Part shown: piece by piece, positions 1 through 13,407 of the stretch | Position numbering within the stretch: position 1 is the first letter of the stretch | How the letters are laid out: each line of letters opens with the position of its first letter | Assembly (NCBI GenBank): GCA_038217285.1 | Contig: JBBQPO010000167.1 | Coordinates: 1-13,407 of the forward strand | DNA from: Chthonomonadales bacterium | Lineage (GTDB): Bacteria; Armatimonadota; Chthonomonadetes; Chthonomonadales; Chthonomonadaceae | Reading direction: 5' to 3' | Length of the DNA: 13,407 nucleotides | Position numbers and translations under genes: made by a program | Notes under the pieces: generated by a model | The model's database searches: none | The model's input: only the letters and a program-made list of their open reading frames with translations | Told to the model about the DNA's origin: nothing

Positions 1-49
1 CGTCGACACAGGGTCAGATAAGGCGAACAGCGTTTAACGAGTCGAGAGA

Positions 50-400
50 TCAGGCAAGGGGTGGGCCGCGGGAGGAGGAGCGGAAAGACGGCAGAGCCGG
101 CAGACGGAAATCCGAGAGCGTCAGATCGACGCGCAGAAACAGAGGCTGCGAGACCTGCGGTGCGACGGCCGGAGGCATCACCTGAAGCGACTGCCAATCG
201 CAGACAGGGCAGTGCGCGGGCGCCGAATAGCTCGGGGGCGGCGCGATGGAAGTCTGTCGTGCCCCACAAGCTGTGCTGGAGTTCGGGGCCGTTTCCACGG
301 GGGCGTGCGAATGCGTCATGGCGCCGAACGTGCTGAAAAACAGGTACAGCAGCGACACAAATGCGGCTATTCTTCGGTTCCGTGGCGAAATATGCGACAA
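50..400 (-). CDS. DUF2946-like small membrane protein; putative CruR/CutF-type metal-responsive leader with C-terminal RGPP arrest motif
   Basis: TTG start with GGGAG 7 nt upstream. The N-terminal basic plus hydrophobic segment (RRIAAFVSLLYLFFSTFGAM) is followed by HSH, HCPVC, a Pro-rich linker and terminal RGPPLA-stop, the layout of DUF2946-family proteins. Confidence 0.75.
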   Translation of the reverse strand: MSHISPRNRRIAAFVSLLYLFFSTFGAMTHSHAPVETAPNSSTACGARQTSIAPPPSYSAPAHCPVCDWQSLQVMPPAVAPQVSQPLFLRVDLTLSDFRLPALPSFRSSSRGPPLA

Positions 401-453
401 GAACAGGCTCCCGGAAGTCTCGATACTACTTACTAATACGGTCGTTTCGTTAG

Positions 454-462
454 ATTATAGCA
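454..462 (-). promoter_or_regulatory. Extended -10 promoter (TGcTATAAT) for the 400..50 gene
   Basis: Plus-strand ATTATAGCA reads TGCTATAAT on the minus strand, about 55 nt upstream of the TTG start. Confidence 0.6.
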
Positions 463-625
463 CACCTGCAGCGTCCGATTGAAAAAATTTGATGGCCGCC
501 GAGGACAGATGCAGGAACCGCGTGGAAGCCTGTCGAAGTGTTCCGACAGTTTCGGCAGGGGATTTCGATCTCTTTCCGACCCGTTTTCCCAAATACAAAC
601 CTCCTTTAGAAGGATGCAAAACTCA

Positions 626-1663
626 ATGGCGAAGAAGAAAATCGGCGTGGCTGTCATCGGCAGCGGCAGCATCGCTACCTACCGGCATGCACCCGAATAT
701 GCCGCGCACCCGGATGTCGAGATCGTAGCTTTCGTAGACCGTGTGCCGGAGCGGGCCGAGAAGCTGGCGAAGAAATATGGCGCCAAGGCCTATTCCAAGG
801 TGGAGGATGTCCTGGAGCTAAAGAGCGTCGATGCGGTGAGCATCTGTACTCCGAACGCCTTTCACTCCTCGCTCACCGTCGCAGCCCTGAAAGCTGGCAA
901 ACATACGCTGTGCGAAAAGCCTATTGCCACCTCCGCAAAAGAGGCGCAGGACATGATTGCCGCCGCCCACAAGTCGGGCAAGTTCCTCATGATCGGACAC
1001 AATCAGCGCCTCATGCCCCTGCATGTGAAGGCGAAAGAGTTGCTCGAAGCGGGCGTCATCGGCAAGGTAATCACGTTCCGCACCTCCTTCGCCCATCCTG
1101 GCCCGGAGACCTGGAGTATCGAGGGGCCGACCGGCTGGTTCTTCGACAAGAAGCAGGCGTTCGTCGGCTCCATGGGTGACCTGGGGGTGCATAAGGCCGA
1201 TCTGCTGCGGTTCCTGCTCGGCGAAGAGATCGTCGAGGCGGCCGCCATGGTAGGCCACCTCTACAAACCGATGGGCGATGTGGACGACAACGCTGTCTGC
1301 ATACTTCGTACCGCGAGTGGAGCCATCGGCAGCCTGACCGCCTCCTGGACCCATAACCCCGGCGAGGACAACACCACCACACTCTACGGCAGCAAAGGCA
1401 TCCTGCGCCTCGGCTCCAATCCGCAGTACAGTGTCGTGGTCGAGCTGGCAACCGGCGAAAAGCAGTTCTACTCTGTGGGCAAGGTCCAGACCAACGATGC
1501 GGGTGGCCAGAGCAGTTCCGGTGTGATAGACGCGTTTATCAACTCTATCCAGACTAACACGCCGCCGACAATCAGTGGTGACGAAGGCCGCAAAGCCCTC
1601 GCCATCATCCTGGCCTGTCTCAAATCCTCCGAAACCAAGCAGTTCGTCGCTGTCGAGCTCTAG
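626..1663 (+). CDS. Gfo/Idh/MocA family NAD(P)-dependent oxidoreductase
   Basis: Rossmann motif IGVAVIGSGSIA, plus ICTPNAFH, LCEKP, GHNQR and GSMGDLGVHKAD. Start moved from 479 to ATG 626 (MAKKKIG...), with AGAAGGA at 608-614. Confidence 0.93.
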   Translation: MAKKKIGVAVIGSGSIATYRHAPEYAAHPDVEIVAFVDRVPERAEKLAKKYGAKAYSKVEDVLELKSVDAVSICTPNAFHSSLTVAALKAGKHTLCEKPIATSAKEAQDMIAAAHKSGKFLMIGHNQRLMPLHVKAKELLEAGVIGKVITFRTSFAHPGPETWSIEGPTGWFFDKKQAFVGSMGDLGVHKADLLRFLLGEEIVEAAAMVGHLYKPMGDVDDNAVCILRTASGAIGSLTASWTHNPGEDNTTTLYGSKGILRLGSNPQYSVVVELATGEKQFYSVGKVQTNDAGGQSSSGVIDAFINSIQTNTPPTISGDEGRKALAIILACLKSSETKQFVAVEL

Positions 1664-1669
1664 GCGCAA

Positions 1670-1706
1670 ACCTAACCCTCAGCCCCTTCCCGAGACGGGA
1701 AGGGGC
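1670..1706. repeat. REP-like GC hairpin (GCCCCTTCCCG-aga-CGGGAAGGGGC) without U-tract
   Basis: Perfect 11-bp stem 1682-1692/1696-1706 with a 3-nt loop, preceded by CCTAACCCTCA. It lies between the oxidoreductase stop and recX. Confidence 0.6.
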
Positions 1707-1731
1707 GCCCCACGAAGAAACGACCGAAAAT

Positions 1732-2217
1732 ATGCAACCCAATAATCTGGAGGCGGCCCGCGCGGTCGCCTTGCGTTTTCTGGGCTATTCGGCGCGCAGC
1801 CGCAGCGAGATGCAGAAGCGCCTCGAAAGAGACGAGTTTGCGCCGGAGATCATCGCGGCCGTGCTGGCGGAAATGGAGGCGCGGAACTGGGTCAACGATG
1901 CGCAGTTCGCACGGGACTGGGTCGAAGACCGGGCGGAGCGCAAGAAGTATGGGAAAGGCCGATTGGCGGCGGAGCTGCGGCGCAAAGGGGTCGATAAGGA
2001 CGAAGTTACCGCCGCGCTCGATACCGTCGAGGATGCTGACGAGCTGGCCCGAGCACGGTCGGCGGCGGCCACGCGCTGGAAGTTGAGCGAGGACGAGACG
2101 GATCGGGAGGCCCTTCAGGCGGAAAAACGCCGTGTCGCCGCTTTTTTACAACGGCGAGGATTCGGCTGGGCAATAATCACGCAGGTATTGGCGGAGCGCG
2201 CGGCGAATCAAGATTAA
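1732..2217 (+). CDS. recX: Regulatory protein RecX
   Basis: ALRFLGYSARSRSEMQKRL, WVNDAQFARDWV, YGKGRLAAELRRKGV and AFLQRRGF are the three RecX helical repeats; 161 aa. Confidence 0.93.
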   Translation: MQPNNLEAARAVALRFLGYSARSRSEMQKRLERDEFAPEIIAAVLAEMEARNWVNDAQFARDWVEDRAERKKYGKGRLAAELRRKGVDKDEVTAALDTVEDADELARARSAAATRWKLSEDETDREALQAEKRRVAAFLQRRGFGWAIITQVLAERAANQD

Positions 2218-2455
2218 CTCTTTGCACTTCTCGCGGCAAACTCTCCTCATTGGACGGTAGGCCGTGCAAAGCTATCTGTCAGTCAACGGCTGGCAACTTT
2301 CCGTGATCGGTTGTGTTTGGCCCGATCCAGCCCTTTCTCCGTAGAACCCGTACGGACGCGGGCGTGGCCTGCACAGGCTGTTCGGTTGTCTTGCCTTCGC
2401 TCTTCCTCGGACAGAGGCGCGATTTTCGCCCTTACCCGCTGTCTGGAGGTGAGTA

Positions 2456-4030
2456 TTGTCTAATACCGTCATCGCTTCTCTTGTTCTGGCGCTCCTGCTC
2501 TGTGCGCTGGTAGGATTTGCCGTAGAACACTTCGTATTGATTCGCCCGATGGAGGCGCGTGAAAAGGCGCGCATACAGGAGTTGGTGCAGGCACAGATCG
2601 CGGAAGCCCACCGCCTTAAAGAGGACGCCCAGAGGGAACTCGAAGCGTCCCGGCGAACGGCTCTGCTGGAGGCCAAAGAGGAGACGCTCCAACTCCGTGC
2701 TGATGTTGAAAACGAAAACCGGGAGAAACGGGCCGAAATCCAGAGGTTAGAGCGAAGGCTGACACAGAAAGAGGAGAACCTGGACCGTCGTACCGATGTC
2801 CAGGAGGAGAAAGAGCGGGAGTTAAGAACCCGGGAAGTGACCCTTCACACCGGTCGTGCAGAAGTAGAGGCCCATCAGCTCCAGCAGAAACAGGAGCTGC
2901 AGCGCCTGGCCGGGCTCACGCGGGACGAAGCGCGGCAACTGTTCCTCAAAAATGTCGAGGAGGAGAGTCGCCACGATGCTGCGAAGCTGATGCGTGAGAT
3001 CGAAGCCGCCGCTAAACGCGACGGTGAACGTAAGGCCCGTCAGATCGTCACGGACATCATTCAGCGCTGTTCGTCCGATCAGGTCTCCGAGACGACCGTC
3101 TCGGTCGTGCCGCTGCCGAACGACGAGATGAAAGGGCGCATCATCGGGCGAGAAGGCCGCAATATCCGGGCCTTCGAGACGCTCACGGGAATAGACCTCA
3201 TCATTGACGATACACCGGAAGCTGTCGTGCTTTCGGGCTTCGATCCGGTACGGCGTGAAGTGGCCCGGATCGCCCTGACCAACCTGATCGTGGACGGTCG
3301 CATCCATCCCGGACGCATCGAAGAGATCATCAAGAAAGCCCAGGCAGAAGTCGACATCCGGATCCAGGAGGCCGGAGAACGCGCGGTTCTGGAAACAGGT
3401 ATGACGGGGCTAGCCCCCGAAATTGTGGCGCTGCTCGGTAAGATGAAGTACCGCACCAGTTTCGGGCAAAACGTGCTGAACCACTCGATCGAGGTTTCTC
3501 ATATCTGCGGTATGCTGGCCTACGAGGTCGGTGCGGATGTGCGAATCGCCAAACGCGCCGGACTGCTGCACGACCTGGGTAAAGCCGTCGATTTCGAGAT
3601 CGAAGGCCCGCACGCGGTCATTACAGGTGACCTGCTGCGCAAATATCGGGAGGCCGAGCCGGTCGTCCACGCGGCGGAGTCCCACCATTACGATGTGGAA
3701 CCGCAGACCGTCGAAGCCATTCTGGTCATCTGTGGTGACCAGATCTCCGCCTCGCGGCCGGGCGCCAGACGAGAGTCCCTGGAGACCTACGTCAAACGCG
3801 TCAAAAAACTGGAGGAGATCGGCGACGGTTTTCCCGGCGTCGAGAAGACCTTTGCGGTACAGGCGGGACGCGAAATTCGTGTCATCGTCCGACCGGAGCA
3901 GTTGGACGACTTCGCCGCGTTGAAGCTGGCCCGTGACATGGCCCGACGCATCGAGGAAGAGATGGAGTATCCGGGGCAGATCAAGGTCACGGTCATCCGC
4001 GAGACCCGCGCCGTCGATTTCGCCAAGTAG
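2456..4030 (+). CDS. rny: Ribonuclease Y
   Basis: N-terminal TM helix, long coiled coil, KH motif KGRIIGREGRNIR, HD motif LLHDLGK, ISASRPGAR and C-terminal YPGQIKVTVIRETRA. TTG start preceded by GGAGGTG at 2445-2451. Confidence 0.98.
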   Translation: MSNTVIASLVLALLLCALVGFAVEHFVLIRPMEAREKARIQELVQAQIAEAHRLKEDAQRELEASRRTALLEAKEETLQLRADVENENREKRAEIQRLERRLTQKEENLDRRTDVQEEKERELRTREVTLHTGRAEVEAHQLQQKQELQRLAGLTRDEARQLFLKNVEEESRHDAAKLMREIEAAAKRDGERKARQIVTDIIQRCSSDQVSETTVSVVPLPNDEMKGRIIGREGRNIRAFETLTGIDLIIDDTPEAVVLSGFDPVRREVARIALTNLIVDGRIHPGRIEEIIKKAQAEVDIRIQEAGERAVLETGMTGLAPEIVALLGKMKYRTSFGQNVLNHSIEVSHICGMLAYEVGADVRIAKRAGLLHDLGKAVDFEIEGPHAVITGDLLRKYREAEPVVHAAESHHYDVEPQTVEAILVICGDQISASRPGARRESLETYVKRVKKLEEIGDGFPGVEKTFAVQAGREIRVIVRPEQLDDFAALKLARDMARRIEEEMEYPGQIKVTVIRETRAVDFAK

Positions 4031-4041
4031 GGCGAACTCCT

Positions 4042-4075
4042 CCGTGCCACCCGCCGTTCTTTTTGCGGGGCACGG
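4042..4075 (+). other. Stem-loop directly after rny stop (possible attenuator or stability/processing hairpin)
   Basis: CCGTGCC(ac)CCGC pairs with GCGGGGCACGG (11 bp with a 2-nt bulge) around a pyrimidine-rich loop; no U-tract after the stem. Confidence 0.45.
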
Positions 4076-4179
4076 CTTCACAACAGGGGTGCGTGTAACG
4101 TCCAACGGCGATAACTCGTCTAACTCGGTGGCTGCCCTTGTCAGGAATGGAGGCGCAGCCTTAGAAAGCCGGAACGCTC

Positions 4180-5052
4180 ATGCGCGTACTGATGGTCGGC
4201 GATGTGGTCGGCAAGTCCGGACGAAAAGCCACGCAGGAGTGGCTGCCCATTCTCCGGGAAGAACATAGCATCGATTTCGTGATCGTGAACGGCGAAAACA
4301 CCGCAGGCGGTATCGGCATTACGCCGGAAATAGCCCGCTCGTTTTTCACACAGAGCGGCGTAGACGTCGTCACTCTGGGCAATCATGCCTGGGGCAAGCG
4401 CGAAATATTTCCCTATCTCGACGAAGAACCGCGGCTCCTGCGTCCCGCCAACTATCCGCCGGGCGCGCCGGGAAACGGGTACGGGCTCTATCCGAGCCGC
4501 TTCGGCCCGGTTGCGGTCGTGTCGCTACAGGGGCGCACCTTCATGGAACCCGTCGACGATCCTTTTCGGGCTGCCGACGCCATCCTGGAAACCCTGCACC
4601 ACTCGACGCGCATGGTATTCATCGATTTTCATGCGGAGGCTACCTCGGAGAAGCAGGCATTCGGCTGGTATGTGGCCGGACGCGCCAGTGCGGTCGTCGG
4701 GACACACACGCATGTGCAGACGGCGGATGAGCGCATTCTGCCGGGGGGGACGGCCTATCTGACCGATGTCGGAATGACAGGACCTGTAGACTCTATCATC
4801 GGGATGCGTCGCGAGATCGTCATTCCGAAATTTCTCAGTCTGCTGCCCGCACGTTTCGAGGTCGCAGAAGGCGAATCGCAGCTTTGCGCCGTATTGATAG
4901 ATGTGGACCCGACGACAGGATATGCCACGGCCGTCCGTCGTATTCAGACGCCGCTGCCTCAGCAGGCGTATACCGATGCCAACACGTCCGATGACCAGGA
5001 CGTTGCCTTTACGGACCGAGCCTACTCGATCAAGGAGACATCTCAAAAATGA
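4180..5052 (+). CDS. ymdB: YmdB-like TIGR00282 family metallophosphoesterase
   Basis: Motifs GDVVG, NGEN, TLGNH, LRPANY, DFHAEATSEK, GTHTHV and TDVGMTG. Conserved position downstream of rny. Confidence 0.93.
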   Translation: MRVLMVGDVVGKSGRKATQEWLPILREEHSIDFVIVNGENTAGGIGITPEIARSFFTQSGVDVVTLGNHAWGKREIFPYLDEEPRLLRPANYPPGAPGNGYGLYPSRFGPVAVVSLQGRTFMEPVDDPFRAADAILETLHHSTRMVFIDFHAEATSEKQAFGWYVAGRASAVVGTHTHVQTADERILPGGTAYLTDVGMTGPVDSIIGMRREIVIPKFLSLLPARFEVAEGESQLCAVLIDVDPTTGYATAVRRIQTPLPQQAYTDANTSDDQDVAFTDRAYSIKETSQK

Positions 5053-6170
5053 ACCTGAAAACCCGAACTTTTCGACCTACAAGGCGGCGCACTCCGCTGT
5101 TGACCGGCCTAGGCCTTCTCGCGCTGGGCTGGACCGCCGCGATGCCCGCCGCCGCCCAGGTCGTGATGAACGGCCCTGTGCTCTATCAGGGCGATCCCTC
5201 CGCGAAGTCCGGCCTCAAACTCAGCAGTTGGGGCAGTGGCACGGTGGAAGAGGACACGAAAGGCGTCTTCGGAACCGGGACCATGTCGCTGCGCATCATC
5301 ACGCATGGCCTCTACCAGGGCGCGAGCCTGCAGCTCGGGAAGTCCGTAGACCTCGGCCCCTACGTGGACAACAAGTACGCCTACCTCAGTTTCGTTCTCG
5401 TTCCGCCCGCCGCGCCTAACGCTACGAGCCCTGCCTCGGGTGGGTACGGTGCTCCTGGCCGAGGCGGGAAGGGCCTGGGCGGCGGTCCCGGTGGTTTCCC
5501 TGGGGGACCCGGCGGCTTCTCTGGCGGCTCGGGGGGGCAGGAAAGTGGACCGGGCGGCGGCAGCTACGGCGGCTATGGGGGCCGGGGCGAGAGCGGACGC
5601 CTTAACTCGACCACGCTCTCCGTGAAATATCAGACCCCACATGCCCTGCAGAACGTCCGAGTCGTGCTGGTGACCTCCACGGGACACCAACTCGAAGCTC
5701 TCCTTCCGCTCGATTCGGCGGTCGCGGAGGGGCAGTGGAAGCGGCTCAGTATTCCGATTTCGGTCATCCCTGGCATCAAGACCGACGACGCCCGAATTAA
5801 AGAGGTTCGCCTTTTCGGCGATACGCCCGGCGTCATGCGAATCGGCAATATCGGCGTTATTGTGGACGAAACCCCCATCACCGTCGATAGCCTGCCCAAT
5901 CGTGATCTCGCGCGTCTGTCCGCACACGAATTCCGCATCGTGGCCCGCGGCGGCATTACGCCTCTGGCGGCCTCGTGGGACTGGGACGCTTCCGACGGCA
6001 TTCAGGACGAAGCGCAGGGCCTATTCGTAACGCATCAGTTCCGCAAGGAATCGGGTTACGATCGGAACTCCAATAAGATCCTCGACAACGTCGTCACCGT
6101 CACCGTCCGGGATCTCTATGGCATCAAGAAGCCTGTAACGACGAAATTCTCCATCCATGTGACTCCGTAG
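5049..6170 (+). CDS. Secreted hypothetical protein: signal peptide, beta-sandwich-like region with Gly-rich insertion, C-terminal PKD-like segment
   Basis: ATGA overlap with the ymdB stop and AAGGAG just upstream. RRRTPLL plus a hydrophobic stretch plus AAAQ forms a signal peptide. The C-terminal WDWD...G..VTHQF...VTVTVRD resembles PKD repeats. Confidence 0.8.
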   Translation: MNLKTRTFRPTRRRTPLLTGLGLLALGWTAAMPAAAQVVMNGPVLYQGDPSAKSGLKLSSWGSGTVEEDTKGVFGTGTMSLRIITHGLYQGASLQLGKSVDLGPYVDNKYAYLSFVLVPPAAPNATSPASGGYGAPGRGGKGLGGGPGGFPGGPGGFSGGSGGQESGPGGGSYGGYGGRGESGRLNSTTLSVKYQTPHALQNVRVVLVTSTGHQLEALLPLDSAVAEGQWKRLSIPISVIPGIKTDDARIKEVRLFGDTPGVMRIGNIGVIVDETPITVDSLPNRDLARLSAHEFRIVARGGITPLAASWDWDASDGIQDEAQGLFVTHQFRKESGYDRNSNKILDNVVTVTVRDLYGIKKPVTTKFSIHVTP

Positions 6171-6202
6171 CAAGCGTAGGTTTCAAGGATGGTGTCTATT
6201 CT

Positions 6203-6245
6203 GACAAAAGCCTCCCTCTGCGATCTGCAGAGGGAGGCTTTTGTC
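6203..6245. terminator. Bidirectional rho-independent terminator
   Basis: Perfect 19-bp inverted repeat GACAAAAGCCTCCCTCTGC-gatct-GCAGAGGGAGGCTTTTGTC gives a T4 run on both strands, between convergent stops at 6170 and 6267. Confidence 0.9.
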
Positions 6246-6266
6246 CTGCCGAGATAAGGATCGGGT

Positions 6267-7721
6267 TCACGCGATCAGTTCAGGAACCACTGTACCGTAG
6301 ACATCGGTCAGGCGGAAGTCTCGGCCGGCATAGCGATAGGTCAGTTTCGTATGGTCGAAGCCGAGCAGACGCAGGATCGTGGCGTGAAGGTCATGGACAT
6401 GGACGGGCTTGTCTTCCGCATGGAAGCCGAACTCGTCGGTGGAGCCGTAGACCTGTCCGCCCTTGACTCCTCCCCCTGCCATCCACATCGTAAAGCCGTG
6501 ATGATTGTGGTCGCGTCCGTTCTGCTTGCCTGCGTTCGCGCCAGGAGTCGGCAACTCGACGGTCGGAGTACGCCCGAACTCACCGCCCCAGATGATGAGC
6601 GTGTCCTCCAGCATCCCGCGCTGTTTGAGGTCTTTCAGCAGAGCGCCGATAGCCTGGTCCGACTCACGGGCGAGGTTGCGGTGGCCGGATTCGATGTCGT
6701 CGTGATTATCCCACGGCTGGCCCGCGCCGTGGTAGAGCTGAATGAATCGGACGCCGCGCTCCAGCAGGCGCCGTGCGATCAGCACCTGACGCGCATAGAC
6801 GCCCTCGCCGTACATCTTGCGCACGCTTTCCGGCTCTTTGCTGACATCGAAGGCGTCCGTGGCGTCCAACTGCATCCGGTACGCCAGTTCGAAGGACTGA
6901 ATTCGTGATTCCAACTGCATGTCGTTCTGGTGGGCATGCAGATGTTTGAGATTGAGTTCCTGCAGCAGATCGAGTTGGGCGCGCTGTTCATGCGGCGCGG
7001 TATAGTTGTTCTTGATGTGCTCGATGATCTTCTGAATATCGGTCTGCGACGGGTCGATATAGGTACCCTGGTAGACTCCCGGTAGGAAGCCCGCCTGCCA
7101 GTTCTGCGTATCCTGGATCGGGTAACCGTGCGGACACATCGCCATGAAGCCTGGCAGGTTCTGATTTTCGCTGCCAAGGCCATAGGTGACCCAGGAGCCG
7201 AGACTGGGCCGAATCTGCCGGCCCTCTCCACAGTTCATCAGCATGAGGGACGGCTCGTGGTTCGGCACATCGGCGTGCATGGACCGAATGACGGCGATCT
7301 CGTCGATGTTCTCGGCGATATGCGGAAAAATCTCGCTGACCTCGATGCCGGACTGCCCATGCTTCTGAAACTGGAAGGGCGACTTGAAACATGTTCCGGT
7401 CTTGCGCTCGGTAGGCAGGTTGCTGTAGGGCAGGGGCTTACCGTGATACTCGGTCAATTTGGGCTTCGGGTCGAACGTATCGACATGCGACGGGCCGCCG
7501 TTCATAAAGAGGAAGATCACGCGCTTCGCCTTCGCAGGCAGCGGCGGATGTTTGGGCGTGAGCGGCGTCATGAGCGTATGCGTTGCCTTCACGCCTTCGG
7601 CCTGCGCTTGCTCTGCCAGCAGTCCAGCAAGGCCAAGGGCCGCAAATCCATTCCCCATACGCCCGAGCAGTTGGCGGCGGGTCAACAGGAGATCCTGCCA
7701 GTTGTTATCATGATGCGACAT
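6267..7721 (-). CDS. DUF1501 domain-containing protein (Tat-exported, sulfatase-like fold family)
   Basis: Tat motif TRRQLL; AKAKRVIFLFMNGGPSHVDTFDPKP, ARRLLERGVRFIQLY, WDNH, WGGEFGRTP, GRDHN, MWMAGGGVKGG and HVHDLHAT. GGGAGA SD upstream. Confidence 0.95.
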   Translation of the reverse strand: MSHHDNNWQDLLLTRRQLLGRMGNGFAALGLAGLLAEQAQAEGVKATHTLMTPLTPKHPPLPAKAKRVIFLFMNGGPSHVDTFDPKPKLTEYHGKPLPYSNLPTERKTGTCFKSPFQFQKHGQSGIEVSEIFPHIAENIDEIAVIRSMHADVPNHEPSLMLMNCGEGRQIRPSLGSWVTYGLGSENQNLPGFMAMCPHGYPIQDTQNWQAGFLPGVYQGTYIDPSQTDIQKIIEHIKNNYTAPHEQRAQLDLLQELNLKHLHAHQNDMQLESRIQSFELAYRMQLDATDAFDVSKEPESVRKMYGEGVYARQVLIARRLLERGVRFIQLYHGAGQPWDNHDDIESGHRNLARESDQAIGALLKDLKQRGMLEDTLIIWGGEFGRTPTVELPTPGANAGKQNGRDHNHHGFTMWMAGGGVKGGQVYGSTDEFGFHAEDKPVHVHDLHATILRLLGFDHTKLTYRYAGRDFRLTDVYGTVVPELIA

Positions 7722-7779
7722 ATCTGAAATTCTCCCAAACAGCCGAACGACGACGGCGTACAGAATGGAAACGCACGGT

Positions 7780-7788
7780 ATTGTATCA
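7780..7788 (-). promoter_or_regulatory. Extended -10 promoter (TGaTACAAT) for the DUF1501 gene
   Basis: Plus-strand ATTGTATCA reads TGATACAAT on the minus strand, about 60 nt upstream of ATG 7721. Confidence 0.5.
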
Positions 7789-7892
7789 CAAAAGCGGTCC
7801 GTTGTTCTGTGCTGTATGACACGCCGGAATGGACAGTGTGACGTCGATTTTCGTCTGGGAATGCAAACGTTGGACAGTGGTCAAAATCGGGG

Positions 7893-7923
7893 TTGACAGC
7901 GAACATCAGGTTTGTGCGATAAT
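7893..7923 (+). promoter_or_regulatory. Sigma70-type promoter TTGACA-19nt-GATAAT (with TG extension) for the glycoside hydrolase gene
   Basis: TTGACA at 7893-7898 and TGcGATAAT at 7915-7923. The spacer is long (19 nt). Confidence 0.5.
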
Positions 7924-7960
7924 GACAACTGGTTGCAACACGATCACCAGGAGAAGCCTC

Positions 7961-9289
7961 TTGAAATTATTGTCCCGCTTCCCGGTGGCGAATGGCGTTC
8001 GTCCCGCATGGTTTCGCACTCTTAGCCTCGGCCTTATGGCCCTTTGTCTCGTTTGCGCCGTTCCCACCACTGCTCAGAATTCGGATCCGAACTCCCCGTC
8101 TATCCGTAACGAAAACTTCTCGCCGCCTCCGGAAGCGCCCGATCTCCCCTCGGAGATGCGCGGCCTCTGGGTGGTGCGCGACAGCCTGATCTCGCCTGCG
8201 GCGGTGCATCAGGTCGTTCTGACCGCCGTGAAGTATCATCTGAATGCGTTGTTCGTGCAGGTGCGCGGCCGGGGCGACGCCCTGTACAACTCGCCCTACG
8301 AGCCGCGTGCCGAGAACCTCGCCCACCAGCCCAGGACATTCGACCCGCTGGAACAGATCGTGGTCGAGGGGCATGCCAACGGCCTGCAGGTGCATGCGTG
8401 GCTCAACACCTATCTCACCTGGAGCGGTCGTTGCGCTCCGACCGCCTGGCAGCATCTCTGGAACGCGCATCGCGACTGGTTCGCCTGTGATCGGCACGGC
8501 CACTGCTCCTGCGTGGGGAACGATCGGGTCGAGGGCGCGTTTCTGCAGCCGAGTAGCCCGCAGGTCCAGCAGCATCTTTTCAACGTCTTTACCGACGTCG
8601 CCTCGCGTTACGATGTCGATGGCATCCATTTCGACTACTGCCGCTACGGCGGGGCCGAGTACGACTTCAGTGCCGCCGCCCTGCAGCGCTTTCGCGACTT
8701 CATGCAGCCGCAGTTGCCGCAGGACCGCGCCGCGCTGTACGATGCCCGTCGCAAATCCGACCGTCTTGCGTATGTCCATGCCTTTCCAGACCACTGGGCC
8801 GATTGGCGACGCACGCAGATCACCGATCTGGTGGCGCGTATTTCGCACAAGGTGAAAGAGGACAAGCCCTGGATGCAGGTCTCCGCCGCGGTTTTCCCCG
8901 ACGTCAGGGAAGCCTTCGTGGTGCGCGGGCAGGACTGGCAGACATGGCTGCAGAACGGCTGCCTCGACGCCATTGCGCTCATGTCCTACGACCGCAACAC
9001 GGCGCATGTGCTCGCACAGACGCGCCGCGCCGTCGCCATCGCCGGGGAGCGCCACGTCTACACAGGGATCGGAGCATGGCGGCTGCAGGCGCACGATGTC
9101 GCCGGCAAGATCGCGGCTTTGCGGGGGAGCGGCGCGGCTGGCGTCAATCTCTTCTCCTACGGCGGCGTCCACAATCGCCCACGCTATCTCGATACGCTGG
9201 CCCGAGGCGTTTTTGCCAGTCGCGCCGCCCCTCCGCGCATGCGCTGGCTCCCGAAACGTGAACCCGCGCCAGCGAAGTTCCGTCCCTGA
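7961..9289 (+). CDS. Family-10-like glycosyl hydrolase (GHL10/DUF187, YddW/DigH-like), secreted
   Basis: EMRGLWV, LFVQVRGRGDALYNSPYEP, FDPL, LQVHAWLN, YDVDGIHFDY, WRR and QDWQTW. Start most likely TTG 7961 (in frame, AGGAG at 7949-7953, downstream of the promoter), which yields a signal peptide. Confidence 0.9.
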   Translation: MKLLSRFPVANGVRPAWFRTLSLGLMALCLVCAVPTTAQNSDPNSPSIRNENFSPPPEAPDLPSEMRGLWVVRDSLISPAAVHQVVLTAVKYHLNALFVQVRGRGDALYNSPYEPRAENLAHQPRTFDPLEQIVVEGHANGLQVHAWLNTYLTWSGRCAPTAWQHLWNAHRDWFACDRHGHCSCVGNDRVEGAFLQPSSPQVQQHLFNVFTDVASRYDVDGIHFDYCRYGGAEYDFSAAALQRFRDFMQPQLPQDRAALYDARRKSDRLAYVHAFPDHWADWRRTQITDLVARISHKVKEDKPWMQVSAAVFPDVREAFVVRGQDWQTWLQNGCLDAIALMSYDRNTAHVLAQTRRAVAIAGERHVYTGIGAWRLQAHDVAGKIAALRGSGAAGVNLFSYGGVHNRPRYLDTLARGVFASRAAPPRMRWLPKREPAPAKFRP

Positions 9290-9437
9290 AATAAGGTACT
9301 CTCTCAGAGTAGAGAGAGGAATTTTTGTGTCCAAGCAATAATATAAGATCATGGCACAAAGAGTGCGAACATAACATCTACTGTACATTCAAGGTAGGAT
9401 AGTGCGCCGGGCGCAGTCCTCCACGGAAGGAGATCTA

Positions 9438-9848
9438 TTGCAATCAACACCCCCTCCCGTTCTCTCCGCCCTTGCTGGCAAGCGAATTGTAACGGTCGAG
9501 GACGAAAGCATCACTCAGATGCAACTTCGCAAGGTTCTGACACGGGCGGGGCTCGTCGTCGTGGGACAGGCTATGAACGGTCGAGACGGAGTAGAACTCA
9601 TTCTGCGCGAGAAGCCCGATCTGGTCACGATGGACATCACTATGCCGATCATGGATGGCCTGGAAGCGACACGGCAGATCATGGAGAAAGACAATACCTG
9701 CGTGGTCATCGTGTCAGCCTATACCAACGAAGAATACCGAAAAAAGGCGGCGGAAGTCGGGGCCTGTGGATATGTCGTCAAACCGATCGCGGCGGCCTCT
9801 CTGCTTCCGGCGCTGGAATATATTTACGAACATAGGGCTTCAAAATAG
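9438..9848 (+). CDS. Single-domain response regulator (receiver only, PdtaR/AmiR-NasT-like REC)
   Basis: VEDE acidic pocket, phospho-Asp in TMDITMP, SAY and KP all intact. TTG 9438 preceded by AAGGAG (the ORF track uses GTG 9402). No output domain. Confidence 0.88.
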   Translation: MQSTPPPVLSALAGKRIVTVEDESITQMQLRKVLTRAGLVVVGQAMNGRDGVELILREKPDLVTMDITMPIMDGLEATRQIMEKDNTCVVIVSAYTNEEYRKKAAEVGACGYVVKPIAAASLLPALEYIYEHRASK

Positions 9849-9884
9849 CGGCGCTGTAGGAAGCCTTGCAGCTTTGCAGCGTGG

Positions 9885-10853
9885 CTAGATCCAGCGCTTC
9901 CACCGAGCCAGAATCAAGGTGGCGAAAGCGATCACGCCGATCACTCCAAGCATGGCCCAGAACCCTGGAGTTGAGGCAGGGTTGACGGGTACTTTCACTA
10001 AGAGGGCTGTGATTCCCACGATGACGCTGGCAGGAAACCAGACGAAGGAGACGAGGGTCAACACTTTTATCACCTCGTTCGTGCGTAGCGTCGTCTGAGT
10101 CGTAAAGATATCGAACGAGCCAACCAACAGCTCACGCGCGTTCTCCATGGCTTCGATGGCGCGATCCAGGCGATCCGCGAGGCTCCGGAAATGGACGGCT
10201 GAACTGGAATTCGCGATGGCCTGAAAATCCGGCCGCGTCATGGCCGCGTAGACTTCGCGGTGGGGGGTCAGAACCCGGCGGACAAACGCGACTTTCTGGC
10301 GCAGTTTCGCAAGTTCGGCCAGGAGGTCGCGGGAATGGCGCGGTCGCATGGCATGCGCGTCGATCTTATCTACTTCCTTTTCAAGCTCTTCCAGTAGCCG
10401 AAAGTAGCTCGTCACATGCCAGTCGAGCAGCCCCGCGAGAAAGCCCGGTGCATCGAGTTCGCCTAAATCGCTGTCGCCCTTGACCCGCTGATCGAAGCTA
10501 TCCAGGAAACCGACGGGTTTGCGATGCACGGTTACCACCAGGTTCGCGCCCAGAAGGAAATCGACCTCTACCAGCGTATATTTCCCGTTTGTCTGCTGAA
10601 TCGTCTGAATGTTGAACTGGGAGTAACCGGTGTAGTGTTCCAGGCGAGGCCGCCGCCCCGTCTGAAGCAACGTATAGAGCGACTCGCGGTGGAGTGACAA
10701 CTGTGAACTGAGAAGGCGCAACTCGCTCTCTTCGTACTCGCTGACATCTATCCACAAGAGCTGCTTGTCATGCAGATCCTCAACGCGCTGTTGCGTCAGC
10801 GCGACCTCCTTGTCCGTTCCTGTCGCATCGTATAAATAGGCCCGTGTGGCCAT
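9885..10853 (-). CDS. CorA-family divalent cation transporter, atypical (no GMN motif)
   Basis: LLWIDV, RPRLE, LVVTVH, long stalk helices, TNEVIKVLT, two C-terminal TM helices and a terminal RWKRWI. AAGGAG SD. GMN position reads ALL. Confidence 0.88.
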   Translation of the reverse strand: MATRAYLYDATGTDKEVALTQQRVEDLHDKQLLWIDVSEYEESELRLLSSQLSLHRESLYTLLQTGRRPRLEHYTGYSQFNIQTIQQTNGKYTLVEVDFLLGANLVVTVHRKPVGFLDSFDQRVKGDSDLGELDAPGFLAGLLDWHVTSYFRLLEELEKEVDKIDAHAMRPRHSRDLLAELAKLRQKVAFVRRVLTPHREVYAAMTRPDFQAIANSSSAVHFRSLADRLDRAIEAMENARELLVGSFDIFTTQTTLRTNEVIKVLTLVSFVWFPASVIVGITALLVKVPVNPASTPGFWAMLGVIGVIAFATLILARWKRWI

Positions 10854-10904
10854 CTTGGTTTCTCCTTCACCCCGTTGCAGCAGGGCAGGGATACGACGCG
10901 CCAG

Positions 10905-11360
10905 CTAGGAGAACTGTTCACCTATTACTTCTGAACCCCTCGGAAGAGTCCTCATGGCTTCCGATCCTATGTTAGGATCCACAAAGGGCATGCCCTCGCG
11001 CACGGAATGGATGGCATTCAACAAGACCTCGAGGCCGGACGACTTCGCCACAAAGGCATTGGCGCCCAGCCGCATCGCCGCTTCGACATAGAGCGGCTCG
11101 GAGTGATTGGAAAGGATGATGATCGCGACCGCATTCTTTTCGTTGCGCAGATACTGCAGCACCTCCAGGCCGGTCATTTGGGGCATCTTGATGTCCACCA
11201 ACAACAGATGGGGCTGCAGGGAATGTACGGCCCGGATCGCCTCCAGTCCGTCAGCGGCTTCGCCAATCAGCTTCAGGCCGAAGTCACATTCCATCATCAT
11301 ACGCAGGCTCTTGCGAACCATCGCATGGTCATCGGCGATTACGACTGTCATAGGTGACAC
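10905..11360 (-). CDS. Single-domain response regulator (NarL/FixJ-type receiver lacking LuxR HTH)
   Basis: VVIADDHAMVR, GEAADGLEA, LLVDIKMP, ILS, GANAFVAK and AIHSVREG..FVDP. The protein ends about 20 aa after the receiver. Confidence 0.88.
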   Translation of the reverse strand: MSPMTVVIADDHAMVRKSLRMMMECDFGLKLIGEAADGLEAIRAVHSLQPHLLLVDIKMPQMTGLEVLQYLRNEKNAVAIIILSNHSEPLYVEAAMRLGANAFVAKSSGLEVLLNAIHSVREGMPFVDPNIGSEAMRTLPRGSEVIGEQFS

Positions 11361-11387
11361 GGGTTACCCTTTCTGGATTCTGCACAC

Positions 11388-11396
11388 ATTATCCCA
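11388..11396 (-). promoter_or_regulatory. Candidate proximal extended -10 (TGgGATAAT) for the receiver-corA unit
   Basis: Plus-strand ATTATCCCA, 28 nt upstream of GTG 11360. Confidence 0.4.
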
Positions 11397-11562
11397 CCGA
11401 ATACATCCCGACGAGGAGAACGAGGCGAGGCCATCCAGGGCGATTCGAATCGTGTTGGCTTTCTGCAGGGAAGGAATGCAACTGTTCCGTCAGATCTGGA
11501 GGCGTCTACCCGGAAACGAGGTCGCCGTGGCGAGTGTCGTCGTTTCCGCGATGCCCGCCGAC

Positions 11563-11570
11563 ATTATACC
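11563..11570 (-). promoter_or_regulatory. Candidate distal -10 (GGTATAAT)
   Basis: Plus-strand ATTATACC; a perfect TATAAT on the minus strand immediately followed by a long hairpin. Confidence 0.45.
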
Positions 11571-11759
11571 TCGTGAATGCGTGAAAGCGTGTACGTGGAG
11601 AGAGGAAGGGCTGTTGTAGACAAATTGCTAGAAAGATCAATCAAGCCTGCACATGCAGTGTCAAAGGCGACATGGAAACAGAATCGTGGTCGATCAGAGG
11701 ATGATTGTGGGTAAGGCTACACTGCCCGACCCAGAACGGACCTGATGGCAGCGGAGGGC

Positions 11760-12887
11760 TTACTTGCGGCGACGTCGCAACAGATAACCGCCGCTCAACA
11801 GCGCCGCGCCGAATAGAGCGAGCGACCCAGGTTCCGGCGTCGCTGCACCCGTGACGGAAGGCAGGTTCCCGGCGAACTGGAAGTTATGGGATTCACCGCC
11901 GCCGTCGCCGCCGTTGATCAGGTTGTTCGCGATCAACGTCCCGTCGATATGGCCGCTATTGAAAGTGAGGTCCGAGAAAGGAGCCAGGAGACTGCCATTG
12001 ATGCCCACGTGATTGACGACGAGCCCACCGGTCGCATGAGAAAAGTTGTAGAGCACGTGCATCTTGTCCGTGCCGTTGACGGTGATATTGATGCTGGGGA
12101 AGGTGTTGGTATTGTCGGCAAGGGCGGTAAAATTCACCAGGACACTGTAGCCCGAATTTGCATTGATGGTAAGGCTGGAACCGTTTTTCAGTTGGTCGCC
12201 GCTCACGAGAAAGATGTCGGTTAACAGGGCATTGGTAGCACCGTGCTGCAGGGTGATATCGTTCGTCGTCAGGTTGGTCACGCCGTTGGCCGCTAGCGCT
12301 CCCCAACCGGTGGAGTGTCCGGTCAGATAGCTTGATGCGGAACTGAAATAAGCCGGAATAGTCGTCTGCGCGCCAGGATTGCCGGTTGCAATGGATCCAG
12401 CCGCGATCTGATAGGGTGAGCCGACCGTATTAGGCGTCGAAAACGGGGCGTAGCCCTCGTTTTGGGTGTAGGTTTTGCCGGTAACAAGGTTGATCGAGCC
12501 GCCCACCGAACCGCCTCCGCTAAACGTTACATTACTATTACCGAACAGGCTGCCCGTGAGCGTTGGCGTGGACCAGGTCGCGTTTCCGTTCACGTAAGCT
12601 GTACCTTTGACAGTATTGCTATTGTTCGTGTACGCGCCGCCTACCAACAGACTTGTGCCGGAGAGGGAGTTATTGTTGACGGTATATCCGCTGCCGCCGC
12701 CATGGGTGAAGTCTGCCGCACCTCCGACGCCCACACGCCCCTCGGCGTCGGTCCCGAACTGGTAATCGTTGCCCAGGGTGAATACGTTGAAATCGTTGGC
12801 GACGCCTAGGTTGTCGGCTCTGGACGGGACGACCCCAAGCGAGAGCGCCGCGATGCCTGCTATACCGAGAGCAAATACACGTTTCAA
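11760..12887 (-). CDS. Choice-of-anchor A domain protein with PEP-CTERM sorting signal
   Basis: Signal peptide; FNVFTLGN...DAEGRVGVGG, VLYNF..AT, GSLLAP, GHIDG and GESH..F.G.LP. C-terminal PEPGSLALFGAALLSGGYLLRRRRK. TTG start with AAGGAG SD. Confidence 0.92.
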   Translation of the reverse strand: MKRVFALGIAGIAALSLGVVPSRADNLGVANDFNVFTLGNDYQFGTDAEGRVGVGGAADFTHGGGSGYTVNNNSLSGTSLLVGGAYTNNSNTVKGTAYVNGNATWSTPTLTGSLFGNSNVTFSGGGSVGGSINLVTGKTYTQNEGYAPFSTPNTVGSPYQIAAGSIATGNPGAQTTIPAYFSSASSYLTGHSTGWGALAANGVTNLTTNDITLQHGATNALLTDIFLVSGDQLKNGSSLTINANSGYSVLVNFTALADNTNTFPSINITVNGTDKMHVLYNFSHATGGLVVNHVGINGSLLAPFSDLTFNSGHIDGTLIANNLINGGDGGGESHNFQFAGNLPSVTGAATPEPGSLALFGAALLSGGYLLRRRRK

Positions 12888-12930
12888 GGGGAGACTCCTT
12901 TGATCGATCCGGTTCCACTATTCAGACTAT

Positions 12931-12939
12931 ATTCTATCA
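12931..12939 (-). promoter_or_regulatory. Extended -10 promoter (TGaTAGAAT) for the PEP-CTERM gene
   Basis: Plus-strand ATTCTATCA, about 45 nt upstream of TTG 12887. Confidence 0.5.
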
Positions 12940-13059
12940 GAGGGGGAGAGGGGGGCACATCCGTACAATTACGTAGATTTGTGGAGAAAACCACTTATCT
13001 TTTCGTTCGCTGAAAACAAGTACCCTCTCGGAGAGTCGGAGCCGTGGGACGGATCTGCA

Positions 13060-13067
13060 GGTATAAT
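13060..13067 (+). promoter_or_regulatory. -10 element (GGTATAAT) for the CDF transporter gene
   Basis: Perfect TATAAT at 13062-13067, about 105 nt upstream of ATG 13172, divergent from the PEP-CTERM gene. Confidence 0.55.
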
Positions 13068-13084
13068 CAGAGAACAGGCTGTGA

Positions 13085-13170
13085 TCGGCAGCAGAAGGCT
13101 TCCGCCCTCTGCACCGAGTGAGAACGGGATGCCGTTCCCCTGAAACGCTAACACGCGGGCTGAGAACTCC
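13085..13170 (+). promoter_or_regulatory. Structured 5' leader of the CDF gene (candidate cis-regulatory RNA)
   Basis: Hairpins TCGG..GCAGA.GGC-ttcc-GCC.TCTGC.CCGA (13085-13117) and GAACGG-gatg-CCGTTC (13122-13137). Partial similarity to the fluoride riboswitch layout. Confidence 0.35.
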
Positions 13171-13171
13171 C

Positions 13172-13407
13172 ATGGCAAACTCGGAAACCGAACCTGTAGC
13201 ACAGACGGAAAAAGTGTCCGCCGCCCGCCTGTCGCTGCTTTCGAATGCGCTCCTCACGGTCATTAAATTGACCATAGGACTGTTGACCAACTCGGTAGGC
13301 GTGCTCTCGGACGGCGTGCATTCCGCCTCCGATGTCATGGCTTCCGCCATCGCCCTCTATACCGTGCGAGAAGCCGACCGCCCACCCGACGAAGATCATC
13401 CCTACGG
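13172..13407 (+). CDS. Cation diffusion facilitator family transporter (FieF/CzcD-like), 5' part; truncated by window end
   Basis: Manual translation gives MANSETEPVAQTEKVSAARLSLLSNALLTVIKLTIGLLTNSVGVLSDGVHSASDVMASAIALYTVREADRPPDEDHPYG. This has the CDF signature S-x3-(S/A)D-x2-HS-x2-D followed by PPD-x2-HPYG. Confidence 0.93.
   Translation, partial: MANSETEPVAQTEKVSAARLSLLSNALLTVIKLTIGLLTNSVGVLSDGVHSASDVMASAIALYTVREADRPPDEDHPY

Follow-up and report, generated by a model that had tools for sequence, protein, structure and literature searches.

Introduction

To our knowledge, CruR and CutF are the only studied nascent proteins that sense an extracytoplasmic ligand and report it to their own ribosome. 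CruR (Bp2923) of Bordetella pertussis is described as the prototype of the DUF2946 family, of which a spacing of 45 ± 1-2 residues between a CxxC and a RAPP motif is given as a hallmark (Roy et al., 2022; PMC9426467). CutF of Rhodobacter capsulatus (cutFOG) is presented as an exported DUF2946 nascent-chain metal sensor, in which a stall at a C-terminal proline motif, reached while the chain is secreted co-translationally, governs the gene that follows (Ozturk et al., bioRxiv 10.1101/2025.02.05.636593). For CruR a toeprint of the arrest has been published, and the same work reports that RGPP and RAPP arrest robustly in experiments on other proteins and are refractory to EF-P (Fujiwara 2025; PMC12992588). 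According to its survey of 52,895 genomes, RAPP/RGPP upstream ORFs are enriched before TonB-dependent receptor genes and copper-related genes, and the arrest peptides described include a Streptomyces lividans set, in which SLIV_16130, for example, has conserved Cys/His residues (PMC12992588).

In this study, we analyse a DNA stretch of 13,407 nucleotides (the window) from a soil bacterium of the Chthonomonadales (Armatimonadota), the genome of which is 95% complete. We propose that the minus-strand ORF at positions 50-400 is probably an arrest leader of the CruR/CutF type, which forms the first gene of its operon and senses a metal during its own export. A first-pass annotation had presented such a leader as new for this lineage. 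The phenomenon itself is less novel than that, since arrest leaders of the nascent-chain kind are already in print (Roy 2022, PMC9426467; Fujiwara 2025, PMC12992588); the locus in Armatimonadota looks like a distant and unannotated cousin of CruR and CutF. Among the literature matches listed, arrest peptides or RAPP were not found together with ExbB, and Armatimonads and arrest peptides are co-mentioned only in work unrelated by title.

The leader ORF and its control elements

The leader and its control elements comprise the following features:

454..462, minus strand: extended -10 promoter element TGcTATAAT, recognized in the sequence and conserved in the genus
415..440, minus strand: box in the 5'UTR between the -10 element and the Shine-Dalgarno sequence, with partly invariant columns in the genus alignment; it may be an operator or RNA element
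408..412, minus strand: Shine-Dalgarno sequence GGGAG, 7 nt ahead of the TTG start
50..400, minus strand: leader ORF, 116 codons plus TGA, with the TTG start at 400-398
317..367, minus strand: N-terminal export signal or signal-anchor, residues 12-28, with RNRR just before it
305..313, minus strand: H-S-H (H30, H32), candidate metal ligands where the membrane segment ends on the outer side
200..214, minus strand: HCPVC, of which C-P-V-C (C64, C67; 200..211, minus strand) is a candidate metal-binding CxxC, directly followed by a conserved W69-Q
71..199, minus strand: spacer of 43 residues from CxxC to RGPP, fixed in length and variable in sequence
59..70, minus strand: R-G-P-P (R111-P114), predicted ribosome-arrest motif, with a conserved S-S-S before it
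50..52, minus strand: TGA stop, two codons (Leu, Ala) past RGPP
1..49, minus strand: the part of the 163-nt leader-exbB intergenic region that lies in the window, its first 49 nt

The ORF, its Shine-Dalgarno sequence, the extended -10 element, the membrane segment, HSH, HCPVC and RGPP all lie where the first-pass annotation had placed them, and its statement that no terminator follows in the next 49 nt agrees with our finding of no terminator-like site there on the minus strand. The promoter box TGTGCTATAAT is kept in the alignment of all five genus members (5/5), in which GGAG is likewise invariant and its distance to the start codon, TTG or GTG, does not change. Across the wider family, TGnTAnnnT occurs within 150 nt upstream of the leader in 23 of the 31 loci. 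A simple two-hexamer scan gave no -35/-10 pair; the promoter was therefore called from the extended -10 element by itself.

The hydrophobic run of the leader protein comprises about 18 residues, is conserved across the family and has RNRR on its N-terminal side, from which we infer, following the positive-inside rule, an N-in/C-out orientation. AlphaFold2 models a helix over residues 6-28 (block pLDDT ~96) and a second helix of nine residues (65-73) starting at the CxxC, with the spacer as coil. The model thus consists of the membrane helix and the short helix only (pTM 0.30), and the leader protein is predicted to have no folded domain.

Conservation of the leader and its relation to DUF2946

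The leader ORF is a real conserved gene, far above chance. The four homologues found in the database (54-62% identity) keep every leader motif. In an alignment of 33 sequences, the members of which are 21-61% identical to the window protein, H30, C64, C67, W69, R111, P113 and P114 are invariant, while Y19, T24 and H32 are nearly so. A second set of 150 sequences has the same invariant residues H30, C64, C67, R111, P113 and P114, with W69 nearly invariant. The conservation of CxxC and RGPP in homologues, on which the earlier reading had been made to depend, is therefore borne out by an invariant CxxC and R(A/G)PP in the 33 and the 150 sequences. A chance ORF is ruled out by the conservation of the leader among its homologues.

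The C-terminal end is just as constrained. All 31 homologous ORFs on the loci of relatives end with R(A/G)PP plus 2-9 residues, and R[AGS]PP is found at most 12 residues from the C-terminus in 163 of the 170 stored family proteins; six of the seven proteins without it look truncated. RAPP+2 (81 proteins) and RGPP+2 (37 proteins) are the commonest endings among the 170. The distance between the CxxC and the arginine, as counted in the 163 motif-bearing proteins, is 43 residues in 123, 44 in 28, 45 in 4, 46 in 7 and 26 in 1, i.e., 43-46 in 162 of 163. The spacer block is also nearly gap-free in the 33-sequence alignment, and its sequence is not kept. A search of the genome itself for further copies of the leader returned two weak matches only, both interrupted by stop codons.

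The first-pass annotation had linked the leader to DUF2946 and proposed a profile search as a check. For the window protein itself the link fails: there is no match to PF11162 at E≤1, nor at E≤10 in the search of its own genome, and its comparison with Pfam and NCBIfam yields noise only. Because it has no PF11162 match, the protein is not filed as a Pfam member. The link does hold for its relatives. Of 150 proteins that the leader family profile retrieves, 62 have a PF11162 match at E≤0.1 (the best at 1.6e-7), and in a second, overlapping set of 150 there are 17 matches at E≤5e-4 and 10 that reach the gathering score of 23.7 bits. Most of these span nearly the whole model, and the matches extend to the model end, where the RAPP motif is located. 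In the ESM Atlas, 11 of 30 feature matches fall in clusters with PF11162 on 12% of their members. A transitive relation of the window protein to DUF2946, through these relatives, is thus supported at the sequence level. The leader also shows the hallmarks of DUF2946 in its CxxC, its C-terminal RGPP+2, the spacing of 43, the N-terminal segment and its position as first gene.

Organization of the downstream operon

Window position 1 is the end of the contig, and the leader operon continues beyond it on another contig, C320. The latter overlaps window positions 1-73 at 96%, with 3 mismatches over 73 nt, one of which gives AGA in place of the TGA stop of the leader. A public contig of 1004 nt equals window positions 1-155 without difference and extends 849 nt past window position 1. 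On C320 the intergenic region resumes (locus L040 74-187) and leads to the ATG of exbB at L040:188; exbD, tonB and the gene for a TonB-dependent receptor follow in the same orientation. A congener has this gene order too; its divergent MocA oxidoreductase shares 89% identity with window 479-1663. Overlap, synteny and the public contig together support this junction, and with it the leader as the first gene of a leader-exbB-exbD-tonB-receptor operon. The co-oriented downstream gene that had been expected beyond the window is therefore exbB, backed by both C320 and the synteny of the congener. The gap between leader and exbB measures 163 nt here and 131-448 nt across 22 loci, and no intrinsic terminator was found between the two genes, in line with the uninterrupted connection that the first-pass annotation had presupposed.

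The operon encodes the sole TonB and the sole TonB-dependent receptor detected in its 95%-complete genome. The receptors were counted with the barrel family because the search with the plug domain proved too insensitive; at E≤0.001 it had zero matches in this genome and missed even the receptor of the operon itself. When typed with NCBIfam, the receptor resembled siderophore receptors only weakly and matched nothing of the OprC type. It belongs to no known copper or zinc type and has no relative in the PDB by sequence at E≤1e-3.

When 31 loci of the family are compared, the first downstream gene belongs to an exbB-exbD pair in 22, encodes a TolC-like efflux protein in four and a prepilin/DUF1559 protein in three, and is receptor-like in one, while the remaining locus runs off its contig. 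One of the paralogue leaders of the TolC type heads a CusA/CzcA heavy-metal RND pump (TIGR00914, 954 bits). TonB-dependent and TolC/RND genes are the kinds of downstream partner that had been predicted from the window, and they recur among the paralogues. The three paralogue leaders that precede prepilin/DUF1559 genes have no obvious tie to metal. For the operon studied here, a tie to metal is suggested by analogy with the paralogue that heads the CusA/CzcA pump.

Comparison with described arrest leaders

Similar to CruR, the leader is a small, presumably exported protein whose gene comes first in its operon, it combines a CxxC with a C-terminal RAPP-type motif near the stop, and TonB-dependent uptake genes are located downstream in both cases. 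The motif of CruR lies 2-3 residues before the stop and the RGPP of the window leader 2; the spacing is fixed in both, at 45 and 43 residues, respectively, and the intergenic regions measure 162 bp (CruR) and 163 nt (window leader). In contrast to CruR, the window protein stays below every PF11162 threshold and carries RGPP instead of RAPP. The invariant H30 (plus H32) of its family is found at the end of the membrane segment, whereas CruR is described with a semi-conserved Cys. The window operon places exbB-exbD-tonB before the receptor and has no PepSY gene, unlike that of CruR, and it belongs to the phylum Armatimonadota, whereas the bacteria named in the main text of the CruR paper are Proteobacteria and a few Planctomycetes, Firmicutes and Deinococcus (PMC9426467).

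In the case of CutF, the likeness is found in the proposed design, a nascent-chain metal sensor that would stall at a C-terminal proline motif during its secretion and thereby act on the gene behind it, and in the paralogues of the window family that precede detoxification/efflux genes, which is the role of CutF. As described, CutF has a CxxxC and an EF-P-sensitive PPP stall motif, whereas the window leader has a CxxC and RGPP. CutF acts on its output by opening a stem-loop that covers the ribosome-binding site of cutO, yet a corresponding pairing lacks clear support in the window, and the gene downstream of CutF encodes a multicopper oxidase instead of ExbB (10.1101/2025.02.05.636593).

With respect to the RAPP/RGPP arrest-peptide class, delineated here after Sakiyama 2021, Morici 2024 and Fujiwara 2025 with a protein length of <300 aa, the leader has R(A/G)PP near its C-terminus, is a small, predicted secretory/membrane protein and is encoded by an upstream ORF. 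ApdA, ApdP and ApcA, which we liken to it by motif, carry a C-terminal RAPP/RGPP on a small secretory/membrane protein upstream of the regulated gene as well; these proteins monitor Sec/YidC and have no His/Cys motifs, whereas the window leader has both His and Cys. For monitors of Sec/YidC (SecM, VemP, MifM, ApdA/ApdP), a protein-localisation gene is the expected downstream partner, whereas exbB-exbD-tonB-receptor follows the window leader, and a sec or yidC gene is downstream in none of the 31 loci examined. SecM of Escherichia coli resembles the leader in that it is an exported peptide and bears its arrest motif, RAGP, at the C-terminal end; the pull of export relieves its stall. However, SecM has secA downstream, senses export and not a ligand, and uses another motif; no homology is claimed.

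Proposed mechanism and alternative explanations

By combining the motifs of this leader with the described systems, we infer its export, its stalling and its binding of a metal, the identity of that metal, and both the sign and the route of the regulation. The signal-anchor would bring the nascent chain to the Sec translocon, upon which H30/H32 at the outer face of the membrane and the C64-x-x-C67 helix would become exposed. The ribosome would stall at R111-G-P-P114; by analogy, its P site would then hold the first Pro codon and its A site the second. With the ribosome on RGPP, the 43-residue spacer, presumably a ruler across exit tunnel and translocon, would set the CxxC about at the translocon. 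A metal, most likely Cu or Zn, on the His/Cys residues would alter the pull on the chain, hence the length of the stall, and the stall would control the expression of the downstream genes. When the metal is scarce, the stalled ribosome would shield the C/U-rich, G-poor start of the intergenic region from Rho and the operon would be ON; when the metal is present, the stall would be released, allowing Rho termination and switching the operon OFF. This CruR logic is favoured because the downstream operon is an uptake system. The same leader family stands ahead of both uptake and efflux operons; therefore, whether regulation is positive or negative does not follow from the leader alone.

The composition behind the leader stop favours the Rho-dependent output. 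Across 22 related, non-independent loci, the 40 nt past the stop are 68% pyrimidine with a C-G skew of +0.19, compared to 49.5% and 0.003 in a background of 6464 post-stop windows from one genome, that of the source organism, which encodes rho (618.7 bits). Alternatively, the same arrest leader might have a translational output like CutF, in which the stall frees the exbB ribosome-binding site without Rho, a route that we regard as unlikely. Unmasking of a ribosome-binding site is the mode reported for CutF (10.1101/2025.02.05.636593), and the minimum-free-energy fold of L040 1-200 pairs the 8 nt just past the stop with the GGGAG of exbB; this fold, whose span includes the intergenic region, is however no better than shuffles (z = 0.18). 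The stretch that begins with the RAPP codons and runs up to the stop pairs slightly better than other windows with the ribosome-binding region (mean -8.9 vs. -7.3 kcal/mol) and is the best window in 6 of the 22 loci, two congeners among them, yet the p-value of this stall-codon pairing is 0.068 and our own locus ranks 12 of 23. CCT is used for each of the two motif prolines in 9 of 22 loci vs. 15% genome-wide, CCT-CCN being an anti-Shine-Dalgarno sequence; the ribosome-binding site, though, is 131-448 nt away from the stall site and out of reach of the stalled ribosome unless long-range pairing takes place. Masking of the exbB ribosome-binding site thus finds no clear support in these sequences. 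Pairing of the post-stop tract with this site was also considered as a conserved feature and was rejected (Wilcoxon p = 0.68; mean -8.1 kcal/mol vs. -8.4 in other windows; ranked best in 2 of 22 loci).

Two other explanations leave the metal or the arrest out of the regulation. The same arrest leader might sense the periplasmic redox/disulfide state or the Sec export capacity instead of a metal, with disulfide formation at the CxxC or translocation supplying the pull that ends the stall. CxxC is indeed a classic thiol-disulfide motif, disulfide formation is counted as a force source in the CutF model (10.1101/2025.02.05.636593), RAPP/RGPP upstream ORFs with Cys pairs are reported before DsbA and thioredoxin genes (PMC12992588), and three paralogue leaders precede prepilin-type genes. 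A pure disulfide sensor is hard to reconcile, however, with an invariant H30 and a nearly invariant H32 beside the membrane; the invariant cysteines number only two, and the genes downstream serve TonB uptake or, in a paralogue, a CusA/CzcA pump, with no Dsb or Sec genes. We therefore give a redox or export sensor only a small probability. That the leader works as a small metal-binding protein anchored in the membrane on the periplasmic side (a chaperone or TonB accessory), in which RGPP has no regulatory role, appears highly improbable to us. Its conserved His/Cys residues and its co-transcription with an uptake system would fit such a protein, and dual roles occur in some leader ORFs. Yet conservation is confined to the motif columns, the spacer of 43 residues is constant in length and not in sequence, and AlphaFold2 predicts no globular fold. 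Moreover, the arrest motif is invariant and always at most 9 residues before the stop (31 loci), a long intergenic region is typical for the regulatory prototypes, and RAPP-like motifs are described as strongly avoided in proteomes, save near the C-termini of small exported upstream ORFs (PMC12992588).

Implications for related loci

As a metal-sensing arrest leader, the locus would bring the CruR/CutF design to the little-studied phylum Armatimonadota, on a branch that Pfam mostly misses. Relatives heading uptake and relatives heading efflux operons would form a natural pair with opposite outputs of one sensor design, and a compact system with one receptor allows a link to be drawn between the metal that is sensed and the substrate that is transported. 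More tentatively, and with considerable doubt, we consider that the signal-anchor, His-x-His, CxxC, 43-residue ruler and R(A/G)PP may constitute a portable sensor placed before differing envelope operons in Armatimonadota and perhaps Acidobacteriota. If so, the leader studied here would gate the one TonB energiser and the single receptor of its genome, whereas those of relatives would control efflux pumps of the CusA/CzcA type and pseudopilin genes. It would then fall to the intergenic RNA to determine the sign of the response, with a Rho-loading tract in the case of uptake and another arrangement in that of efflux, and the site of two His and two Cys, which would form across the translocon in synthesis, may sense zinc or another metal instead of copper.

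For annotation, such 'hypothetical proteins' would be better named regulatory leaders; a search with the leader family profile yields 509 representatives at E≤1e-3, none of which carried a name in these searches.

The leader gene and its upstream signals

Re-reading of the sequence bore out all coordinates that the first-pass annotation had given for the ORF, its signals and its motifs.

Features of the leader gene, read from the sequence
50-400, minus strand: leader ORF of 116 codons, start TTG at 400-398, stop TGA at 52-50
7 nt ahead of the TTG start, minus strand: Shine-Dalgarno GGGAG
462-454, minus strand: extended -10, TGcTATAAT
N-terminus of the leader, minus strand: RNRR, then an 18-residue hydrophobic run
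305-313, minus strand: H30-S-H32
200-214, minus strand: H63-C-P-V-C67
59-70, minus strand: R111-G-P-P114, then Leu-Ala-stop

The genome (6.2 Mb, 459 contigs, 95% complete) is fragmented and the window lies at the beginning of its contig, so that only 49 nt follow the leader stop. As first noted, these hold no visible terminator, a scan of the 49 nt yielding no terminator-like site. Between the -10 and the Shine-Dalgarno, a 5'UTR box (CGTAT..AGTAGT..AGAGACT, 415-440, minus strand) is common to five members of the genus; its role could be that of an operator bound by a metal regulator, as a second control layer, or that of an RNA element. A GFO/IDH/MocA-type oxidoreductase is encoded divergently from the leader (479-1663, plus strand). 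As listed, its ORF begins with TTG at 479 and would run into the promoter region of the leader; since its conserved part begins near residue 36, the true start probably lies further in.

The downstream TonB operon

The first 73 nt of C320, a second contig of the same genome, match window positions 1-73 in reverse orientation with 96% identity. Sequence comparisons support this junction: a congener locus (L037) has the same gene order, with a divergent upstream MocA-type oxidoreductase in the same place that is 89% identical to window 479-1663; positions 850-1004 of a 1004-nt public contig equal window 1-155 with zero differences, so that the DNA extends 849 nt past window position 1; and a relative's contig, at its loose end, continues in the manner of C320. 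One of the three mismatches in the overlap turns the leader TGA (window 50-52) into AGA in the C320 copy (22-24 of L040, the locus on C320), which would add 12 residues up to the next in-frame TGA. Because the public contig and all relatives keep the stop two codons past the motif, the AGA end probably stems from strain variation or from an error at the end of the assembly.

A co-oriented next gene had been expected, with a TonB-dependent function among the options, and past the 73-nt overlap C320 carries such an operon.

Genes following the leader, co-oriented with it (coordinates of L040)
188-811: exbB (PF01618, 1e-32)
824-1243: exbD (PF02472, 3e-29)
1249-2088: TonB_C protein
2085-4616: TonB-dependent receptor, 843 residues

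No intrinsic terminator was found in the gap between leader and exbB. The genome encodes three MotA/ExbB-family genes. The single TonB_C match (even at E<=1) and the single receptor barrel found in it both lie in this operon, so that no TonB-dependent system other than the one headed by the leader is detectable in the 95%-complete genome. After the receptor, a 114-codon ORF without Pfam or NCBIfam match (L040 4746-5090, plus strand) may close the operon. Convergent with the operon end, the ORF at L040 5391-6254 (minus strand) has a pretoxin-HINT and a Colicin D-type C-terminal domain and is the tip of a polymorphic toxin.

Conservation of the leader family

Four database homologues share 54-62% identity with the leader and keep every motif. 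The profile built from them has a match in 37 of the 61 related genomes, among them 30 of the 36 from the window's own family. In an even Armatimonadota sample, 36 of 151 genomes have a match. On the fetched loci of relatives, all 31 homologous ORFs have an R(A/G)PP ending, separated from the stop by two residues in 24, three in 3, five in 2, seven in 1 and nine in 1. The conservation of CxxC and RGPP on which the first-pass proposal of a metal-responsive arrest peptide hinged is indeed present: in a 33-sequence alignment (members 21-61% identical to the window protein) H30, C64, C67, W69, R111, P113 and P114 are invariant, and Y19, T24 and H32 nearly so. By this comparative evidence the leader is a real, conserved gene. 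Its relatives come from Chthonomonadaceae or Chthonomonadales MAGs, within Armatimonadota.

An exhaustive profile search returned 509 representative clusters at E<=1e-3, of which 111 pass E<=1e-10. Of 170 stored proteins, two being those of the window itself, 163 have R[AGS]PP no more than 12 residues from the C-terminus; six of the other seven seem truncated and one frame-shifted. The residue count from CxxC to Arg is 43 in 123 proteins, 44 in 28, 45 in 4, 46 in 7 and 26 in 1. The spacer is thus conserved in length and variable in sequence, and AlphaFold2, run on the 33-sequence alignment, predicts a membrane helix (6-28), a short helix from the CxxC (65-73) and nothing else (pTM 0.30). Alignment and model bear the signature of a ruler and not of a folded domain.

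Gene context in relatives

First downstream gene at the 31 loci
exbB: 22 (exbD next in 20; two loci end before)
TolC-like outer-membrane efflux protein: 4
prepilin N-methyl + DUF1559: 3 (L025, L029, L031)
receptor-like gene with carboxypeptidase-regulatory domain: 1
locus runs off contig: 1 (an ExbB-like N-terminus starts 187 nt past the leader stop)

TolC/RND genes had likewise been anticipated, and behind one of the four TolC-type paralogues (G016) the genes that come next encode a CusB-type adaptor and a heavy-metal RND pump of CusA/CzcA type (TIGR00914, 954 bits where the cut-off is 701). The prepilin/DUF1559 operons behind three paralogues have no obvious tie to metal, and we have no explanation that covers them. 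At two loci, two divergent leader copies lie within about 1 kb, each heading a different operon: exbB and the receptor-like gene in L016 (G013:C462), a TolC-like gene and exbB in L027 (G053:C69).

Relation to DUF2946

The likeness to the copper-sensing DUF2946 leaders held at the level of the family and not of the single protein. Neither a Pfam scan nor a PF11162 search of the genome gave a match in the window protein, yet among family members found via its profile PF11162 matches 62 of 150 at E<=0.1 and 17 of 150 at E<=5e-4, 10 of 150 reaching the 23.7-bit cut-off. Eight proteins were dropped beforehand (seven that lack the C-terminal motif and a fragment of 60 residues), and each scan covered 150 of the remaining 161, the two sets overlapping without being identical. 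Most matches at E<=5e-4 span nearly the whole model to its C-terminal end. Neighbours in the ESM Atlas are unnamed and about 118 residues long, with Acidobacteriota as their most frequent source; 11 of the 30 hits fall in clusters with PF11162 in 12% of members.

Roy et al. describe as hallmarks of DUF2946 a CxxC, a RAPP three residues before the end, a spacing of 45 residues between them kept to within 1-2, an export signal in over 95% of members, and a first operon position followed by a long intergenic region (PMC9426467). All these features are present in the window leader. Because of them and of the PF11162 matches in family members, we treat it as a putative divergent sister branch of DUF2946, mostly missed by Pfam, and as no Pfam member.

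The general arrest-leader mechanism and the family are already published. RAPP/RGPP upstream ORFs are reported, from 52,895 surveyed genomes, to be enriched in Gram-negative phyla ahead of copper genes and genes for TonB-dependent receptors (PMC12992588). The best-matching literature on arrest peptides and RAPP makes no mention of ExbB, and the one paper found to join Armatimonads with arrest peptides is unrelated by its title; supplements and figures of these papers may list such cases. New are a leader branch with an invariant His adjoining the membrane that Pfam mostly misses, the presence of this branch in Armatimonadota, its position ahead of a whole energiser-plus-receptor module, the only one detected in the genome, and the re-use of the leader in front of operons for heavy-metal efflux and pseudopilins.

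Possible mechanism and output route

The ribosome would stop on the leader with a 113-residue chain, placing the CxxC 46-49 residues from the peptidyl-transferase centre, with H30 and H32 already outside the membrane. In force-profile work on arrest peptides, a segment at about this distance engages the translocon. RGPP and RAPP are described as the most robust, EF-P-refractory arrest motifs, and in the CruR toeprint the P and A sites are occupied by the two Pro codons (PMC12992588).

The two prototypes offer different routes to the operon. In Bordetella pertussis CruR, the ribosome stalls at RAPP, and copper sensed via CxxC ends this stall, so that Rho can terminate transcription within a 162-bp intergenic region, switching the receptor off (PMC9426467). 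In Rhodobacter capsulatus CutF, copper prolongs a PPP stall during co-translational secretion, by which a stem-loop that covers the ribosome-binding site of cutO opens (bioRxiv 10.1101/2025.02.05.636593). A comparable masking of the exbB ribosome-binding site is unlikely here: neither the post-stop tract nor, convincingly, the stall codons pair preferentially with that site, which lies 131-448 nt from the stall site. The first 40 nt after the leader stop (22 loci) are 68% pyrimidine with a C-G skew of +0.19, against 49.5% and 0.003 in 6464 post-stop windows of the own genome (Mann-Whitney p ~1e-10, for kin that are non-independent and a background of one genome). As this tract is pyrimidine-rich, rho is encoded in the genome, an intrinsic terminator is absent and masking pairing is not preferential, a CruR-like Rho route for the TonB uptake operon is favoured, with a probability that we place slightly below even; the CutF-like route is given less than half as much. 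In three of the four efflux-type paralogues the post-stop tract is weaker, an anecdotal observation.

At each of the two Pro positions of R(A/G)PP, 9 of 22 loci use CCT, compared to 15% of Pro codons genome-wide in the own genome, the loci being non-independent kin; the window's own codons at 59-64 are CCA CCC. This preference could reflect anti-Shine-Dalgarno potential or a codon preference linked to stalling.

Follow-up and report, generated by a model that had tools for sequence, protein, structure and literature searches.

The GxN motif that closes the first transmembrane helix counts as the universal signature and the selectivity filter of the CorA/Mrs2/Alr1/ZntB superfamily. As PMC6972854 defines it, the motif reads GMN in CorA, Mrs2 and Alr1. 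A ring of Asn314 together with the carbonyls of Gly312 is described in PMC3629940 as the polar entry and ion selection site, and Mg2+ transport is abolished by single GMN substitutions according to PMC4613352. Some motif variants are linked in PMC4613352 and PMC6972854 to a change of substrate: in ZntB the middle residue of GxN is V or I, and OsMRS2-4, -5 and -8 of rice have AMN or GIN. The loop that follows the motif also varies, MjCorA having SYLPLA where others have EYMPEL (PMC3629940). The full-text literature searched, most of which lies outside subscription journals, yielded no account of a CorA clade in bacteria without GxN.

The window, by which we mean the whole stretch of 13,407 nt that was analysed, carries a gene of this superfamily from which the motif is missing (Table 1). 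A preliminary description of this DNA had held that an intact, full-length frame with a strong Shine-Dalgarno sequence encodes a CorA-fold channel in which G-M-N is replaced by A-L-L at 10007-9999. Both points were borne out. The list of open reading frames and the translation, which includes LTLVSFVWFPASVIVGITALLVKVP, agree on an uninterrupted protein; the ribosome-binding site is read directly from the sequence, and GGAG-type sites similar to it stand upstream of the starts of most homologues. The replacement is supported by an ungapped alignment and by the codons.

Table 1. Features of the window discussed in the text
Feature	Position	Strand	Remarks
CorA-superfamily ORF without GxN motif	9885..10853	-	Intact, 322 aa, ATG start; coordinates include the stop codon
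Shine-Dalgarno AAGGAG	10862..10867 (10867-10862)	-	Precedes the ATG (10853-10851) by 8 nt; direct sequence reading
TM1 pore helix, about residues 255-285	9999..10091	-	AF2 helix 216-285; clade column conservation
TM2, residues 296-318	9900..9968	-	AF2 helix; starts G297-F298-W299, then basic C-terminus RWKRWI
Periplasmic loop, residues 286-295	9969..9998	-	AF2 loop; K287 basic; no acidic residues
A283-L284-L285, former selectivity filter	9999..10007	-	Codons GCC CTC TTA; opposite TmCorA G312-M313-N314
Receiver-only response regulator	10905..11360	-	Directly upstream, gap 51 nt; Pfam Response_reg E 4e-26
Second receiver-only response regulator	9402..9848	+	Convergent with the CorA-like gene; Pfam Response_reg E 1.3e-26
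CDF (FieF-like) cation-efflux gene, N-terminal 78 codons	13172..13405	+	Runs off the window; Pfam Cation_efflux E 1.1e-15

In a phmmer comparison with PDB chains, residues 33-322 of the protein matched Thermotoga maritima CorA (TmCorA, 8tmb_A) with an E value of 9.4e-24. The alignment ran without a gap through TM1 and the loop (query segment fpasvivgitallvkvpvnpastpgfw) and placed A283-L284-L285 opposite G-M-N and P289-V290-N291-P292 opposite M-P-E-L. The signature of the 2-TM-GxN family, a GxN at the TM1 end, is thus absent, and A-L-L stands in its place. Since no other frame of this stretch encodes GMN, compensating frameshifts are excluded. The MPEL sequence, whose loss had been counted as part of the anomaly, is indeed lacking here (PVNP), but GMN-bearing members of the subfamily do without it as well (GMNFKVPIYD in locus L012), so that its absence is nothing peculiar.

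Membership of the protein in the CorA/MIT superfamily follows from its full-length match to the Pfam profile PF01544 (E 5.1e-52; 177.4 bits, cutoff 27), in which residues 30-315 cover positions 2-289 of 292. The AF2 model (pLDDT 82.8) consists of strands within residues 3-110, helices at 135-168, 177-195, 216-285 and 296-318, and a loop at 286-295. It has the CorA fold, with an alpha/beta N-terminal domain, a long stalk helix that runs on into TM1, and TM2 at the C-terminal end. The top Foldseek matches of this model were all TmCorA chains, with TM-scores of 0.79-0.83, and an ESM Atlas search returned generic CorA clusters only. Narrower models did not accept the protein: it scored 133.3 bits against TIGR00383, the CorA Mg2+/Co2+ equivalog (cutoff 200.75), and 45.7 bits against the ZntB model NF007092 (cutoff 292). 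As GMN-bearing L012 likewise falls below the TIGR00383 cutoff, with 144.3 bits, the shortfall is a trait of the subfamily and not of the motif alone. Public records call members of the clade discussed below 'magnesium transporter CorA', by homology only.

The preliminary description had left room for an assembly error or for a copy under relaxed selection whose closest homologues all retain GMN, and had asked whether a GMN-less clade exists and is under purifying selection. None of the 86 closest homologues among the matches listed (P0002-P0087) has Asn285. The matches listed comprise 120 homologues, 117 of which cover the motif; Asn is absent at position 285 in 96 of these 117, and 94 of the 96 (94/117) form a group that reads [AGST][LMF][LVTFI] followed by P289. 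Position 283 in these 94 sequences is small in 90 (A in 40, G in 21, S in 16, T in 13), position 284 is L in 61, M in 27 and F in 5, and position 285 is L in 79, V in 6, T in 4, F in 3 and I in 2, with Asn in none. The loop has its own constants, P289 (94/94) and V290 (90/94), encoded in the window gene at 9984-9989, together with K, R or H at 287 (85/94). W299 is present in all 94, and by column conservation W321 reaches 100% and R317 94%. The members come mostly from MAGs of Chthonomonadales, soil bacteria.

In a FastTree phylogeny of 220 rows, the GMN-less group formed one clade of 90 rows with a support of 95, nested among GMN-bearing relatives. When the columns of residues 280-297 were dropped and 70 rows were analysed with IQ-TREE, the GMN-less rows still fell on one side of a branch, although this uniting branch was weak without the filter columns (SH-aLRT 30). 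A core of 30 rows had a support of 99. The motif is GMT, GML or GLL in the early branches of the clade and GMN or GMS in the outgroups nearest to it. A single loss of GMN is compatible with these data but, because of the weak uniting branch, not proven. Judged from the sequences, the best explanation is that MPEL-less CorA channels with GMN gave rise to the clade, which then lost their GxN filter.

Purifying selection on the clade is likewise apparent. Of 23 pairs, 18 yielded an estimate, and their NG86 dN/dS was 0.04-0.26; these ratios are rough because dS is saturated (>1) in nearly all pairs. Between the window gene and L002, dN was 0.111 and dS 1.26, giving a ratio of 0.09; the ratio for L001 against L002 was 0.05, and the TM part gave 0.05-0.35. 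Synonymous differences are many around the motif and the conserved residues.

Conservation is unevenly spread along the protein. Within the clade it is highest in TM1, where T258, N259, K263, L265, T266, S269, P274, A275 and S276 are retained in the columns of 90 members (S269 in 100%, S or T at 276 in 85%). The inner pore and gate are kept: N259, I/M262, L265, S269 and S276 correspond to N288, M291, L294, A298 and T305 of TmCorA. The cytoplasmic domain, the stalk and the basic C-terminus are also retained. The former filter and the loop form the least conserved segment, except for the invariant Pro289 and Val290. At a matched cytoplasmic identity of 0.56, identity within the clade is 0.66 in TM1 and 0.39 in filter plus loop; in GMN proteins the order is reversed, filter plus loop (0.43) being more conserved than the cytoplasmic domain (0.27). 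At the outer mouth, the polar ring of Gly carbonyls and Asn has given way to a small-hydrophobic-hydrophobic extension of TM1, behind which come a basic residue and an invariant Pro-Val turn. Loss of D89 and D253, the Mg2+-sensing carboxylates of the TmCorA M1 site, was also considered as a trait of the clade and was rejected, GMN-bearing relatives lacking both as well.

The genomic neighbourhood of the gene includes genes for metal export. The CDF gene fragment of the window lies about 2.3 kb from the CorA-like gene and is divergent from it. By tblastn it shares 90% identity with the CDF gene of L001, whose product scores 243 bits against TIGR01297 and has FieF as its best equivalog, under the FieF cutoff. 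In the flanks examined, a metal exporter was present at 7 of the 14 full-length GMN-less loci (window included), in up to five arrangements, and at 0 of 6 GMN-bearing loci, L012 being among those without one. Three different exporter families account for this association, which concerns half of the loci: a FieF-like CDF in L001, L002 and the window; a ZitB-like CDF in L006 and L008, on the same strand and separated by 15 nt in L008; and a VIT1/MbfA-like gene that abuts in L004 and L005. Part of it goes back to common descent, since L001, L002 and the window are syntenic. Rfam at gathering thresholds, applied to the window and all 20 loci, returned two tRNAs and no riboswitch or leader; any 8-mer in the 14 upstream regions occurred in at most 3 of them, which gave no sign of a shared operator; and a scan of 9300-11800 gave one promoter-like and two terminator-like sites, no more than in shuffled sequences, with none of them in the 51-nt gap between the upstream regulator and the gene.

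A conserved operon with the response regulators was considered and rejected. Among 19 loci with a full match, tblastn found an orthologue of the upstream regulator in the same place only in L001 and L002, and the second regulator had an orthologue only in L001. The proposal of a sensor repurposed for signalling is weakly supported, since the flanking receiver-only regulators occur only at the two closest of the 19 loci. The broader proposal of an altered function stands in one respect: the window protein has no ordinary Mg2+ filter, because a GMN-less clade exists, is under purifying selection and includes closest listed homologues without GMN. Its three versions, an altered substrate, a non-conducting subunit and a sensor, are not separated by sequence tools.

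We tentatively favour, at somewhat less than an even chance, a functional, Chthonomonadales-centred, CorA-like gated pentamer that does not carry out Mg2+-selective uptake and probably serves transition-metal homeostasis. By homology, the pentamer would still assemble and the conserved cytoplasmic domain would control opening of the pore. The mouth would no longer bind or select hydrated Mg2+, and the protein would therefore not be a Mg2+-selective uptake channel. A gated pore of different or looser permeation may instead participate in Fe, Zn, Mn or Co homeostasis beside the CDF and VIT1-type exporters, the assignment to transition metals being a guess. A bolder version of this explanation is possible but somewhat doubtful: within the CorA/MIT superfamily, the clade may form a functional class of its own and a new one, in which a hydrophobic, positively fringed mouth replaces the filter for hydrated Mg2+, passes another solute and makes the protein the counterpart of the Chthonomonadales CDF and VIT1 exporters. 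That solute would then be an anion, a monovalent ion, or an ion of a transition metal that is weakly hydrated or has lost part of its water, and the cytoplasmically gated pentameric pore would take up or release it opposite the exporters.

Two readings keep closer to the known biology of CorA or depart from conduction altogether. The protein might still be a CorA-type channel for Mg2+/Co2+ or divalent cations in general, with selection or dehydration moved elsewhere, for example to the backbone carbonyls at 283, S276 and S269, so that kinetics were altered but not the class of substrate. The location of S269 and S276, and of N259 and L265 from the inner gate, in the most conserved part of the protein agrees with this, as do the small residue at 283 in 90 of 94 sequences, the invariant cytoplasmic residues common to the clade and its GMN-bearing sisters, and the homology-based database name. 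We nevertheless regard it as distinctly unlikely. Published work makes the Asn ring the actual site of selection (PMC3629940), a residue found in 0 of 94 sequences here, and has single GMN substitutions abolish Mg2+ transport (PMC4613352); the acidic residues of the loop are gone while a basic one is kept. The score below the TIGR00383 cutoff also counts against this reading, although L012 shares it. A non-conducting CorA-fold protein seems unlikely as well: either an anchored cytoplasmic sensor or regulator, acting for instance on neighbouring exporters or in two-component signalling, or a modulatory subunit mixed with a GMN-bearing paralogue. The variability of residues 283-288 could, taken as sequence evidence, equally mean a mouth without a specific role and hence a protein of this kind, with the cytoplasmic domain strongly conserved and the former filter and loop least constrained. 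Receiver-only regulators lie by the gene at three loci (L001, L002 and the window), but the link is missing in the other 17 of 19 loci, and a mere anchor would have no need of the conserved polar residues that line the pore in TM1. Since one MAG contains two different GMN-less paralogues, L004 and L014, mixed pentamers are conceivable, and homo- or hetero-pentamers of the CorA family are described in PMC6972854. A GMN-bearing copy was, however, not found by the search patterns, which leave other CorA subfamilies unmatched, in any genome yielding a GMN-less locus; nor did the same patterns find a GMN-less copy in the Chthonomonadaceae genome with the GMN-bearing sister L012. The distribution over genomes, as far as these sequences go, looks like replacement and not partnership.

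Two further explanations carry little weight. One is a defence effector like CRISPR-associated CorA, which would disrupt the membrane when a nucleotide second messenger opens it. It has a precedent in the reuse of the CorA TM scaffold by a SAM-AMP-binding immune effector (PMC10600005), but is very improbable here. No cas or other defence gene was present in the window or among the neighbours scanned at 17 loci, and the type III locus, NrN or SAM-AMP lyase that would mark a CRISPR-associated CorA was absent from the window and 17 related loci. PADLOC gave no match for the protein (P0001) and only weak receiver-domain cross-hits for its neighbours. The genomic context is variable and of housekeeping or metal type, and the full-length Pfam match shows an ordinary CorA cytoplasmic domain with no distinct ligand-binding N-terminal domain. 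The other, an error of assembly or sequencing or else a pseudogene in decay, is refuted: nothing was found in its support, the full-length frame is intact behind its Shine-Dalgarno sequence and no alternative frame gives GMN, the GMN-less state recurs in 94 sequence clusters, drawn from several sources independent of one another, and at 13 other genome loci, and dN/dS does not exceed 0.26 in the estimable pairs.

Since the filter thought essential for magnesium uptake has been lost, the familiar CorA scaffold probably does another job in this clade, as far as can be told from sequence. The name 'magnesium transporter CorA' is then probably wrong for its members, and metabolic reconstructions of Armatimonadota that count these genes as Mg2+ uptake may be misled. 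A natural, diversified clade without GMN, kept by purifying selection with its gate and regulatory domain, is a ready-made experiment on how the CorA scaffold is used without its filter and on the separation of selectivity from gating. If the new-class reading is true, the living series from GMN through GMT, GML and GLL to [A/S/T]LL records a change of filter without loss of the gate.

Among described systems, the CRISPR-associated CorA of Bacteroides fragilis (type III-B, activated by SAM-AMP) provides the precedent for a two-helix CorA pentamer scaffold used beyond Mg2+ uptake. By the description in PMC10600005, it is set apart by a CorA-like region confined to its C-terminal 172 residues and by a cas10/NrN neighbourhood; the window protein has no such defence context and, unlike the effector, is CorA-like throughout. 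The substrate-linked variants of ZntB and OsMRS2 all keep Asn and so conform to GxN or xMN, whereas the clade has no Asn and mostly no Gly. TmCorA (PDB 4i0u, 3jcf, 8tmb and others), a group-A Mg2+/Co2+ channel, has the same fold over its whole length at about 20% identity and shares the stalk-TM1 helix, the TM1 proline (P274, P303 in TmCorA) and a basic C-terminal tail. It differs in G312-M313-N314 (ALL in the window protein), E316 (K287), E320 (N291) and MPEL (PVNP), and in its regulatory carboxylates D89 (T61) and D253 (S224), although the latter are missing from the GMN-bearing relatives as well. Closest are the sisters with GMN or GMS (P0088, P0090, P0093, P0094, P0097, P0098, P0101, P0104, and L012 from a Chthonomonadaceae MAG). 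Like the window protein, with which they share 44-52% identity, they are 321-322 aa long, show no MPEL and carry a basic residue behind the motif, and they have in common with it the invariant cytoplasmic residues D9, D14, D36, R68-P69, N104, H110, F120, D127, G131 and H198-R199-E200. The sisters have G-M-N or G-M-S, F or L at 286 and, in positions 292 and 295, acidic residues; none of these features occurs in the clade; in the clade, P289 and V290 are fixed, W272 and F273 are favoured, and L256 stands where the sisters have Q.

The preliminary description read the CorA-like gene as an intact ORF with a strong Shine-Dalgarno site, in which the GMN motif is replaced by ALL. The Pfam CorA profile, PF01544, covers the whole protein (E 5.1e-52, matching positions 2-289 of its 292) and, together with the start codon, length and ribosome-binding site listed in the table, bears out the intact ORF. 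In a phmmer search of all PDB chains, residues 33-322 aligned with Thermotoga maritima CorA (TmCorA; E 9.4e-24). The alignment is gap-free from TM1 to TM2 and sets A283-L284-L285, encoded by GCC CTC TTA at 10007-9999, opposite Tm G312-M313-N314, and P289-V290-N291-P292 opposite Tm M318-P319-E320-L321 (Tm numbers are the 8tmb chain index minus 22, consistent with D89 and D253 in PDB 5jrw and with how PMC3629940 names the residues). Given this ungapped register and the codons, the replacement had been observed correctly, coordinates included. MPEL, also reported as missing, is indeed absent but is not part of the anomaly: GMN relatives lack it too, as they lack the M1-site carboxylates of TmCorA, D89 and D253, which are T61 and S224 here. 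An AlphaFold2 model built from 40 relatives (pLDDT 82.8, pTM 0.69) has CorA architecture, with a single helix 216-285, a loop 286-295 and a helix 296-318, and its top Foldseek matches are exclusively TmCorA chains (TM-score 0.79-0.83).

Features of the window and exporter genes at matching loci of the genome collection (L numbers)
Feature	Position	Strand	Remark
373-aa ORF	5049-6170	+	4-nt overlap with stop of YmdB-like gene, downstream of RNase Y-YmdB pair; no match in Pfam or NCBIfam
GHL10-family glycosyl-hydrolase-like gene	7829-9289	+	
473-aa ORF	7967-9388	-	antisense to GHL10-family gene, no family match; probably not a gene
Second receiver-only response regulator	9402-9848	+	convergent with CorA-like gene
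CorA-like ORF	9885-10853	-	ATG start, 322 codons
AAGGAG Shine-Dalgarno site	8 nt 5' of ATG of CorA-like ORF	-	read from sequence
Receiver-only response regulator	10905-11360	-	upstream of CorA-like gene, 51-nt gap
PEP-CTERM protein, putative ice-binding-like adhesive domain	11760-12887	-	between response regulator and CDF gene
ORF without family match	12937-13350	-	antisense overlap with start of CDF gene
FieF-like CDF	13172 to end; also L001, L002	+ (window)	divergent
ZitB-like CDF	L006, L008		upstream; in L008 same strand, 15-nt gap
VIT1 membrane domain (MbfA-like)	L004		upstream, abutting
VIT1 membrane domain (MbfA-like)	L005		downstream, abutting; looks frameshifted

That the missing motif is an artefact can practically be dismissed. 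GMN is not encoded in any of the five remaining frames of the motif stretch, which speaks against an assembly error by compensating frameshifts, and the homologous proteins derive from several independent sources (NCBI, JGI, ENA and Logan). A word-indexed protein search gave 372 matches at E <= 0.001; among the 117 motif-covering homologues in the best 120 of these, 96 lack Asn at position 285 and 21 read xxN. The pattern [A40 G21 S16 T13]-[L61 M27 F5]-[L79 V6 T4 F3 I2] fits 94 of the 96 Asn-less sequences, followed by P289 in all 94 and V290 in 90. All 86 of the closest homologues in that listing (P0002-P0087; 52-87% identity) lack Asn at 285. Synonymous differences are abundant in the codons around the motif across 13 full-length GMN-less genome loci. 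The Nei-Gojobori dN/dS was 0.09 between the window and L002 (dN 0.111, dS 1.26) and 0.05 between L001 and L002. Of 23 pairs computed, five were saturated and the other 18 all gave 0.26 or less; the TM1-loop-TM2 part alone gave 0.05-0.35. With dS above 1 nearly everywhere, these ratios are rough and overestimates if anything. The GMN-less clade under purifying selection that the preliminary description had proposed to look for is thus present.

Searching 1.84 billion representatives exhaustively with HMMER gave 7228 relatives at E <= 0.001, and the 150 best of these were used. The listed matches of both searches included 234 sequences of 280 aa or more, 113 with GMN and 11 with GTN; the remainder are a few GMS, GVN or SMN sequences, and others that fall in the Asn-less group or are singletons. 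In a FastTree phylogeny of 220 rows that retained the motif columns, the Asn-less group is a single 90-row clade (support 95) inside the GMN proteins, with eight GMN/GMS proteins as nearest neighbours; an additional nine Asn-less rows are scattered elsewhere as singletons or pairs. When the columns for residues 280-297 were dropped and 70 selected rows were placed in an IQ-TREE 'quick' tree, the 37 Asn-less rows still formed one side of a branch, a weak one (SH-aLRT 30), and a 30-row core had support 99; the motifs of the seven Asn-less rows that fall outside this core are SLT, GMT, GMT, GLL, GML, VLF and SLF. The picture from these trees is of one loss with stepwise erosion, which may have led from GMN through GMT, GML or GLL to [A/S/T]-L-L; a single origin is compatible with the data rather than strongly shown by them.

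Ten of the 13 full-length GMN-less genome loci are labelled Chthonomonadales, Chthonomonadaceae or Chthonomonas MAGs, two (L007, L008) 'Alphaproteobacteria bacterium' and one (L010) 'Pseudomonadota bacterium'. The proteins of these last three are typical of the clade, at 56-66% identity, and two of the loci lie on contigs as long as 754 kb and 236 kb; either the bins carry wrong labels or the gene was transferred from Armatimonadota to other groups. The GMN form is found in a Chthonomonadaceae MAG (L012) and at the Chloroflexia and Steroidobacteraceae loci; L013 reads GMT. The GMN-type homologues of two Chloroflexia MAGs (L017, 6001-6943; L018, 6001-6933) contain 2-3 internal stops within these matched spans, and the match in an Armatimonadota fragment (L020, 141-538) is split over two frames; indel errors or pseudogenes are the probable cause.

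Counting residues as kept at >= 93% of 90 clade members, we found that the cytoplasmic positions D9, D14, W34, D36, R68-P69-R70, N104, H110, F120, D127, G131, H146, D162, R192 and P197-H198-R199-E200 are kept in common with the GMN sisters, the nearest GMN/GMS-bearing relatives. Also kept are T258, N259, K263, L265, T266, S269, P274 and A275 in TM1, together with the GFW start of TM2 and the basic tail; at position 276, 98% of members have S, G or T. The phmmer register equates N259 with Tm N288, L265 with L294 and S276 with T305; according to passages of PMC3629940, T305 is the polar entrance residue and the pore is hydrophobic below M302. Of the (Y)GMNF block, the clade has lost Gly, Met, Asn and Phe; it has also lost the sisters' acidic residues at 292 and 295, and has gained P289, V290, L256 for Q, E260 and, in the majority, W272 and F273. 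When regions were compared at matched cytoplasmic identity, conservation in the clade was 0.56 for the cytoplasmic domain, 0.66 for TM1 and 0.39 for filter plus loop (residues 283-296), the least conserved region; the corresponding values in GMN relatives were 0.27, 0.42 and 0.43 in the 0.2 bin and 0.54, 0.62 and 0.55 in the 0.5 bin, filter plus loop exceeding the cytoplasmic domain. Thus the old filter has been freed from precise constraint and the pore helix has not.

Both response regulators that bracket the gene are without an output domain; the upstream one has a NarL/FixJ-type receiver, and a terminator scan found no terminator-like site in the gap between it and the CorA-like gene. Since regulator orthologues occur only in L001 (both) and L002 (the upstream one) among 19 loci searched, this arrangement is local. 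In L001 a hybrid receiver-histidine kinase adjoins the CDF gene; L001 and L002 are otherwise syntenic with the window but lack the PEP-CTERM gene, and their counterparts of the ORF overlapping the CDF gene are likewise antisense to it. Metal exporters are a commoner class of neighbour: of 14 full-length GMN-less loci, 7 have one, and the arrangements number up to five, every equivalog score behind the exporter names being below its cutoff. No exporter was found by tblastn with exporter queries at six GMN loci (L012 and L015-L019), or by Pfam among the neighbours of L012, L015, L016 and L019. Because flank lengths differ and three of the loci (the window, L001 and L002) are related by descent, the association is a lead and not a statistic. 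The VIT1/MbfA-like ORF of L005 has no Pfam match as called; the match at 7149-7623 there is broken into two pieces that lie in different frames and are 86% and 72% identical to the L004 protein, which suggests a frameshift or an assembly indel error. L005 also carries, about 60-90 nt 5' of the CorA-like start, a perfect GC-rich hairpin followed by T-rich sequence. This terminator-like site separates the CorA-like gene from a DUF892 gene, and that copy therefore probably has its own promoter. Rfam at gathering thresholds detected no riboswitch in the window or the 20 loci, and no 8-mer is shared by more than 3 of 14 upstream regions.

The protein has a CorA fold in which pore helix and regulatory domain are conserved; it lacks the polar ring of Asn and Gly carbonyls and has a basic, Pro-rich, acid-free loop. 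In TmCorA the polar entry consists of the Asn314 ring and the Gly312 carbonyls, which do the selecting (PMC3629940), and GxN is described as both family signature and filter (PMC6972854). We infer that the protein would still be pentameric and gated from the cytoplasm, that its mouth would be unable to select hydrated Mg2+, and that its most likely role would be a pore with different or looser permeation, tied to transition-metal homeostasis. This whole reading is tentative and falls a little short of an even chance.

According to PMC4613352, changing a single residue of GMN abolishes Mg2+ transport, and Asn is retained in the natural variants AMN and GIN; a Mg2+/Co2+ channel with a relocated filter we consider improbable. 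A non-conducting sensor or modulatory subunit, also suggested in the preliminary description, is unlikely too, but slightly less so. MAG JBBRKX01 holds two differing GMN-less paralogues, one on contig L004 (ALV, 73% identical to the window protein) and one on L014 (GLL, 52% identical, an early branch), so either the clade has duplicated or mixed pentamers are possible. A defence effector is very improbable, PADLOC giving no defence signature for the protein.

By sequence and fold the protein is a homologue within PF01544. It does not carry the motif that defines the 2-TM-GxN family and scores below the NCBIfam cutoffs for both CorA and ZntB, so we assign it neither to the CorA Mg2+ channels nor to ZntB. 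Within the full texts searched, no description of a bacterial CorA clade without GxN was found. For a CorA scaffold that serves another task, the SAM-AMP-activated CRISPR CorA (PMC10600005) offers the closest precedent; it differs from the window protein in domain make-up and genomic context.
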